From an uncultured virus (IMG/VR IMGVR_UViG_3300031612_000001) (Duplodnaviria > Heunggongvirae > Uroviricota > Caudoviricetes), in the IMG/VR virus record IMGVR_UViG_3300031612_000001: 64,000 bases of DNA. One strand, given 5' to 3'. The notes beneath the pieces are model-generated. The model had not been told where the DNA came from, searched no databases, and saw only the letters and a program-made list of their open reading frames with translations. The position numbers and the translations under genes were made by a program. Position 1 is the first letter of the stretch; the number at the start of each line of letters is the position of its first letter. This document shows positions 1 to 64,000 of the stretch, piece by piece.

Positions 1-2
1 TT

Positions 3-170
3 GACACTAATATGTGGTCAGTTGCAAAAACCGCCAGTGGACAGAGTATAATTATAACAATAACATTAAATACTACTTGGATTCATCCATTAATAAAAAT
101 AAAATTTGGCTGTGGTGGTGGTGAAGGCGCTCCAGTACTAAGCAGATGTTCACTCGTAATTAATTCATAG
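3..170 (+). CDS. 3' end of an upstream ORF, probably the C-terminus of a tail fibre (partial)
   Basis: Open frame from the window edge (DTNMWSVAK...CSLVINS*) to TAG at 168-170; lies directly before the fibre cluster. Confidence 0.55.
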   Translation, partial: DTNMWSVAKTASGQSIIITITLNTTWIHPLIKIKFGCGGGEGAPVLSRCSLVINS

Positions 171-179
171 GAAAATAAT

Positions 180-362
180 ATGGCAAAGACATCAACAATA
201 GTAGATTTAACAACAGGCCTTTCAGATTCAGAGAAAGCTGCAGCAGGAGCCATTGGTCAAATACTACTAATAAAAACAGAAACAGGTATGAATGATATAC
301 ACGATGTCTATGATACTGTTGCCGCAGCCCAAGCAATTTCAAATAACTGGGATACCGAGTAA
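180..362 (+). CDS. small hypothetical protein (possible fibre-associated or assembly protein)
   Basis: 60 aa ORF with AGGA SD, between fibre genes. Confidence 0.55.
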   Translation: MAKTSTIVDLTTGLSDSEKAAAGAIGQILLIKTETGMNDIHDVYDTVAAAQAISNNWDTE

Positions 363-368
363 TAAGAT

Positions 369-3300
369 ATGGCAAATACTAAAGTAACACAACACGTCAT
401 AGCAAATAATGCAATTACAGCTGATCAATTATCGACAGCTGCGGTTACACATGCCAAGTTGCATGCTACAATGGATTTATCTGGTAAAACAGTTACATTG
501 CCAGCAGTTGCTATACCAAGTGCTTCAACAGGAACAACACAATCAGCATCAGACAATACAACTAAAATAGCTACAACAGCTTATGTTACTACAGCAATTG
601 CTAATTTAAATGATAGTGCGCCAAGTGCGTTAAATACTTTAAATGAATTAGCAGCAGCATTAAACGACGATGCAAGTTTCTCAAGTACAATTACAACAGC
701 ATTAGGAACTAAACTACCACTTGCCGGTGGTACAATGACTGGTAATATATCACATGCTAGTGATTTTACATTAGATGTAGGTGGAGATTTAAATTTAGAT
801 GCCGATGGTGGAGATGTAAACCTGAAAGATGGTGGAACTGCAATAGGCAGATTGGGTCTTGAAAATGGAGACCTAAATATAGCATCAGCACAACAAGATT
901 ATGACATTCGTTTAAAAGGCAATGATGGTGGTTCTGTTATAACGGCATTACACCTTGATATGTCAGAAGCAGGTTTTGCTACATTTAATGATGGTGGTGT
1001 ATTTGGTGGAACAGGTGCTTTAAGAATTCCACAAGGTACAACAGGTCAAAGACCAACAGCGGCAACAGCACAACTAAGATGGAATACATCTGATGGAGCC
1101 TTAGAGGTTTATAACGGATCTCAATGGACAGCAGTTGGAACAGGTTCGTCAAACAAAGTATTAGATACCTTCACAGGTAATGGTAGTAATAGAACATTCG
1201 CTTTAACTGTAACTCCAGCAAATGAAGATGCCATAATGGTATTCATCGATGGTGCTTATCAAGAAAAGGGAGATTATGTATTAACTAATGCTTCATTAGT
1301 ACTTGATACTGCTCCACTCGCAAATGAAAAGATTGCAGTACATACAATCACAGCTTCTGTTCATGATGGAACATCTGCGGTCAATCAACAATTTACTGCT
1401 ACTGCTAATCAGACAGCATTTACATTAAGTCAAGATCCTAAATCAGAAAATAATACTCAAGTATATATTAATGGTGTATACCAACAAAAGACAGATTATA
1501 CTGTGGTTGGTACTACATTAACCTTTGATACTGGTTTAACAGTTGGTGATGTAGTTGAAGTTAATATGTTTACAGTTGCTACTCTTGGTAATACTGATAC
1601 AGTAAGCGAAGGAGCAGGTAATCTTTATCATACAACGGCACGAGCTAGAGCAGCTATAAGCGTAAGCGGAAATGCAATATCGTATAATAGTTCAACTGGC
1701 GTATTAACTGCAAACTTTGAAGAAGGTCCAGCATTTACTGGTGCGGCCACTTTTGCTTCTACAATTACAGCCGCAAGTCAAATAAAAGTTACCGGCTCAA
1801 ACGCAGCCACTGTAGCTTTTTCTGTAGGTGACACTAATACAGGTTGGTATAATACTGGCACTGACTCAATGGGCTACTCTGCAAATGGCACAAATAAATT
1901 AACTATCAATAATTCTGGTGGATTTGATTTTGTAAGTGATATCCGCGTTTCAGGAACTAGCATTATTGGCAAGTCAGACGATACAGATACTTATCTACAA
2001 TTTAATAGTGCTAATCAGCTTAGGGTTGTAACAGGTGGAGCTCAAAGGTTCGCGGTCAATAACAGTGGAATAGCTATTACGGGAACGTTAGATGTTGCTT
2101 CTACTGGACAAAATGTATTTAATTTAGACACCACAAATAGTGATGGACCTTTACAAATATTTAAAAATAATGGAACTGTAAGAGGCTATATTGGTAATGC
2201 CGAAGGCATACTAGGTCAAGGTACTACTAATTTTGGAATAAGAGCTCAAGGTTCTTTATACTTTGCTAGTAACGGTAATAATACTAGAATGACAATAGAC
2301 GGCTCAGGCAACGTGGGTATCGGTACAACAGCAGTTTCAAGTCCAGGTTTATGGTATGACGCAAATCCAGGTTATTTAGCAATATCCCATTGGTCTACAC
2401 CACCAACACCAGCAGCTATGTTGCATTTATCTGATAATTCTAATGATATTGATGTTCCTCAAATAATAATAGAAGGTAGAGAAAATGCAGGTGACACAAA
2501 ATTAAGTGTATCAGTTAAAGACCCCGAAGTTAGATTAAATCTAACTGAAAACAGTGGCGATGCAGCAGCAGGTTTTGGATTAATGTCGTTTAAAACTAAC
2601 GCTGCTTTAAATACTTCTGCGGACTTGAGAGGTGGTTTTAGGTGGCAGATGCCAGCTACTCAGATGACTCTGACTAATACCGGTGATTTATTGTTAGGTT
2701 CGACTACTAACATTAATGTTTTATCTGGAAGTCCCAAAATACAAGTAGGAAAGGGTGACGGCCATTCGTCAATGCAGTTCTATAGTGGAAACAGTAACGT
2801 AGGAGCTCTATACTTCGGTGATGGGACTTCAGGAGCTGGAGCTGTAGGAACTAATGGAAGATATCCTGGTTATTTAGAATATCGACACAGTAACGATGAA
2901 ATGGCATTCAGAGCAGGCGCTACATCTGCACTGTCATTGAACGCGACTCGTTTAAAATCCTACCATAGGATAGAAGTAGGGACGTTCCCTCAAAGCCAAA
3001 CAAATGCTGGCGAAGCATGGATAGGTAGAGCTGCGGATAGACAGGATGGAACATTAACCGTCCAACTTGGCGGCAATGAAGCCGCTGGAACATCTTTTGA
3101 AATTGTAGATAGAGCATGGAGTAAGGTCATATATCACTTCTCTGGTGAAGCACCAGCTGACTCTCTTTGGACAGGTTCTAACGGAAACACTCAGTTCGGT
3201 TATCATGCTTATAATAGTACTAGTGGTATATCGATGATAGGGCCAACAGGCCGAACATTTTGGGATACGAATTATAATAGTACTGGTGCAGAAATTCTTC

Positions 3301-3752
3301 TTGTAAATAATCGTACGGCTAATGGCGCGGTCTCTTTACTACAGTATAGAACAAATAGTACTGTTGAAGGTTCTATATATGGCACTAGTACAGGCTTGGC
3401 AATTTCCAACGTATCAGATTATAGAAAGAAAGAGAATATCAGAGATTTAACAGGTTCATTGAATGTTATAAAGTCTTTACAGCCAAGACTATATGAGTAT
3501 AGAGAAGGTTTCGGAGAAGCGGGAGATCATGTAGGATTTATAGCACATGAAATTCAAGATCATATACCAAAAGCAGTTAGTGGAAATAAAGATGACCTAT
3601 ATACACAAACAGATATAGATGAAGGTGCTACTGAGATTACAATTGGATCACCTAAATATCAAGCAGTAGCATACACTCATAATGAAATTATTACAAGGTT
3701 AGTACAATCGATTCAAGAACTAGAAGCTCGCATAGCTATACTAGAGGGTTAA
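369..3752 (+). CDS. tail fibre protein with C-terminal intramolecular chaperone (peptidase S74-like)
   Basis: Gly/Thr/Ala-rich; APSALNTLNELAAAL module; GNVGIGT repeats; C-terminal SDYRKKENI...GFIAHE...coiled coil typical of S74 chaperone domains. Confidence 0.85.
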   Translation: MANTKVTQHVIANNAITADQLSTAAVTHAKLHATMDLSGKTVTLPAVAIPSASTGTTQSASDNTTKIATTAYVTTAIANLNDSAPSALNTLNELAAALNDDASFSSTITTALGTKLPLAGGTMTGNISHASDFTLDVGGDLNLDADGGDVNLKDGGTAIGRLGLENGDLNIASAQQDYDIRLKGNDGGSVITALHLDMSEAGFATFNDGGVFGGTGALRIPQGTTGQRPTAATAQLRWNTSDGALEVYNGSQWTAVGTGSSNKVLDTFTGNGSNRTFALTVTPANEDAIMVFIDGAYQEKGDYVLTNASLVLDTAPLANEKIAVHTITASVHDGTSAVNQQFTATANQTAFTLSQDPKSENNTQVYINGVYQQKTDYTVVGTTLTFDTGLTVGDVVEVNMFTVATLGNTDTVSEGAGNLYHTTARARAAISVSGNAISYNSSTGVLTANFEEGPAFTGAATFASTITAASQIKVTGSNAATVAFSVGDTNTGWYNTGTDSMGYSANGTNKLTINNSGGFDFVSDIRVSGTSIIGKSDDTDTYLQFNSANQLRVVTGGAQRFAVNNSGIAITGTLDVASTGQNVFNLDTTNSDGPLQIFKNNGTVRGYIGNAEGILGQGTTNFGIRAQGSLYFASNGNNTRMTIDGSGNVGIGTTAVSSPGLWYDANPGYLAISHWSTPPTPAAMLHLSDNSNDIDVPQIIIEGRENAGDTKLSVSVKDPEVRLNLTENSGDAAAGFGLMSFKTNAALNTSADLRGGFRWQMPATQMTLTNTGDLLLGSTTNINVLSGSPKIQVGKGDGHSSMQFYSGNSNVGALYFGDGTSGAGAVGTNGRYPGYLEYRHSNDEMAFRAGATSALSLNATRLKSYHRIEVGTFPQSQTNAGEAWIGRAADRQDGTLTVQLGGNEAAGTSFEIVDRAWSKVIYHFSGEAPADSLWTGSNGNTQFGYHAYNSTSGISMIGPTGRTFWDTNYNSTGAEILLVNNRTANGAVSLLQYRTNSTVEGSIYGTSTGLAISNVSDYRKKENIRDLTGSLNVIKSLQPRLYEYREGFGEAGDHVGFIAHEIQDHIPKAVSGNKDDLYTQTDIDEGATEITIGSPKYQAVAYTHNEIITRLVQSIQELEARIAILEG

Positions 3753-3767
3753 CAGGACAATACAACT

Positions 3768-6008
3768 ATGGCATTAACAAAAGTAAAAGCAGGAAACATT
3801 ATATTAACTACTCCAGGTGCGAGTAGTAATGATGTCACTCCAGCAACAACACAATATGTAACTACTGCACTCGCTAATTTAGCGGACAGTGCACCTAGTA
3901 CATTAAATACTCTCAACGAGTTAGCAGCAGCATTAGGTGATGACGCTAACTATGCAACCACAACGACTAATGCGATCGCAGCTAAGTTAGCAAAAGCTGG
4001 TGGAACAATGACCGGTGCACTTATTGTCGATGCTGGTAATTCTGGTCTTGATATTAGATTAGGAACAGATAAAAGAGTTACATGGTCAGGCGGTATTGGA
4101 GAGATAGGTAGTGTCGCCGGATTCCAAGCTATTAATACAGCGGGATCAGCATTAGCTTCTTTCGGTATGAGAGGTACAGATTTAAGATTTGCTACTGGTT
4201 CTGCAGAACGTATGCGTATTACTGATGCTGGTATAAACGTAACAGGTACAGTTCAAGCAGACAACTTAACCATGCTAGATAGTGAGTACATTCGTCTAGG
4301 CGCCTCTAATGACTTGCAAATATTCCACGATGGTAATCATAGTATGATTCAAGACCTCGTTGGAACGGGTGCATTAAAGATAAAAAGTAATGATACTCGG
4401 TTTGAAGATGCAGATGGTAATAATATTATTAAAGCTACTTCAACTGCCGCAGAATTATATTTCTCTGGTGGAAAAAAGTTATTTACAACTGCAGCTGGAG
4501 TTGAGGCAACAGCAATAACCACTACTGGTGTTGTAAATAATTTTACCACTACTTCGTCTTGGGGCAGAAATTTATTACTTACAAACACTAATAATGATGT
4601 TAGTCCTCCAATAATGACTTTCTTAAAAGCTCCAGCTGGTGGCCATACACAAATGGCTGATAATGATTATGTAGGCTTCATAAACTTTAGAGGAGACAAT
4701 ACTGCTAATCAAGAACATAGTTGGGTAGAAATTGCAGTTAGAGCTACCGATGTATCTGATGGCTCCGAAGATAGTAAACTTACTATTGGCACTTGGGGAG
4801 ATGGAACAGAATACGGAAATACACTAGTTGCATCGAGTGGTAAAGTTGGTATCGGAACAGCAACTCCTCCACACATGCTTAGTATATTTGGAGGAGGCAC
4901 AAGTTCACCGCAAGCAACAAGTGCAGCTAATTCTTATACTCATGCATTATTTAGAGTAAATAATTTTACTAACTCAAGTGTTGGATTAAGTATAGGTTCT
5001 ACAGGAGGTAATACTACTCACATACAAACGAGTTATAATGAAGGAACGACCTCACCTCTAGCATTGAATCCATTTGGCGGTAATGTTCTCATAGGTGCTG
5101 CATCTCCTTACCAGACGGCCAAATTGCAAATTCATGGTGCAGCAAATGCAGGTGGCAGCGCTCAGCTTGTAGGGATTAAAAGTACCGCAACTGCATCATA
5201 CAGTTCAACTAGTTTTCTAGGCGTAGGAAGAGTAATAGATTGTATTACTAATTCAAACGATGCCCAAGATTATGCTGCTATAAGATTTACAAACCCAGGT
5301 GGTAGTAGAGAAACAGCGATTGCTTGTGTGTCAGATCAAGCTACTACTCGAGATGGAACACTTCAAGGGGATGTAGTCATACAAGGTTATGACGGTGATG
5401 CCTATATAGAAACACAAAGATTTAGAGCAAATGGTGCTTCTTCCTCAACAGGTCAAAGAAGGACAGGTACTTATACCTCCTTTGCTCTTATGAATCATAC
5501 ATATACATTCGATCATGCTGGATATTCTGGTGCAGGAACGCCTGCAAACTCAAATGCTCATTGGTTAGAAATACCTTTATATTCAAGTTATTCTAGCTCT
5601 GCAGGTGGTGGTTGGTGTGAAATAGATATATGTTGGCACGCAACACACGCTCAAGCAGCGCATCTACATAGTTATAAAATAGTATGGGGTTCAAATCATG
5701 CTAGAGTCTTAAATGTAGCAGTGGCTTCTAGTAACGCAACTGTGACTCCAACTCCATATGCTTCTTATGCGTTTATCAGTTCATCGCGACTTTACAGACA
5801 TCCAACTGCAGGTGAGGGAAATATGGCGGTAATGTATATAGAAATAAAAGGTTCTACGAATCATTCAGGCGCAAGGAGTATAACTGTAAGAGGAGTTGGA
5901 CACCCAAGTGTTAAAAATATAGCACCTATTATAGACCATGCCGGAGATGCAACGCCAGATGGAATAACTCCAACAGCTATAACAACTGCTATAACAGCAA
6001 CAGGATAA
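3768..6008 (+). CDS. tail fibre / receptor-binding protein
   Basis: Same N-terminal APSTLNTLNELAAAL module; GKVGIGT and ERMRI fibre repeats. Confidence 0.8.
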   Translation: MALTKVKAGNIILTTPGASSNDVTPATTQYVTTALANLADSAPSTLNTLNELAAALGDDANYATTTTNAIAAKLAKAGGTMTGALIVDAGNSGLDIRLGTDKRVTWSGGIGEIGSVAGFQAINTAGSALASFGMRGTDLRFATGSAERMRITDAGINVTGTVQADNLTMLDSEYIRLGASNDLQIFHDGNHSMIQDLVGTGALKIKSNDTRFEDADGNNIIKATSTAAELYFSGGKKLFTTAAGVEATAITTTGVVNNFTTTSSWGRNLLLTNTNNDVSPPIMTFLKAPAGGHTQMADNDYVGFINFRGDNTANQEHSWVEIAVRATDVSDGSEDSKLTIGTWGDGTEYGNTLVASSGKVGIGTATPPHMLSIFGGGTSSPQATSAANSYTHALFRVNNFTNSSVGLSIGSTGGNTTHIQTSYNEGTTSPLALNPFGGNVLIGAASPYQTAKLQIHGAANAGGSAQLVGIKSTATASYSSTSFLGVGRVIDCITNSNDAQDYAAIRFTNPGGSRETAIACVSDQATTRDGTLQGDVVIQGYDGDAYIETQRFRANGASSSTGQRRTGTYTSFALMNHTYTFDHAGYSGAGTPANSNAHWLEIPLYSSYSSSAGGGWCEIDICWHATHAQAAHLHSYKIVWGSNHARVLNVAVASSNATVTPTPYASYAFISSSRLYRHPTAGEGNMAVMYIEIKGSTNHSGARSITVRGVGHPSVKNIAPIIDHAGDATPDGITPTAITTAITATG

Positions 6009-6012
6009 TAAA

Positions 6013-6108
6013 ATGGAAGAAGAATTCGAAGCAATTAAAAATACAGAAGAACCTAAAGATGCTCCAGATAAAGATGGAATAATTTTAGGCGAACATGGCG
6101 AAATTTAG
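6013..6108 (+). CDS. 31 aa acidic hypothetical peptide
   Basis: MEEEFEAIK...GEHGEI*; AGGA upstream; fills the gap between fibre genes; below the ORF-track cutoff. Confidence 0.4.
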   Translation: MEEEFEAIKNTEEPKDAPDKDGIILGEHGEI

Positions 6109-6127
6109 TTTTTCGCAAATAAAAAGA

Positions 6128-6135
6128 TATAAATA
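6128..6135 (+). promoter_or_regulatory. T4-type late promoter (gp55-dependent)
   Basis: TATAAATA upstream of the third fibre gene. Confidence 0.7.
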
Positions 6136-6168
6136 GATATATACAACGATGGAGAGTGAAATCGTAAA

Positions 6169-8250
6169 ATGGCTACAAATAAAAATTTCGAAGTAAAAAA
6201 TGGTTTATCCGTTGCAGGTACAGAACGTATCTCTGCTGCTGGTGTATTTGCTGGTTCGTTAAGTGGTTCGTTAGCAAGCGCTACAACTGCAACAACACAA
6301 TCAGTGGGAGATTCCTCTACCAAAATAGCAACAACAGCTTATACAGATGCTGCAATTACTGCTGTTATAGGCGGAGCGCCTGGTACACTAAATACTCTTA
6401 ATGAATTGGCAGCTGCGATTGGAGATGATGCTTCTTATGCATCAACACTTACCACGGCACTCGCTACGAAACTACCTCTAGCAGGTGGAACGCTGACTGG
6501 AAATGTAACCGCCACTAGAGTATATGTGAACGGCGGTACTGTATATGGATTAGGTGTCCAGCAACTTGCAAGTGCTAGATTTGATACCGTAGATTCAGGT
6601 AATAATTCTGACCCATTAGAGCTTGTTTATTATAGTGGTACTGGAGTTATAATTGGTGCACCAGGTAGTGCTAAATATTTAAGCGTACTTGGTGATATAC
6701 GCATGGGTAGTACATCAGTTATTGACGCTAGTAGAAACCTAACGAACATCGGCCTAATCACATCATCACACTTTAATACGTCTGCAAATGTAAATAGCAG
6801 TGGAGCGGGTGGCGCAGCCATTCCAAGCGGAAAGCGTCTTGGATTTGACCAATCAGGTACTCGTTCTTGGACTCAGTATGCAGCAGGTGGTAACTTATTA
6901 TTTGCGTCAGGCGATGGTGCTGGTGCAGTACAAGCTAATAATTTTACAGGTGTAACTTTAACAGTAAGTGGAAAAATAGAACAAGGTACAGGACAGTCGC
7001 ACTACTTTAGAGGAAATGATGCCAACTGGCGAATGGGTTCCGATATAGTCTCCGATTCAGGTGGTTTAATATCTGGTGCGTCAACACAAATGATTGTAGG
7101 AGGTTCTGGAGACTCATACGGATTCCAAATTTTCGGACATCAAACCAGCACATCACCGTGTTTTGAGGTTATACCTAACTCATCCGTTGCAGCTAGTAAA
7201 ACTAATATTCGTGGCAATTTATATGTGGCTAATACTTTAGTAATAGACTCTAGTAGAAACGTAACAGCTGAAAATTTTACAACAACGGCTGGGGGTGTAT
7301 TCACAACAGCTTCAGGAAACGATTTAAACATTGTATACCCTGATAGCCGTTCACTGTTTATTAAAGAAGGTTCTGCTACTCATTTGCATATTAATAACGT
7401 AGGCGACGTGAGTATTGGTGGTAGTGCTAGTAGTGGCGGTAGCGGAAGTCGTTGGTTAAGTTTAGATGCAAACAGTGGCAATGGTTATACAGGCGGCCTT
7501 TTGTATAAAATTGGTGGAGCAATCAAAGCTTATCACTATGTAGAAAATAACTATATAATGCATCAAACCACGGCCAGCGTTGGCCAAAAGTTTTATGCTG
7601 GAACAACAGTAGCAATGACGCTAGATGCAGGTACAGGTGCTTTAAATGCTAATCAAGCGGTTATTCAAGGTGGTTCGGCAACCCGCGCAGGTATAGCGAA
7701 TCCTCCCGCCGGGTATCTTGGTGCAAATGGTGCTGACTATGGAACAACTGCAATATATAGAACTCCTACTGTTGAAAGTACGTCCTCGAGTACAACGACC
7801 TCTCAGTTTTTAACCATTTACTCTTCAGGTCATTGGGGAGAATATCCAGTATTTAGATTTAAAGTTTACGGCACCTATTATGTTGGTGGATATAGAGAGT
7901 ATCTTGGATTTATGACCAGTACAGCTGCATCACTTGTAGAAGTTCAGACCAATGGTACTACATCATTTTTCGGAGGGGGCGGCAATAATACTATTACTAT
8001 GGGCGCTGCCGTCGGTAGTGGTCTTGCTAGTCATGGCGGCCAAGCTCGTTATAGAAGAGACTTTAGTGTTACTACCTTTGGAAACTATGGTAGATGTCAT
8101 GTTGTTGTTGAAATTATGTTTGGTGGAAACAGATACTTCGGTTCAAATACTACAACTTCTAATCTAGACGCTGATGGAGCAACTGGCGGCTGTTATCACT
8201 TCAAAACAATGTCCGCGGCTCAAGGCCAGGGCACATTCAGTAGCACTTAA
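6169..8250 (+). CDS. tail fibre / receptor-binding protein
   Basis: NKNFEVKNGL start; APGTLNTLNELAAAI module; VIDASRN repeats; Gly-rich. Confidence 0.8.
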   Translation: MATNKNFEVKNGLSVAGTERISAAGVFAGSLSGSLASATTATTQSVGDSSTKIATTAYTDAAITAVIGGAPGTLNTLNELAAAIGDDASYASTLTTALATKLPLAGGTLTGNVTATRVYVNGGTVYGLGVQQLASARFDTVDSGNNSDPLELVYYSGTGVIIGAPGSAKYLSVLGDIRMGSTSVIDASRNLTNIGLITSSHFNTSANVNSSGAGGAAIPSGKRLGFDQSGTRSWTQYAAGGNLLFASGDGAGAVQANNFTGVTLTVSGKIEQGTGQSHYFRGNDANWRMGSDIVSDSGGLISGASTQMIVGGSGDSYGFQIFGHQTSTSPCFEVIPNSSVAASKTNIRGNLYVANTLVIDSSRNVTAENFTTTAGGVFTTASGNDLNIVYPDSRSLFIKEGSATHLHINNVGDVSIGGSASSGGSGSRWLSLDANSGNGYTGGLLYKIGGAIKAYHYVENNYIMHQTTASVGQKFYAGTTVAMTLDAGTGALNANQAVIQGGSATRAGIANPPAGYLGANGADYGTTAIYRTPTVESTSSSTTTSQFLTIYSSGHWGEYPVFRFKVYGTYYVGGYREYLGFMTSTAASLVEVQTNGTTSFFGGGGNNTITMGAAVGSGLASHGGQARYRRDFSVTTFGNYGRCHVVVEIMFGGNRYFGSNTTTSNLDADGATGGCYHFKTMSAAQGQGTFSST

Positions 8251-8261
8251 AGGAGAAAATT

Positions 8262-8501
8262 ATGGAATATGCACATGTACACGTGAAAGATGGAGAAGTT
8301 TATTGTACCTATTACTCCGAAGAAAACACAGATCATACTTCGCAATCGGTTCCCGACGGTTGTGATTTAACTATAATCGAACATTTAGCTACTACTGTGT
8401 TATATGAAATAGTAGGTGGTGATATAACACCAGTAACTCAACAGGACATTATGGATAGAATGAATGATCCTGATAATACCGACGTAGTAGTACCGGGATA
8501 A
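8262..8501 (+). CDS. small hypothetical protein (possible fibre assembly factor)
   Basis: 79 aa ORF with AAGGAG SD immediately after a fibre gene. Confidence 0.55.
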   Translation: MEYAHVHVKDGEVYCTYYSEENTDHTSQSVPDGCDLTIIEHLATTVLYEIVGGDITPVTQQDIMDRMNDPDNTDVVVPG

Positions 8502-8535
8502 ACAATGATAACGCTTAGACTGAAACATTAAAAGG

Positions 8536-8543
8536 TATAAATA
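8536..8543 (+). promoter_or_regulatory. T4-type late promoter
   Basis: TATAAATA ending 6 nt before the A of the gp13 ATG. Confidence 0.75.
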
Positions 8544-8548
8544 GTAGT

Positions 8549-9520
8549 ATGGCTAAACCAAATAGTAGATCAACATTAATTCAGTATTGCAAAAGAGCTC
8601 TAGGCCATCCTGTAATTGAAATTAATATCGATGACGATCAATTAGATGATAGAGTCGATGAGGCATTACAGTTTTATCAAGAGTATCATGCTGATGCAAT
8701 CGAAAGAGTTTATTTAAAACATAAAGTTACTGGTAGTACATTACAGTTAACAGGATCGGTCGCTAGTAATTTCACAATAGGTGAGACAATTACTGGTGCA
8801 ACTTCTGGTGCAACTGCATTAGTTCATAAAAACACTGCCACTAATAAGATTATATACACTGCTCTTACTCACTTAGATAGAATACCTTTTGCTGCATCTG
8901 AAACATTAACGGGTTCTGCTTCAGGAGCCAGTGCGACTATTCAAACTATTACTAAAGGCGATATTGAAAACAAATTTGTACCAGTTAGTGATTTAGTAAC
9001 TAATGTTGTTAGAATAATGCCAATCAATGATGTCAATATGTCACATAATATGTTTGATGTTAAATACCAAATGCATTTGAATGACATGTATTCATTGGGA
9101 TTCATGGGTAGCTTATTAGATTACACAATGAAAATGCAATGGTTATCTATGCTAGATATGTTAATCGATTCAGATGAAAAACATATTAGCTTCGACAGAC
9201 ATAAGAATCAATTACGAGTTGATATGAAATGGGAACTAGATGTTTCTGTTGATTCATATATTGCAATTGAATGTTATAGAGTAATCGACCCAGCAACATA
9301 TACTGATGTATATAACGATTACTTCTTAAAAAGATATGCAACAGCACTAATTAAATACCAATGGGGAACCAACCTAATTAAATTTGAAGGAATGGTTATG
9401 CCTGGCGGAGTAACTTTTAACGGTCGACAAATATTCGACGATGCCAAAGAAGAAATAATAAAATTAGAAGAAGAGGCGCGTTTAAATTGGGAAGAACCTG
9501 TCGATTTCTACATAGGATAA
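8549..9520 (+). CDS. gp13: neck protein gp13
   Basis: LGHPVIEINIDDDQLDDRVDEALQ and QWGTNLIKF...PGGVTFNG motifs; T4 synteny. Confidence 0.92.
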   Translation: MAKPNSRSTLIQYCKRALGHPVIEINIDDDQLDDRVDEALQFYQEYHADAIERVYLKHKVTGSTLQLTGSVASNFTIGETITGATSGATALVHKNTATNKIIYTALTHLDRIPFAASETLTGSASGASATIQTITKGDIENKFVPVSDLVTNVVRIMPINDVNMSHNMFDVKYQMHLNDMYSLGFMGSLLDYTMKMQWLSMLDMLIDSDEKHISFDRHKNQLRVDMKWELDVSVDSYIAIECYRVIDPATYTDVYNDYFLKRYATALIKYQWGTNLIKFEGMVMPGGVTFNGRQIFDDAKEEIIKLEEEARLNWEEPVDFYIG

Positions 9521-9523
9521 AGT

Positions 9524-10471
9524 ATGCCTAGGAACGTATATTTTTCTCAGGCGGTAAGATCTGAACAGAACCTTTATGAAGATTTAATTATCGAGTCATT
9601 AAAGATTTTTGGTCAAGATATATATTATTTACCAAGAGAAACATTAAGCAAAGATGTAATTTTAGGAGAAGATAGAGCTTCTAAGTTTGACGATGCGTAT
9701 ATGATTGAAGCGTATATCGAAGGTAGTGATGGTTTCGAAGGTCAAGGGGATTTATATTCTAAGTTTGGTTTAGAAATCAGAGATGAAGTTAACTTTGTAG
9801 TATCTCGTAAAATATGGGATAGGTATGTAGGCCTACAGGATGAGATTAATGATTCACCTAGACCAAGAGAAGGTGACTTAATATTCCTACCACTATCTAA
9901 TAAATTCTTTGAAGTCATGTTTGTAGAGCATGAACAACCATTCTATCAGTTATCGAATCTTCCAGTTTATAGATTACAATGTTCTCTATATGAATATAAT
10001 GATGAAGACTTTGATACAGGTGTTGTTGGTATAGATGCAGTCGAAGAAACTCAATCGTACCAAGTCACATTGGATTATACCACAACATCAAGTAATCAAT
10101 TCACTCAAGGCGAGCAAGTTAAACAAATACTTACAGTTGATGGTGATGGCAATGAATTAACCTCAGTATTTGCCACGGTTCAGAAAGTAGTCAATGTATC
10201 AGCCACGGCTGGACAAATACAGGTATCTCAAATTGGAGTAAATGGAGTAGCAGAAGCTAGAGATTTCCTAGTGTCATCTACGTTGCCATTAAAAGGGCAA
10301 ACCTCTACTCTATCATGTAATATATCAAAGGTTTACGATATAGGAGATAATAGTATATTAGTAGACCCAACAGATTCAGGAGGAGAGAATGTCGCATTCG
10401 AACTTGAAGGTGATTCATTCTTAGACTTTACTGAAAATAACCCTTTTGGAGATCCTTCGGATAATTTCTAA
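9524..10471 (+). CDS. gp14: neck protein gp14
   Basis: EQNLYEDLIIESLKIFGQDIYYLPR, SKFGLEIRDE, PREGDLIF and DFTENNPFG motifs. Confidence 0.92.
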   Translation: MPRNVYFSQAVRSEQNLYEDLIIESLKIFGQDIYYLPRETLSKDVILGEDRASKFDDAYMIEAYIEGSDGFEGQGDLYSKFGLEIRDEVNFVVSRKIWDRYVGLQDEINDSPRPREGDLIFLPLSNKFFEVMFVEHEQPFYQLSNLPVYRLQCSLYEYNDEDFDTGVVGIDAVEETQSYQVTLDYTTTSSNQFTQGEQVKQILTVDGDGNELTSVFATVQKVVNVSATAGQIQVSQIGVNGVAEARDFLVSSTLPLKGQTSTLSCNISKVYDIGDNSILVDPTDSGGENVAFELEGDSFLDFTENNPFGDPSDNF

Positions 10472-11496
10472 TGTTTGGAAGCCACTTTTATCACTCAACA
10501 ATAAGAAAGTCAGTAGCAGTATTTGGTACGCTTTTTAATAACATATCAGTCATTCGTAAGAATGGCTCTGGTGGAATACTAAATCAAATTAAAGTCCCAT
10601 TAGCATACGGTCCTAAACAAAAGTTTCTAGCTAGGATGAAAGAAGATTTAGCTGATCAGTCAATGGCTCTTAAACTTCCTCGTATGGGATTTGAAATTAC
10701 ATCTTTAGATATAGATCTAAACCAAAAACAAAATAAAAGAAATAAGATAACAAACGCTAGTACGGATGTTACTAAAAGAGATAAAGTTGATTTCCAAGTG
10801 CCATATAATATTGGTATGGAATTAACTATTATGGCTAAAAACCAAGATGATGGTTTACAAATTATGGAACAAATCATTCCGTTCTTTCAGCCTGACTACA
10901 CAGTTACAATTAAACCTATAGATGGTTGGACTTCGTTTAAACAAGACGTACCTATAGTATTAAATTCAGTTAGCATTAACGACGATTATGAAGCTGACTT
11001 TATGACAAGAAGAGTATTAACATATACTCTTGGATTTACTATGAAGATGTCATTTTATAGTAGTAAAGGTTCTCAAGCAATTATTAAAGAGATCGATATA
11101 GATTTCATGAACAAAGGAAATACCTCTCAGTTGTTTGAAGGTTTAAATATAGCCGTCACTCCTACAACTGCAGTTGCATCAGATACATTGGTTACAACAA
11201 GTCCAAGTTCTGGTCAATATAAAATTACGACATCTTTTGATTATATTAACTTTCCAGAAACAGGTACTCTTAATTTACCTTCATCTATTAGTGGAACATT
11301 CAGTGTTGGAGAGATAGTCACTGGTAGTTCTTCGGGCTCTACATTGAAAGTTGGAACGTTTAATGATATTGTTGTAGATGGTGTATCACTTAGAAAAACT
11401 ATTGGCTTTAACTCAGCTGATGGATACTTCCAACCTGGAGAAACAATGACAGGTGGAACTTCAGGAGCTACAGCCTCTCTTACCTCATACGCATAA
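10471..11496 (+). CDS. gp15: tail sheath stabiliser / terminator gp15
   Basis: FGTLFNNI, KVPLAYGPKQKFL, LPRMGFEI and QIIPFFQP motifs. Confidence 0.92.
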   Translation: MFGSHFYHSTIRKSVAVFGTLFNNISVIRKNGSGGILNQIKVPLAYGPKQKFLARMKEDLADQSMALKLPRMGFEITSLDIDLNQKQNKRNKITNASTDVTKRDKVDFQVPYNIGMELTIMAKNQDDGLQIMEQIIPFFQPDYTVTIKPIDGWTSFKQDVPIVLNSVSINDDYEADFMTRRVLTYTLGFTMKMSFYSSKGSQAIIKEIDIDFMNKGNTSQLFEGLNIAVTPTTAVASDTLVTTSPSSGQYKITTSFDYINFPETGTLNLPSSISGTFSVGEIVTGSSSGSTLKVGTFNDIVVDGVSLRKTIGFNSADGYFQPGETMTGGTSGATASLTSYA

Positions 11497-11498
11497 CG

Positions 11499-11506
11499 TA
11501 TAAATA
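11499..11506 (+). promoter_or_regulatory. T4-type late promoter
   Basis: TATAAATA ending 6 nt before the gp16 ATG. Confidence 0.75.
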
Positions 11507-11511
11507 ATATT

Positions 11512-11931
11512 ATGGATAAAAAACAAGAAATCTCAAGTAGGCTTGCCAAGAATCTTCCGAAGAAGCATGTAGAAAATGCGTCGATAGCTATTAGCAAGAA
11601 AGATATTAAAGACGATTATGAGTTTTCTAGAGAAACTTATAAGGATTTAATACGCACTGGAACATTAAGCATGGATGCTATGTCAGAATTAGCAAGAGAA
11701 TCCGAACACCCTAGAGCGTTTGAAGTACTATCAAATCATATTAGAAATATGAGTGATGTAACTGATAAGCTTATGAAATTACAAAAAGCAAAGAAAGAAC
11801 TTAACGCTGAAAGCGATAAAAGAGAAGTGACTAATAATAATGTTTTCGTTGGTAGTACTACTGACCTACAAAGAATGTTATTAAAGACTAAAGCAGATAA
11901 TATTATAGATGTTGAACCAGATAAAGAATAG
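11512..11931 (+). CDS. gp16: terminase small subunit gp16
   Basis: DDYEFSRE, SEHPRAFEV and NNVFVGSTTDLQ motifs. Confidence 0.92.
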   Translation: MDKKQEISSRLAKNLPKKHVENASIAISKKDIKDDYEFSRETYKDLIRTGTLSMDAMSELARESEHPRAFEVLSNHIRNMSDVTDKLMKLQKAKKELNAESDKREVTNNNVFVGSTTDLQRMLLKTKADNIIDVEPDKE

Positions 11932-13528
11932 CGAATTCGGATACTTAGGAAACCCTCAAGTAAAACGAGATGGCGTTCAATCCCAATTTAGCGAAAATGA
12001 AGTAAAAGAATATATCAAATGCATGAACGATCCTGCATACTTTGCTCGTGAGTATATAAAAATTATTTCTCTCGATGACGGATTGGTGCCTTTTAAATTA
12101 TATCCTTATCAAGAAAAGATGTTTACGCATTTCAATGATAACAGATTTAGTATTGTTTTAGCTTGTCGTCAGTCAGGTAAATCTATATCTTCAGTGGTAT
12201 ATCTATTATGGTTTGCCGTATTCCATCCAGAAAAAACTATTGCTATATTAGCTAACAAAGGAGCTGTAGCTAGAGAGATGTTAGCACGTATAACATTAGC
12301 TTTAGAAAATCTACCATTCTTTTTACAGCCTGGATGCAAAGCTTTAAACAAAGGTTCTATAGAGTTTAGTAATAATTCTAAGATTATAGCATCGGCTACA
12401 TCAGGTAGTTCTATCAGGGGTTTATCTATTAACTTATTGTTTTTAGATGAGTTTGCTTTCGTAGAAAATGATGCACAGTTTTATACTTCTACTTATCCAG
12501 TTGTTTCTGCTGGTAAAGACACACAAATAATTATATGTTCTACAGCAAATGGAGTGGGTAATGTATACCACAAGCTATGGGAAGGTGCATCCACAGGGAC
12601 AAATGATTTTGGTCCGTTTAGAGTGGATTGGTGGGACGTACCTGGAAGAGATGATGAATGGAAACGAGTAACTGTAGCGAATACATCGGAATTACAGTTC
12701 GAGCAAGAGTTTGGTAATACTTTTCATGGAAGAGGTAATACATTAATATCTGCTAATCATTTGTTAGCGCAAATGGCTAGAGAACCAATAACAATAAAAG
12801 AAAATATATTAACGTACGAATCACCTATAATAAACCATGATTATATTATGACAGTAGATGTGGCCAGAGGTAGAGGGCAGGATTATAGTACTTTTACTAT
12901 CATTGATATATCAGTTGAACCATTCAATCAAGTGTGTGTATTTAGAGATAATAATATATCACCAATGCTATTACCAGATTTAGTATATAAATACGCAAAT
13001 GCTTATAACGAAGCATACGTTATTGTAGAATCAAACGATCAAGGTGTTGTAGTGTGTAATGGTTTATACTATGACTTAGAATATGAGAACATGTTTGTAG
13101 AATCAGCAGTTAAAAAGAATGCGATTGGTGCTACAATGACCAAAAGAGTAAAAAGAATTGGTTGTTCTACCATAAAAGATTTAATAGAACAAGGGAAACT
13201 ATCAATACATGATGCTAATACCATAGTAGAAATGACTACCTTTGTTTCGAAAGGGACATCATTTGAAGCTTCGGCATCTAATCATGATGACCTTATGATG
13301 AATTTAGTACTGTTTGCATGGTTTACTAGTACTGATATATTTCAATCTATAACAGATATAGACATGAAGAACATGTTGTATAAAGAACAACTTCAAGCAA
13401 TCCAAGATGATATGATACCACTTGGATTTCTTGGTAACGTGGCTGATAATAAGCCAAAATTTGAGCAAGATGAAGACGGAACGGTTTGGTTTGAAACCCC
13501 ATTGGGTAGACATGACGGGCAGTTCTAG
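11909..13528 (+). CDS. gp17: terminase large subunit gp17
   Basis: RQSGKS Walker A; LFLDEFAF Walker B; VDVARGRGQDYS nuclease domain; HDDLMM. Confidence 0.96.
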   Translation: MLNQIKNSEFGYLGNPQVKRDGVQSQFSENEVKEYIKCMNDPAYFAREYIKIISLDDGLVPFKLYPYQEKMFTHFNDNRFSIVLACRQSGKSISSVVYLLWFAVFHPEKTIAILANKGAVAREMLARITLALENLPFFLQPGCKALNKGSIEFSNNSKIIASATSGSSIRGLSINLLFLDEFAFVENDAQFYTSTYPVVSAGKDTQIIICSTANGVGNVYHKLWEGASTGTNDFGPFRVDWWDVPGRDDEWKRVTVANTSELQFEQEFGNTFHGRGNTLISANHLLAQMAREPITIKENILTYESPIINHDYIMTVDVARGRGQDYSTFTIIDISVEPFNQVCVFRDNNISPMLLPDLVYKYANAYNEAYVIVESNDQGVVVCNGLYYDLEYENMFVESAVKKNAIGATMTKRVKRIGCSTIKDLIEQGKLSIHDANTIVEMTTFVSKGTSFEASASNHDDLMMNLVLFAWFTSTDIFQSITDIDMKNMLYKEQLQAIQDDMIPLGFLGNVADNKPKFEQDEDGTVWFETPLGRHDGQF

Positions 13529-13541
13529 AGTTTATTTATAT

Positions 13542-13549
13542 TATAAATA
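13542..13549 (+). promoter_or_regulatory. T4-type late promoter
   Basis: TATAAATA upstream of the sheath gene. Confidence 0.75.
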
Positions 13550-13629
13550 ACTATGATTGAATAAAAAAGTGTAAAAACTTTTCCGTATTATGTTAACTTA
13601 TAAACAAACCTTTTTGAGAGGATAAAGCG

Positions 13630-15339
13630 ATGGCATTTCAAGTATCACCAGGAGTTCAAGTCAAGGAAATTGACGCGACATCCGTAGTACCTGCCGTATC
13701 AACCAGCATTGGTGGATTCGCAGGATCATTTAATTGGGGTCCGGTAGACCAAGTAATCACAGTAGGTTCTGAAAAGAGCTTAGCTGGAATATTCGGTACA
13801 CCAGACGACAATACTTTCTCGTACTTTCTAACGGCAGCGTCATTTTTAAAATATGGCAATGCATTGAAAGTAGTCAGGGTAGCCTCAGGTCACAAGAATG
13901 CGACTTCAGACGGCGCTGGCCAGCTAATCAAAAATGATGATGATTATATTAATAATAACTATGCAACTTCTGATGCTGATAACAAGGGACAATGGGCTGC
14001 AAAGTTTCCAGGTATCCTTGGCAACAGCTTAAAAGTTGAAACAGTTACTGCCGATATTAGCACGTCGAATTTTAACGCTTGGGCATCCCAAGGGCAATTC
14101 GATAGCAAACCCGGTACATCAGACTATGCAACTAACTTAGGCAAAAGTGCAAGTTTCAATGATGAAGTACATGTGATCGTAATAGATCAAGATGGACTTT
14201 TCACAGGTACTGCTAACACAGTATTAGAAACTTTCGCATTCATGTCTATCGGTTCAGATGCTAAGGCAAACGATGGTACAAGTAACTATTATGTAGATGT
14301 TATTAATCAAAGATCTAATTACATTAGATTTATGGATCATATCTCATCATTATCAAGTGCAGGAAGTGCACTTTCCGGACTATCGAGTCTGTCCGGTACA
14401 TTAACTTCAGTAGATTCTGACAGTCTCGGAGGAGGCTTAGATGATAACGTACCAACCACTGGCGAAATTGCATTAGGTTACGACCTATTGGAAGATGGCG
14501 AAACAGTAGATGTAAATTTACTTTTTGCAACTCCAGACGCAAATGGTTCGAATGTAATTGCAAACGATCTTATTTCCATAGCAGCGGCTAGGAAAGATTG
14601 TATGGCATTTGTATCCCCACCAATCGCAGACACACAGGGGTCTTCAACACCTGCAGCAGATGTAAAAGTCTTTGCAGATACATTAACATCAAGCTCTTAT
14701 GCTTCATGTGATTCAACAGCTCTTTATGTCTATGACAAATACAATGATAAATATCGTTGGATTGGAGCAGCTGGTCACGTAGCAGGACTTTGTGCTAATA
14801 CAGATACTGTAGCTGATTCTTGGTTCTCACCAGCTGGTGTGAATCGTGGACAACTATTGGGTGTAGTCAAGTTGGCACATAATCCTAAACAGGCAGATAG
14901 AGATACCTTGTATAAAGCAAGAGTAAATCCGATTGTATCGTTGTCTGGTCAGGGAACTATTCTCTTCGGAGATAAAACATTGTTAAGTAAGCCTTCAGCA
15001 TTTGATAGAATCAATGTAAGAAGATTATTTAACACATTAGAAAAAGCAATCTCAACTGCTGCTAAAGCACAGTTATTTGAATTCAACGATGAATTTACGC
15101 AAGCACAGTTCAAAAACTTAATTGAGCCATTCTTGAGAGATGTGAAGGGGCGTAGAGGACTAACAGATTTCTTAGTTGTTTGCGATAGTACTAACAATAC
15201 AAGTCAAGTAGTTGATGGTAATCAATTTGTAGCTGATATATTTATCAAGCCTTCAAGATCGATTAACTTCATTACTTTAAACTTTGTAGCCACAAGATCA
15301 GGGGTCGAATTTACTGAGATCGCTGGTACTTCAGCATAA
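13630..15339 (+). CDS. gp18: tail sheath protein gp18
   Basis: SPGVQVKEID, WFSPAG, FDRINVRRLF and IKPSRSINFI motifs. Confidence 0.96.
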   Translation: MAFQVSPGVQVKEIDATSVVPAVSTSIGGFAGSFNWGPVDQVITVGSEKSLAGIFGTPDDNTFSYFLTAASFLKYGNALKVVRVASGHKNATSDGAGQLIKNDDDYINNNYATSDADNKGQWAAKFPGILGNSLKVETVTADISTSNFNAWASQGQFDSKPGTSDYATNLGKSASFNDEVHVIVIDQDGLFTGTANTVLETFAFMSIGSDAKANDGTSNYYVDVINQRSNYIRFMDHISSLSSAGSALSGLSSLSGTLTSVDSDSLGGGLDDNVPTTGEIALGYDLLEDGETVDVNLLFATPDANGSNVIANDLISIAAARKDCMAFVSPPIADTQGSSTPAADVKVFADTLTSSSYASCDSTALYVYDKYNDKYRWIGAAGHVAGLCANTDTVADSWFSPAGVNRGQLLGVVKLAHNPKQADRDTLYKARVNPIVSLSGQGTILFGDKTLLSKPSAFDRINVRRLFNTLEKAISTAAKAQLFEFNDEFTQAQFKNLIEPFLRDVKGRRGLTDFLVVCDSTNNTSQVVDGNQFVADIFIKPSRSINFITLNFVATRSGVEFTEIAGTSA

Positions 15340-15351
15340 TAGGAGAATAAC

Positions 15352-15879
15352 ATGGCAATTTTAGGAGTAGACGATTTTAAATCTAAACTAACTGGCGGCG
15401 GCGCTAGGTCAAATCTATTTAAAGCAACCGTTAATTTTCCAAGTTACGTAGCTGCTGATGTGGAATTAACATCTTTCTTATGTAAGGGAGTACAGATTCC
15501 AGGGTCAACGATAGCACCTATTGCTATACCATTCAGAGGCAGACAGCTTCAGATGGCAGGTGATAGAACTTTCGAACCATTATCATTGACAATCATCAAT
15601 GATGCTAACTTTAAAGTTAGAAATGCGTTTGAGTCTTGGGCTAATGGTATTAACAATTTCGCTACTAACACTGGTCTATCAAATATGAATGATTATATTT
15701 GTGACGTAGTAGTAGAGCAGCTTAATAAAGCTGGCGAAACTGTTAAGAAATATGACTTTAGAGGTTGTTGGCCTTCTTCAGTTTCAACTATCGATTTAAA
15801 TTACGATAGTGAAAACACGATAGAAGAGTTCACAGTTGAACTACAGGTTCAATATTGGGAGTCAGATACTACCTCTTAG
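15352..15879 (+). CDS. gp19: tail tube protein gp19
   Basis: GGGARSNLF, PFRGRQLQMAGDRTF and IEEFTVE motifs. Confidence 0.95.
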   Translation: MAILGVDDFKSKLTGGGARSNLFKATVNFPSYVAADVELTSFLCKGVQIPGSTIAPIAIPFRGRQLQMAGDRTFEPLSLTIINDANFKVRNAFESWANGINNFATNTGLSNMNDYICDVVVEQLNKAGETVKKYDFRGCWPSSVSTIDLNYDSENTIEEFTVELQVQYWESDTTS

Positions 15880-15885
15880 AAGTAG

Positions 15886-15924
15886 TATAAATAATAATAG
15901 GAGAGGGGAACTGGTTTCCCCTCC
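15886..15924 (+). promoter_or_regulatory. late promoter plus GC-rich hairpin in the portal 5' leader
   Basis: TATAAATA at 15886-15893, followed by the inverted repeat GAGGGGAA...TTCCCCTC. Confidence 0.65.
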
Positions 15925-15944
15925 GATATTATAGGAAATAAATT

Positions 15945-17432
15945 ATGGCAGAATTTTTCGGATTCGAGATAAACAGGAAAAAGGGTAACAAGGATAACCT
16001 TGTATCTATAGTTCCATCCACAGAAAACGACGGCGCGGGTGTAATAAACTCGGGAGGTCACTTTGGGCAATATCTAGATCAAGACGCAGATAAACAAAAG
16101 AACGAAGTAGAGCTTATTGTAAAATATAGGGATATTGCAGCACAGCCAGAATGTGATGCAGCTATTGAAGACATTGTTAACGAATCAATTGTAGGTGACC
16201 ATGATGAGGCACCTGTTAATATTATATTAGATAAATTAGAAATATCAGATAAAATCAAAGATACCGTAAGAGACGAATTTGATGTTATCCTAAAGCTTAT
16301 GGGCTTCAATCAGTATTCACATGATATATTCAGAAAGTGGTACATTGATGGAAGATTACCGTATCACGTTATTATTAACGATGCTAATCCAAAAGCAGGT
16401 ATTAAAGAATTAAGATATATCGATCCAACGCAATTACGTAAAGTAAAAGAGATCGAAGAACAACAAGACCCTAAAACTGGGGCAACACTGGTTGTTAAAC
16501 AAGCAGAGTATTTCTTATTCCAAAACAATAAGATGACTCAAACAGATCAAGGTGTTAAAATACATCCTGATGCTATATTATATGCTACGTCCGGGATGAT
16601 GGATCCAACTCGTTCTAGAATATTATCTTACTTGCAAAAAGCAATTAAGCCAGTCAACCAATTAAGAATGATGGAAGATTCCTTGGTTATCTACAGAATA
16701 AGTAGAGCACCTGAAAGAAGAATCTTTTATATTGACGTAGGTAACCTACCAAAAGGTAAAGCAGAAGAATACTTACGTAACATCATGAATCAGTATAGAA
16801 ACAAATTAGTATACGATGCCGCGACAGGAGATGTTAAAGATGATAAGAAACATATGTCGATGCTCGAAGATTTCTTCTTACCGCGTAGAGAAGGTGGTAG
16901 AGGTACGGAAATTTCGACCCTCCCAGGAGGAGAAAATCTCGGACAGATTGATGATATCATATACTTCCAAAAGAAACTGTATAAAGCCCTTAACGTACCA
17001 ATTAACAGATTGGAACAAGAGAATCAGTTTAGTTTAGGTAGAAGTACTGAAATATCTAGAGATGAAGTTAAGTTTAAAAAATTCATTGATAGATTAAGAA
17101 AAAGATTTTCCGATGTGTTTATGCAAGCACTTAAAACTCAATTACTATTAAAGGGTATTATAACCGTTAATGATTGGGAAAGCTGGAAAGAAAGTATTGT
17201 TTTTGACTTTATTGAAGATAACTATTTTAGTGAACTGAAAGAAAGTGAAATGATAAGGGAAAGATTCGAACTTATAAGTTCTGTTGATGAGTATGTAGGT
17301 AAATACGTATCAAATGAATGGGTAAGAAAGAATATACTCCGTCAAACTGATGACGACATAGAAGAGTTAACCAAACAAATCGAACAGGAAAAGGCTGATG
17401 CCCCTGACGATGAAGATGATTTGGACTTCTAG
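15945..17432 (+). CDS. gp20: portal protein gp20
   Basis: YRISRAPERRIFYIDVGNLPKGKAEEY and EDFFLPRREGGRGTEISTLPGG motifs. Confidence 0.97.
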   Translation: MAEFFGFEINRKKGNKDNLVSIVPSTENDGAGVINSGGHFGQYLDQDADKQKNEVELIVKYRDIAAQPECDAAIEDIVNESIVGDHDEAPVNIILDKLEISDKIKDTVRDEFDVILKLMGFNQYSHDIFRKWYIDGRLPYHVIINDANPKAGIKELRYIDPTQLRKVKEIEEQQDPKTGATLVVKQAEYFLFQNNKMTQTDQGVKIHPDAILYATSGMMDPTRSRILSYLQKAIKPVNQLRMMEDSLVIYRISRAPERRIFYIDVGNLPKGKAEEYLRNIMNQYRNKLVYDAATGDVKDDKKHMSMLEDFFLPRREGGRGTEISTLPGGENLGQIDDIIYFQKKLYKALNVPINRLEQENQFSLGRSTEISRDEVKFKKFIDRLRKRFSDVFMQALKTQLLLKGIITVNDWESWKESIVFDFIEDNYFSELKESEMIRERFELISSVDEYVGKYVSNEWVRKNILRQTDDDIEELTKQIEQEKADAPDDEDDLDF

Positions 17433-17445
17433 AGATTTAAATAAC

Positions 17446-17453
17446 TATAAATA
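17446..17453 (+). promoter_or_regulatory. T4-type late promoter
   Basis: TATAAATA upstream of the prohead core genes. Confidence 0.7.
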
Positions 17454-17473
17454 TATACAGAACGAGGATAATT

Positions 17474-17641
17474 ATGACTACAGAGAATTTGATAACAAAT
17501 TTAAAAGACGGTGACAATGTCGCTGCACAAAAAAGCTTTAATGATATAATGTCAGTAAAGCTCACTGCTGCTATAGATGCAAAGAAAATTGAAATAGCAG
17601 GCACAATAGGTAATAAACAACCAGAAGCCGAACAGGCTTAA
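17474..17641 (+). CDS. small prohead core protein (gp67-like)
   Basis: 55 aa MTTENLITNLKDGDNVAAQKSF...AIDAKKIEIA; GAGGA SD; lies between portal and protease as in T4-like phages; not in the ORF track. Confidence 0.7.
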   Translation: MTTENLITNLKDGDNVAAQKSFNDIMSVKLTAAIDAKKIEIAGTIGNKQPEAEQA

Positions 17642-17651
17642 AGAGGTATAA

Positions 17652-18299
17652 ATGAAACTAATATCAGAATACGTAGATAATAACCTACAAATTCTTTCTG
17701 AAAAGAATGAAAAAGGCGAAAAGTCTTTTGTGATAGAGGGTGTATTTATGCAGGCCAATAAGAAAAATAGAAATGGCCGTGTTTATGATAAAAAGATTTT
17801 GGAAGCTGCAGTTGGCAAATACGTCGACGAGCAGGTTTCACAAGGTAGAGCAGTTGGAGAGTTAAATCATCCGGAAGGACCAACTGTAAACCTTGACAAA
17901 GTTTCACATAAGATCACAAACTTGGAATTCCAAGGGAATGATGTTATGGGAAAAGCATCAATACTTAATACTCCTATGGGTAATATCGTTAGCGGTTTAC
18001 TTGAAGGCGGAGTTAAGCTTGGTGTATCAAGTCGTGGTATGGGAACTCTTGAAAACAAGGGTGGCGTTATGTATGTGAAGAATGACTTTATGTTAGCTTC
18101 AGTAGATATCGTTCAAGACCCTTCTGCGCCGTCAGCATTTGTTAACGGTGTAATGGAAGGTGTTGAATGGATATGGAATAACGGTATTCTTGCTCCTCAA
18201 GAAATTGAAAAAATTGAGACTGAAATAAAACGTACTCCCGCTAGGCACTTGCCAGCAATGGAAATTAGAGCGTTTAAACATTTCCTCTCTAAACTTTAA
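17652..18299 (+). CDS. gp21: prohead protease gp21
   Basis: NRNGRVY, GELNHP, GVSSRGMG and DIVQDPSAPSA motifs. Confidence 0.96.
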   Translation: MKLISEYVDNNLQILSEKNEKGEKSFVIEGVFMQANKKNRNGRVYDKKILEAAVGKYVDEQVSQGRAVGELNHPEGPTVNLDKVSHKITNLEFQGNDVMGKASILNTPMGNIVSGLLEGGVKLGVSSRGMGTLENKGGVMYVKNDFMLASVDIVQDPSAPSAFVNGVMEGVEWIWNNGILAPQEIEKIETEIKRTPARHLPAMEIRAFKHFLSKL

Positions 18300-18324
18300 A
18301 CTTATAACTTAAGAGGACAAACAA

Positions 18325-19494
18325 ATGTCAATGACAGATGAAATAAAAAAAGTTGTCGCTGAAGGCGTAAATGCCGAAGTAACTGAAGATGAAATCTCTG
18401 AAGTTGCGGAAGTTGAAGCAGAGCAGGAAGTTGTAGAAGCTAAAGACGATAAAGAAGAAGACGATAAAGAAACTGAGAATGATTCTGACGAAGATGAAGA
18501 AGAGGATGTCAAAGAAAATGACGAATCTGATGAAGACGAAGAAGAAGAAGACGAAGTGACTGAAGTCCAAATTCCTAAGACTAAAGCTGCTGTAATTAAC
18601 GCTGCTGTTCAAATGCTGAAGAAAGCGAAGAAAGACGAAGCGCAACAGTTATTTGCCAAGATGGTAAAAATGTCTGAGTCTGAAGACGAAGGTGGATTGG
18701 TTAAAAAGGGCGAAAAAGCAGGACCTGGAAAGGTTGCTACACCCAAAGCCAAAGCATCTAAAGTCGTAGAGGCGAACTGGGACGAAGATCTAGATCTTAT
18801 TGTCGCAGAAGAGGCAACACTATCGGATGGATTCCGTGATAAAGCTAGTGCAATCTTTGAGGCTGCTTACAAATCAAAAGTAAGTGCTGAAATAGATAGA
18901 CTAGAAGCAGAATATGCGCAAAACCTTGAAGAAGAAGTTAATGACGTTCAAAGCTCACTCGTAGAAAAAGTAGATTCTTACTTAAACTATGTTGTTGAAG
19001 GATGGATGGAGCAAAATGAAGTTGCAATAGAACAAGGTCTTAGGACTGAAGTTGCAGAGCAATTCATGGAATCATTACAAACTGTATTCAAGGAACATTA
19101 TATAGAAGTTCCCGAAGGGAAAGCAGACCTAGTCGACGATTTAGCCGACCAAGTAGCTGAACTAGAAGAACAACTAAATAAAACCACAGAAGAGAACATA
19201 GGATTATTTGAAAGCAATAACGCACACGTTAAAGCTAGAATTATATCTGAGCAATCTTCAGGCTTAGCAGCAACCGAAGCTGAGAAACTATCATCTTTAG
19301 TAGAAGATATAGATTTTGATAATGCAAGTACTTTCGAAATGAAAGTAAATACCATTAAAGAATCTTACTTCATTAATGAAGTTAGTGGAACAGTTGATGA
19401 AGCTGATGCTCTAATTGGTAACGACGAAGCTCCAGTAGTTTCTGTTGGTGTCATGGATGCATACACTAAAGCCATAACAAAAGCTAGTAAATAG
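18325..19494 (+). CDS. gp22: prohead core scaffold gp22
   Basis: Acidic coiled coil; KVDSYLNYVVEGWM and FKEHYIEVP motifs. Confidence 0.92.
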   Translation: MSMTDEIKKVVAEGVNAEVTEDEISEVAEVEAEQEVVEAKDDKEEDDKETENDSDEDEEEDVKENDESDEDEEEEDEVTEVQIPKTKAAVINAAVQMLKKAKKDEAQQLFAKMVKMSESEDEGGLVKKGEKAGPGKVATPKAKASKVVEANWDEDLDLIVAEEATLSDGFRDKASAIFEAAYKSKVSAEIDRLEAEYAQNLEEEVNDVQSSLVEKVDSYLNYVVEGWMEQNEVAIEQGLRTEVAEQFMESLQTVFKEHYIEVPEGKADLVDDLADQVAELEEQLNKTTEENIGLFESNNAHVKARIISEQSSGLAATEAEKLSSLVEDIDFDNASTFEMKVNTIKESYFINEVSGTVDEADALIGNDEAPVVSVGVMDAYTKAITKASK

Positions 19495-19528
19495 TTAATA
19501 TTAATAAAACATATAGGGGAAACTAAAA

Positions 19529-20851
19529 ATGTTTAACGCAGACGCACAATTAATGGAGAAATGGTCTCCAGTGTTGGAACACACAGATGTTCCAAGTATC
19601 GAAGATAGATACAAAAAAGCGGTAACTGCCCGTCTTCTTGAAAACCAAGAAGTAGCTTTACAAGAAGAAAGAGTACAACAATCATTTGGTAATGTAAATG
19701 AAGCCGCAGCTAACGCCGCTGGTGGAATTTCTAACTTTGATCCAGTACTTATCTCTTTAGTAAGACGAGCAATGCCAAACCTTATTGCATATGATATCGC
19801 AGGCGTGCAGCCTATGAGTGGACCAACTGGTCTTATCTTTGCAATGAAATCAAAGTATACTGCACAGAATGGAACAGAGGCTTTATTCAATGAAGCTGAT
19901 ACTGACTTTTCTGGTACAGGTACTCATCAAGCCGAACCTACTGGTTTAGGCGGAGCAACGGATGCTGATACAGACGGAAGTATTGCAGATACAGCAGCAG
20001 CTGATATCACTAATACATTCGGTTCTGGTCTACCAACTGCTACTGCAGAACAACGTGGTATGTCAGGTGGAGCTGGTGCAGCTTTCGGTGAAATGGCTTT
20101 CTCAATCGAGAAATCTACTGTAACTGCTAAGTCAAGAGCTCTTAAAGCTGAATACACTATGGAACTTGCTCAAGATCTTAAAGCAATCCACGGTCTAGAC
20201 GCTGAAGGCGAACTTGCTAATATCCTATCTGCTGAAATCCTTGCGGAAATCAACAGAGAAGTAGTTAGAACAGTTCTTACTAAAGCTAAAATCGGTGCTC
20301 TACAATCTTCAACTGCTATTTCTGGTGTCTTTGACGTCGGTACAGATAGTGATGGAAGATGGATGGCTGAGAAATTTAAAGGACTAGTAATGCAACTTGA
20401 AAGAGAAGCTAACGTAATTGCTAAAGAAACAAGACGTGGAAAAGGTAACTATGTTATCGTTTCTTCTGATGTTGCTTCAGCTTTAGCTGCTTCTGGAATG
20501 TTGGACTACTCACCTGCAATGTCAACTAACTTAAACGTCGATGATACTGGTAATACTTTTGCCGGTGTTCTTAATGGAAGAATGAAGGTCTATATTGATC
20601 CTTATGCTACTATTGACTTCGCATGTGTTGGTTACAGAGGTGCTAATCCTTATGACGCTGGTCTATTCTATTGTCCTTACGTTCCTTTAACTATGGTTAA
20701 AGCGATTGGTGAGACAGACTTCCAGCCTAGAATTGGTTTTAAAACAAGATACGGTATGGTTGCAAATCCATTCGTAGCTGCTGATGGAATTGGTACAGAT
20801 CGTGCTAACCCATACTTTAGAATCTTCAGAATCGACGACATCATGGTGTAA
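19529..20851 (+). CDS. gp23: major capsid protein gp23
   Basis: GVQPMSGPTGLIFAM, KSRALKAEYTMELAQDLKAIHGLDAE and FQPRIGFKTRYG motifs. Confidence 0.98.
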   Translation: MFNADAQLMEKWSPVLEHTDVPSIEDRYKKAVTARLLENQEVALQEERVQQSFGNVNEAAANAAGGISNFDPVLISLVRRAMPNLIAYDIAGVQPMSGPTGLIFAMKSKYTAQNGTEALFNEADTDFSGTGTHQAEPTGLGGATDADTDGSIADTAAADITNTFGSGLPTATAEQRGMSGGAGAAFGEMAFSIEKSTVTAKSRALKAEYTMELAQDLKAIHGLDAEGELANILSAEILAEINREVVRTVLTKAKIGALQSSTAISGVFDVGTDSDGRWMAEKFKGLVMQLEREANVIAKETRRGKGNYVIVSSDVASALAASGMLDYSPAMSTNLNVDDTGNTFAGVLNGRMKVYIDPYATIDFACVGYRGANPYDAGLFYCPYVPLTMVKAIGETDFQPRIGFKTRYGMVANPFVAADGIGTDRANPYFRIFRIDDIMV

Positions 20852-20883
20852 ACCTGATTTAGTTAATTCTAATTCTTTTAAAA

Positions 20884-20908
20884 GGGGCTCTTCGGAGTCC
20901 CTTTTTTT
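20884..20908 (+). terminator. Rho-independent terminator with UUCG tetraloop
   Basis: GGGGCTC-TTCG-GAGTCCC followed by TTTTTTT, after gp23. Confidence 0.9.
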
Positions 20909-20924
20909 ATGTATAAATAGTAGT

Positions 20925-21137
20925 ATGAATATAATAAATAGCAGTTTTCAAAACCAACTATCATCCTACCGTAACAATAACCGTCAAGGTGTTGTATGGC
21001 TTACCACCGAAGGTGCATATGCATGTAGGTTTTACGAGAATCAAGTTTGGCAAAAGGACGAAGTATACGCTGGACGTTCAGAATCATATGCAGAAGAAGC
21101 TGCAGAAAATTATGTATTTAACATTGAGAACGTATAA
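20925..21137 (+). CDS. small hypothetical protein
   Basis: 70 aa from ATG 20925, just after the late promoter TATAAATA at 20912-20919; the longer start in the track overlaps gp23 and the terminator. Confidence 0.65.
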   Translation: MNIINSSFQNQLSSYRNNNRQGVVWLTTEGAYACRFYENQVWQKDEVYAGRSESYAEEAAENYVFNIENV

Positions 21138-21212
21138 ATAGATATATGGATGAAAAAACTAACGACGGTAGATGGAACTGGTATGGCGAAAGGCAACCAG
21201 TAGAGGAAGAAG

Positions 21213-21680
21213 ATGGCACTAACACAAAATAAAAACTTTATGAGTCCTGTTGGATTCGTATTCAAACTAGATGCAACTAACTTTGCAAATACTGAATACT
21301 TCTGTACTCAAGTTACTATGCCAGGTATATCCTTATCTGAAGCGGTAGTACCATATAGAGGTGTGAATCTTGCGATGACTGGTGACAGATTACAGTTCGA
21401 TGATTTAGCTATCAGGTTTAACGTTACTGAGAATATGGAAAACTATATAGAGATATTCGATTGGATGCATAATATTATACAAGCTAAAGACGCTGAATCG
21501 TATAAGTTTGATGCTTCTCTATTGATTATGTCTTCTCACAATAACCTATTAAAAACTATTAAATTCCAAGAGGTATTTCCTACTAGCTTAACATCAGTAG
21601 AATTTAACTCTCAAGCAGGTGATGTGGAATACTTGCAAGCTGACGTAACATTTAAATATACTTTATTTGAATTTGCTTAA
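21213..21680 (+). CDS. gp3: tail completion / tube terminator gp3-like
   Basis: NFMSPVGF, FCTQVTMPGISL, VTENMENYIEIFDWM and FPTSL motifs; late promoter at 21133-21140. Confidence 0.85.
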   Translation: MALTQNKNFMSPVGFVFKLDATNFANTEYFCTQVTMPGISLSEAVVPYRGVNLAMTGDRLQFDDLAIRFNVTENMENYIEIFDWMHNIIQAKDAESYKFDASLLIMSSHNNLLKTIKFQEVFPTSLTSVEFNSQAGDVEYLQADVTFKYTLFEFA

Positions 21681-21688
21681 AATATACC

Positions 21689-21717
21689 TGTACATTTGTA
21701 CAAATTTATGGTATAAT
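21689..21717 (+). promoter_or_regulatory. early sigma70-type promoter
   Basis: TGTACA-17 nt-TATAAT with extended -10 (TGG). Confidence 0.8.
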
Positions 21718-21748
21718 ATTATAAAATGTATTAAATTATGGAGACATT

Positions 21749-22195
21749 ATGAATAACTTAGAATCGATTCTAGCACTGTGGAAGAAAGATTGTATTATAG
21801 ATGAAATACAATTAGACGAAGCTTCCAGAGACTCAGCTAAATTGCACAGTAAATACTTAGATCTATATTCAGTCAATAGGCTGAAGCAAAAAGATCTAGA
21901 CCTCAAATACAAAATCATACTCAGAGATAAATTCAAACATTACGGTGGTAAACTGTCACAGCAAGAAATGGACCATAAAGGTTGGGAATACGATCCCCTT
22001 GGTGGTCATACAGTATTGAAAGGTGACCTTGATAAATGGTATGATGCTGATGAGGTAATACAAGAACATCAGAAAAGAATGGCCGTACAAGACGAGGTAG
22101 TTTCTACTCTAAAAGAGATAATGGAAAATATTAAATGGCGACATCAGACAATTAAAAATATGATTGAATGGAGAAAGTTCACTAGTGGAATATAA
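21749..22195 (+). CDS. uvsY: recombination mediator UvsY
   Basis: LHSKYL and IKNMIEWRKF motifs; synteny with uvsW. Confidence 0.9.
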   Translation: MNNLESILALWKKDCIIDEIQLDEASRDSAKLHSKYLDLYSVNRLKQKDLDLKYKIILRDKFKHYGGKLSQQEMDHKGWEYDPLGGHTVLKGDLDKWYDADEVIQEHQKRMAVQDEVVSTLKEIMENIKWRHQTIKNMIEWRKFTSGI

Positions 22196-23057
22196 AATCC
22201 ATCAGTATCGTTTTGATAATTTTACAGGTCGAGAAGATATAATTCGTGAAGCTATGAATGAACTTGGCCACGAAGAAAGCGAAACTCCTGAATTGAATAT
22301 ATACAATCATTGTCATATATCAGAATTAGAAACTGAGAACAATATAATATTTAAACCCACTGGTCCTACTCATAAACATTTTGCATTAGATACTATTGGT
22401 TATGCTAATAGTTCTTCTATTGCATTTAAAGAACCAGATTGGTTTCAGGTTCCTACGAAAGAAAATTTAGATTATATACAATCATTGATAAAAGCAAGAT
22501 CTAATAAGTGGGATGATTCTATTCTACTAAAATGGAGAAAGGCAAAGAACGTAGCTAATGACCATATCTTAATTATAGGACAAGTTCCAACCGACGAAAC
22601 TGTAAATGGTTTTGGGTTTGGTGATCATTTTAAAAAGCTGCAGATGATTGTAAATAGTATTAAAGATAAAAACATAATAGTTAAGTTACATCCTTCTATG
22701 AAAATACGAGGAAGAACAAAAGATATAATCGATAAATGGATTCAAGATGGTATCGATGTAAGAACTGCTTTTGAATCCATACATGATTTTCTACCTAAAA
22801 CTAGAGTAGCTATATTAGAGAACAGCACAGCAGGTATAGAATGTATGATGCACGGAGTTCCTATTATATCCTATGGCTGGCCAGAGTATCATTGGCTTAC
22901 TAAACAATTGCAATCACTAACTCAATTAGATGAAATAGTGACCGACTTAAGTTGGCACAGTGGTGTTAGTCAATCTATGTATATTAATTGGTATATAAAT
23001 AAATATCTATGCAGTGATATAGCATCAACTAAAAATAGATTACAACAGATTATATAA
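22185..23057 (+). CDS. capsule-polysaccharide-synthesis (KpsS/KpsC-like) glycosyltransferase-fold protein
   Basis: IGQVPTD, VKLHP and NSTAGIECMMHGVPIISYG motifs resemble the Capsule_synth family; probable GTG start at 22185. Confidence 0.65.
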   Translation: MEYKIHQYRFDNFTGREDIIREAMNELGHEESETPELNIYNHCHISELETENNIIFKPTGPTHKHFALDTIGYANSSSIAFKEPDWFQVPTKENLDYIQSLIKARSNKWDDSILLKWRKAKNVANDHILIIGQVPTDETVNGFGFGDHFKKLQMIVNSIKDKNIIVKLHPSMKIRGRTKDIIDKWIQDGIDVRTAFESIHDFLPKTRVAILENSTAGIECMMHGVPIISYGWPEYHWLTKQLQSLTQLDEIVTDLSWHSGVSQSMYINWYINKYLCSDIASTKNRLQQII

Positions 23058-24556
23058 TGGAAACAGTTACCTACACCAAACTTAACGAAACATTCATGCG
23101 AATAGAATGCGAGGCAAGTACTGCACAAGAGATCTCTGAGCAGTTTTGTTTCTTTGTTCCTGGATATAAGTTCATGCCGGCCTATAAGAACAGAATGTGG
23201 GACGGAAAGATCAGATTATTCAATATAAGGGACAAAACATTGTATTGTGGGCTTTTGAGCTATTTAAAGTCATTCTGTGCCGAAAGAGGCTATACGATAA
23301 AAGCACACGATATCAATGGCTTAGAGCATTCGCATAAGTCCGATTTAAGGGCTTTAGAGGCCTATATTGCGAATCTGGGGCTCTCCGTGAATGGAGTAGG
23401 TATAACACCCAGGGACTACCAAATCGATGCACTCTCGTGCGCGTTAACAAACGGTAAAAGGTTGCTCCTATCCCCTACGGCTTCTGGCAAATCTTTAATC
23501 ATATATATGTTACTTAGATACTATATGGATTTAGATCCTAGTAAGAAGGTTTTGATTATAGTTCCAACCACTTCATTAGTTGAACAGATGTATGCTGATT
23601 TCGATGATTACTCTAAGCTAGATAAAAATTGGCATGTCGATGAATGGTGTCATAGAATATATGCTGGTAAAGATAAAGACACTCATCATAGATGTATCAT
23701 ATCAACTTGGCAATCATTACATAAATTACCAGCTTCTAGTTTCGAACATATAGGTATGGTTATAGGAGATGAAGCTCACCAGTTTAAAGCTAAGTCATTA
23801 ACATCAATATTAGAAAAATGCGTTAATGCTCCATTTAAGATTGGTACGACAGGAACACTAGATGGAACTCAAACTCATCAGTTAGTATTAGAAGGATTAT
23901 TCGGACCAGTTTATAAAGTAACTACATCAAAAGAATTAATGGATAAAGGTTCATTAGCTCAGATGGATATCTCTATGTTGTTGTTAAAGTATAAAGAAGA
24001 ATACTGTAAGCAAGTAACTAAAATGAAATATCAAGAAGAGATAGATTTTATTGTACGTTATGCTCCTAGGAATAACTTTATATCCAACCTAGCATTAGAT
24101 CAAAAAGGTAATACTTTAGTGTTGTTTAATTACGTAGAGAAACATGGTAAACCATTATACGATCTACTAAAGACTAAAATGGAAGGTGATCGTAAACTCT
24201 TCTATGTATCTGGTGAGACAAAAGTAGATGATAGAGAAAATATCAGAGCTCTTACTGAAACACAAAATGACGCGATCATCGTAGCTTCACTAGGAACATT
24301 CTCTACAGGTATTAATATCAAACGATTACATAATTTGATCTTTGCTTCACCATCTAAATCTCAGATAAGAGTATTACAGAGTATTGGTCGTGGATTACGT
24401 ATCAGTGGTGATGGTATAAATACTAAGGTATACGACATTACGGATGACTTACAACATAAAGGAAAGAAAAACTATACCTTAAACCACGCGGCAGAGCGCG
24501 TAAAAATTTATTCTAAAGAAAGATTTAAGTTTAAAGTTTACGATATAAATATATAA
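23057..24556 (+). CDS. uvsW: UvsW RNA-DNA/DNA helicase
   Basis: WDGKIRLF, PRDYQ, SPTASGKS, GDEAH and LQSIGRGLR motifs. Confidence 0.96.
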   Translation: METVTYTKLNETFMRIECEASTAQEISEQFCFFVPGYKFMPAYKNRMWDGKIRLFNIRDKTLYCGLLSYLKSFCAERGYTIKAHDINGLEHSHKSDLRALEAYIANLGLSVNGVGITPRDYQIDALSCALTNGKRLLLSPTASGKSLIIYMLLRYYMDLDPSKKVLIIVPTTSLVEQMYADFDDYSKLDKNWHVDEWCHRIYAGKDKDTHHRCIISTWQSLHKLPASSFEHIGMVIGDEAHQFKAKSLTSILEKCVNAPFKIGTTGTLDGTQTHQLVLEGLFGPVYKVTTSKELMDKGSLAQMDISMLLLKYKEEYCKQVTKMKYQEEIDFIVRYAPRNNFISNLALDQKGNTLVLFNYVEKHGKPLYDLLKTKMEGDRKLFYVSGETKVDDRENIRALTETQNDAIIVASLGTFSTGINIKRLHNLIFASPSKSQIRVLQSIGRGLRISGDGINTKVYDITDDLQHKGKKNYTLNHAAERVKIYSKERFKFKVYDINI

Positions 24557-24557
24557 T

Positions 24558-24959
24558 ATGCTAACTACAAATAATAAGATTAATATAAGACAATTCAAAC
24601 TATCCAATGGTGAAGAAATCATTGCACTAGTTAATGAGAGAACCGATAACGGAGAGTATATTATAGAGAGACCGTTTAAGATTAGTAGTGGAATGGTTGG
24701 GGGATTTTATTTCCATCCATGGTTTGCTTTCTCTTCTCAGAAAATGTTTAAGTTATCGAAAGACAAAATCCTTTATCATGTTGAAATTGATGAAGAGATA
24801 AAAAGCGAATACATCAAGCTAGCCGCCGAAAGCTCTAGTCCACGATCTCACTCACCAAGATTAAGATCCAAAGATGATATATTAGAAGAGTTACAGACGG
24901 AGTTTGAAGATGAACTTAAAGATGAATCCTTTAATATGGAAACTGAAACAATACATTAA
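24558..24959 (+). CDS. conserved T4-like hypothetical protein (Sm-like fold likely)
   Basis: FKLSNGEEIIA motif; late promoter at 24544-24551; similar start to the ORF at 39752. Confidence 0.6.
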   Translation: MLTTNNKINIRQFKLSNGEEIIALVNERTDNGEYIIERPFKISSGMVGGFYFHPWFAFSSQKMFKLSKDKILYHVEIDEEIKSEYIKLAAESSSPRSHSPRLRSKDDILEELQTEFEDELKDESFNMETETIH

Positions 24960-24994
24960 ATTAGTATACCCCTTTCCCCCGAGTGGACTATAAT

Positions 24995-25023
24995 ATTATA
25001 TCATACTTTCTAGCAAATGTACA
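24995..25023 (-). promoter_or_regulatory. early-type promoter on the minus strand (antisense to the upstream genes)
   Basis: Reverse complement reads TGTACA-TTTGCTAGAAAGTATGA-TATAAT, a full match to the phage early consensus. Confidence 0.75.
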
Positions 25024-25057
25024 CCTTTATTTGCAATAAAATGAAATTAAATAACTA

Positions 25058-25086
25058 TGTACATTCACGTGAAACTGTGTTATAAT
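25058..25086 (+). promoter_or_regulatory. early sigma70-type promoter for gp55-47-46
   Basis: TGTACA-17 nt-TATAAT with extended -10 (TGT). Confidence 0.8.
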
Positions 25087-25096
25087 ATATTATTAT

Positions 25097-25678
25097 ATGG
25101 AGAAACCAATGACTGAAAAAACAAAGAAGCCGCATTATATAAACAATAAAGACTTCTCTCAAGCTGTGATGGATTATGCCACATCAGTACACGAAGCTAG
25201 AGCAAAAGAAACCGAAATACCTAAAGTTACTAATTATATTGCGACATGCTTTATTAAGATATCCGAAGGATTGAGCCGAAGGCCCAATTTTATAAGGTAT
25301 ACCTATAGAGAAGAAATGGTAATGGATGGAGTAGAAAATTGTTTAAGAGCTATTAATAATTATAACATCGATAAAGCTACTCGTACTGGTAAGCCTAATG
25401 CATTCTCATACTTCACACAAATAGTATACTTTGCATTCTTAAGAAGGATTGCTAAAGAGAAAAGACAGCAAGACATTAAGTTTAAATTCATTGAAAAAAT
25501 GGGTATCGAAGACTTTGTTGCAATGGGAATGGACGGTGAAGGCGCTGAACAAACAATGCAATATGTAGATACACTAAGGCAAAGGATTAGTAGAGTACAA
25601 GATACTGATCAGAAGCTTAAAGAGTTTGCTAAAGAAGAAAAGAAGAAACTTAAAAAATTAGAGTTGTTCATGGCATGA
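25097..25678 (+). CDS. gp55: late-transcription sigma factor gp55
   Basis: HYINNKDF, PNFIRYTYREEMVMDG and NAFSYFTQIVYFAFLRRI motifs. Confidence 0.95.
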   Translation: MEKPMTEKTKKPHYINNKDFSQAVMDYATSVHEARAKETEIPKVTNYIATCFIKISEGLSRRPNFIRYTYREEMVMDGVENCLRAINNYNIDKATRTGKPNAFSYFTQIVYFAFLRRIAKEKRQQDIKFKFIEKMGIEDFVAMGMDGEGAEQTMQYVDTLRQRISRVQDTDQKLKEFAKEEKKKLKKLELFMA

Positions 25679-26736
25679 AGATAGCGATTATTAATGACAC
25701 ACATTGTGGTACAAGAAATTCGAGTGATATCTTCTTAGAATACCAAGGCAGATTTTATGAAGAGATATTTTTTCCGTATTTAAAAGAACATAACATTACA
25801 CAAATATTGCATCTAGGAGATTACTATGAGCACAGAAAATTCGTCAACTTTAAAGCACTCAATGCTAATCGTAAGCATTTTCTTGAGCCTATGCGCGATG
25901 CAGGTATTACCATGGATATTATACCCGGAAACCATGACGTCTATTTTAAAAACACAAACGAATTGTGTAGTCTCAAAGAACTGCTTGGCTATTTTACCTC
26001 TAATGTAAATATTATAATGAAGCCAACTGTCTTAGATTATGCTGGACTAAATGTTGCGCTTATACCATGGATCAATAATGCTAACTATAAAGAGTATGTT
26101 GATTTTGCTTTGAATTGTAAAGCAGATATTCTTGGAGCTCATTTAGAATTAAAAGGATTTGATATGATGGCTGGATTTCCTAATCCCCATGGTATGAGTG
26201 CTGATATATTCTCTAGGTTTGAACAAGTACTTTCAGGTCATTTTCATACTAGATCAAGCAGAGATAATGTCAAATACTTAGGTTCACAATTTGAAATGAC
26301 GTGGGCTGATGTAGATGATAATAAATTTTTTCATGTATTAGATACTGAAACAAGAGAAGTAACTCCTGTACGTAATCCTATTACTATATTTAAGAAGTTT
26401 ATATATGACGATGTAACACACGATTATAGCAATATAGATGTAAAAGAGTTCGAACACAAGTTTGTAAAGGTCATTGTATTAAACAAAACTGATCTCTATA
26501 TGTTTGATAGGTTCATTGATAAATTACAATCAATCGAAACTTATGAGCTCAAAATAGCTGAGAACTTTGAAGAATTTCTAGGTGAAAGCGTTGAAGATGA
26601 TAAAGTCTCTTTAGAAGATACTACGGAATTACTTGATTCCTATGTCGAAGCGGTCGATACAGATCTTGATAAAGAACATATAAAAGTGAAATTGAGAGGA
26701 CTCTATACAGAGGCTCAAAACCTAGAGGTAGTATGA
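25675..26736 (+). CDS. gp47: recombination nuclease subunit gp47 (Mre11/SbcD-like)
   Basis: DTHCG, LGD, GNHD and SGHFH phosphoesterase motifs. Confidence 0.95.
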   Translation: MKIAIINDTHCGTRNSSDIFLEYQGRFYEEIFFPYLKEHNITQILHLGDYYEHRKFVNFKALNANRKHFLEPMRDAGITMDIIPGNHDVYFKNTNELCSLKELLGYFTSNVNIIMKPTVLDYAGLNVALIPWINNANYKEYVDFALNCKADILGAHLELKGFDMMAGFPNPHGMSADIFSRFEQVLSGHFHTRSSRDNVKYLGSQFEMTWADVDDNKFFHVLDTETREVTPVRNPITIFKKFIYDDVTHDYSNIDVKEFEHKFVKVIVLNKTDLYMFDRFIDKLQSIETYELKIAENFEEFLGESVEDDKVSLEDTTELLDSYVEAVDTDLDKEHIKVKLRGLYTEAQNLEVV

Positions 26737-28448
26737 TACATTTTAAACTTGTTAGGTGGAAGAACTTTCTTTCCACCGGTAATGAATTCATTGAAGTAAA
26801 ACTAGATAAATCACCTACTACTCTCATAGTAGGTCAAAATGGCGCAGGCAAATCCACACTATTAGATGCCCTATCATTCGCGCTGTTTAATAAACCCCAT
26901 AGAGACATTAAGAAAGACCAGTTAATTAACTCTATCAATAAGAAGCAATGCGTTGTCGAAGTTGAATTCGATATCGGCGGAATAGAATTTAAAGTTATTA
27001 GGGCTATCAAGCCAGGAAGATTTGAGATCTGGCAGAATGGTAATCAAGTTAATCAGGCAGCAAATGCAAGGGACCATCAAAAGTTCCTTGAACAAAATAT
27101 ACTTAAGTTAAATCATAAGTCGTTTCACCAAATAGTTGTATTAGGGAGTAGTTCGTTTATTCCTTTTATGCAGTTACCGGTATGGTCTCGCAGGGAGGTG
27201 ATTGAAGACCTACTAGACATAAACATATTCTCGAAAATGAATCAAATTCTAAAAGAGAGAAATGCAACTATTCGAAACAATCTAATTGATATTAACCATA
27301 GCCTTGAGCTCATCAAAACAAAGATGGCATCTCAAGATAAGTATATTACAGATCTTAATGCTATTAATAAGGATCAGATTGGACAGAAGAAAGATTCTAT
27401 GGAAATACATTCCATTAGGATTAAAGATATCTTTAAGGAATCAAAAACCTTAGGAGAAAATCTTACAGCTTCGTTGAGATCTGAAACTACAAATTATGAG
27501 AAGCAAATAGATCAGATATCTGATTTTAAATCTCATGATAATACATTAAATAATTCTATTAAAAAGCTAGTACAGGATGCGAAATTTTATGAAGAGAATG
27601 ATGAATGCCCAACGTGTGACCAATCAATCGAGGAGTCGAAGAAGACAACAAAGATTGCAGCAATCAAAACTGAAGCCGGAAGTATTCAACAAGAAAAACA
27701 AGACCTTGACAGAAAATTAAGCGTATTAAATACTACCACTAAATCAATTAATCAGAGTATAGAGAAACTAAGAGAACGTCAGAATAAAATCAATTCTAAC
27801 AACGATCAGATTTCTTTATTACAACATGAGATTGATAAGATCCAAAAAGAGATCTCATCTCTATCGGGTCAAAGCGGTGATATTAAACAGGCTAAGAAAG
27901 ATCGTATAATATTACAGAGTGATAAAGATTCTGAAACCGAACGTAAATTAACTATGGTCGAAGAAAGAACTTATAACGAAGTAATTGGAGAGATGTTAAA
28001 AGATACTGGAATCAAAACAAAAGTAGTAAAGCAATATTTACCTGTAATGAATAGGTTCATAAATCAATACTTACAGATTCTAGATTTCTTTGTAGCATTT
28101 CACTTAGACGAAAACTTTAATGAAACTATTAGGTCAAGACACAGAGATACATTTAACTATGCATCTTTCTCAGAAGGAGAGAAACAAAGAATCGATTTGT
28201 CTCTTCTATTCACTTGGCGCCAAATCGCTAAGATGAAAAATTCAGCAGCTACTAATCTATTAATCTTGGATGAAACATTCGATTCAAGCTTAGATGTAGA
28301 TGGCATTGAAAACTTAACAAAGATCTTAAGTACACTTGATGATGATACAAATGTATTCATTATATCTCATAAGGGTGATGTTCTGGAAAACAAATTCAGA
28401 TCAAAGATTGAGTTCTATAAGGAAAAAGACTTTAGTAAAATAAAGTAA
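26733..28448 (+). CDS. gp46: recombination ATPase subunit gp46 (Rad50/SbcC-like)
   Basis: GQNGAGKST; CPTC zinc hook; FSEGEK; LILDE. Confidence 0.96.
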   Translation: MIHFKLVRWKNFLSTGNEFIEVKLDKSPTTLIVGQNGAGKSTLLDALSFALFNKPHRDIKKDQLINSINKKQCVVEVEFDIGGIEFKVIRAIKPGRFEIWQNGNQVNQAANARDHQKFLEQNILKLNHKSFHQIVVLGSSSFIPFMQLPVWSRREVIEDLLDINIFSKMNQILKERNATIRNNLIDINHSLELIKTKMASQDKYITDLNAINKDQIGQKKDSMEIHSIRIKDIFKESKTLGENLTASLRSETTNYEKQIDQISDFKSHDNTLNNSIKKLVQDAKFYEENDECPTCDQSIEESKKTTKIAAIKTEAGSIQQEKQDLDRKLSVLNTTTKSINQSIEKLRERQNKINSNNDQISLLQHEIDKIQKEISSLSGQSGDIKQAKKDRIILQSDKDSETERKLTMVEERTYNEVIGEMLKDTGIKTKVVKQYLPVMNRFINQYLQILDFFVAFHLDENFNETIRSRHRDTFNYASFSEGEKQRIDLSLLFTWRQIAKMKNSAATNLLILDETFDSSLDVDGIENLTKILSTLDDDTNVFIISHKGDVLENKFRSKIEFYKEKDFSKIK

Positions 28449-28456
28449 ATCTTGCA

Positions 28457-28533
28457 GTGCTCATAGCTCAATTGGATAGAGCAACAGCCTTCTAAGCTGT
28501 AGGTTCCAGGTTCAAGTCCTGGTGGGCACACCA
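28457..28533 (+). tRNA. tRNA-Arg (anticodon TCT, reads AGA)
   Basis: Acceptor stem GTGCTCA/TGGGCAC; D-arm TAGCTCAATTGGATAGAGC; anticodon arm ACAGC-CTTCTAA-GCTGT; GTTCAA T-loop; encoded CCA. Confidence 0.96.
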
Positions 28534-28552
28534 ATTAATAAAGGAAACACAA

Positions 28553-28759
28553 ATGGAAATGACGTACCTTGAGTATAAACTTAAGATGGACAGTCATGGT
28601 ATACAGTTCTCTGATGATAAAGATCGAATTACTATGGCTACACTCACAGAAAGACACGGATTTGAAGAAGGTGATATGTTCAGATTCTCTACTGATTCAG
28701 AAGGAAAGTTGATGTTACAGAAGGTAAAAATGCCAACAATTGCTGATATCTTGCAATAA
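28553..28759 (+). CDS. small hypothetical protein (possible AbrB-like fold)
   Basis: 68 aa with AAGGA SD; GFEEGDMFRF...GKLMLQKV pattern. Confidence 0.55.
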   Translation: MEMTYLEYKLKMDSHGIQFSDDKDRITMATLTERHGFEEGDMFRFSTDSEGKLMLQKVKMPTIADILQ

Positions 28760-28783
28760 ATGTGAAATTAACGAAAATAAAGG

Positions 28784-28812
28784 TGTACATTTGCTAAGAA
28801 CTATGGTATAAT
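28784..28812 (+). promoter_or_regulatory. early promoter with A-rich UP element
   Basis: TGTACA-17 nt-TATAAT; near-identical copy at 31176. Confidence 0.85.
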
Positions 28813-28849
28813 ATACTTATATTGAGAATAAAGTAATGGGAGTTAATTT

Positions 28850-31075
28850 ATGTATAATACCACAGTAGCCAAACTACTAGCCAAAGAGAACATAGAAGTT
28901 CAATACGGCAACTATCAAACAGCATGGTTCGACATCGAATCTAGAACTCTAGGCTTGCCTTTATGGAAAGACATGGGTAAAGATGTGCACGATCTATTCG
29001 TAGGTCATGAAGTTGGTCATGCTCTCTATACACCATACGAAGGTTGGCACGATTCTCCAACGAATGTAGAAAAACTACATGGTTGCCCTAGGTCATATAT
29101 TAATGTATGTGAAGATGCTAGGATCGAAAGAATGATTAGATCTGAATATCCAGGACTTGTAGGTCCAATGGCTAGAGGATACAAAGTCTTAGCTAACCAA
29201 GAATTCTTTGGTGATATTAATAATGTTGATTTTGATTCAGTAAAGCTAATCGATAAAATCAACTTAAAAGCAAAATTACAAACTCTTATTGAAGTTCCGT
29301 TTAATAACGAAGAAGCTACTTTATATAGAAAAACAATGACAACCGAAACCTTCGATGAAGTGATCGATATAGTAAAAGAGATATTAGCTTATACAAAAGA
29401 AAATACTCCTGAGTTAATTGCTAAGCCAGAACCACAACCTGAGGAAGAGAATAAGAGTGAAGAAGAACAACAAGAACCACAATCCCAAGCAGACGCAGAT
29501 CCAACCTCAGATGGACACGACGATGGCGAAAGCACCGAGTCAAACAATACTGACACTACAGAAAACAAGGAAGAAGAAGGAGACTGTAGTTCTACGGAAT
29601 CTGAAGAGCAAGAAGAAAGTGACGATGACACTCCGCAGAAAGAAAAGGCTGCAAGTAAAAACCCTGAAGCAGGTGTAGAAGAGGAAGATCATTCTATTAC
29701 TGATATGATTTATAGAAACTCTGAAGAAAGATTACTTGAGCAAGATTCACATGGTCAGCAAACTCTCCTTGGAAGAGATAGAGGTAAAGATACTATTAAG
29801 TCATCTGTTATACCTTACCCTCTACTTAAAGAATCTAGAGCTCAGAAAATAAAAGATAACAGATATGGATCTGATGATTCTGACATCATGGATGATTACC
29901 CAACGTATATGAAAGCTGTTAAGAAAGCTACTAACGTTGCAGTAAAAGAATTCGAAATGAAGAAGGCTGCTTTTCAATGGCAGAGAGCTGCTACTGCAAA
30001 GACTGGATTATTAGATACTGATTCTATTCACGCATACAAAACATCTGATGATATCTTTAAGAGAGTTACCAATTTGGCTGATGCTAAAAATCATGGTATG
30101 ATTATGATAATCGATTACTCAGGTTCTATGATGTCGACAATGCATCACGTACTTGATCAGTTAATTCACCTATCAACCTTTTGTAAAGCAATCAATATAC
30201 CATTCGATGTATATGCTTTCACAACTTCAGGCTGGAGAAATGATGACATCGATGAATGGAAAATGAAAGATGGAGAGGTTGATTTCGATAATCTTAAAAT
30301 GCCTCATCTACTATCTTCTACATTTAAGAAAGCAGATTACAACGATGCTATTCAAAGTCTATACAAAAAAATGCTAGCGAACAAAACATCAAGTCAAAGA
30401 TGGGATTCAGAAAGCTGGAAGAATTACGATGAAGATATGTATACATCTAAGTATGAGCAATATGGTTCAACACCACTTGATGCAGCATTGATTGTAACTC
30501 ATCACTTAGTTAACTCGTTTAGAAAGAAGCATGCTGTCGATAAGATGAACTTATGTGTTATCTCAGATGGAGATTCAAATCATCTAAACGTTGCTAGAGA
30601 TGCAAAGTTATCAAAGAAGCTATACGCTGAAACAAGAAGCAATTACAGTAATGGTATGAAACTAGTAGTTGATAGAAAACTGATTAACCTTGAAGGATAC
30701 AGAACTCAAGCTACCAAATGCTTACTAGATAACCTATCAAAAAGATATGGTGTAACCACCCTTGGATTCTTTATTGCTCAAGACAGGCATGACTGGAACA
30801 ACAAGATAGCTCAAGTATCTGGCTATGGTTCAACTAATAAGTGCAACAAAGAATATACAAAGAATAAAGTTGTTGTAATGAATAATACTATAGGATACGA
30901 CAAGTTCTTTCTACTAAAAGGTGGCAAAGATCTGGCAGTTAATTCACCTGAAATGGATGATATGATTACAGGTGATATGAGTACAGCTCAGATCAGAGCA
31001 GGGTTCAAAAAGTATACCAAAGGCAAAAGGAATTCGAAAGTATTAATGAAGCAACTAGGTGGGATAATCGCCTAG
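28850..31075 (+). CDS. CobT-like VWA-domain protein with N-terminal HExxH motif
   Basis: HEVGH; long acidic linker; MIDAS DYSGS...TP...SDG; adjacent to a MoxR ATPase. Confidence 0.8.
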   Translation: MYNTTVAKLLAKENIEVQYGNYQTAWFDIESRTLGLPLWKDMGKDVHDLFVGHEVGHALYTPYEGWHDSPTNVEKLHGCPRSYINVCEDARIERMIRSEYPGLVGPMARGYKVLANQEFFGDINNVDFDSVKLIDKINLKAKLQTLIEVPFNNEEATLYRKTMTTETFDEVIDIVKEILAYTKENTPELIAKPEPQPEEENKSEEEQQEPQSQADADPTSDGHDDGESTESNNTDTTENKEEEGDCSSTESEEQEESDDDTPQKEKAASKNPEAGVEEEDHSITDMIYRNSEERLLEQDSHGQQTLLGRDRGKDTIKSSVIPYPLLKESRAQKIKDNRYGSDDSDIMDDYPTYMKAVKKATNVAVKEFEMKKAAFQWQRAATAKTGLLDTDSIHAYKTSDDIFKRVTNLADAKNHGMIMIIDYSGSMMSTMHHVLDQLIHLSTFCKAINIPFDVYAFTTSGWRNDDIDEWKMKDGEVDFDNLKMPHLLSSTFKKADYNDAIQSLYKKMLANKTSSQRWDSESWKNYDEDMYTSKYEQYGSTPLDAALIVTHHLVNSFRKKHAVDKMNLCVISDGDSNHLNVARDAKLSKKLYAETRSNYSNGMKLVVDRKLINLEGYRTQATKCLLDNLSKRYGVTTLGFFIAQDRHDWNNKIAQVSGYGSTNKCNKEYTKNKVVVMNNTIGYDKFFLLKGGKDLAVNSPEMDDMITGDMSTAQIRAGFKKYTKGKRNSKVLMKQLGGIIA

Positions 31076-31175
31076 TGCACCAGCGTGAATCTAAGTGGGT
31101 AACCCCCTTGCTTCTCTGTTTAGATGCACACACGATCACTCATCAGAAATAAAATGAAATTAACGAAAATAAAGG

Positions 31176-31204
31176 TGTACATTTGCAAAGAACTATGGTA
31201 TAAT
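31176..31204 (+). promoter_or_regulatory. early promoter with A-rich UP element
   Basis: TGTACA-17 nt-TATAAT. Confidence 0.85.
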
Positions 31205-31246
31205 ATACCTATATTAAAAAATAATAATAGATAAGGAGTCTACATT

Positions 31247-32398
31247 ATGAATAAAGTGAAAATAAGCACTCAAAAAATCCTCGAGGTATTAGCCTCAAGG
31301 TTTCCAGACAAAACGGAATTTAGAACTAGCGAAGTAGTTGATACTGGCAAGTCACTAGGTTACACTGGAAAAGATTGGAACCCGCTACTACAACCAGAGA
31401 ATAGAATCAAGAGAGGCATGTTTTGTCTAGCTTCGTTCATTCAACCTGTAGAAGATGTGGTTACAAATTCCGCCCCTCGCATGTTAAACAACGTGGTAGC
31501 TATGGCACCTCAATCAATAGTAAATAAGGAAAGGACCTATGCTAAAATAGATCCTACGTATATAGCATGGGGAGCACATTCTGATGTAACAAGAGTTATT
31601 AAGTCTGATATGTTCTACCCAATTTATATCTCAGGTCTTTCTGGCAACGGAAAAACTTTCATGGTCGAACAAGCATGTGCTAAGCTCGGCAGAGAGTTCA
31701 TAAGAGTTCAAATCAATCCTGAAACTGATGAAGATGATTTAATCGGTGGATTCAGGTTGATCAATGGAGAAACAGTTTTCTCTAAAGGACCAGTTCTGAA
31801 AGCAATGGAAAATGGAGCAATCCTTCTCTTAGATGAGATCGATAGAGCTACAAATAAAATCATGTGCTTACAAGGAATCCTTGAAGGCAAACCAGTCCTA
31901 GTAAAGAAAACTGGTGAAGTGGTTGAACCAGCAGCAGGATTCAATATTATAGCTACAGCTAATACCAAAGGCAAAGGCTCAGAAGATGGCAGATTTACTG
32001 CAGCTTCGATTATCGATGAAGCATTCCTTGAAAGGTTTACTATATCAATCGATCAGCAATATCCTTCAGCGGCAGTTGAAAAGAAAATTGTTATTAAGCA
32101 CTTTGAAAAGTTTGGTGTAGATCTTAATGAAGACGTTAATGATTTTACAACACAGCTTATTAACTGGGCTGATATCATTAGAAAAACTTTCTATGATGAT
32201 GGTGTAGATGAAGTAATTTCAACTAGAAGGCTTTGCCATATTGTTCAAACATACTCTATCTTTGAAGATAGAATGAAAGCAATCAATCTTTGTATTGCTA
32301 GGTTTGATGATGATACTAGGGAAGCATTCCTTGATCTTTACACTAAAGTAGATTCAGGAGTTTCATTCGAAGATCCTGAAGAAGAGGCAGGTTACTAA
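31247..32398 (+). CDS. CobS/MoxR-like AAA+ ATPase
   Basis: GLSGNGKT, LLLDEID, ATANTKG, AFLERF and ISTRRL motifs. Confidence 0.88.
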   Translation: MNKVKISTQKILEVLASRFPDKTEFRTSEVVDTGKSLGYTGKDWNPLLQPENRIKRGMFCLASFIQPVEDVVTNSAPRMLNNVVAMAPQSIVNKERTYAKIDPTYIAWGAHSDVTRVIKSDMFYPIYISGLSGNGKTFMVEQACAKLGREFIRVQINPETDEDDLIGGFRLINGETVFSKGPVLKAMENGAILLLDEIDRATNKIMCLQGILEGKPVLVKKTGEVVEPAAGFNIIATANTKGKGSEDGRFTAASIIDEAFLERFTISIDQQYPSAAVEKKIVIKHFEKFGVDLNEDVNDFTTQLINWADIIRKTFYDDGVDEVISTRRLCHIVQTYSIFEDRMKAINLCIARFDDDTREAFLDLYTKVDSGVSFEDPEEEAGY

Positions 32399-32407
32399 AA
32401 TGAATCC

Positions 32408-32436
32408 TTTACTTTTACTAAAAACTGTGGTATAAT
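32408..32436 (+). promoter_or_regulatory. early promoter (TTTACT variant)
   Basis: TTTACT-17 nt-TATAAT with extended -10 (TGG). Confidence 0.7.
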
Positions 32437-32443
32437 ATATCTA

Positions 32444-32752
32444 ATGAATAAAATATTATTAAAAACAAACTATAAATTTAATGAAGGAGCTCTTATCAAA
32501 GAGTTCCAAAATTATGTAGACGGTACTTATGCAGGACATTATGGAGAAGGTGGATTTCAATCCTCTGAAGTCATAGTTGATCGTGGACATGGCCTAGGAT
32601 TCTTCTTAGGAAATGTCGATAAGTACAACGCCAGGTACGGCAAAAAAGGTGGTCCTTCTGATCATCGCAAAGACTTAATGAAGGTGTTACATTATGGTCT
32701 CTTGGCTCTATACGAGCACGACAGAATAAACACACCAACAGAGAAAAAATAA
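32444..32752 (+). CDS. DUF3310-like protein (T7 gp1.7-like nucleotide kinase family)
   Basis: HY...GFFLGNVDKYNARYGKK...DLMKVLHY pattern. Confidence 0.65.
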   Translation: MNKILLKTNYKFNEGALIKEFQNYVDGTYAGHYGEGGFQSSEVIVDRGHGLGFFLGNVDKYNARYGKKGGPSDHRKDLMKVLHYGLLALYEHDRINTPTEKK

Positions 32753-33432
32753 TGAATATATCAAATGACACACTTGACGTGCTAAAAAACTTTGCTAGTA
32801 TTAATCCCAATATGGTAATTAAACCTGGCCAACAACTGAAAACAATATCTGAAGCTAAGAACATTCTTGCCACCGCTGATATTATTGAAGACTTTCCGCA
32901 GGAGTTTGGAGTCTATGACTTAAACGAATTCTTGTCAGTCAACAATCTAGTAGCACCAGCAGAATTCGAATTTCAAGATAAATATGTTGATATGAAAAGC
33001 GAATCAGGTTCTAAAGTTAAGTACTACTTTTCTGAACCAGAAATTCTAACAACTCCACAAAAGGATATTAGTATGCCTGACTGTGAGTTTGGAATTCAAT
33101 TATCTGATGACCTACTCAATCAATTTAAAAAGGCAGCTGCAGTATTAGGTCATAGTGAACTAGTATTAACGGGTGACGATGGAGTTATTACAGCTTCGGT
33201 ACTAGATGAAAAAGATTCCACAGCGAATACTTTCTCTCTACAAATCGATAGTAATAACGAATGTAAAAACAAATTCAGCTTTGTTATTAACATCAATAAT
33301 CTAAAGCTATTAGCTGGTGATTACTATGTTAGTATCTCTTCTAAGCTTATAAGTAATTGGTCTAATACTTCACGTAATGGATCTATAAATTATTTTATTG
33401 CTTTAGAAAAAACAAGCGAATTTAATGTATAA
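32752..33432 (+). CDS. gp45: sliding clamp gp45
   Basis: LKNFASIN, FGVYDLNEFL and YFIALE motifs. Confidence 0.94.
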   Translation: MNISNDTLDVLKNFASINPNMVIKPGQQLKTISEAKNILATADIIEDFPQEFGVYDLNEFLSVNNLVAPAEFEFQDKYVDMKSESGSKVKYYFSEPEILTTPQKDISMPDCEFGIQLSDDLLNQFKKAAAVLGHSELVLTGDDGVITASVLDEKDSTANTFSLQIDSNNECKNKFSFVININNLKLLAGDYYVSISSKLISNWSNTSRNGSINYFIALEKTSEFNV

Positions 33433-33537
33433 ATATAAATACATAAAAGAATTTCTCATTAATAATAATGAGGATATGGTGGAAGATGCGGATTACCGGT
33501 CTTCTCAAATTAGTCTACTTTGCAAAGGAGAAATAAA

Positions 33538-33816
33538 ATGACTGAAGAAGTAAACGCGGCAGCAATGCCGGCAGCTGAAGAAGCTGCACCTCAACTAACT
33601 CTTGGGGATATCGCGACATTGGTACAAATCATTGATTTGTGTTCAAAGCGTGGTGGATTCGAAGGATCAGAACTGGAAGCAGTTGGAAGTCTTAGAACAA
33701 GAGTAGTAACATTCCTAGAAGCAAACCAACCTAAAGATGGCGCTCAGCCAGCTGAAGGTACTATGGTTCCTGCTGAATCGGAAGAAGTAACAGAAGCTGT
33801 AACAGCTGAAGGTTAA
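33538..33816 (+). CDS. hypothetical protein with a structured 5' leader
   Basis: ATG 33538 with AAGGAG SD; IIDLCSKRGGFEGSEL motif; tandem late promoters at 33428-33441. Confidence 0.7.
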   Translation: MTEEVNAAAMPAAEEAAPQLTLGDIATLVQIIDLCSKRGGFEGSELEAVGSLRTRVVTFLEANQPKDGAQPAEGTMVPAESEEVTEAVTAEG

Positions 33817-33820
33817 AACT

Positions 33821-33849
33821 GAGGGGGACTTTCGGGTCCCCGCTCTTTT
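33821..33849 (+). terminator. Rho-independent terminator
   Basis: GAG-GGGGAC-TTTCGG-GTCCCC-GCTC followed by TTTT. Confidence 0.8.
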
Positions 33850-33874
33850 ATTATTATAAATTATTGGATATATT

Positions 33875-34132
33875 ATGAATACAAATGAATCAAAGTCGCT
33901 ACTCAGCGCATTAAAACAAGGCACTGTAACAGTAACCTTTAATAAAATAGATACTGGCGAAGTAAGAGTTATGCCATGTACTCTCAACCCTGCAGTATTA
34001 GAAGCTAATAATGTTACTAGCAAATTTAACTATGAACCACAGAACATGGAAGCTTTCCCTGTATGGTCATTAGACAAGAACGCGTGGCGAGCTTTTAGAC
34101 TTGATACAGTAACTGGTTGGGAGGTTCTTTAA
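33875..34132 (+). CDS. WYL_2/DUF2693-like SH3-fold protein
   Basis: VTFNKIDTGEVRVMPCTL...WRAFRLD pattern. Confidence 0.65.
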   Translation: MNTNESKSLLSALKQGTVTVTFNKIDTGEVRVMPCTLNPAVLEANNVTSKFNYEPQNMEAFPVWSLDKNAWRAFRLDTVTGWEVL

Positions 34133-35067
34133 TGCAAGAATTCTTATGGGTAGAAAAGTATCGTCCTCGAATTATCGATGATGTTATATTACCAGACCAT
34201 TTAAAGTCCACCTTCAAAAAGATTGTCGAAGGTGGCGAATTACATAACATGCTTCTAACTGGCTCTGCTGGTCTCGGTAAAACTACCGTAGCAAAAGCTA
34301 TATGTAATGAACTCGGATTAGATTTTCTTTTGGTCAATGGATCTGAAGAAGGTGGTATCGATATACTACGTAATAAGATTAAACAGTTTGCTAGCTCAGT
34401 TAGTTTGCAAGGTGGTTATAAGGTAGTTATATTAGATGAAGCTGATTACTTAAATCCACAATCTACTCAGCCAGCTCTTCGTGGATTCATTGAAGAGTTT
34501 AGTGCTAACTGTAGGTTCATCCTAACATGTAACTTTAAAAATAGAATCATCGATCCGTTGCATTCTCGTTGTACAACAATTGAATTCAATGTATCTAAGA
34601 AAGATAGTATGGCGTTATGTGCCCAGTTCTTAGAACGATGTGAAATGATTCTTAAAATGAACAATGTAAATTACGAGAAACAAATACTAGCAGAATTAAT
34701 CATGAAGCATGCGCCCGATTGGCGTAAGGTTCTAAATGAATTGCAGAGATATTCTGTGAGTGGTACTATTGATACTGGAATCTTAGTTGCTCTATCTGAT
34801 ACTAACGTTAATAACCTTATGACTTTCTTAAAAGAAAAGAACTTTAAGCAAATGCGTAAATGGGTTTCAGAAAACATGGACAGCGAACCAGTTGCTATTT
34901 ATCGTAAGCTATATGATAATATGAGTGACCACGTAGATTCATCTTCTATTCCACAGTTAGTTCTTATCTTAGCTGATTATCAGTATAAGAATGCATTCGT
35001 TGCAGATCACGAACTTAATACGGTTGCGTGTCTAACGGAAGTTATGGCAGGAGTTAAATTCAAATAA
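34132..35067 (+). CDS. gp44: clamp loader large subunit gp44
   Basis: LWVEKYRP, GSAGLGKTT, ILDEAD and SRC motifs. Confidence 0.95.
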   Translation: MQEFLWVEKYRPRIIDDVILPDHLKSTFKKIVEGGELHNMLLTGSAGLGKTTVAKAICNELGLDFLLVNGSEEGGIDILRNKIKQFASSVSLQGGYKVVILDEADYLNPQSTQPALRGFIEEFSANCRFILTCNFKNRIIDPLHSRCTTIEFNVSKKDSMALCAQFLERCEMILKMNNVNYEKQILAELIMKHAPDWRKVLNELQRYSVSGTIDTGILVALSDTNVNNLMTFLKEKNFKQMRKWVSENMDSEPVAIYRKLYDNMSDHVDSSSIPQLVLILADYQYKNAFVADHELNTVACLTEVMAGVKFK

Positions 35068-35171
35068 TGGGTAAATTTAGACAGTGGTTACGAAACTGGT
35101 TTGATCATCAGCTCGAAAAATCATTACAAAGAACTGCAGATAGATTATCGTATAAAGGTAAAAATAAATGA
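35067..35171 (+). CDS. 34 aa hypothetical peptide
   Basis: MGKFRQWLRNWF...; TAATG and ATGA overlaps couple it to both neighbours. Confidence 0.5.
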   Translation: MGKFRQWLRNWFDHQLEKSLQRTADRLSYKGKNK

Positions 35172-35371
35172 GATACTTTATAAACCCAGTCCATTACGGA
35201 ATTCAAACTCGATATAGAGTAAGTGCCATAATGCACGACAACACAATTATTAGTGAGTGGGTATTTGATTCAAAAGCGGAAGCCGATGATATGCTTACCA
35301 AGTTGGACGAAAAAGAACTTACAGCAGATTACAGACAAATGCAAAATGAAATTTATAGGAAGGAACTGTAA
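35168..35371 (+). CDS. small hypothetical protein
   Basis: 67 aa ORF inserted between gp44 and gp62. Confidence 0.55.
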   Translation: MRYFINPVHYGIQTRYRVSAIMHDNTIISEWVFDSKAEADDMLTKLDEKELTADYRQMQNEIYRKEL

Positions 35372-35372
35372 G

Positions 35373-35762
35373 ATGAATCCGTTTGAATACCTAAATGCGA
35401 TCAACTATTCTAAGAAAGATATTATGATTGATGATCTTGCTGAAAAAGGATACAATTCCTTTATGGTAAATCGAGGATTATCGTATTTTCCTGATACAGT
35501 TCTATACGCTAATGAAATGAATAGGTGCCACCACATAGATAGCCGCCTTCAATTTGATTTTCTTATAAATATAACTAGGAAGAAGAAAAGGTTCTCTAAA
35601 TGGTTTAAACCAAACGAGGATGAGAACATTAGTATTCTAAAGGAATATTATGGGTATAGCAATGAAAAGGCTAAATCTGTTTTATCATTATTACATATTA
35701 ATCAAATTGAAGATTTGAAAAACAGGATTTATAAAGGTGGAAGAACAAAAAACAATAAGTAA
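35373..35762 (+). CDS. gp62: clamp loader small subunit gp62
   Basis: PFEYLNAIN, FMVNRGLSYF, KRFSKW and EYYGYSNEKA motifs. Confidence 0.92.
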   Translation: MNPFEYLNAINYSKKDIMIDDLAEKGYNSFMVNRGLSYFPDTVLYANEMNRCHHIDSRLQFDFLINITRKKKRFSKWFKPNEDENISILKEYYGYSNEKAKSVLSLLHINQIEDLKNRIYKGGRTKNNK

Positions 35763-36162
35763 TTGGCATCCTGACATGATGCTCGAAATTACGCTCAACG
35801 AACCAGATGACTTTCTTAAAGTAAGAGAGACATTAACCCGTATAGGAGTAGCATCAAGGAAAGATAATAAACTTTTCCAGTCATGCCACATCCTTCACAA
35901 ACAAGGTCGGTATTTCATAGTTCATTTTAAAGAACTATTTTTACTCGACGGAAAGCCAAGCAATTTACTCGAGAACGATGTACAGCGTAGAAACACTATA
36001 GCCGTACTACTCGCTGATTGGGGACTAATAAGTATTATTACTCCTGATCAAGCTAAGGACGTAGCGCCATTAAGACAAATTAAGATTATTCCTTTTAAAG
36101 ATAAAAGCGAATGGGAACTATGTCCTAAGTACAATATTGGTAATTCTAATAAAGATACTTAA
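35737..36162 (+). CDS. regA: translational repressor RegA
   Basis: PDDFLKVRETLTRIG and SCHILHKQGRYFIVHFKELF motifs. Confidence 0.96.
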   Translation: MEEQKTISNWHPDMMLEITLNEPDDFLKVRETLTRIGVASRKDNKLFQSCHILHKQGRYFIVHFKELFLLDGKPSNLLENDVQRRNTIAVLLADWGLISIITPDQAKDVAPLRQIKIIPFKDKSEWELCPKYNIGNSNKDT

Positions 36163-36168
36163 GAACAT

Positions 36169-36300
36169 ATGACAGAAGAATTAAAACAATTAGGTTTGAT
36201 TCCAGGAAAAAGCAAAGTTAAACAACAGATCATCGTAGGAAAATATATGATGATCTTTTATGTTGGCGTAATACTTGGACAAATCACACAAATTATTTAA
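36169..36300 (+). CDS. 43 aa membrane peptide
   Basis: MTEELKQLG...YMMIFYVGVILGQITQII*; hydrophobic C-terminus. Confidence 0.45.
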   Translation: MTEELKQLGLIPGKSKVKQQIIVGKYMMIFYVGVILGQITQII

Positions 36301-36317
36301 AAGGGCCTGACAGCTAC

Positions 36318-36383
36318 TATAAATATAACTGATAGATGCGGTATAGGACCGGTCTACACTTAACCTTGCTATTTAATAGGAGG
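36318..36383 (+). promoter_or_regulatory. late promoter plus ROSE-like RNA thermometer leader
   Basis: TATAAATA at 36318-36325; hairpin at 36333-36356; SD-occluding hairpin CCTTGCTATTTAATAGGAGG containing the UUGCU motif. Confidence 0.65.
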
Positions 36384-36390
36384 AACTAAA

Positions 36391-36843
36391 ATGGTAAGAA
36401 ATACTATGAACGTGCCGCGTTCTCTATTCATTGGGTTTGACCCAATACTTAACGAGCTTGAAAGAATCCACTCAGCTGGAAGATCTCAAGACAACTATCC
36501 ACCTCATAACGTTGTAAAGGTCGATGATGAACATTTCATTATTGAACTTGCAGTTGCGGGATTCTCGGAAGAGAACATTTCCGTTGAGGTAAAAGATGGT
36601 ATTCTGATAGTAAAAGGCGATCAGCCTGATGAGCCACGAGAATACGCACATAAGGGAATTTCATCCCGCAAATTTGAGAAGAGCTTCCGACTCTCTGAAT
36701 TTGTTGTTATAGACGGTGCCAATCTTGTGAATGGAATACTTGTGGTGAATGCCAGAGTAGAAGTTCCAGAAGAGAGGCGTCCTAGGAAGATCGATATAGG
36801 GTCTGCTGGGGCATCAAAAAAGAAAGAGTTTATTCAAGAATAG
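36391..36843 (+). CDS. hsp20: small heat shock protein Hsp20 (IbpA-like)
   Basis: IGFD, NYPPHNV, ELAVAGF, HKGISSRKF and NGIL motifs. Confidence 0.93.
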   Translation: MVRNTMNVPRSLFIGFDPILNELERIHSAGRSQDNYPPHNVVKVDDEHFIIELAVAGFSEENISVEVKDGILIVKGDQPDEPREYAHKGISSRKFEKSFRLSEFVVIDGANLVNGILVVNARVEVPEERRPRKIDIGSAGASKKKEFIQE

Positions 36844-36898
36844 ACTCTCAATTAGCGAACACTCAGTAGATTGTTTTTTAACCTTTTACTGGAGATAA

Positions 36899-37057
36899 AT
36901 GATAATGACAAGATTAATTAATATGTTAATTACTGACAAAAATCATGATATCGCTAAGGCCTTATATGAAATGATGGAAGTTTTCCTCATTGGTACGTTC
37001 TGCTTAGGTGCAGCGCCGTTGCTAATGTGGTTGGCAGCCACTTCATGGAGTATCTAG
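36899..37057 (+). CDS. 52 aa membrane peptide
   Basis: GGAG SD; hydrophobic C-terminal VFLIGTFCLGAAPLLMWLAA. Confidence 0.55.
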   Translation: MIMTRLINMLITDKNHDIAKALYEMMEVFLIGTFCLGAAPLLMWLAATSWSI

Positions 37058-37078
37058 GTCCAGCCTTTACATCATATC

Positions 37079-37098
37079 GGGGGGATTCACGTCCCCCC
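37079..37098 (+). terminator. GC-rich hairpin, probable terminator
   Basis: GGGGGGAT-TCAC-GTCCCCCC with an AT-rich tail, before the gp43 promoter. Confidence 0.65.
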
Positions 37099-37118
37099 AA
37101 CTTATTATTAAATAACAG

Positions 37119-37147
37119 TGTACATTTAGCGTAAACTGTGTTATAAT
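37119..37147 (+). promoter_or_regulatory. early promoter for gp43
   Basis: TGTACA-17 nt-TATAAT. Confidence 0.8.
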
Positions 37148-37174
37148 ATATATCTACATTATGGAAAAAGCTAT

Positions 37175-39697
37175 ATGAATTTTTACACCAGCGTTACTCG
37201 CTACGGCAATATGATCCTCTATCGTGGATATGAAAACGGTAAGAAAGTTAGTCACAAAATCAAATACGCTCCTACGTTATTTGTCTCTTCACCAAAAGGT
37301 GATTGGTCATCTCTCGACGGAGTTAAATGCGCACCCCTTAAATTCGACACCATGCGTGATGCGAAAAACTGGGTCGGCGAAAACAAAGAGGTTGCAGGTC
37401 GTAAGATCTTTGGCAACACTCGATACATATCAACATTCATTAACGAATACTTTCCAGGCACAATCAAATTCGATCGTAATCTTATTAACGTAACTACTAT
37501 CGATATTGAGGTTGCTTCTGATGATGGATTTCCAGAGCCAATAGATGCGGCAAAGGAAGTAACTGCAATTTGTGTTAAGAACAATATAGACAATACTTAC
37601 TACGTATTTGGCGTTGGTGATTATGACGTTGAGAATTCTTTAATGAAAACTCATAGAGTTGTATATACCAAGTGCTTAAACGAAGTACATCTACTTCAAA
37701 TGTTCTTATCCCATTGGTCTACACCATCTCATACACCTGATGTTATAACTGGTTGGAATAGTAGATTCTTCGATATACCTTATCTTGTAAATAGAATTAA
37801 TCGTTTACTTCCAGGAGAACAACGTAAGTTATCTCCATGGGGAATGGTTGACGAAAGAATAATTAATGTCATGCAACGTAAACAGCAAACATACGAAATT
37901 GGTGGCATCGAACATCTTGATTACCTTGAACTATTTAAAAAGTTTGGTTACTCTTATGGTCCACAAGAAACATATCGTCTCGATCACATTGCTAATGTTG
38001 TCCTAGGCGAAAAGAAACTATCGTATGAAGAACATGGAGATCTATTTAGTTTATACAAATTTGATTATCAAAAGTTTATTGATTATAATATCAAAGACGT
38101 TGAGCTAGTTGATCGTATAGAAGACAAGACAGGTCTTATTACTCTTGCTATGACTATGGGTTATAAGGGTGGCGTTAACTACGGTGATACATTTGGCACA
38201 ACTGCTATATGGGATACAATCATCTATAGAGATCTATACGCAAATAAAATTGCTATACCATTCGCTGAAGAAAAGTTTAAAACACCATATCCTGGTGGCT
38301 ATGTTAAAGAACCTCAAGTTGGATTACATCGTAATGTAGTTTCTTTTGATTTAAACTCTCTTTATCCATCACTTATTATGCAATATAATATGTCTCCAGA
38401 AACTATTATCAGTGGTAAAGTATCATCACACGTTACGGTAGACAATGTCTTATCTGGCTCTAGGCCAATGATTGAACCTAATGAATGTATCTCAGTTGGT
38501 GGCCAGCATTTTAATACAAGTAACAAAGGTGTGTTACCTAAAATAATAAACGACTTATACGAAGAACGTACAATCATAAAGCAAAGCATGCTTAAAGCAC
38601 AAAAGGAATTACAGAAGGTAAACAAAAATGATAAACAAGAATTATACAGAATCGAAAGAGATATTGCGATTAACGAAAACCAGCAAATGTCGATTAAAAT
38701 TCTCCTTAATTCTCTTTATGGTGCTCTCGGTAATAAGTACTTCAGATTCTTCGACCAACGAATTGCAGAAGGAATCACTCTTACAGGACAGCTTACAATT
38801 CGATGGGCTGAACAAGCAGTCAATGGTTATATCAATAAACTGCTTAACTCGCCAAATGGAAATAGTCCCAAGGATTACGTTATTGCAATTGACACCGACA
38901 GTGTGTATGTTAGCTTAGACGAATTAGTTAAAAAGTTTAATCCAACAAACGTTACTGATTTCTTAGATTCAGTTTGCCAAGACAAGATCGTACCAATGCT
39001 TGCTAAGTCATATGAAAATCTATATGCTACCTTAGGTGGTATCGAAAACAAAATGGTTATGGATCGTGAAGTAATTGCTGATGTAGGAATATGGACTGCT
39101 AAGAAACGTTACATTCTAAATGTACAAGACAATGAAGGTGTACGTTACGCTGAACCTAAACTTAAGATCATGGGAATCGAAGCTATTAAATCTTCTACTC
39201 CTATGCCATGTCGAGATGCTCTTAAAGCTATCTTCAAAGAAATAGTATCAGGCAGTGAAGCTCAAGTCCAAGCATCGATCGATCAATTTAAAACATATTT
39301 CAAATCACTAGCACCACACGAAATTGCATTCCCACGTGGCATTACTAAAATTGCAGCCTTTAAAGATCTACAAACGATCTATAAGAAGGGCACACCAATT
39401 CATGCAAGAGGTGGGTTACTATATAATAAGCTATTGCTTGACTTATCTCTACAAAAGAAACATCAACCAATTGGCAACGGAGAAAAGATTAAGTTCGTAT
39501 ATCTTCGTACACCAAATAGTCTTCATGAAAATGTTATATCATTTCCTGAATACTTACCAGAAGAATTCGGATTGCATAAGTACGTTGATTATGACATGCA
39601 ATTCCAAAAGACTTTCTTAGATGCTATCGAACCAGTGCTCAATGCAATTGGTTGGTCATCCAAGGAGATAGCTACTTTAAATGATTTTTTTGAATAA
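37175..39697 (+). CDS. gp43: family B DNA polymerase gp43
   Basis: DIEV exonuclease motif; SFDLNSLYPS; KILLNSLYGALGN; DTDS; KKRY. Confidence 0.97.
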   Translation: MNFYTSVTRYGNMILYRGYENGKKVSHKIKYAPTLFVSSPKGDWSSLDGVKCAPLKFDTMRDAKNWVGENKEVAGRKIFGNTRYISTFINEYFPGTIKFDRNLINVTTIDIEVASDDGFPEPIDAAKEVTAICVKNNIDNTYYVFGVGDYDVENSLMKTHRVVYTKCLNEVHLLQMFLSHWSTPSHTPDVITGWNSRFFDIPYLVNRINRLLPGEQRKLSPWGMVDERIINVMQRKQQTYEIGGIEHLDYLELFKKFGYSYGPQETYRLDHIANVVLGEKKLSYEEHGDLFSLYKFDYQKFIDYNIKDVELVDRIEDKTGLITLAMTMGYKGGVNYGDTFGTTAIWDTIIYRDLYANKIAIPFAEEKFKTPYPGGYVKEPQVGLHRNVVSFDLNSLYPSLIMQYNMSPETIISGKVSSHVTVDNVLSGSRPMIEPNECISVGGQHFNTSNKGVLPKIINDLYEERTIIKQSMLKAQKELQKVNKNDKQELYRIERDIAINENQQMSIKILLNSLYGALGNKYFRFFDQRIAEGITLTGQLTIRWAEQAVNGYINKLLNSPNGNSPKDYVIAIDTDSVYVSLDELVKKFNPTNVTDFLDSVCQDKIVPMLAKSYENLYATLGGIENKMVMDREVIADVGIWTAKKRYILNVQDNEGVRYAEPKLKIMGIEAIKSSTPMPCRDALKAIFKEIVSGSEAQVQASIDQFKTYFKSLAPHEIAFPRGITKIAAFKDLQTIYKKGTPIHARGGLLYNKLLLDLSLQKKHQPIGNGEKIKFVYLRTPNSLHENVISFPEYLPEEFGLHKYVDYDMQFQKTFLDAIEPVLNAIGWSSKEIATLNDFFE

Positions 39698-39702
39698 AGT
39701 AG

Positions 39703-39731
39703 TGTACATACACTTAAAACTGTGTTATAAT
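39703..39731 (+). promoter_or_regulatory. early promoter
   Basis: TGTACA-17 nt-TATAAT. Confidence 0.8.
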
Positions 39732-39751
39732 ATACCATATATGGAGAAAAT

Positions 39752-40054
39752 ATGAAAAATATAAAATTAGTCAGATTAACATCAGGTGAAGAACTCATCG
39801 CAAACGTTGATCTAAACGGTATCGATACTGATACAATTATACTTAAGGATGCAATCGTTCTTATTCCAGCTGGAGAAGGTAAACTAGGCTTTATGCCATT
39901 TATGCCTTATACAAAAGCCAGGGAAGGATTTGAAGTTGATTTGAAATTCGTTATGTTTATGGTTGACCCAGTAGAAGATCTAGTTAAACAACATGCTGGC
40001 GCAACAAGTCCTATCGACTTATCTGCTTCTGCACCTTCTGGGATTATTACATAA
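39752..40054 (+). CDS. conserved hypothetical protein (Sm-like fold likely)
   Basis: IKLVRLTSGEELIA...GFMPFMPY pattern common in T4-like marine phages. Confidence 0.6.
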   Translation: MKNIKLVRLTSGEELIANVDLNGIDTDTIILKDAIVLIPAGEGKLGFMPFMPYTKAREGFEVDLKFVMFMVDPVEDLVKQHAGATSPIDLSASAPSGIIT

Positions 40055-40458
40055 TGAGTAAGGATTGGGTAAAAGATATTCACGTTATGCAAGCTAAATA
40101 TCTTACGCGACAATGGGTTGAAACTAATCCAGATAAACTCAAAGAATTCTTAGAATTTAGAGTTGATTTTCTTAAAGAAGAATTGATGGAAACTAAAAAA
40201 GCTACTACTGAAAACGATCCTGAAGAAATCGTTGATGGTCTTATCGACTTATGTGTAGTAGCAATTGGTACTCTTGATGCTTTTGGAGTAGATCCTTATA
40301 AAGCATGGGATGCAGTACTCGAAGCTAATATGAATAAAGAAGTTGGTAAAAAACCCTCAAGGCCTAACCCTTTGGGAGTGCCAGATTTAATTAAGCCAGA
40401 AGGCTGGGAAGCACCGTCACACAATGGAAACCATGGTAAGTTTAACAATATTCGATAA
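40054..40458 (+). CDS. MazG-like all-alpha NTP pyrophosphohydrolase
   Basis: EELME...EIVDGLID...ANMNK...KPEGW pattern. Confidence 0.8.
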   Translation: MSKDWVKDIHVMQAKYLTRQWVETNPDKLKEFLEFRVDFLKEELMETKKATTENDPEEIVDGLIDLCVVAIGTLDAFGVDPYKAWDAVLEANMNKEVGKKPSRPNPLGVPDLIKPEGWEAPSHNGNHGKFNNIR

Positions 40459-41329
40459 CATATACGATAACAAAACGTTAAAGAGAATGGATTATGATTC
40501 TTTTGATGAGTTTGCTGCCGTGTTATTCAAGCTTGCAAAAAGTACAAAGTATCCTACTAAGAAGGATGCTCCGCTCATAAGTCCCGCAATCTATACTAAA
40601 GATTCGACAAGATCGAATGCTTCAGTTATTTCGTGGGCTGGTTGGTGCGCAGTTGATGTCGATACTGCAGTTGAAGGTGAGCCATGGAAGGCCTACAGCC
40701 ATATTCAATATAGTACTGCATCTTCTACGAAAGAGTTACCAAAGTTTAGATTAGTGTTTCCACTATCACGTTGGGTTGACAATACAGAGATCAAGCATTT
40801 CTGGTATGCCTTAAACAAAGAAATGGGAGAGATTGGTGATATACAAACTAAAGATTTATCTCGTATGTATTATATACCAGCAACATATGATGGCGCTAAC
40901 AACTTTATAAACAAGTTTAATGAAGGCCTCATGATGGATCCGGATAAAATAATGGCTAAGCATAAGTTTGTTTCAAACGATCCTATGTCAAAATGGCCTG
41001 AAGCTATTCGTAAAGGAATCATTGAACACACTAAGAAAAGTTTAAACAATACTAGTTATACATGGACAGGATATAAAGATTGTCCATTCGTTAATCAAAG
41101 AAAAGTAGATGAGTATAAAGCTCAGTCAGATGGTTGGTACTATTCAATGTATCAACTTATGGTATCGATTGCAGGTAATGCAATTAGTAAAGGTTATCCA
41201 ATAACTTCGAAAGAAGTAGAATATCTCATAAGAGATCTGGATAGTGAAACCGGTAATTGGTATGTCAAAAGACCAATCACTAAAGAAGCTGAAAGAGCAA
41301 TTGAGTTCGTATTCAGTAAAAACATATAG
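40424..41329 (+). CDS. archaeo-eukaryotic primase (AEP/PrimPol)-like protein
   Basis: LISPA...R...AVDVD (DxD); YSTAS; KFRLVFPL; D...RMYY; C-terminal helical domain. Confidence 0.7.
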   Translation: METMVSLTIFDNIYDNKTLKRMDYDSFDEFAAVLFKLAKSTKYPTKKDAPLISPAIYTKDSTRSNASVISWAGWCAVDVDTAVEGEPWKAYSHIQYSTASSTKELPKFRLVFPLSRWVDNTEIKHFWYALNKEMGEIGDIQTKDLSRMYYIPATYDGANNFINKFNEGLMMDPDKIMAKHKFVSNDPMSKWPEAIRKGIIEHTKKSLNNTSYTWTGYKDCPFVNQRKVDEYKAQSDGWYYSMYQLMVSIAGNAISKGYPITSKEVEYLIRDLDSETGNWYVKRPITKEAERAIEFVFSKNI

Positions 41330-41338
41330 GAAAATATT

Positions 41339-41872
41339 GTGATGTTTGATAAATTTGAAGAAATAACTATGAAGATTTTAATTTGGGTTTGCGTCTTAGC
41401 ATGGCCAGTATTGGTATTGTTTTTAATGTTTGCTCCAATGGCAAATGCATCAGATGAAAATGGCGACAGATATTGTTTAGCTCAGAATATATACTTCGAA
41501 GCAGCCAATCAACCTTTAGCAGGAAGACTCGCAGTAGCACAAGTAGTATTGAATAGAGCTGCTGATAATCAGTTTCCCGATTCAATCTGTGATGTTGTAT
41601 ACCAAGCTAAGATAGGAACAAACTGGAAAGGTAATGAATATCCAATCAGAAACATGTGTCAGTTCAGTTGGTTCTGTGATGGCAAATCTGATGAGCCAAC
41701 CGATTCAGTCACATGGATGGATTCTCTACGAGTAGCTGATATGGTCATATACGAACAAGCCATTGATTTGACTGAAGGGGCTTTATGGTATCACAACGAT
41801 CAAGTAGATCCGTATTGGAATGATTACCTTACACAAACTATAACTATTAATAACCACATATTCTACAAATGA
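41339..41872 (+). CDS. SleB-like cell wall hydrolase (Hydrolase_2)
   Basis: CLAQNIYFEA, AVAQVVLNR, CQFSW and HIFY motifs; N-terminal TM segment. Confidence 0.9.
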   Translation: MMFDKFEEITMKILIWVCVLAWPVLVLFLMFAPMANASDENGDRYCLAQNIYFEAANQPLAGRLAVAQVVLNRAADNQFPDSICDVVYQAKIGTNWKGNEYPIRNMCQFSWFCDGKSDEPTDSVTWMDSLRVADMVIYEQAIDLTEGALWYHNDQVDPYWNDYLTQTITINNHIFYK

Positions 41873-42357
41873 GAAATTTTAACTTAACAGAAATCGACTA
41901 CGATGCTTGGCATAGCCGTTCTATAGAAGAAGCCAATTTAACTAGAACCAATAAAAGCTTTAAAGAGTCAAAGCAATTTACAAATGGTATGTGGATTAAA
42001 AGAACGTATGACCATTTAGTATGGCAAACTAAAAGAGGCCAAGCTGCAGAGCAATTCTTAATGACTCACTGCGGTTATTCAGACGACGACGGAAAATGCA
42101 GAGATGTACGTAATCCTCTTGGAGAGTCTGTTGAAGTCAAAGTTATAGGTGATATGAATTATCTAGAAAGTAACCTTATTAAATGGGGAGAACTTGTAAA
42201 GCTAGCTTGGACCGGCTGGCCAACAATTCTAGAAGTATGGCATAGTCCATCAAAGACACAAGGCGTATATAACCCAGAGTATAAGTACGTTGGTAGATAC
42301 CATTGGAACACTACAGTTGGTAGTAAGTTCTATCAATCATGGGTCAAACAAAATTAA
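41869..42357 (+). CDS. hypothetical protein, possible PD-(D/E)XK nuclease
   Basis: GQAAE...RD...VEVK pattern. Confidence 0.45.
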   Translation: MRNFNLTEIDYDAWHSRSIEEANLTRTNKSFKESKQFTNGMWIKRTYDHLVWQTKRGQAAEQFLMTHCGYSDDDGKCRDVRNPLGESVEVKVIGDMNYLESNLIKWGELVKLAWTGWPTILEVWHSPSKTQGVYNPEYKYVGRYHWNTTVGSKFYQSWVKQN

Positions 42358-42365
42358 AAAAAGAG

Positions 42366-42394
42366 TGTACATTTGCTGTATACTATGATATAAT
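42366..42394 (+). promoter_or_regulatory. early promoter heading the DNA-modification operon
   Basis: TGTACA-17 nt-TATAAT. Confidence 0.8.
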
Positions 42395-42418
42395 AGATAT
42401 ATTATTTAAGGAATTGAT

Positions 42419-42787
42419 ATGAAAGAAAGTTTAAAAGTTTTACAAGAGTGTGCTGAATTACAAGCTAGAAAATCTGATGATTACCAGAATCAGGAATCTA
42501 ACGTTACTCAAGCAATGCATTATCGCAGAGGTGTAGATAGTATACACGATATTATAAACGGTAAAATGTTACGAGCACAATCGCTGCTCGAAGCAGGCCA
42601 ACATGGTGACCCAAATTTTGAGTCCCTAGAAGATACCTACAAGGATATGATTAATTACGCATCCTTTGCAGTATCATTTATGCGTGGCAAAATGGAAGGT
42701 CAAGATCCTAACCGTGATTGCTTTAATAGACAAGCTAGACCTTTAGCAAGACCAAGTCACGAAACTGACGAGTGGGAAAGAACATGA
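42419..42787 (+). CDS. nucleotide-modification-associated domain protein (Nmad1/DUF1599-like)
   Basis: RKSDDY...KMLR...ESLEDTYKDMINYA pattern; directly upstream of the hydroxymethylase. Confidence 0.65.
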   Translation: MKESLKVLQECAELQARKSDDYQNQESNVTQAMHYRRGVDSIHDIINGKMLRAQSLLEAGQHGDPNFESLEDTYKDMINYASFAVSFMRGKMEGQDPNRDCFNRQARPLARPSHETDEWERT

Positions 42788-43443
42788 TGGAAATACCTGC
42801 AGTAAGACAATACTTTAAAACGCAATTAGCAATGGAACGATTTACTACTGATAGAAATGGTAGTAAAACAATTGAAATGATTGGTGCTTCATTTATAGCA
42901 GATGAACCAGCTATATTTGGTAAACCTAATCAAGAATATATAGATGCTGAATTAGAATGGTACGAAAGCGAATCAACTAATATCACTGATATCTATCCTG
43001 AAGGAGATAAAGAACCACCAAAGGCTTGGCAAGAAACAGCAAATGTTCATGGTGAAATTAATTCCAACTATGGTCATCTAATATACTCTGAAAAATATTA
43101 TAATCAATATGCTCAAGTAGTAGAAGAACTAGATCAAAATCCTGATAGCCGTAGAGCTGCTATGATTTATACACGTCCTAGCATTTGGCTAGAATACAAT
43201 GATCAGTTTAAAAACGATTTCATATGTACCAATGCAGTAACATATTATATTAGAGACGAGAAGCTACACAGTGTAGTTCAAATGAGATCTAATGATGTTA
43301 TCTTTGGTTATAGAAATGATTACGCTTGGCAAAAATATGTTCTAGACAAATTATCATATGATCTATATGTTCAATCTGGTGACATCCATTGGCAAGTACA
43401 GAACTTACATGTATACGAGAGGCATTTCGATTTAGTAAAATGA
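42784..43443 (+). CDS. gp42: dCMP hydroxymethylase (T4 gp42-like)
   Basis: Close match to T4 gp42 as recalled: KTIEMIGASFIADEP, ELEWY, GEINSNYG, NPDSRR, IYTRPS, DFICTN (catalytic Cys), MRSND, RNDYAWQ (Asp for dCMP specificity), LHVYERHF. Confidence 0.92.
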   Translation: MMEIPAVRQYFKTQLAMERFTTDRNGSKTIEMIGASFIADEPAIFGKPNQEYIDAELEWYESESTNITDIYPEGDKEPPKAWQETANVHGEINSNYGHLIYSEKYYNQYAQVVEELDQNPDSRRAAMIYTRPSIWLEYNDQFKNDFICTNAVTYYIRDEKLHSVVQMRSNDVIFGYRNDYAWQKYVLDKLSYDLYVQSGDIHWQVQNLHVYERHFDLVK

Positions 43444-43892
43444 ATAATAATAAATGGTATCCAAGATATTTAGAACTAGCCAAGCTTGTAGCTACATGGA
43501 GTAAAGATCCAAGTACTCAAGTTGGAGCTGTTGCAGTAGGAAATAAAGGTCAAATATTAGCTCAAGGTTATAACGGATATCCTCGAGGATTTGACGATAC
43601 TAACTATGAAAATAAAGAACATAAGTATGCACGTATAGTCCATGCTGAAATGAATTGTATATACAACGCTTCATGGAATGGAGTATCTCTAAATGAAGCT
43701 ACATTGTTTGTTTGGGGATTACCAGTTTGTCATGAATGCGCTAAAGCTATTATCCAAGTTGGAATAAAGACCGTTGTAATACCACTAACCACGCAAGAGA
43801 TTCCGCAAAAATGGGATGACTCTTTTAGATTAACTACTAAATTTTTCGTTGATGCAGGCGTAAAAGTAGAGATACACGATATAAAATTATGA
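43440..43892 (+). CDS. dCMP deaminase
   Basis: SKDPSTQVGAV, GYNG, HAEMN and PVCHECAK zinc motifs. Confidence 0.92.
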   Translation: MNNNKWYPRYLELAKLVATWSKDPSTQVGAVAVGNKGQILAQGYNGYPRGFDDTNYENKEHKYARIVHAEMNCIYNASWNGVSLNEATLFVWGLPVCHECAKAIIQVGIKTVVIPLTTQEIPQKWDDSFRLTTKFFVDAGVKVEIHDIKL

Positions 43893-44182
43893 AAAAATTT
43901 GATGTAAAAGAAATAGAACACAGCAAAAGAATATTTAAATCTGCTACTCCAAAATACACACTTGATTGGTATGTAAAATGGGTGGCATCGGTATTCGTAT
44001 TAGCTGCAATGTCAATACGAGGTATTGATGGTTGGCAACTATATGATTTACTCCTGTCAGCTACGGGTGTAGGTCTATGGACAGTAGTTGCACTGCTTTG
44101 GAAAGATAGAGCATTGATTCTATTAAACTCGGTAGGATTTATACTACTAATAAGAAACTTAATAACGTATATATCCTCATGA
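43889..44182 (+). CDS. small multi-pass membrane protein
   Basis: DWYVKW...WKDRALILLN with three hydrophobic segments. Confidence 0.65.
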   Translation: MKKFDVKEIEHSKRIFKSATPKYTLDWYVKWVASVFVLAAMSIRGIDGWQLYDLLLSATGVGLWTVVALLWKDRALILLNSVGFILLIRNLITYISS

Positions 44183-44625
44183 GATTAGATTATAAGAACG
44201 TCGGAAAGATAGGAATAACATTCTCATGTTTCGATTTATTGCATGCTGGTCATGTCACAATGCTCGAAGAAGCAAAAAGACACTGTGACTATTTAATAGT
44301 AGGATTACAGACAGATCCAAGCATAGACCGACCAGAAAAAAATAAGCCAATCCAATCTATTGTAGAAAGACAAATACAATTAGCTGGACTTAAATACGTA
44401 GATGAGATAGTAACATACCAAACAGAAAATGATATTATGGATTTACTATTAACATTACCTATAAGTGTCAGAGTAGTTGGCGAAGATTACAAGGGAAAAG
44501 AATTCACTGGTAAAGAGCTCTGTATCCAACAGAAAATTAAAATCATATATAATAGTAGGAAGCACAGTTTTAGTACTTCAACATTGAGAGAAAGGTTACA
44601 TGAGAATAGCAATAACAGGAAGTAA
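44179..44625 (+). CDS. tagD: TagD-like (glycerol-3-phosphate) cytidylyltransferase
   Basis: FDLLHAGH (HxGH), LIVGL, ER...YVDE, G.DY and STSTLR motifs. Confidence 0.8.
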   Translation: MRLDYKNVGKIGITFSCFDLLHAGHVTMLEEAKRHCDYLIVGLQTDPSIDRPEKNKPIQSIVERQIQLAGLKYVDEIVTYQTENDIMDLLLTLPISVRVVGEDYKGKEFTGKELCIQQKIKIIYNSRKHSFSTSTLRERLHENSNNRK

Positions 44626-45445
44626 CGGTTACATAGGCAAACGCTTAATAGAAAAATTAAAAGGTAGCGGTCACGATATCTTAGAAATAGATCTTATTAG
44701 GCAGCAAGATTATTACAATCGTGAAGTTAATATTAAAGGTCCAAAGGTATCTTGGAATATCACTACTACACCTTATCATGGTGGATTGCCATGGTGTTGG
44801 ATACAATACGATTGTGTAGTCCATTTAGCAGCTTTAGTTAAAGTTGGTGAAAGCGTTGAAAAGCCATGGGAATACTATAATACTAATATCAATGGTACTC
44901 GAAACGTTATCGAAGCATTTCCAGGAGCTAAATTTATTTTTGCTTCAACAGGTGCAGCTTTTGATCCAACGTCTCCTTATGCAAAATCGAAAGTAGTTGC
45001 AGAAGATATAGTAAGAAGTCTATGTGATGACTATACAGTATTTAGATTCTTTAATGTCGGGGGTGGAAAACCAAATAACCCTGAAGGATTATATGCCGCT
45101 ACGCAAAACGCAATTAAATCTGGTGAGTTTACTATTTGGGGAGATGATTATAATACAAGCGATGGAACATGTGTAAGAGATTACGTACACGTCGATGATA
45201 TATGTAATGCAATTATCCGTGCAATCGATAAGCCTGGAAGCTGGGCTGATTACGAACCATTAGGATCAGGACAATCATACACAGTTAAACAATACATGGA
45301 AACGTTTCTAAAAGTAAACGGTCCATTGTTCGAGCTCAAATACGGACCTCGTAGACCTGGAGATAACGAGTATTCTGCAGTTCCATTTAAGTCAAAATTT
45401 ATAACACCAGAAAAAACATTAGAAGATATAGTGAGGATAACATAA
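44600..45445 (+). CDS. galE: NDP-sugar 4-epimerase (GalE-like)
   Basis: GSNGYIG, HLAA...VGES, YAKSK, RFFNV, DGTCVRDYVHV and RRPGD motifs. Confidence 0.85.
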   Translation: MRIAITGSNGYIGKRLIEKLKGSGHDILEIDLIRQQDYYNREVNIKGPKVSWNITTTPYHGGLPWCWIQYDCVVHLAALVKVGESVEKPWEYYNTNINGTRNVIEAFPGAKFIFASTGAAFDPTSPYAKSKVVAEDIVRSLCDDYTVFRFFNVGGGKPNNPEGLYAATQNAIKSGEFTIWGDDYNTSDGTCVRDYVHVDDICNAIIRAIDKPGSWADYEPLGSGQSYTVKQYMETFLKVNGPLFELKYGPRRPGDNEYSAVPFKSKFITPEKTLEDIVRIT

Positions 45446-46554
45446 TGAAAATATTAATAACCGGAATGAATAAAAATCAAACAACAAAAGATTTCTATTT
45501 AAGACAACAGCTAAAGGTAGTACCATCACACTATTCATTGATTCGATGTTTAGAAGATATGGGACACGAGGTAGAGCAAAGATTAGTAAAGATCGGAGAA
45601 GATCTAGGAGATTATGACAAAGTAATCTGTTTCCTAGCATCACCTAGACAAGCTTTACAATTAGCGTTCTATAATGGACTATGGGCTATTCACGCTACCG
45701 CAAAGCATAACCTTATTCTTGCAATGGATGATTGGCAGACAGAAGATATCTTTAAAGGTATTCAATCATGTACAGATAAGGAATCACTCTTAAAAGAATT
45801 TACCATCGGACAAAACAAGATGTGTGACCCTGATATGTCATATGAACTATTAGAACCACATGCTGAAACTTTGTTAGATGCTGTTAAATTCATTGGAGAG
45901 AAAAGAAGGCCAATGTTGTTATCAGTGTTTATGGGTGGTGACATGTCTAAGCTCATTAATTATCCTGAAGATTTATTAGTAGGATATGATCCTAATCCAT
46001 ATCATAGGAATCGAACTCCTGGAAATAGAGGCGATATCGAAATAGAAGATATGGAATTCATGGAGCAATCTCTGATGCCAAGTATAGAAGAAGATACTAT
46101 TGGACCCGATGAGAAAGCTATGGTCTTTAACTTCGCTTCACTTGTACAAGGTAAAACAAAACGCTGGTTAAAGCAGCAAAACGTTAGTGAGTGGGATATC
46201 GAATTCTTTGGATCTAGAAAAGAAAAACAAAGACGATTACTCGAAAGTGATATGTGTAAAGTATATGCAGAACAATGGGGAAGTTTAATGCCAGGTTACC
46301 CTCATGCAGGTTCAGGTTGGTGGAGAGCTAGACCTTATCAAGTAGCTGATGGTGGTTCTATTCTAATTGGTGAATACGACGAAATGTATTTGCTATATGG
46401 AGACGAATACCTTGCAGGCTTAACTGCTCAAAACCTAGAAGAAATGAATATAGAAGAACTAACTTCTGTAGCAGAACGCCAAAAAGATGCGCTATATAGT
46501 AGGCATCCATTGGATAAAAGAAAGCAACAGAAAGAACTAGGTGTTATTCTGTGA
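45445..46554 (+). CDS. T4 beta-glucosyltransferase-like DNA glycosyltransferase (GT-B)
   Basis: Colinear by eye with T4 BGT as recalled: MKILITGMNKN, VPS...DMGHEV, DYDKVI, Asp at AMDDW, IEFFGSRKEKQ, R.R.YQ....SILI. Confidence 0.7.
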   Translation: MKILITGMNKNQTTKDFYLRQQLKVVPSHYSLIRCLEDMGHEVEQRLVKIGEDLGDYDKVICFLASPRQALQLAFYNGLWAIHATAKHNLILAMDDWQTEDIFKGIQSCTDKESLLKEFTIGQNKMCDPDMSYELLEPHAETLLDAVKFIGEKRRPMLLSVFMGGDMSKLINYPEDLLVGYDPNPYHRNRTPGNRGDIEIEDMEFMEQSLMPSIEEDTIGPDEKAMVFNFASLVQGKTKRWLKQQNVSEWDIEFFGSRKEKQRRLLESDMCKVYAEQWGSLMPGYPHAGSGWWRARPYQVADGGSILIGEYDEMYLLYGDEYLAGLTAQNLEEMNIEELTSVAERQKDALYSRHPLDKRKQQKELGVIL

Positions 46555-47555
46555 AGATATTAGTAGTTGGCGCTGGATTTGCTGGTGCAGTTATAGCAAG
46601 GGAATGCGCAGAACAAGGACACACGATAGATGTAATAGATCAAAGAGATCACATTGGTGGTAATGCTTATGACTACACTGATGAAAATGGAATACGAATT
46701 CATAAATATGGTCCACATCTCTTTCATACAAACAACGTTGATGTAGTGAAGTGGCTATCTAGATTTACTGAATGGACTCAGTATCAGCATAAAGTTAAAG
46801 CTCAATTGGATGATGGACGTTATGTTACTCTACCAGTTAATAAAGAAACAAAAGAAATAGTGGGTGAAGAGAATGTACTAGATATTTTCTTTAGACCTTA
46901 CACTTATAAGATGTGGGGTAAAACATTAGATGAATTAAATCCTGCAATAATAAACAGAGTTCCAATACGAGATGATGATAATGAGTTGTATTTTCCTAAT
47001 GACAAGTATCAGCAAATGCCGAAAGAAGGTTATACTAAGTTGTTTGAGAATATCTTTAGTCATACTAATATTAACGTATGTACTTCAGTAGCTTTCAATA
47101 AATTAATGGAAGAGGATTATGATTATATCTTTAACTCGATGCCTATAGATGAGTACTTTGATAATTGCCATGGTGAATTGCCATATAGATCTATCAAGTT
47201 TCATAACGTAACACTAAATCAAACTAAAGTTTTACCAACAGGAACAGTTAATTTTACACATGATGGTCCATTTACAAGAGTAACCGAATGGAAGAATATA
47301 GCAAATCACGGAGTAAACGACTATAAAACAGTGCTTACTTACGAAGAGCCATGTGATTATAAGGATAATAATATGGAAAGATACTATCCAGTTCAAGACG
47401 TAGAAGGAACTAATAGAGATACGTATAAGAAATACAAAGATATGGTAGACGAATCTAAAATGAAATTTATCGGAAGGTGCGGTCAATATGTTTATATCGA
47501 TATGCACATGGCAGTTGGCGGAGCATTAGCAGTAGCAAGGAAATTTTTAAAATGA
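46551..47555 (+). CDS. glf: UDP-galactopyranose mutase
   Basis: GAGFAG FAD motif; IGGNAYD; HKYGPHLFHT; YTYKMWG; RYYP; GRCGQYVYIDM. Confidence 0.92.
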   Translation: MKILVVGAGFAGAVIARECAEQGHTIDVIDQRDHIGGNAYDYTDENGIRIHKYGPHLFHTNNVDVVKWLSRFTEWTQYQHKVKAQLDDGRYVTLPVNKETKEIVGEENVLDIFFRPYTYKMWGKTLDELNPAIINRVPIRDDDNELYFPNDKYQQMPKEGYTKLFENIFSHTNINVCTSVAFNKLMEEDYDYIFNSMPIDEYFDNCHGELPYRSIKFHNVTLNQTKVLPTGTVNFTHDGPFTRVTEWKNIANHGVNDYKTVLTYEEPCDYKDNNMERYYPVQDVEGTNRDTYKKYKDMVDESKMKFIGRCGQYVYIDMHMAVGGALAVARKFLK

Positions 47556-48736
47556 ATTACGCATCAATAGTACCCTTAATTGGCGGGTCAACAATAGCCA
47601 TGCAAAACGTATTTGGTAAAAGACCAGAATATATGATGACATACGATGGGTTTCAAGATAATGAAAAGCATCTTATTAATTATTATAATAATGAAGTACC
47701 ATATTATAATCTATCAGAAGGACCTAAACCAACTCATAACGTTGATGTAGTAAATACAGTATGTCCTTGTGCAGGATTAAGTTCTCTATCGGTTGCATCT
47801 AGTTCTACTAATGAAGCTAATGACTGGATGGTCACTTCTGCAGAATACGTACTAAGTACAGTTAAACCTAAAGTATTCTGGGGAGAGAATGCACCGAGGC
47901 TAGCATCTAAAATGGGTGAGCCCGTAGTAGAAAAATTAAGAAGGATTGCTTATAGACATGGATATACATTTTCATTGCTACAAACTAAGTCAATACTCCA
48001 TGGGCTAAGCCAAACTAGAGATCGATCATTCTATTTCTTTTGGAAAGATAGTAAAGTTCCTCTCTTTGATTATATTCATGAAGCACCAGGAAACATAGCA
48101 GAAGATATTAGATCAATATCCTTAGATAGTAGTGATCCAATGTCAGCTTTAACTAATGAAAAAACACCCTCAGAAAATCCATTTTATCGATATGTATTAG
48201 AAGCAATCGAAGGTGGTATTACTCATAAAGAATTCAGTTCCAAGCTTACTAAATCATGTAACGTTATGGACTATATAGAAGAACATACGAATTATAAAGA
48301 AGTTTCAGTTTGGATGGAAGAGCATGGATTTGAAAAAGAATCTAAGAGATGCTTGACAATGTATCACAAATTAAAATCAGGTGGCAATATTATGAGAAAG
48401 AATATTGAAGTACCATGTGATAAAATTGGTGCATTTGTTGGTCATCTACCAACTATGTTAACTCATCCAGATGAAGACAGATTCTTGACTGTAAGGGAAG
48501 CCTTATACATTATGAGAATGCCAAGTGATTTCGAATTGCTTGACCCTAAAAGAACACTAAACCATATATGTCAAAACGTTCCGGTTACAACTGCAGAGTT
48601 TGCAGCTAAACAGATCTATAAATATTTAAATGGACAGATTGATTTAGTAGACACAGATTTTCTTATTCAAGATAATCGAAAAAAAGCCATAAAATATCAA
48701 AAAAACAGTGTACAACTCGACAGTTTTATGGTATAA
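47552..48736 (+). CDS. divergent C5-cytosine methyltransferase-like protein
   Basis: Motifs IV (CPCAGLS), VI (GENA), VIII (QTRDR), IX (HPDEDRFLTVRE) and X (QNVP) present; motif I FxGxGG replaced by VPLIGG. Confidence 0.75.
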   Translation: MNYASIVPLIGGSTIAMQNVFGKRPEYMMTYDGFQDNEKHLINYYNNEVPYYNLSEGPKPTHNVDVVNTVCPCAGLSSLSVASSSTNEANDWMVTSAEYVLSTVKPKVFWGENAPRLASKMGEPVVEKLRRIAYRHGYTFSLLQTKSILHGLSQTRDRSFYFFWKDSKVPLFDYIHEAPGNIAEDIRSISLDSSDPMSALTNEKTPSENPFYRYVLEAIEGGITHKEFSSKLTKSCNVMDYIEEHTNYKEVSVWMEEHGFEKESKRCLTMYHKLKSGGNIMRKNIEVPCDKIGAFVGHLPTMLTHPDEDRFLTVREALYIMRMPSDFELLDPKRTLNHICQNVPVTTAEFAAKQIYKYLNGQIDLVDTDFLIQDNRKKAIKYQKNSVQLDSFMV

Positions 48737-48737
48737 T
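48709..48737 (+). promoter_or_regulatory. early promoter
   Basis: TGTACA-17 nt-TATAAT overlapping the end of the methyltransferase-like gene. Confidence 0.75.
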
Positions 48738-48760
48738 ATACTAATATTGAGGAAAAAAAT

Positions 48761-49270
48761 ATGTTAAATACAAACGAAAAATTTCCAGGATTTATGCTTA
48801 ACGGCGTAAACTCGGAAAATCAAATTGTTCAAGTTAAATCAGAAGATCTTTCTGGTTCTTGGGCAGTCATTTACTTCTACCCAAAAGACTTTACGTTCAT
48901 TTGTCCAACTGAAATTTCAGGTATGGATAAACTATGCGAAGAGGCTATTGTAATGGGAGTATCTGGTGATAATGAATATTGTAAGCAAGCTTGGAAAAAA
49001 TCCAATCCGCTTATAAAAGACATTACACATACACTGGCAGCCGATCCCGGTTTGTCATTAGCAGGAAGATGTGATATCATTAATATGATTGATCTTGTAG
49101 CAAATAGAGCAACGTTCATTATCGACCCTGAAGGTATAATCCAACATTCATCAATGAATGCAATGGATACTGGAAGGAACGTAGATGTACTATTACAAAC
49201 TCTCGAGGCACTTAAAGCAGGCGGTTTAACCGGATGTGATTGGGTTGCAGGAGAGCAGTTCGTTGCCTAG
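48761..49270 (+). CDS. ahpC: peroxiredoxin (AhpC/Prx1)
   Basis: [24 protein letters not shown] and GRN motifs; C-terminal Cys. Confidence 0.92.
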
Positions 49271-49514
49271 TGTAGATCTAAGACCGCGTAAACCAAATCC
49301 TAAGGATAAAAGACCTCAGAAGGAAATGCCCTTTGATGTTGGTTTACGCAAATTTAAGAAAGCTTGTGAGAGAGCTGGAATCGTGCAGGAGGTTCGTAGG
49401 AAAGAATTCTATGAAAAGCCAACTGCTAAAAGAAAGAGAAAAAAGGCTGAAGCAATTGCTCGTACTCGCAAGCAAGAAAGAGCAGCAAAATTAAGACCGA
49501 ACAGGTGGAGATAA
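49263..49514 (+). CDS. rpsU: ribosomal protein bS21
   Basis: [38 protein letters not shown]; probable TTG start at 49263. Confidence 0.88.
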
Positions 49515-49518
49515 TATT

Positions 49519-50583
49519 ATGGGTATAATGGATAAACTTAAAAAGAATTCCAAAATTAAAACAACAGCTATATTGCAAGAGAGTATATTCTTTCAAAAGC
49601 AAGATACAGTTAAAACTGAGGTGCCAATGATTAACGTTGCGCTATCAGGAGATGTTGATGGTGGAATGACAAGTGGATTGACAGTATTAGCTGGTCCTTC
49701 CAAACATTTTAAAACATCATTTGCATTACTTATGGCAAGTGCTTATTTAAAAGAACATGAGGATGCAGTATTGTTATTCTATGATTCAGAATTTGGTTCA
49801 CCGCAATCATACTTCGAATCATTCGGTATCGATACTAGTAGAGTATTACATACTCCTATTACAGATGTCGAGCAATTGAAATTTGATCTTGTAGGTCAAT
49901 TGGATAATATCGATCGTGGTGATAAAGTATGTATTGTTATTGATTCAATTGGTAACTTAGCTTCTAAGAAAGAATTAGAAGATGCACTGAATGAAAAAGG
50001 TGTAGCTGATATGTCAAGAGCAAAAGCTTTAAAAGGATTATTTAGAATGGTAACACCATATCTAACAATGAAAAACGTTCCTCTTTTAGCAGTTAACCAT
50101 ACCTACCAAGAAATTGGTCTGTTTCCTAAAGCAGTAGTTTCAGGTGGCACAGGTATATATTACTCAGCAGATAATATTTGGATTATTGGTAGAAGGCAAG
50201 AGAAAGTTGGAACTGAAATCAAAGGTTATCATTTTGTAATTAACGTAGAGAAATCTAGGTTTGTTAGAGAGAAATCAAAGATACCTATCTCAGTTACATG
50301 GGAAGGTGGAATTGAAACTTATTCTGGTTTGCTAGATGTCGCTCTTATTGGTAACTATGTTGCTAAGCCTTCCGTCGGTTGGTATTGTAGAGTTGATAAA
50401 GAAACTGGAGAGTTACTCGATCCTAAAGTAAGACAAAAAGGTACTCTTGAAAAAGAATTCTGGGACCCAATCTTTGAAGGTACCGACTTTAAGAAGTTCC
50501 TCAAAGGTCATTACCAAATAGGTCATAAGCCTTTACTAGAAGTTGCAACTGACTTATCATTGGATTCTGAAGATGCCGAATAG
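49519..50583 (+). CDS. uvsX: UvsX recombinase
   Basis: AGPSKHFKT, FYDSEFG, DSIGNLAS and GGTGIYYSAD motifs. Confidence 0.96.
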   Translation: MGIMDKLKKNSKIKTTAILQESIFFQKQDTVKTEVPMINVALSGDVDGGMTSGLTVLAGPSKHFKTSFALLMASAYLKEHEDAVLLFYDSEFGSPQSYFESFGIDTSRVLHTPITDVEQLKFDLVGQLDNIDRGDKVCIVIDSIGNLASKKELEDALNEKGVADMSRAKALKGLFRMVTPYLTMKNVPLLAVNHTYQEIGLFPKAVVSGGTGIYYSADNIWIIGRRQEKVGTEIKGYHFVINVEKSRFVREKSKIPISVTWEGGIETYSGLLDVALIGNYVAKPSVGWYCRVDKETGELLDPKVRQKGTLEKEFWDPIFEGTDFKKFLKGHYQIGHKPLLEVATDLSLDSEDAE

Positions 50584-50923
50584 TGTTGTCGATAATAATG
50601 ACTTTAAATATATAGAATCAGAAGTCGAAGACTTTTATGGTATAGAACTTCTTACTCATTCGAAGTGGAAAGGAATCCAATACATATATGGCAAGGTGAA
50701 TATAAATGAATCACCTGAACTTGGAACAGCCACGTTAGGATTTACCTATCAAGTTGTAGATTCTAAACAATTCGAAGAGGATGATTTAATAAATGATATT
50801 AAATTTAAAAATTATCTGGGTGGTATATTACAACATATCATTACAGATTCACTAGATAATGGAGCAAAGATTGGAAATAACAAATCAAATACAAACACAC
50901 ATACTCAATCATCTGATAAATGA
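50573..50923 (+). CDS. gp40: gp40-like head vertex assembly chaperone
   Basis: Position between uvsX and gp41 as in T4; YIYGKV...LGFTYQV pattern. Confidence 0.55.
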   Translation: MPNSVVDNNDFKYIESEVEDFYGIELLTHSKWKGIQYIYGKVNINESPELGTATLGFTYQVVDSKQFEEDDLINDIKFKNYLGGILQHIITDSLDNGAKIGNNKSNTNTHTQSSDK

Positions 50924-52262
50924 TGAGGAGTATTGCCGTAGAGTAATACCTTTCCTAAAGAAAGAATATTTTGAACATGAACACAGGGTCGCATTCGATC
51001 TTGTGGTTCAATTTGTTACTAAACATAACAAAATACCATCAGGCAAAATTCTAGAGTTAGAGCTTAAGAAAGTTCAAGCTCCTGATGATGTTCTAACAAG
51101 AACTCAAGAATTGATTGATGAAATGAAAGTAAGATCTGATCTTGATATAGATTATATTATAGCAGAATCTGAAAAGTGGTGTAAAGATAGAGCAGTATAT
51201 AATGCTATAATGGAATCTATTAAAATCATTGATGGCAAAGATCCAGAGAAAGATGATGGTGCAATCCCTGAAATTCTTTCTAATGCATTGGGTGTTTCTT
51301 TCGATCCTAATATTGGCCATGATTATATCGATAACTCGGATGATCGTTTCCATTTTTATAATACGAAAGAAGAACGTATACCGTTTGATTTAGATTACAT
51401 GAATAAAATTACAAAGGGTGGCTTACCGAATAAGACCTTGAATATTGCAATGGCCGGCACAGGCGTAGGTAAGTCACTCTTCATGTGTCATTGTGCAGCA
51501 GCTAATCTTGAGCTAGGAAAGAATGTATTGTACATTACTATGGAAATGGCTGAAGAAAGAATTGCTGAACGTATTGATGCTAACCTTATGGATTTACCAA
51601 TCCAACAATTAGAGACTCTTCCTAAGAATGTATTTGATTCTAAGATAGAAAAGATTGGTAAAGGCTCAATAGGTAAACTTATCATAAAGGAATATCCTAC
51701 AGGTGCAGCTCATACTGGACACTTTAGGGCATTACTTAATGAATTAAAACTTAAAAAGAATTTCAAACCGGATATCATATATCTAGATTATTTGAATATT
51801 TGTGCATCTTCTAGGGTGAAAGGCCTTGGTGGATCTATAAATACTTATTCCTACATTAAATCTATAGCAGAAGAGCTAAGAGGTTTAGCGGTGGAATTTA
51901 ATCTTCCAATCATGAGCGCAACTCAAACAACGCGTGGTGGTTATGGTAATACTGATGTCGGACTGGAAGATACTTCGGAATCGTTCGGTTTACCCGCAAC
52001 GGCTGATCTTATGTTTGCTCTCATATCAACTGAGGAACTAGAAGAATTAGGCCAAATGCTGGTAAAACAATTGAAGAATCGTTATAACGATCCAACCAAA
52101 TACAAAAGATTTGTAGTAGGTATTGATCGAGCAAGAATGAAACTTTACGATGTAGAAGAGTCGGCTCAAACTGATATTATGTCAGATATGGCTCCCGACA
52201 AACCAATCGCAACGTGGGGCGATAGAGAAAACAAAGACACGTTCGCGGAATTCAAAACATAA
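50859..52262 (+). CDS. gp41: replicative helicase gp41
   Basis: AGTGVGKS, ITMEMAEE, IKEYPT, DYLNI, SESFGLPATAD and QLKNRY motifs. Confidence 0.96.
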   Translation: MEQRLEITNQIQTHILNHLINDEEYCRRVIPFLKKEYFEHEHRVAFDLVVQFVTKHNKIPSGKILELELKKVQAPDDVLTRTQELIDEMKVRSDLDIDYIIAESEKWCKDRAVYNAIMESIKIIDGKDPEKDDGAIPEILSNALGVSFDPNIGHDYIDNSDDRFHFYNTKEERIPFDLDYMNKITKGGLPNKTLNIAMAGTGVGKSLFMCHCAAANLELGKNVLYITMEMAEERIAERIDANLMDLPIQQLETLPKNVFDSKIEKIGKGSIGKLIIKEYPTGAAHTGHFRALLNELKLKKNFKPDIIYLDYLNICASSRVKGLGGSINTYSYIKSIAEELRGLAVEFNLPIMSATQTTRGGYGNTDVGLEDTSESFGLPATADLMFALISTEELEELGQMLVKQLKNRYNDPTKYKRFVVGIDRARMKLYDVEESAQTDIMSDMAPDKPIATWGDRENKDTFAEFKT

Positions 52263-52454
52263 ATGGAGAAAATATATATGTTAAATTCGATAAAAAACTG
52301 GGTAAAAAATAGATTGCCTGAAAGAACTTCACATGACGGAGTATTGCTTATTGTGATATGCGGTAGTGTGTTGCTTTTTGGTGGTGTAGCTAAACTACTC
52401 GCATGGGTAGGAATAGGTTACGGTATCTATACTTTAGTCAGAGAGGAAGCGTAA
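52263..52454 (+). CDS. small membrane protein
   Basis: ERTSHDG followed by two hydrophobic segments. Confidence 0.6.
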   Translation: MEKIYMLNSIKNWVKNRLPERTSHDGVLLIVICGSVLLFGGVAKLLAWVGIGYGIYTLVREEA

Positions 52455-53071
52455 TGAGTTATTTAAAATCATTAGGAATGGCAACATTATTAATTCCATC
52501 ATTTTCATTTGCAGACGTAAGTGGTAGTGTAGGATATAGTAGTGATTACATGTGGAGAGGGGCAACTCAATCCAATGGCCAATCTAGCTTTAACGCCAAT
52601 CTTGAAGTAGAATCCAACGGTTTCTTTGCAGGTGCATGGACTGGACAAGTTGACTTCGGAGACGATGCATCTTGGGAAAGGAATCTATATTTAGGATATG
52701 GCTTTAGCGTTAGTGATAACTTAAGCGTCAAAGCGGGTATTAATCAAATACGTTATGACGGTGGTGGAAGAGGCGTGAAAGAAGAAGGATTTGTTAAAGT
52801 AAATTACAAAAACTTAAACGTCATGTATTTTCTAGACACCGAAAATGAAGATGATTACGCGCATATCAGCTATGACATATCGGACTTTGTTCCAGTAGTA
52901 GATGTAGCTCTTGGTTATGGTTACCATGACGAAGAAAATGATTTCTCGACAATGACCGTATCATATGATCTAAACGATGAATTCGAACTTAGCATGATGG
53001 TAATGCTTGACATGGCTTTCGAAAATCAGTTTAGTGATTCTGTATCTCTCGGTTTACATTATAATTTTTAA
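52454..53071 (+). CDS. TorF/Gcw_chp-like outer-membrane beta-barrel protein
   Basis: Signal peptide ending SFA; SDYMWRGATQ; GAW...VDF; alternating beta strands; C-terminal YNF. Confidence 0.8.
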   Translation: MSYLKSLGMATLLIPSFSFADVSGSVGYSSDYMWRGATQSNGQSSFNANLEVESNGFFAGAWTGQVDFGDDASWERNLYLGYGFSVSDNLSVKAGINQIRYDGGGRGVKEEGFVKVNYKNLNVMYFLDTENEDDYAHISYDISDFVPVVDVALGYGYHDEENDFSTMTVSYDLNDEFELSMMVMLDMAFENQFSDSVSLGLHYNF

Positions 53072-53089
53072 GAAAAGGACTAATATATA

Positions 53090-53746
53090 ATGATGGATGT
53101 GAAACTCATATCATATTCACAACCAGCTGTAGACTTCGATATACCAAACGATGTTCTACAGTTGGTTGCCTATTGCGCTAGGGTATCAAACCCAGACAAT
53201 CAGAATAATGAAAAAACAGCAGAAGGTCTAGTTAAGTATTTAATGAAGCACAAACATTGGTCACCATTAGAAATGGTATCTGTTTGTATGGAGATTAATT
53301 GCCCTAGAGACATTGCTAGACAAATACTTCGGCATCGTTCATTCTCTTTTCAAGAGTTTAGTCAACGATACGCCGACCCAACAAAAGACTTAAAGTTCAC
53401 TACGAGAGCAGCAAGGATGCAAGATCCTAGTAACCGTCAGAATTCTATTGAATTACCAGAAGACGATACTATTAACTACATCTGGGAATCATATCAAGAA
53501 ACAATAATCGAAAGATGTAAGAAAGCATATGATTGGGCTATCGAAGCTGGCATAGCAAAAGAACAAGCCCGTGCAGTATTGCCTGAGGGTTTAACTATGT
53601 CACGTATGTATGTTAATGGAACGCTAAGAAGCTGGATTCATTACATAGAACTAAGAGGATCTCATGGTACTCAAGAAGAACACATAGAAATAGCCAAAGC
53701 CTGTGGCAAGGTAATTGACACTATATTCACTCCCTTATCTAAATAA
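53090..53746 (+). CDS. thyX: flavin-dependent thymidylate synthase ThyX
   Basis: HWSPLE, RHRSFSFQEFSQRY and EQARAVLP motifs. Confidence 0.96.
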   Translation: MMDVKLISYSQPAVDFDIPNDVLQLVAYCARVSNPDNQNNEKTAEGLVKYLMKHKHWSPLEMVSVCMEINCPRDIARQILRHRSFSFQEFSQRYADPTKDLKFTTRAARMQDPSNRQNSIELPEDDTINYIWESYQETIIERCKKAYDWAIEAGIAKEQARAVLPEGLTMSRMYVNGTLRSWIHYIELRGSHGTQEEHIEIAKACGKVIDTIFTPLSK

Positions 53747-53769
53747 ACGAAAATAAACGTAAAAAAGGG

Positions 53770-53798
53770 TGTACATTACTAGTAAACTATGGTATAAT
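53770..53798 (+). promoter_or_regulatory. early promoter with A-rich UP element
   Basis: TGTACA-17 nt-TATAAT; 3' flank identical to the 31176 copy. Confidence 0.85.
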
Positions 53799-53828
53799 AT
53801 ACCTATATTAGATAATAAAGGAGTTAAT

Positions 53829-54242
53829 ATGAAAAACGAAATAAATCAACTACTAGAAGCCATCGCCGATGACTATAGGACGTTTCAAACTAGATCGAAA
53901 GTTGCCAATGGGTATACATACGATGTAGAAGAAAACGTAGCTGAATTCAAAGAAGCACTTACCGTGAAGGAAGGTTCTAAATACATTAGAATCGATACTA
54001 AAGGTTCAGTGTGGGGATTCATAAACAAAGGTAACGACAAATTTAAAGTTGGCGATATCTTAAAACCAGCTGGATATAGAGCTCCAGCGCTTAACAAGGC
54101 AAGAGGAAACATCCTTGATAAGTACACGGTATCTTGGACAGGACCACACTATCTTGCTGGTTACTCAGCAGGTGGAACGAGAGATATGGATCTCTTAAGT
54201 GGCAACTCTAAAGTTATCACAGTTGAAGGAGTATCAGTATAA
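53829..54242 (+). CDS. conserved early phage hypothetical protein
   Basis: KYIRI...SVWGFI...GDILKPAGYRAPA...RGNI; AAGGAG SD. Confidence 0.7.
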   Translation: MKNEINQLLEAIADDYRTFQTRSKVANGYTYDVEENVAEFKEALTVKEGSKYIRIDTKGSVWGFINKGNDKFKVGDILKPAGYRAPALNKARGNILDKYTVSWTGPHYLAGYSAGGTRDMDLLSGNSKVITVEGVSV

Positions 54243-54529
54243 TGAATACTCCCGGAATCCAATACGATATGTTTAGTGATACGTTTACTGCAAGGTTCGA
54301 GCACATAGCAACAACCTACCCAGTATACTTATATCTAAATGAAAATGAGTTTAAGCTCATGACAGTCAAAGAGAACATGGATGCTAAGTTCGACCAAGCA
54401 TTACAGTCACTTTGGTTAAGAGGCATTATCCCTCAAACTGGCGGTTCAGTTAATGAAGATATTGCCGACTTTCAAGAGAATCACTTCCTTGAAGGTGTAT
54501 ACAAAAATGAACAATTAAGGAGTCACTAA
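54242..54529 (+). CDS. hypothetical protein
   Basis: 95 aa, translationally coupled ORF. Confidence 0.6.
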   Translation: MNTPGIQYDMFSDTFTARFEHIATTYPVYLYLNENEFKLMTVKENMDAKFDQALQSLWLRGIIPQTGGSVNEDIADFQENHFLEGVYKNEQLRSH

Positions 54530-54969
54530 TGACACAAGCACAATTAAAGCAAACGCAATCAGCTATCCTAGTTGACATGGATGGAACGTTGTGCCATAGA
54601 GAAGGATTCACCGATAGAGATCCGTATGATTACACTAGATCTGGTGAAGATGGATTAGACCCAACGGTTGCAGATATCGTTCAAAGATTTTCTGCTGACC
54701 ATACTATTATCATCTTTACAGCAAGACCTGCTGCAGCTGAATTCATTTGCAGAACATGGTTGAAAGAACATGGTGTTACATTCGACGCTATCTTCCTCAG
54801 GAAAGACAAAGACTTTAGAGAAGATTCAATCGTTAAATGGGAAATGTTTCAAGAACATGTTGAGCCATTCTACAAAGTTGCATTCGTCTTAGATGACAGG
54901 CAACAAGTTGTAGACATGTGGAGAGCAAACGGATTAAAGACATTACAGGTTGCGTCCGGTGATTTTTAA
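54529..54969 (+). CDS. HAD phosphatase similar to the T4 Pnkp (PseT) 3'-phosphatase domain
   Basis: DMDGTL, FTAR, D..VK and DDRQQVVDMWR...LQV motifs; no kinase domain. Confidence 0.85.
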   Translation: MTQAQLKQTQSAILVDMDGTLCHREGFTDRDPYDYTRSGEDGLDPTVADIVQRFSADHTIIIFTARPAAAEFICRTWLKEHGVTFDAIFLRKDKDFREDSIVKWEMFQEHVEPFYKVAFVLDDRQQVVDMWRANGLKTLQVASGDF

Positions 54970-55105
54970 AGTCACAGCAATAAAGGAAGGCAATATCGTA
55001 TCAGAATATCTATATGAATTAGAAGAAACTGCTACGGTATTTGCCGTTCGTATGAGAGAAAAAGGTTATCAAATCAAGATTGAAAAGATAGCATCTCATG
55101 ATTGA
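54959..55105 (+). CDS. 48 aa hypothetical protein
   Basis: GTG-started ORF filling the gap and overlapping both neighbours. Confidence 0.4.
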   Translation: MIFKVTAIKEGNIVSEYLYELEETATVFAVRMREKGYQIKIEKIASHD

Positions 55106-55277
55106 AACTATAATTGGAATTATATGTGTCATAGGCGTAGGCTGGACTTCTTATAAAATAGGAAGGCGTGAAGGCGCTCAGCATTGCTTAGACATACTAC
55201 ATGACAAACGGATTATCAGCTATGATAGTGATGGACAAATAGTTCCTAACCCATTCTTCATCCCAGAAGAGAATTAA
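55098..55277 (+). CDS. 59 aa protein with N-terminal TM helix
   Basis: MIETIIGIICVIGVGWTSYKIGRREG... Confidence 0.55.
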   Translation: MIETIIGIICVIGVGWTSYKIGRREGAQHCLDILHDKRIISYDSDGQIVPNPFFIPEEN

Positions 55278-55282
55278 AATTG

Positions 55283-55344
55283 TATAAATAGATATACAGT
55301 AAACTAAGAAAAGCCTTTACATTGGCTAAAAAGTATGGTATAAT
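55283..55344 (+). promoter_or_regulatory. tandem late (TATAAATA) and early-type (TTTACA-17-TATAAT) promoters
   Basis: TATAAATA at 55283-55290; TTTACA at 55316-55321; TATAAT at 55339-55344. Confidence 0.7.
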
Positions 55345-55350
55345 CTATTT

Positions 55351-56802
55351 ATGTTAAAATTTTCTACATTCAAAAAATTAAACGAAGACATTAGTGCATT
55401 AAAGTATGCAGGTGACGACGCTGAATTTGCTATAAAACTAATCTCAGAGATTGATGATCAAATAGGAAGTATCGATAGCGAGATTGAATTAGATGGAAGG
55501 TCTGGAAAAAATAGCGGTGCCAAGCTTGGCATATCTCAATTAATGATTGACAACCAACGTGGTAAGTTCTCTTCATTAGCAAACTCAATCATCGACAAAA
55601 GCCCAGAATTAGAAAGAAAAAATACAGCTCCTGGAAGAGAAGAAAAAGATTACGCATTTAAACATGTGGATATGACCAAATATATCTATGTTAATCTTAG
55701 ACCAACAGGAAAACGATCTGCGGCTGGCGATGATCCTAACGAACTAATGACAGCAGCGTTATGTTTACTACCTAAACTTAAAGTACCTACTAACTCAGAT
55801 GAGATGGATATTCTTATCGATATTGTATCAGGTAGTTTAAAGAAAGTAAAAGGTTATAAACAAGGTCAAGTCGATTCTTTAAAAGAAGATTATCCGAATC
55901 TTTGTATGGCAGTTTCAGCTGCAATATCAATACACGAAGCTGGTTATGGTAATGCTGATATGGTATATCTTACAGGCCAAGCATGGGACGACGATGTTAA
56001 ACAGTTCCAAATATCTAAATATGGAATGGCTGATTTTAACTCTTCAGATTTCATAATTAAAAAAGGTAAGAACTACCTTGGTGTATCTCTTAAGAAGAAA
56101 ACACGATTAAGTTCATCTGACCCAACTCTAATTAATAAATCATTCGCTACATTATTCCAAGATAAGAAATTTGATTCAATGATTAAAGCTTTAGAATTAA
56201 AAGCTGGTATGTTTTACTTAAGAGTTATTGCTAAGGCCAAAAAAGACGGCGGGTTATCTGCAGATATGTTGACCATGATGGCAAAGAAAAGACCTAGCAC
56301 AACCAATTGGAAAATGTATGTACAAAGAATTGATAACAAATTTATTAATTCAGAGTTAAAAGGATCTAAGTCTTTATTCAAAGCAATGTCTGATATCATT
56401 ATTACGAATAAAATGCAGATTGCTAATCAATTAGTACAACTAATATTTAAAGCAGATCTAAAAGAATTAAAGAAAGTCAACTTTGATTTTACGCTTGTTA
56501 CTGGCATAGGAGATTATGGACCAAAAAAAGGTGTAGTAGTTGAGAAGGGTGAATACAAAGACATCGATACTGTAACAACTAAACTAGATGAACTATTTAG
56601 TACAGGCAAAGTCGATATAAGATTAACACCAGGAAAGAAACAAGCATTCGAAGTTGGTGCTGGAGCAGCAATGTTATTCTTTGACTTAATGATTGGTGAC
56701 ATACCAGTATGTAATATTACATTAAGATACAAAGGAAACTTCAGATCAGCGCCATCGTTTATGGCACAAATGACACCAGAATTTAAAAAATTATACAAAT
56801 AG
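55351..56802 (+). CDS. hypothetical protein, possible PD-(D/E)XK nuclease fold, with internal-protein-like N-terminus
   Basis: MLKFSTFKKLNE start; PNE...SSDFII...GVSLKK pattern. Confidence 0.5.
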   Translation: MLKFSTFKKLNEDISALKYAGDDAEFAIKLISEIDDQIGSIDSEIELDGRSGKNSGAKLGISQLMIDNQRGKFSSLANSIIDKSPELERKNTAPGREEKDYAFKHVDMTKYIYVNLRPTGKRSAAGDDPNELMTAALCLLPKLKVPTNSDEMDILIDIVSGSLKKVKGYKQGQVDSLKEDYPNLCMAVSAAISIHEAGYGNADMVYLTGQAWDDDVKQFQISKYGMADFNSSDFIIKKGKNYLGVSLKKKTRLSSSDPTLINKSFATLFQDKKFDSMIKALELKAGMFYLRVIAKAKKDGGLSADMLTMMAKKRPSTTNWKMYVQRIDNKFINSELKGSKSLFKAMSDIIITNKMQIANQLVQLIFKADLKELKKVNFDFTLVTGIGDYGPKKGVVVEKGEYKDIDTVTTKLDELFSTGKVDIRLTPGKKQAFEVGAGAAMLFFDLMIGDIPVCNITLRYKGNFRSAPSFMAQMTPEFKKLYK

Positions 56803-56810
56803 GAACTAAC

Positions 56811-57077
56811 ATGGTATATGCAGAATATAAAACATTAGAAGAAGCCTCAAGAGAACTAGGCACTACGGAACTGGAAGAAGCTCCATTAGTAATGGCTGAA
56901 AGAGATATTATGGATACTGTATTAAACGCAATTAAAAAAGAGTTTGATAAACAGGCTAACAAAAGTCCAGAAAAAGCTTTAGCAATGCTTCAGCAATTAG
57001 GCAAAATCGTTGGGTATGGTATTACTAAGTCGAATCAATCTAAAGGTAAAGCTTTTAGATATGATCTTAAAAAATAA
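56811..57077 (+). CDS. hypothetical protein
   Basis: 88 aa with AGGA SD; LEEA repeats. Confidence 0.6.
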   Translation: MVYAEYKTLEEASRELGTTELEEAPLVMAERDIMDTVLNAIKKEFDKQANKSPEKALAMLQQLGKIVGYGITKSNQSKGKAFRYDLKK

Positions 57078-57430
57078 TGAAAACATTTAAGAATTTTATC
57101 TTAGAAGCAGGCCCAGGATTATGGGCCAACATCCGTGCTAAGAAAGCGCGTGGTGAGAAGATGAGAAAGAAGGGAGCGAAAGGTGCTCCTACTAAAGCTG
57201 CTATGAAGTCAGCTCAAGAAGATAAAGGAAGTAGCGAATCTTGGGAAGCAGGATTTCAAAGACGTGTAATAAAAACTACTAAGCCAGAACATTTAGAAAA
57301 AGGTTATAAGTATAGAATTAAGGGTAAAGAAAAAGCTGAAATAACTATTAAGCTTTATAAAACAAAACCAGACTTTGCTGAATTTAAGAAGCAAATGAAA
57401 AGAGTAGCTGGTCACGAATTCGGAGGATAA
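57077..57430 (+). CDS. basic putative internal virion protein
   Basis: MKTFKNFILE start; GLWANIRAKK...GEKMRKKG.KGAPT motif. Confidence 0.6.
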   Translation: MKTFKNFILEAGPGLWANIRAKKARGEKMRKKGAKGAPTKAAMKSAQEDKGSSESWEAGFQRRVIKTTKPEHLEKGYKYRIKGKEKAEITIKLYKTKPDFAEFKKQMKRVAGHEFGG

Positions 57431-57431
57431 C

Positions 57432-57866
57432 GTGGATATTAAACAAAGAAATAAAATTGTACGTTCATTTAACAGTAAATGGAAATATAGAAAAGACAAA
57501 GATCAATATGGTATGGCAGATGCTTGGAAAATTATTTACTCAGCTAATGCCGAAGGTAAATTCGTAGGTGACTGCGAGGACTACTCATTATCAATCTTAT
57601 ATAGATTGTGTGGCGAAAGTCATATAAAAATGTGGTGGATGTTAATCACTCATCAAGCTGGTATATGTTTAGTTGGTCCTTCTAAATGGAAATCATCACA
57701 CGCAGTATTAAGATATAAAGGTGAATACGTAGACAACTGGACTAAGAAGTTTGGTCCTAAATCTGAAATTGAAAAGAACCATACCTTTCATTTTATATTT
57801 GGCCACGGTTTAGCTTATCAAGCTGCTCTTAAAATGATTATAAGCAAAGTATGGAGAAGCTTATAA
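57432..57866 (+). CDS. transglutaminase-like cysteine protease (BTLCP/C93-like)
   Basis: GDCEDYS...HAVL...VDN Cys-His-Asp triad pattern. Confidence 0.7.
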   Translation: MDIKQRNKIVRSFNSKWKYRKDKDQYGMADAWKIIYSANAEGKFVGDCEDYSLSILYRLCGESHIKMWWMLITHQAGICLVGPSKWKSSHAVLRYKGEYVDNWTKKFGPKSEIEKNHTFHFIFGHGLAYQAALKMIISKVWRSL

Positions 57867-58195
57867 TGAAATCACTAGTGCAGTACTGCTGTGAATCATG
57901 CCACGATGTTGTGATAGAAGCTTCCGAGTATCAAGGGAAAAAGGTTAAGCTTAATGATCCTATTAGAACATCAGAAAATAAGAATAAGAAATTCAAAGTG
58001 TATGTTAAAAATGACAAAGGAACTGTAGTAGTGGTCAGATTTGGCGATCCTAAGATGGGAATTAATCGTGATGACCCAAAAGCAAGAGCTTCGTTTCGTG
58101 CAAGACATGGATGCGATAAAGATCCTGGACCGAAATGGAAAGCTAAATATTGGAGCTGTTTTCAATGGCGCGCTGGCGCTAAGGTAGATAATTAA
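57866..58195 (+). CDS. conserved phage hypothetical protein
   Basis: KKFKVYVKN...VRFGDP...ARASFRARHGC...YWSC; MKSLVQY start. Confidence 0.65.
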   Translation: MKSLVQYCCESCHDVVIEASEYQGKKVKLNDPIRTSENKNKKFKVYVKNDKGTVVVVRFGDPKMGINRDDPKARASFRARHGCDKDPGPKWKAKYWSCFQWRAGAKVDN

Positions 58196-59439
58196 TGTTA
58201 AGTTTTAAAAGACAGCTGATAGCAGAAGCCGCATCTAAGAATACTCATATGACACATATTGAGGACTTAGTTTTGGACGGTGGAGTTAAGGGGGCACGCC
58301 AAGCAATCCTAGCATTACGAGCGCTTAGGGATATGTTATCTGGTAACGCGAAGGCGCCAGTCGACGTTACGGTCAAGTGGGACGGTGCCCCCGCCATATT
58401 CGCTGGTATGGATCCAAGTGATGGCAAATTCTTTGTAGCGAAAAAGGGAATCTTTAATGCTAATCCAAAGGTATATAAATCTCATGAAGATATTGACGCT
58501 GACACATCAGGCGATTTATCTAAGAAATTAAAAATAGCATTCGATAACTTAAAAGGCTTGGGCATCACTGATGTTATCCAAGGCGATTTTATGTTTGATA
58601 AGAGTGACATCAAAACAGAAACTATCAATGGTATTAAGCATATTACATTTCATCCTAATACAATTGTTTACGCTGTTCCTGTAGGGACTTCACTGGCCAA
58701 GGATATCACAAAGGCTGAGTTCGGAGTTGTATGGCATACATCATATAGTGGTTCAACATTCGAATCAATGTCAGCTACGTTTGGACAACCTATTACACCT
58801 AAAATTAAATCTACATCTAAGGTTTGGCAGGTCGATGCTATGTTACCAGATATTTCTGGTTCTGCAACAATGACTGCAAAGGAAACTGAAGAAGTAACTA
58901 AACACTTATCAATTGCTGGCAAGATATTCAAGACAGTAGCTGGTTCAACGCTTAAAGAAATCGAATCTAATAAAGAACTTAACCTATTACTTAACACATA
59001 TAACAATACTAAAGTTCGTAAAGGTGAACGAATCACTAATACTACCACTCATGTAAAGGGATTAATAGATTGGGTTAACGATAGATATATGAAACAGATT
59101 GATAAGCTATCATCTGAAAAAGGTAAAGCAAATAAAAACAAACAAAGAGAGGCTATATTATCCTTTTTTAGTACGTCTAATCAAAAAAAGTTAATAAATG
59201 TGTTCGATTTGCAAAATTCTATAGTAGATAGCAAATTAATTATTATAAATAAACTAAACAGTCTTAACAAAATAGGTACATTTGTTAAAACGAAGTCCGG
59301 ATTTAAAGTGACCAACCCTGAGGGTTTTGTTGCTATAGATCGTATGGAAGGTGGAGCGGTTAAACTTGTTGACAGATTAGAATTCTCTGCCAATAACTTT
59401 AGCAAGGATATAATAAAAGGTTGGGAAAATCCTAACTAA
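58195..59439 (+). CDS. ligase/nucleotidyltransferase-superfamily-like conserved phage protein
   Basis: VTVKWDG (KxDG motif I), QGDF, EGFV (motif IV), VKLV (motif V); MLSFKRQLIAE start. Confidence 0.65.
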   Translation: MLSFKRQLIAEAASKNTHMTHIEDLVLDGGVKGARQAILALRALRDMLSGNAKAPVDVTVKWDGAPAIFAGMDPSDGKFFVAKKGIFNANPKVYKSHEDIDADTSGDLSKKLKIAFDNLKGLGITDVIQGDFMFDKSDIKTETINGIKHITFHPNTIVYAVPVGTSLAKDITKAEFGVVWHTSYSGSTFESMSATFGQPITPKIKSTSKVWQVDAMLPDISGSATMTAKETEEVTKHLSIAGKIFKTVAGSTLKEIESNKELNLLLNTYNNTKVRKGERITNTTTHVKGLIDWVNDRYMKQIDKLSSEKGKANKNKQREAILSFFSTSNQKKLINVFDLQNSIVDSKLIIINKLNSLNKIGTFVKTKSGFKVTNPEGFVAIDRMEGGAVKLVDRLEFSANNFSKDIIKGWENPN

Positions 59440-59457
59440 TATGGGTGACCGAGGATA

Positions 59458-59820
59458 ATGAAGACATTTAAACAGTTCAATGAAGCGATGACTACTTCTC
59501 AGCGAATGAAGGCTAAGGCTACGTTCCGAAAGAATAAAGGGAAGATCGCATTAGGCAGAAAGAAAGCTGCTAAAAAACTAGCCTCCCCAGAAAAATTAAA
59601 AGCTCGTGCAACTAAACAAGCACGTAATATCCTTATCAAAAAAATCCTAAAAGACAAAAACAAAGCTGACCTAGGTTTTGCTGCACGTGGTGAATTAGAA
59701 AAGAAATTAGACAAGAAAAAAGCAGCCATACAGAGAATAGCAAAGAAGCTATTACCGGCCGTTAAAAAAGCAGATAAATTAAAGTTGAAGAAAGTAAAAG
59801 AACCCAAAGGTGAAAAGTAA
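59458..59820 (+). CDS. highly basic Lys-rich protein (possible DNA-binding internal protein)
   Basis: MKTFKQFNE start; very K/A/R-rich. Confidence 0.6.
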   Translation: MKTFKQFNEAMTTSQRMKAKATFRKNKGKIALGRKKAAKKLASPEKLKARATKQARNILIKKILKDKNKADLGFAARGELEKKLDKKKAAIQRIAKKLLPAVKKADKLKLKKVKEPKGEK

Positions 59821-59826
59821 TATATT

Positions 59827-61065
59827 ATGATAAACTCGTTTAAGTCGTATCTTAAGGAAGATAAATCGGAAGTCACCTTTGCTTTTGGCAGGTTCAATCC
59901 GCCAACAATAGGACATGAAAAGTTAATGGATGCTGTTAAGAAAGTATCTATGGGTGGAACATATAGAGTATATCCATCTCAGTCACAGGATGCTAAAAAG
60001 AATCCTCTTAATTTTAATGATAAAGTTAAGTTTATGAGAAAGATGTTTCCTAAGCATGCCAGAAATATTATGGCAGATAAAGGAATAAGACAACCAATGG
60101 ATATTGTTGTTGCACTATATAAGCAAGGGTTTACTAAAGTAACCATGGTTGCTGGTAGTGATAGAGTACTAGAGTTTGAAAAGTTACTGAACAAATATAA
60201 TGGCGAAAAAGGTAGGCATGGGTTCTACCAATTTGAAGGTGGCATAACTGTTAAAAGCGCAGGTGAAAGAGATCCTGATGCTGAAGGTGCTACTGGAATG
60301 TCAGCTTCTAAATTAAGAGCTGCAGCAAAAGAAAACGATTTAGCTGCATTTTCAAAAGGTATGCCTAAAGGATTTAAGGCTGCAGAAGAAGTTATGAATG
60401 CCGTAAGAGCTGGAATGGGTTTAGCTGAATCAAAGAATTTCAGAAAGCATGTTCAATTAGAAAAAGTATCTGATAGAAGAGAAGAATATATTAATGGCCA
60501 ACTCTTTAAAGAGGGTGATGAAGTAATCATTAAAGCCACTAATGAAGTTGGTAGTATTAAAGTATGTGCTTCTAACTATGTCATAGTACAACTAGGTGAA
60601 GAAAAGAAAAGAGTTTGGTTGGACGGAGTAGAGTTAATCGAATATGTCAATGAAGTTGGCACAGATAAAACTACTAAAGATTATAAGAAAGTCACTCCTG
60701 GCGAAGCTAAAGACTATGATACTATGGACTCTAAAGAAAAGGCAAAGCATGATAAGCCTAGAGATGATGCTCCAGAGAGTAAACATACAAAGAATTTTAA
60801 AAAGAAATTTGGAGAAATGAAAAGCTTCAAGGATTCTTTAAAAGAAGATGGTACAAAAGTATCATTGCAGAAAAAGGCGGATAAAACCGGTATGCCGTAT
60901 GGTATATTAAAGAAAGTATTTGATAGGGGATACGCAGCCTGGAAGACCAGTCATAGACCAGGGACTAATCCAACACAATGGGGTATGGCAAGAGTTAACT
61001 CTTTTGCTACTAAAAGCAAAGGAACATGGGGCGGAGCTGATAAAGATCTAGCCGCTAAAGTATAG
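59827..61065 (+). CDS. HxGH nucleotidyltransferase (cytidylyltransferase/NMNAT-like) fused to extra modules
   Basis: FGRFNPPTIGH, KNPL, VAGSDR and MSASKLR motifs; C-terminal VFDRGYAAWKTSHRPG...WGMARVNSF module. Confidence 0.75.
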   Translation: MINSFKSYLKEDKSEVTFAFGRFNPPTIGHEKLMDAVKKVSMGGTYRVYPSQSQDAKKNPLNFNDKVKFMRKMFPKHARNIMADKGIRQPMDIVVALYKQGFTKVTMVAGSDRVLEFEKLLNKYNGEKGRHGFYQFEGGITVKSAGERDPDAEGATGMSASKLRAAAKENDLAAFSKGMPKGFKAAEEVMNAVRAGMGLAESKNFRKHVQLEKVSDRREEYINGQLFKEGDEVIIKATNEVGSIKVCASNYVIVQLGEEKKRVWLDGVELIEYVNEVGTDKTTKDYKKVTPGEAKDYDTMDSKEKAKHDKPRDDAPESKHTKNFKKKFGEMKSFKDSLKEDGTKVSLQKKADKTGMPYGILKKVFDRGYAAWKTSHRPGTNPTQWGMARVNSFATKSKGTWGGADKDLAAKV

Positions 61066-61074
61066 GAAAAAAAA

Positions 61075-61635
61075 ATGAAATTAAAAGACTTAAGAGAAAA
61101 ATTTACCGCTATTGACGAAGCTAAGCAGGAGTTCTGGACAGTCACTGTTCTGAAGTCTATAAATAAGTTAAAGAAGGGACAAAAGGTTGTTGTTAAAGCC
61201 CGTGGATCTAGTGAAGCACTGAAAAAAGGTGCTAAGAACCTTGGAGACCCACAAGCTAATATGCCAGGTTACCTAGAAGTAGCGAAGGATAAGAAAGAAG
61301 GTGTTGAAGAAGCTTTATCTGATAAAGATAAAAAGAAACGTTTAGCTATGATCAAAAAGGCAGTAGAAAAAATCTCTAAGAGTAATGCTGATATGGCTAA
61401 GAAAGATGCTCTTAGAATGATGAAAGATTCTGGTATGTTTGATGAACAGGTTAATGAAGATAGAAAAAAAGATTTAAAAGATTTAGAAACTTTATCCCTA
61501 GCTTATACAGATCAAAAGAGTAAAGGTAAAGACGTTAAGGTATTACTAAAGCAAATTTCAAGTTTAAAGAAGAAACTTGGTGAGAGTACAACTATTAAAA
61601 CATTTAAACAAATGAGAGTTGAGGGGAAAAAATAA
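61075..61635 (+). CDS. hypothetical Lys-rich protein
   Basis: 186 aa; modules separated by IDE, VEE and VNE. Confidence 0.6.
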   Translation: MKLKDLREKFTAIDEAKQEFWTVTVLKSINKLKKGQKVVVKARGSSEALKKGAKNLGDPQANMPGYLEVAKDKKEGVEEALSDKDKKKRLAMIKKAVEKISKSNADMAKKDALRMMKDSGMFDEQVNEDRKKDLKDLETLSLAYTDQKSKGKDVKVLLKQISSLKKKLGESTTIKTFKQMRVEGKK

Positions 61636-62414
61636 TGTCGATAACAGAAGCAAAATTTAAACCGGCATTAATAAAAAAAGCAATTGGCATTGCTAATAAG
61701 ATGGCCGGTAATTATTCAGGCGCAGTTAGAGCAATTGAAAAATTACAAAAAGGTCTTTCTAAATACAAAGAAGTTAATGATGTATTGTATAAAGTTAATA
61801 ACGAATCAGTTAGCTATCTGAAAGCTATTATCAAAGAAGCTTGGGGTAAGAACCTTGATGAACTATGTGCTTCAATGAAGTTAAACAAAGTTCAAAAAGA
61901 TATCCTTAAAGATTATATGGACCATGGTCAAATCAAATCTCAATATGTAGGACGTGCTGCTGGTGATGTAAAAGCTAGTAGAATTTATGCTGCTAAGAAA
62001 CCTTATAGAGGTCAATTAACAGATAAGAAAGAAGCCTTATATAATGCTATGAAGATTAATCCAAAGCAAAAGAAAATCCTAGCATCTTATATGACATCAG
62101 GAAATATTGTAGGTAAGTATGCTGGTTCAATGGCTGGTAGTCATAAAGAAACTAAAAAATATCAAGGCATGAAAAACTTTAAAGAACATTATAATATAAT
62201 TAATGAAAGAAACTTTAAAGCTACTTTAGATTATGATATGGGTGATCCGAGAGATAATCAAGATGACTGGCAAGACGATGGAGTCTTTATCGATACTTGG
62301 GATAAAAGAGAAGGCCAATTAGTGGTCACAAGTACAGATAAAAGAGGTTTAGAAAAATGGTTGGTAGATGTTTACGGTTTAGATAAAAAGACTGTAAAAG
62401 GATTAGTTAAATAA
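61635..62414 (+). CDS. hypothetical protein with an internal tandem repeat
   Basis: Two copies of an approximately 45 aa MK(L/I)N..QK.IL..YM..G.I...Y.G..AG unit. Confidence 0.6.
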   Translation: MSITEAKFKPALIKKAIGIANKMAGNYSGAVRAIEKLQKGLSKYKEVNDVLYKVNNESVSYLKAIIKEAWGKNLDELCASMKLNKVQKDILKDYMDHGQIKSQYVGRAAGDVKASRIYAAKKPYRGQLTDKKEALYNAMKINPKQKKILASYMTSGNIVGKYAGSMAGSHKETKKYQGMKNFKEHYNIINERNFKATLDYDMGDPRDNQDDWQDDGVFIDTWDKREGQLVVTSTDKRGLEKWLVDVYGLDKKTVKGLVK

Positions 62415-62698
62415 TGGCAAGAGTGACTCAAACAGATAGATTAGATAGAATTGAAGATAAACTCGATCGACTATCTGATGCTATTATATCACTCGCACGA
62501 GCTGAAGAAAAGCTCATGGGATTAGAAAAATTCGTTCATCAACAAATGGAAATGTTGGTTGATGGGCAAAGGCGATTAGAACTGGTAGAAAAGAAAGTTT
62601 CAGAAAATGGAACTACTATTAATATAATCAATAAAATATTCTGGATAGTTATGGCTGCAGCCGCAACCGCTGTCACTGGAATGATAATACTGCAATAA
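62414..62698 (+). CDS. coiled-coil protein with C-terminal TM helix (XhlA/holin-like architecture)
   Basis: RLDRIEDKLDRL heptads, then IFWIVMAAAATAVTGMII. Confidence 0.55.
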   Translation: MARVTQTDRLDRIEDKLDRLSDAIISLARAEEKLMGLEKFVHQQMEMLVDGQRRLELVEKKVSENGTTINIINKIFWIVMAAAATAVTGMIILQ

Positions 62699-62709
62699 AG
62701 GAGAAAACT

Positions 62710-63951
62710 ATGAAATTGCAAGATAAAGAAACTCTAAGTGTTGCTGACGCTGTCAAGAATGTCTTAGAGAACAAGAAAGCCGTTAACGAAATGGATCCAA
62801 AAGATCACGTTACGAAAGACGGTGACTCATATGTAGTCAAAAAGAATGATGGTACGGTAATGAAATCGTTTGATTCAGAAGAGGAAGCATCAGCTTGGGC
62901 AACTAAGAATCATGATGCCATAATGAAAGAATCAGAAGAGCCTAATAAACCTAGTAAGAAGAATGGCCCAGCAACTGGAGAAGATGACTTTGATAAGAAG
63001 CATAAGATCAAGAAAACTGGTGCTAACGACAAAGGCGAAGTTAGTGCTGAAGGTACTTTACCACCAGCTCTTCAAAAGGCTATTGATAAAAAGAACGGTA
63101 AGAAAACTGACGACGAAGACGAAGTAGAAGAAGGCATTGAAAAAGAAGGTAATAAATTTACTGGTGCTTTAAATGCTGCTCGTAAGAATGGCGATAAAAC
63201 ATTCGTAGTCTCTGGTAAGAAGTATACTGTTTCTGAGTATGACGATAAAGAAGATGAAGACGAAGATGAACTAGACGAAGCTAAGAAAGCTGGCAAAGGA
63301 AAAGTTACTATTGATGTAGATTACAGTGGTGATACAACTGATGCTAAGAATGCTGAGAAAAAGTTCAAGCTTAAAATTAAAATGCGTGGTAGAGGAACTG
63401 CTGACGTAACTGGTGATAAAGCTAATATCGTTAAATGGCTAAAAAGCGACATGTATGGTATGGACCAAGATGATATCGAAGATATCTTCGCGAATCTATT
63501 TGAAGATACTGTCAATGAAGATCAAAAAGCGTATCAAGCTTTCTTCGCAAAAGCTCTTAAGAAGTTTGGTGTTAGTAACCCAGCTGAATTAAAAGGCGAC
63601 AAGAAGAAAGAATTCTTTGATTACGTAGATGCTAACTATAACTCTAAAGCTGAAAAAGGCACTGACGGAGTTAAAGAAGGTATTAGTGATGTAATTGGTA
63701 AAGTCAAAGATAAAGTCAAAGGTGTTGATAGAGATAAAATCAAGAAAATTAATCTAAAAATTAATGCTCTTGTTGATAAAGATAGAGAAGCTCAAGCTAA
63801 ACTTAAAGCTGCAGAACAAAATGACTCTTTATCTGATGAAGAATTTGATAAAAAGGAATCTTTCTACAACGAAGTAATGGCCAATATTGGAAAAGAAATC
63901 AGTCAGCTAAAAGATTCACTTAAAAAGGCTAGAGCCGGTAGGAGAGGATAA
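62710..63951 (+). CDS. large charged modular protein (putative internal head protein)
   Basis: AAGGAG SD; modules separated by acidic linkers ending VNE, VEE, LDE or VKE. Confidence 0.6.
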   Translation: MKLQDKETLSVADAVKNVLENKKAVNEMDPKDHVTKDGDSYVVKKNDGTVMKSFDSEEEASAWATKNHDAIMKESEEPNKPSKKNGPATGEDDFDKKHKIKKTGANDKGEVSAEGTLPPALQKAIDKKNGKKTDDEDEVEEGIEKEGNKFTGALNAARKNGDKTFVVSGKKYTVSEYDDKEDEDEDELDEAKKAGKGKVTIDVDYSGDTTDAKNAEKKFKLKIKMRGRGTADVTGDKANIVKWLKSDMYGMDQDDIEDIFANLFEDTVNEDQKAYQAFFAKALKKFGVSNPAELKGDKKKEFFDYVDANYNSKAEKGTDGVKEGISDVIGKVKDKVKGVDRDKIKKINLKINALVDKDREAQAKLKAAEQNDSLSDEEFDKKESFYNEVMANIGKEISQLKDSLKKARAGRRG

Positions 63952-63952
63952 G

Positions 63953-64000
63953 ATGAAAACATTTGCAGAAATTAGAAATCATGTTACTGAAGGTGTAAAA
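63953..64000 (+). CDS. start of a further putative internal protein (partial)
   Basis: MKTFAEIRNHVTE..., GAGGA SD; runs off the window. Confidence 0.55.
   Translation, partial: MKTFAEIRNHVTEGVK

Follow-up and report, generated by a model that had tools for sequence, protein, structure and literature searches.

The 369-aa protein encoded at 45445–46554 of the window (the whole analysed stretch of DNA, 64,000 nucleotides long) is a real but remote homologue of the T4 β-glucosyltransferase (BGT) and lies outside the BGT family as Pfam defines it (PF09198). From its sequence and gene context, this glycosyltransferase (GT) is probably a DNA galactofuranosyltransferase that makes Galf-hydroxymethylcytosine (Galf-hmC). 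The reading draws on the overlap of the gene with those of a GalE-type epimerase and a mutase, a gp42-type enzyme in the same operon, a GT-B fold whose nearest match is BGT, and the conservation of these links.

Operon and gene family

The ORF is intact on the plus strand; its ATG shares 1 nt with the stop codon of the epimerase gene, and its stop codon shares 4 nt with the GTG of the mutase gene. An independent assembly spans 42400–47769 with three differences. The source contig, 120,761 bp long, belongs to a T4-like phage, has an estimated completeness of 67% and was seen in marine metagenome runs. Short contigs from one seawater RNA run are dotted across the operon and may reflect DNA carry-over. 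The features discussed here are the following.

40054–40458, plus strand: MazG/PRA-PH nucleotide pyrophosphohydrolase, a candidate dCTPase (PF01503, phrog_671)
42419–42787, plus strand: Nucleotide modification associated domain 1 (Nmad1, DUF1599; PF07659, 26 bits against a cut-off of 25)
42772–43443, plus strand: T4 gp42-type dCMP hydroxymethylase (DFIC...RSND...RND; 1b49, E 7.5e-73; 55% identical to T-even gp42)
43389–43892, plus strand: dCMP deaminase (PF00383, phrog_174)
43889–44182, plus strand: DUF6552 small protein (Pfam)
44179–44625, plus strand: cytidylyltransferase-like protein (PF01467)
44600–45445, plus strand: GalE-type NAD-dependent epimerase, predicted to convert UDP-Glc to UDP-Galp (PF01370, E 2.3e-32)
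45445–46554, plus strand: BGT-like GT-B glycosyltransferase, predicted DNA galactofuranosyltransferase (phrog_14998, fold, profile)
46551–47555, plus strand: UDP-galactopyranose mutase (Glf), predicted to convert UDP-Galp to UDP-Galf (PF03275, 179.9 bits against a cut-off of 26.3; 3hdq, E 6.4e-76)
47477–48736, plus strand: C5-cytosine methyltransferase-like protein with a PCA catalytic motif (PF00145)
53090–53746, plus strand: ThyX (PF02511)

The best PDB matches of the epimerase are UDP-glucose 4-epimerases (E 1.5e-30). Aligned with 3hdq, the mutase, whose activity is predicted, contains the FAD motif and the conserved active-site Arg, Trp, Tyr and His, which we take to be functional residues; between its positions 101 and 108 the phage protein lacks ~40 residues of the bacterial enzymes. 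With ThyX as the predicted source of dTMP, the gp42-like enzyme would be dispensable as a thymidylate synthase. A search of the phage genome, which is 67% complete, turned up no dNMP kinase.

To follow these genes across relatives we compiled 84 loci, consisting of the best 80 of 182 IMG/VR relatives plus four GenBank phages. The DUF6552 protein occurs in just 9 of the 84 and is no conserved part of the operon. The cytidylyltransferase-like gene is present in 30 of the same 84 loci, as well as in 11 of the 19 loci of a TET-linked clade described below, and its product may attach another group to the sugar. The C5-methyltransferase-like gene occurs in 45 of the 84. Here, a gene of this type with a PCA motif stands in a genome that is predicted to contain hmC in place of C; domains related to it are also fused to distant GT homologues, some of them with UDG domains or inteins. 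A second GT-like gene (PF05159) lies at 22164–23057, between uvsY and uvsW. Host-like genes for a peroxiredoxin, ribosomal protein S21 and a Gcw_chp protein occupy 48761–49514 and 52403–53071, and Fe-S assembly and curli-secretion-like genes, judged by eye, lie further along the contig.

The GT matches phrog_14998, a group of unknown function, from end to end (E 5.8e-35). One search returned 631 relatives and an exhaustive search 614 clusters at 50% identity; the family occurs in marine metagenomes and cultured phages. A Pfam scan of the ORF gave no family at E ≤ 0.05, and a PDB sequence search with either the ORF or the family HMM gave no match at E ≤ 10. A search of ESM Atlas gave nothing but viral clusters without names and PF13524-type GTs. 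A pattern scan covering 185,579 prokaryote genomes returned only two matches, both on MAG contigs and one of them with the phage gene order. The protein is acidic, with 43 K+R against 59 D+E (49 against 43 in T4 BGT), partly owing to a variable acidic insert.

Distant members of the family, at 22–23% identity, occur in Morganella and Providencia phages. The match in Rgz1, a Morganella phage, overlaps with a putative arabinose-5-phosphate isomerase gene, a hint that one branch of the family may use an arabinose donor. Loci of the DSL-LC01 type (L004:9148-10137, L125-L136) carry a second, diverged GT paralogue without the DDW and WWRxR motifs.

Fold and active site compared with T4 BGT

The GT was modelled with AlphaFold2 from 108 sequences (pLDDT 93.5). 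Foldseek placed BGT first (1nzd, E 6.5e-7) and SenB next (E 7.9e-6). A VIA search also returned BGT on top (Z 16.4, rmsd 4.0, 297 of 351 residues aligned, 1–369 against 1–349), with glycogen synthase at Z 15.1, SenB at 14.8 and T4 α-GT at 14.2. In a second VIA search of 48,161 representative chains, BGT was again first (Z 15.6, rmsd 3.7, 281 residues aligned), the next chain scoring 14.6. BGT thus ranks first in all three structure searches, and its lead over non-DNA GT-B enzymes, which gave no better match, is a small 1.0–1.3 Z units.

A profile of 124 GT sequences aligned with one of 45 BGT sequences from one end to the other, over 303 columns (P 92.8%, E 4e-7). Controls for this match reached 0.15% for the reversed profile, 26% for the best of 30 block shuffles and 1.4% for the best of 30 column shuffles. 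A wider GT profile of 117 diverse sequences matched BGT over just the C-terminal 118 columns (P 78.5%, controls ≤ 32%), and middle and C-terminal sub-profiles aligned alone to BGT gave no match. The GT is 14% identical to T4 BGT, an HMM of 45 BGT homologues did not match the ORF at E ≤ 1e-3, and the family HMM of PF09198 does not include it. T4 α-GT was rejected as the closest relative (hhalign P 0.3%; Z 14.2, under BGT).

These results support the preliminary description, which had proposed a remote BGT homologue: BGT is first in Foldseek and both VIA searches, and the profile match exceeds its controls. The colinearity that it had seen by eye holds over the 303 profile columns and in the structural superposition of 1–369 on 1–349. 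The BGT motifs that it quoted agree with the true T4 BGT sequence. Three of the five motif pairs it had drawn share 6/11, 5/10 and 8/11 identities, but the other two share almost none (1/5 and 1/6).

One of the weak pairs equated AMDDW with the region of the BGT catalytic Asp. D100 is the catalytic residue of T4 BGT (bioRxiv 10.1101/2023.12.21.572611). Its equivalent in the GT would be D96, which follows strand 90–94 of the model and is kept in all 124 close sequences and in 115 of the 117 diverse ones. The register emerged solely from global sub-alignments of the N-terminal part, where column confidence was low, and the full-length alignment places no such pair. On this comparison D96 is likely the catalytic base. 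In the C48C1 clade, position 95 is Glu, not Asp.

The preliminary description also held that the region before the UDP-binding Arg had been replaced by GYPHAGSGWW. Positions 284–293 pair with BGT 257–266, and 284–296 with 257–269, with no insertion or deletion. BGT residues D258, Y261, N264, T267, R269 and E272 correspond to Y285, A288, G291, R294, R296 and Q299, respectively, and E22 pairs with H29. R191 pairs with Q235 and R195 with a gap, both at low confidence. We take R191, R195, R269 and E272 to be the UDP-binding residues of BGT and E22, D258, Y261 and N264 to sit near the glucose; between them, these residues bind glucose, phosphate and ribose. The R269 equivalent is kept in the GT as R296; E272 is not kept, and R191 and R195 appear not to be. 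R294 is invariant in 117 of 117 diverse sequences and Q299 is found in just 32 of 117. R294 and R296 are likely phosphate-binding. E22, D258, Y261 and N264 are conserved in 43, 41, 44 and 40 of 45 BGT homologues, respectively, and are absent from the GT.

Across the aligned sequences, the GYPHAGSGWW loop is a family-wide substitution of the same length and a signature of the family. What had been described as a replacement is a substitution, with nothing inserted or deleted. The further step, that the loop indicates a different sugar donor, is likely right in its outcome, given the GalE and mutase neighbours, but the loop itself supports it weakly, as most positions differ at 14% identity. Members that have an adjacent mutase and members that lack one share an identical HAGSGWWR loop, so the loop alone cannot name the donor.

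Sugar donor and acceptor

We base the donor instead on the genes on either side, those of GalE and the UDP-galactopyranose mutase, which had no part in the earlier argument. In the 84 loci (best 80 of 182 plus four), the mutase is present in 83, the sole exception having 419 bp of downstream DNA, and the epimerase in 63. Over a larger set of 125 loci the mutase occurs in 108; when the 115 full-length GTs were clustered, leaving out 10 partial proteins, it accompanied 48 of 54 clusters at 90% identity and 16 of the 19 formed at 70%. Four phages keep the pair of GT and mutase at 24–35% identity: Aeromonas phage 25, Erwinia phage FBB1, C48C1 and actinophage DSL-LC01. Among these and Lactobacillus phage ATCCB, C48C1 alone has an epimerase match, so the other four would use host GalE. 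Counting against the Galf reading, the DSL-LC01 clade has 14 loci out of 21 (one of the 14 truncated) with no nearby mutase. Actinobacterial hosts make UDP-Galf themselves, which could explain the mutase-less loci.

Homology to mutases does not fix the sugar, and Glf-family enzymes accept other pyranoses. It is conceivable, if unlikely, that the GT modifies the same DNA acceptor from another donor, be it a different mutase product (UDP-L-arabinofuranose or UDP-GalfNAc) or UDP-galactopyranose. The tolerance of the Glf family and the phage mutase being ~40 residues shorter would allow for this; the best matches of the epimerase, however, are GalE enzymes. C48C1 carries a UDP-glucose dehydrogenase gene, but this has no tblastn match in the 67%-complete genome of the window. 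Pentose-modified cytosines are known in T4-like phages, yet according to the same source (PMC13326640), RB69 and DLP3 arabinosylate by an arabinose-5-phosphate route without a mutase, and the mutase-bearing RL38J1 has galactose next to the base.

We regard it as quite improbable that the GT is an ordinary hmC glucosyltransferase, with the mutase product serving another enzyme such as that encoded by the GT-like gene (PF05159) at 22164–23057. Homology to BGT, the presence of this second gene and the same loop in members without an adjacent mutase would suit plain glucose, but the mutase adjoins the GT in T4-like marine phages, Aeromonas and Erwinia phages and an actinophage at 24–35% identity, and E22, D258, Y261 and N264, conserved in BGT, are missing.

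The acceptor of the proposed Galf transfer is indicated by linkage to hydroxymethyl-pyrimidine synthesis. A thymidylate-synthase homologue is present in 63 of the 84 loci (best 80 of 182 plus four), and all 63 carry the hydroxymethylase signature. This signature, together with D169N as the criterion for a 5-hydroxy-dCMP synthase, is taken from PMC13326640. The gp42-type protein at 42772–43443, an orthologue of T4 gp42, shows the catalytic Cys, an acidic residue at the L143 position, D169 and N177D. D169N is found in none of the 63 linked homologues (same best 80 of 182 plus four), while RSND is found in all 63. We therefore rejected 5-hydroxycytosine, made by an RB69/RL38J1-type 5-hydroxy-dCMP synthase, as the base. 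Both Aeromonas phage 25 and Erwinia phage FBB1, which are in culture, have the GT and mutase together and a gp42 of the same type at another place in the genome.

C48C1 (L001:5586-9033) differs in that a TET/JBP dioxygenase gene overlaps the start of the GT gene, with the GT-mutase pair downstream. The dioxygenase has a Pfam match of 62.6 bits against a cut-off of 34.9 and an HxD...H motif; this was preferred to a tRNA-guanine transglycosylase, which PHROG weakly suggested. The complete C48C1 genome contains no ThyA-family and no C5-methyltransferase match. For want of a ThyA-family gene, C48C1 had been considered a counter-example, and the upstream TET/JBP match turned it into support. In the sister clade related to C48C1, TET/JBP lies upstream in 17 of 19 loci, and the two misses are without upstream DNA; in L110 it occupies the primase-to-uvsX slot, where relatives of the window have gp42. 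Thymidylate-synthase and TET homologues occur together in 0 of 125 loci. As the TET-linked GTs form one clade, the swap of TET for gp42 counts once. The window's own genome (67% complete) contains no TET/JBP. Five fragmentary IMG/VR contigs were uninformative, with gp42 unmatched in four and TET and C5-methyltransferase unmatched in all five. Phage TETs oxidise thymine and are often GT-linked, as described in PMC8256090 and PMC13229309. C48C1 and the TET-clade loci (L104-L122, L124) are candidates for Galf-hmU.

Distant homologues point to DNA as well. Of 21 long ones, 13 are fused to C5-cytosine methyltransferases (three of these also to a UDG domain), one to a dUTPase and two to other methyltransferases; the protein at 47477–48736 has a blastp match to 8 of the 21. 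Taken together, the gp42/TET linkage, the C5-methyltransferase fusions and the near absence of the family from prokaryote genomes favour DNA as the acceptor. Transfer to a virion protein or host surface glycan, with gp42 linked by mere proximity, is the least probable alternative and very doubtful: many non-DNA GT-B enzymes lie within 1.3–3 Z units, the GT is acidic and marine phages have surface-glycan gene clusters (PMC7824862). Against this, the GT is linked to two alternative routes to a hydroxymethyl-pyrimidine that are never found together, some homologues are fused to DNA methyltransferase domains and UDG domains, the fold searches are topped by BGT and the GT is nearly missing from cellular genomes.

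Proposed pathway, known systems and implications

In the proposed pathway to Galf-hmC, the gp42-type enzyme would make hm-dCMP, which would enter the DNA, while GalE and Glf would convert UDP-Glc to UDP-Galp and then to UDP-Galf. The GT would transfer Galf from UDP-Galf onto the hmC hydroxyl in the phage's own replicated DNA, with D96 acting as a base on the flipped hmC hydroxyl in the manner of BGT D100. R294 with R296 would hold the diphosphate where BGT uses R191, R195 and R269, and the GSGWW loop would shape the sugar pocket. BGT acts by an inverting mechanism, and inversion by analogy would give β-D-Galf-hmC. The Galf would shield the phage DNA from host nucleases and permit evasion of restriction, including by enzymes that target glucosyl-hmC.

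With T4 BGT (PF09198, which we take to be CAZy GT63) the GT shares the GT-B fold, length, colinear topology, an Asp after strand 4, an Arg at the R269 position and the link to a gp42-type hydroxymethylase. It differs in its 14% identity, the absence of a Pfam match, the absence of E22, D258, Y261, N264 and E272 and apparently of R191 and R195, and the possession of its own GalE and mutase. In Lactobacillus phage ATCCB (MK504445.1, L087:6167-9222), a hydroxymethylase-type thymidylate synthase, a BGT-like GT and a mutase likewise stand in a row; unlike our family, however, the ATCCB GT is a recognisable BGT homologue (31% to T4) that the GT-family HMM does not match. Its 258–264 loop is also altered, with Y261 changed to Met, and shortened. 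ATCCB possibly represents an independent switch to a furanose donor. The GT family may already be listed in the computational survey of DNA base-modification systems that Iyer and colleagues published in 2013.

PMC13326640 describes two further systems. The Rhizobium phage RL38J1 (Pootjesviridae) has galactose next to 5-hydroxycytosine, and UDP-Galf from a phage mutase has been proposed as its source. A phage UDP-galactopyranose mutase and UDP-Galf as the proposed donor of the first sugar on a cytosine derivative are common to both cases; in RL38J1, however, the base is 5-hydroxycytosine, made via D169N, and further glucoses are added, whereas D169 here indicates hmC (PMC13326640). RL38J1 gp215 (phrog_3891), the galactosyltransferase of that pathway, belongs to a different PHROG and has no detectable homology to the GT family (hhalign P 0.7%, against the single sequence). 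RB69 and DLP3, with arabinosyl-5-hydroxycytosine, are similar in placing a furanose from a phage-made donor on a cytosine derivative and dissimilar in that the sugar is a pentose from arabinose-5-phosphate, the base is different and the GTs are different (PMC13326640).

BGT-like GT-B enzymes that put other sugars on hmC have been described in the Pyle preprint (bioRxiv 10.1101/2023.12.21.572611). The C5-methyltransferase/5mYOX-associated subclass III enzymes GT53, GT66 and GT94 resemble the present GT in their BGT-like GT-B structure, similar Foldseek E-values and altered sugar-pocket loops. They are set apart by their description, in which hmC is post-replicative and bulkier sugars are discussed; in the main text of the preprint, 'mutase' and 'furanos' have 0 occurrences. 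Our literature search, which lay largely outside subscription papers, found no description of Galf-hmC or of the phrog_14998 family.

More tentatively, the 614 clusters may form a viral DNA furanosyltransferase family in which gp42 would lead to Galf-hmC, TET/JBP without a cytosine methylase (as in C48C1) would lead to Galf-hmU, and the PCA C5-methyltransferase would represent a further, undescribed step. Galf-hmU in the C48C1 clade, if true, would be a phage counterpart of trypanosome base J.

If the Galf-hmC assignment is correct, it would introduce a new hypermodified base and give a function to the unannotated phrog_14998. Aeromonas phage 25 has been listed with gene 42 and without glucosyltransferases, and what modifies its hmC was asked (PMC2993671). 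Galf would answer the question of what protects such gene-42 phages in place of the T4 glucosyltransferases. Phages with the family would also be predicted to resist nucleases directed at glucosyl-hmC, and the GT could join T4 BGT as a second enzyme for labelling hmC; Aeromonas phage 25 and Erwinia phage FBB1 are cultured carriers.
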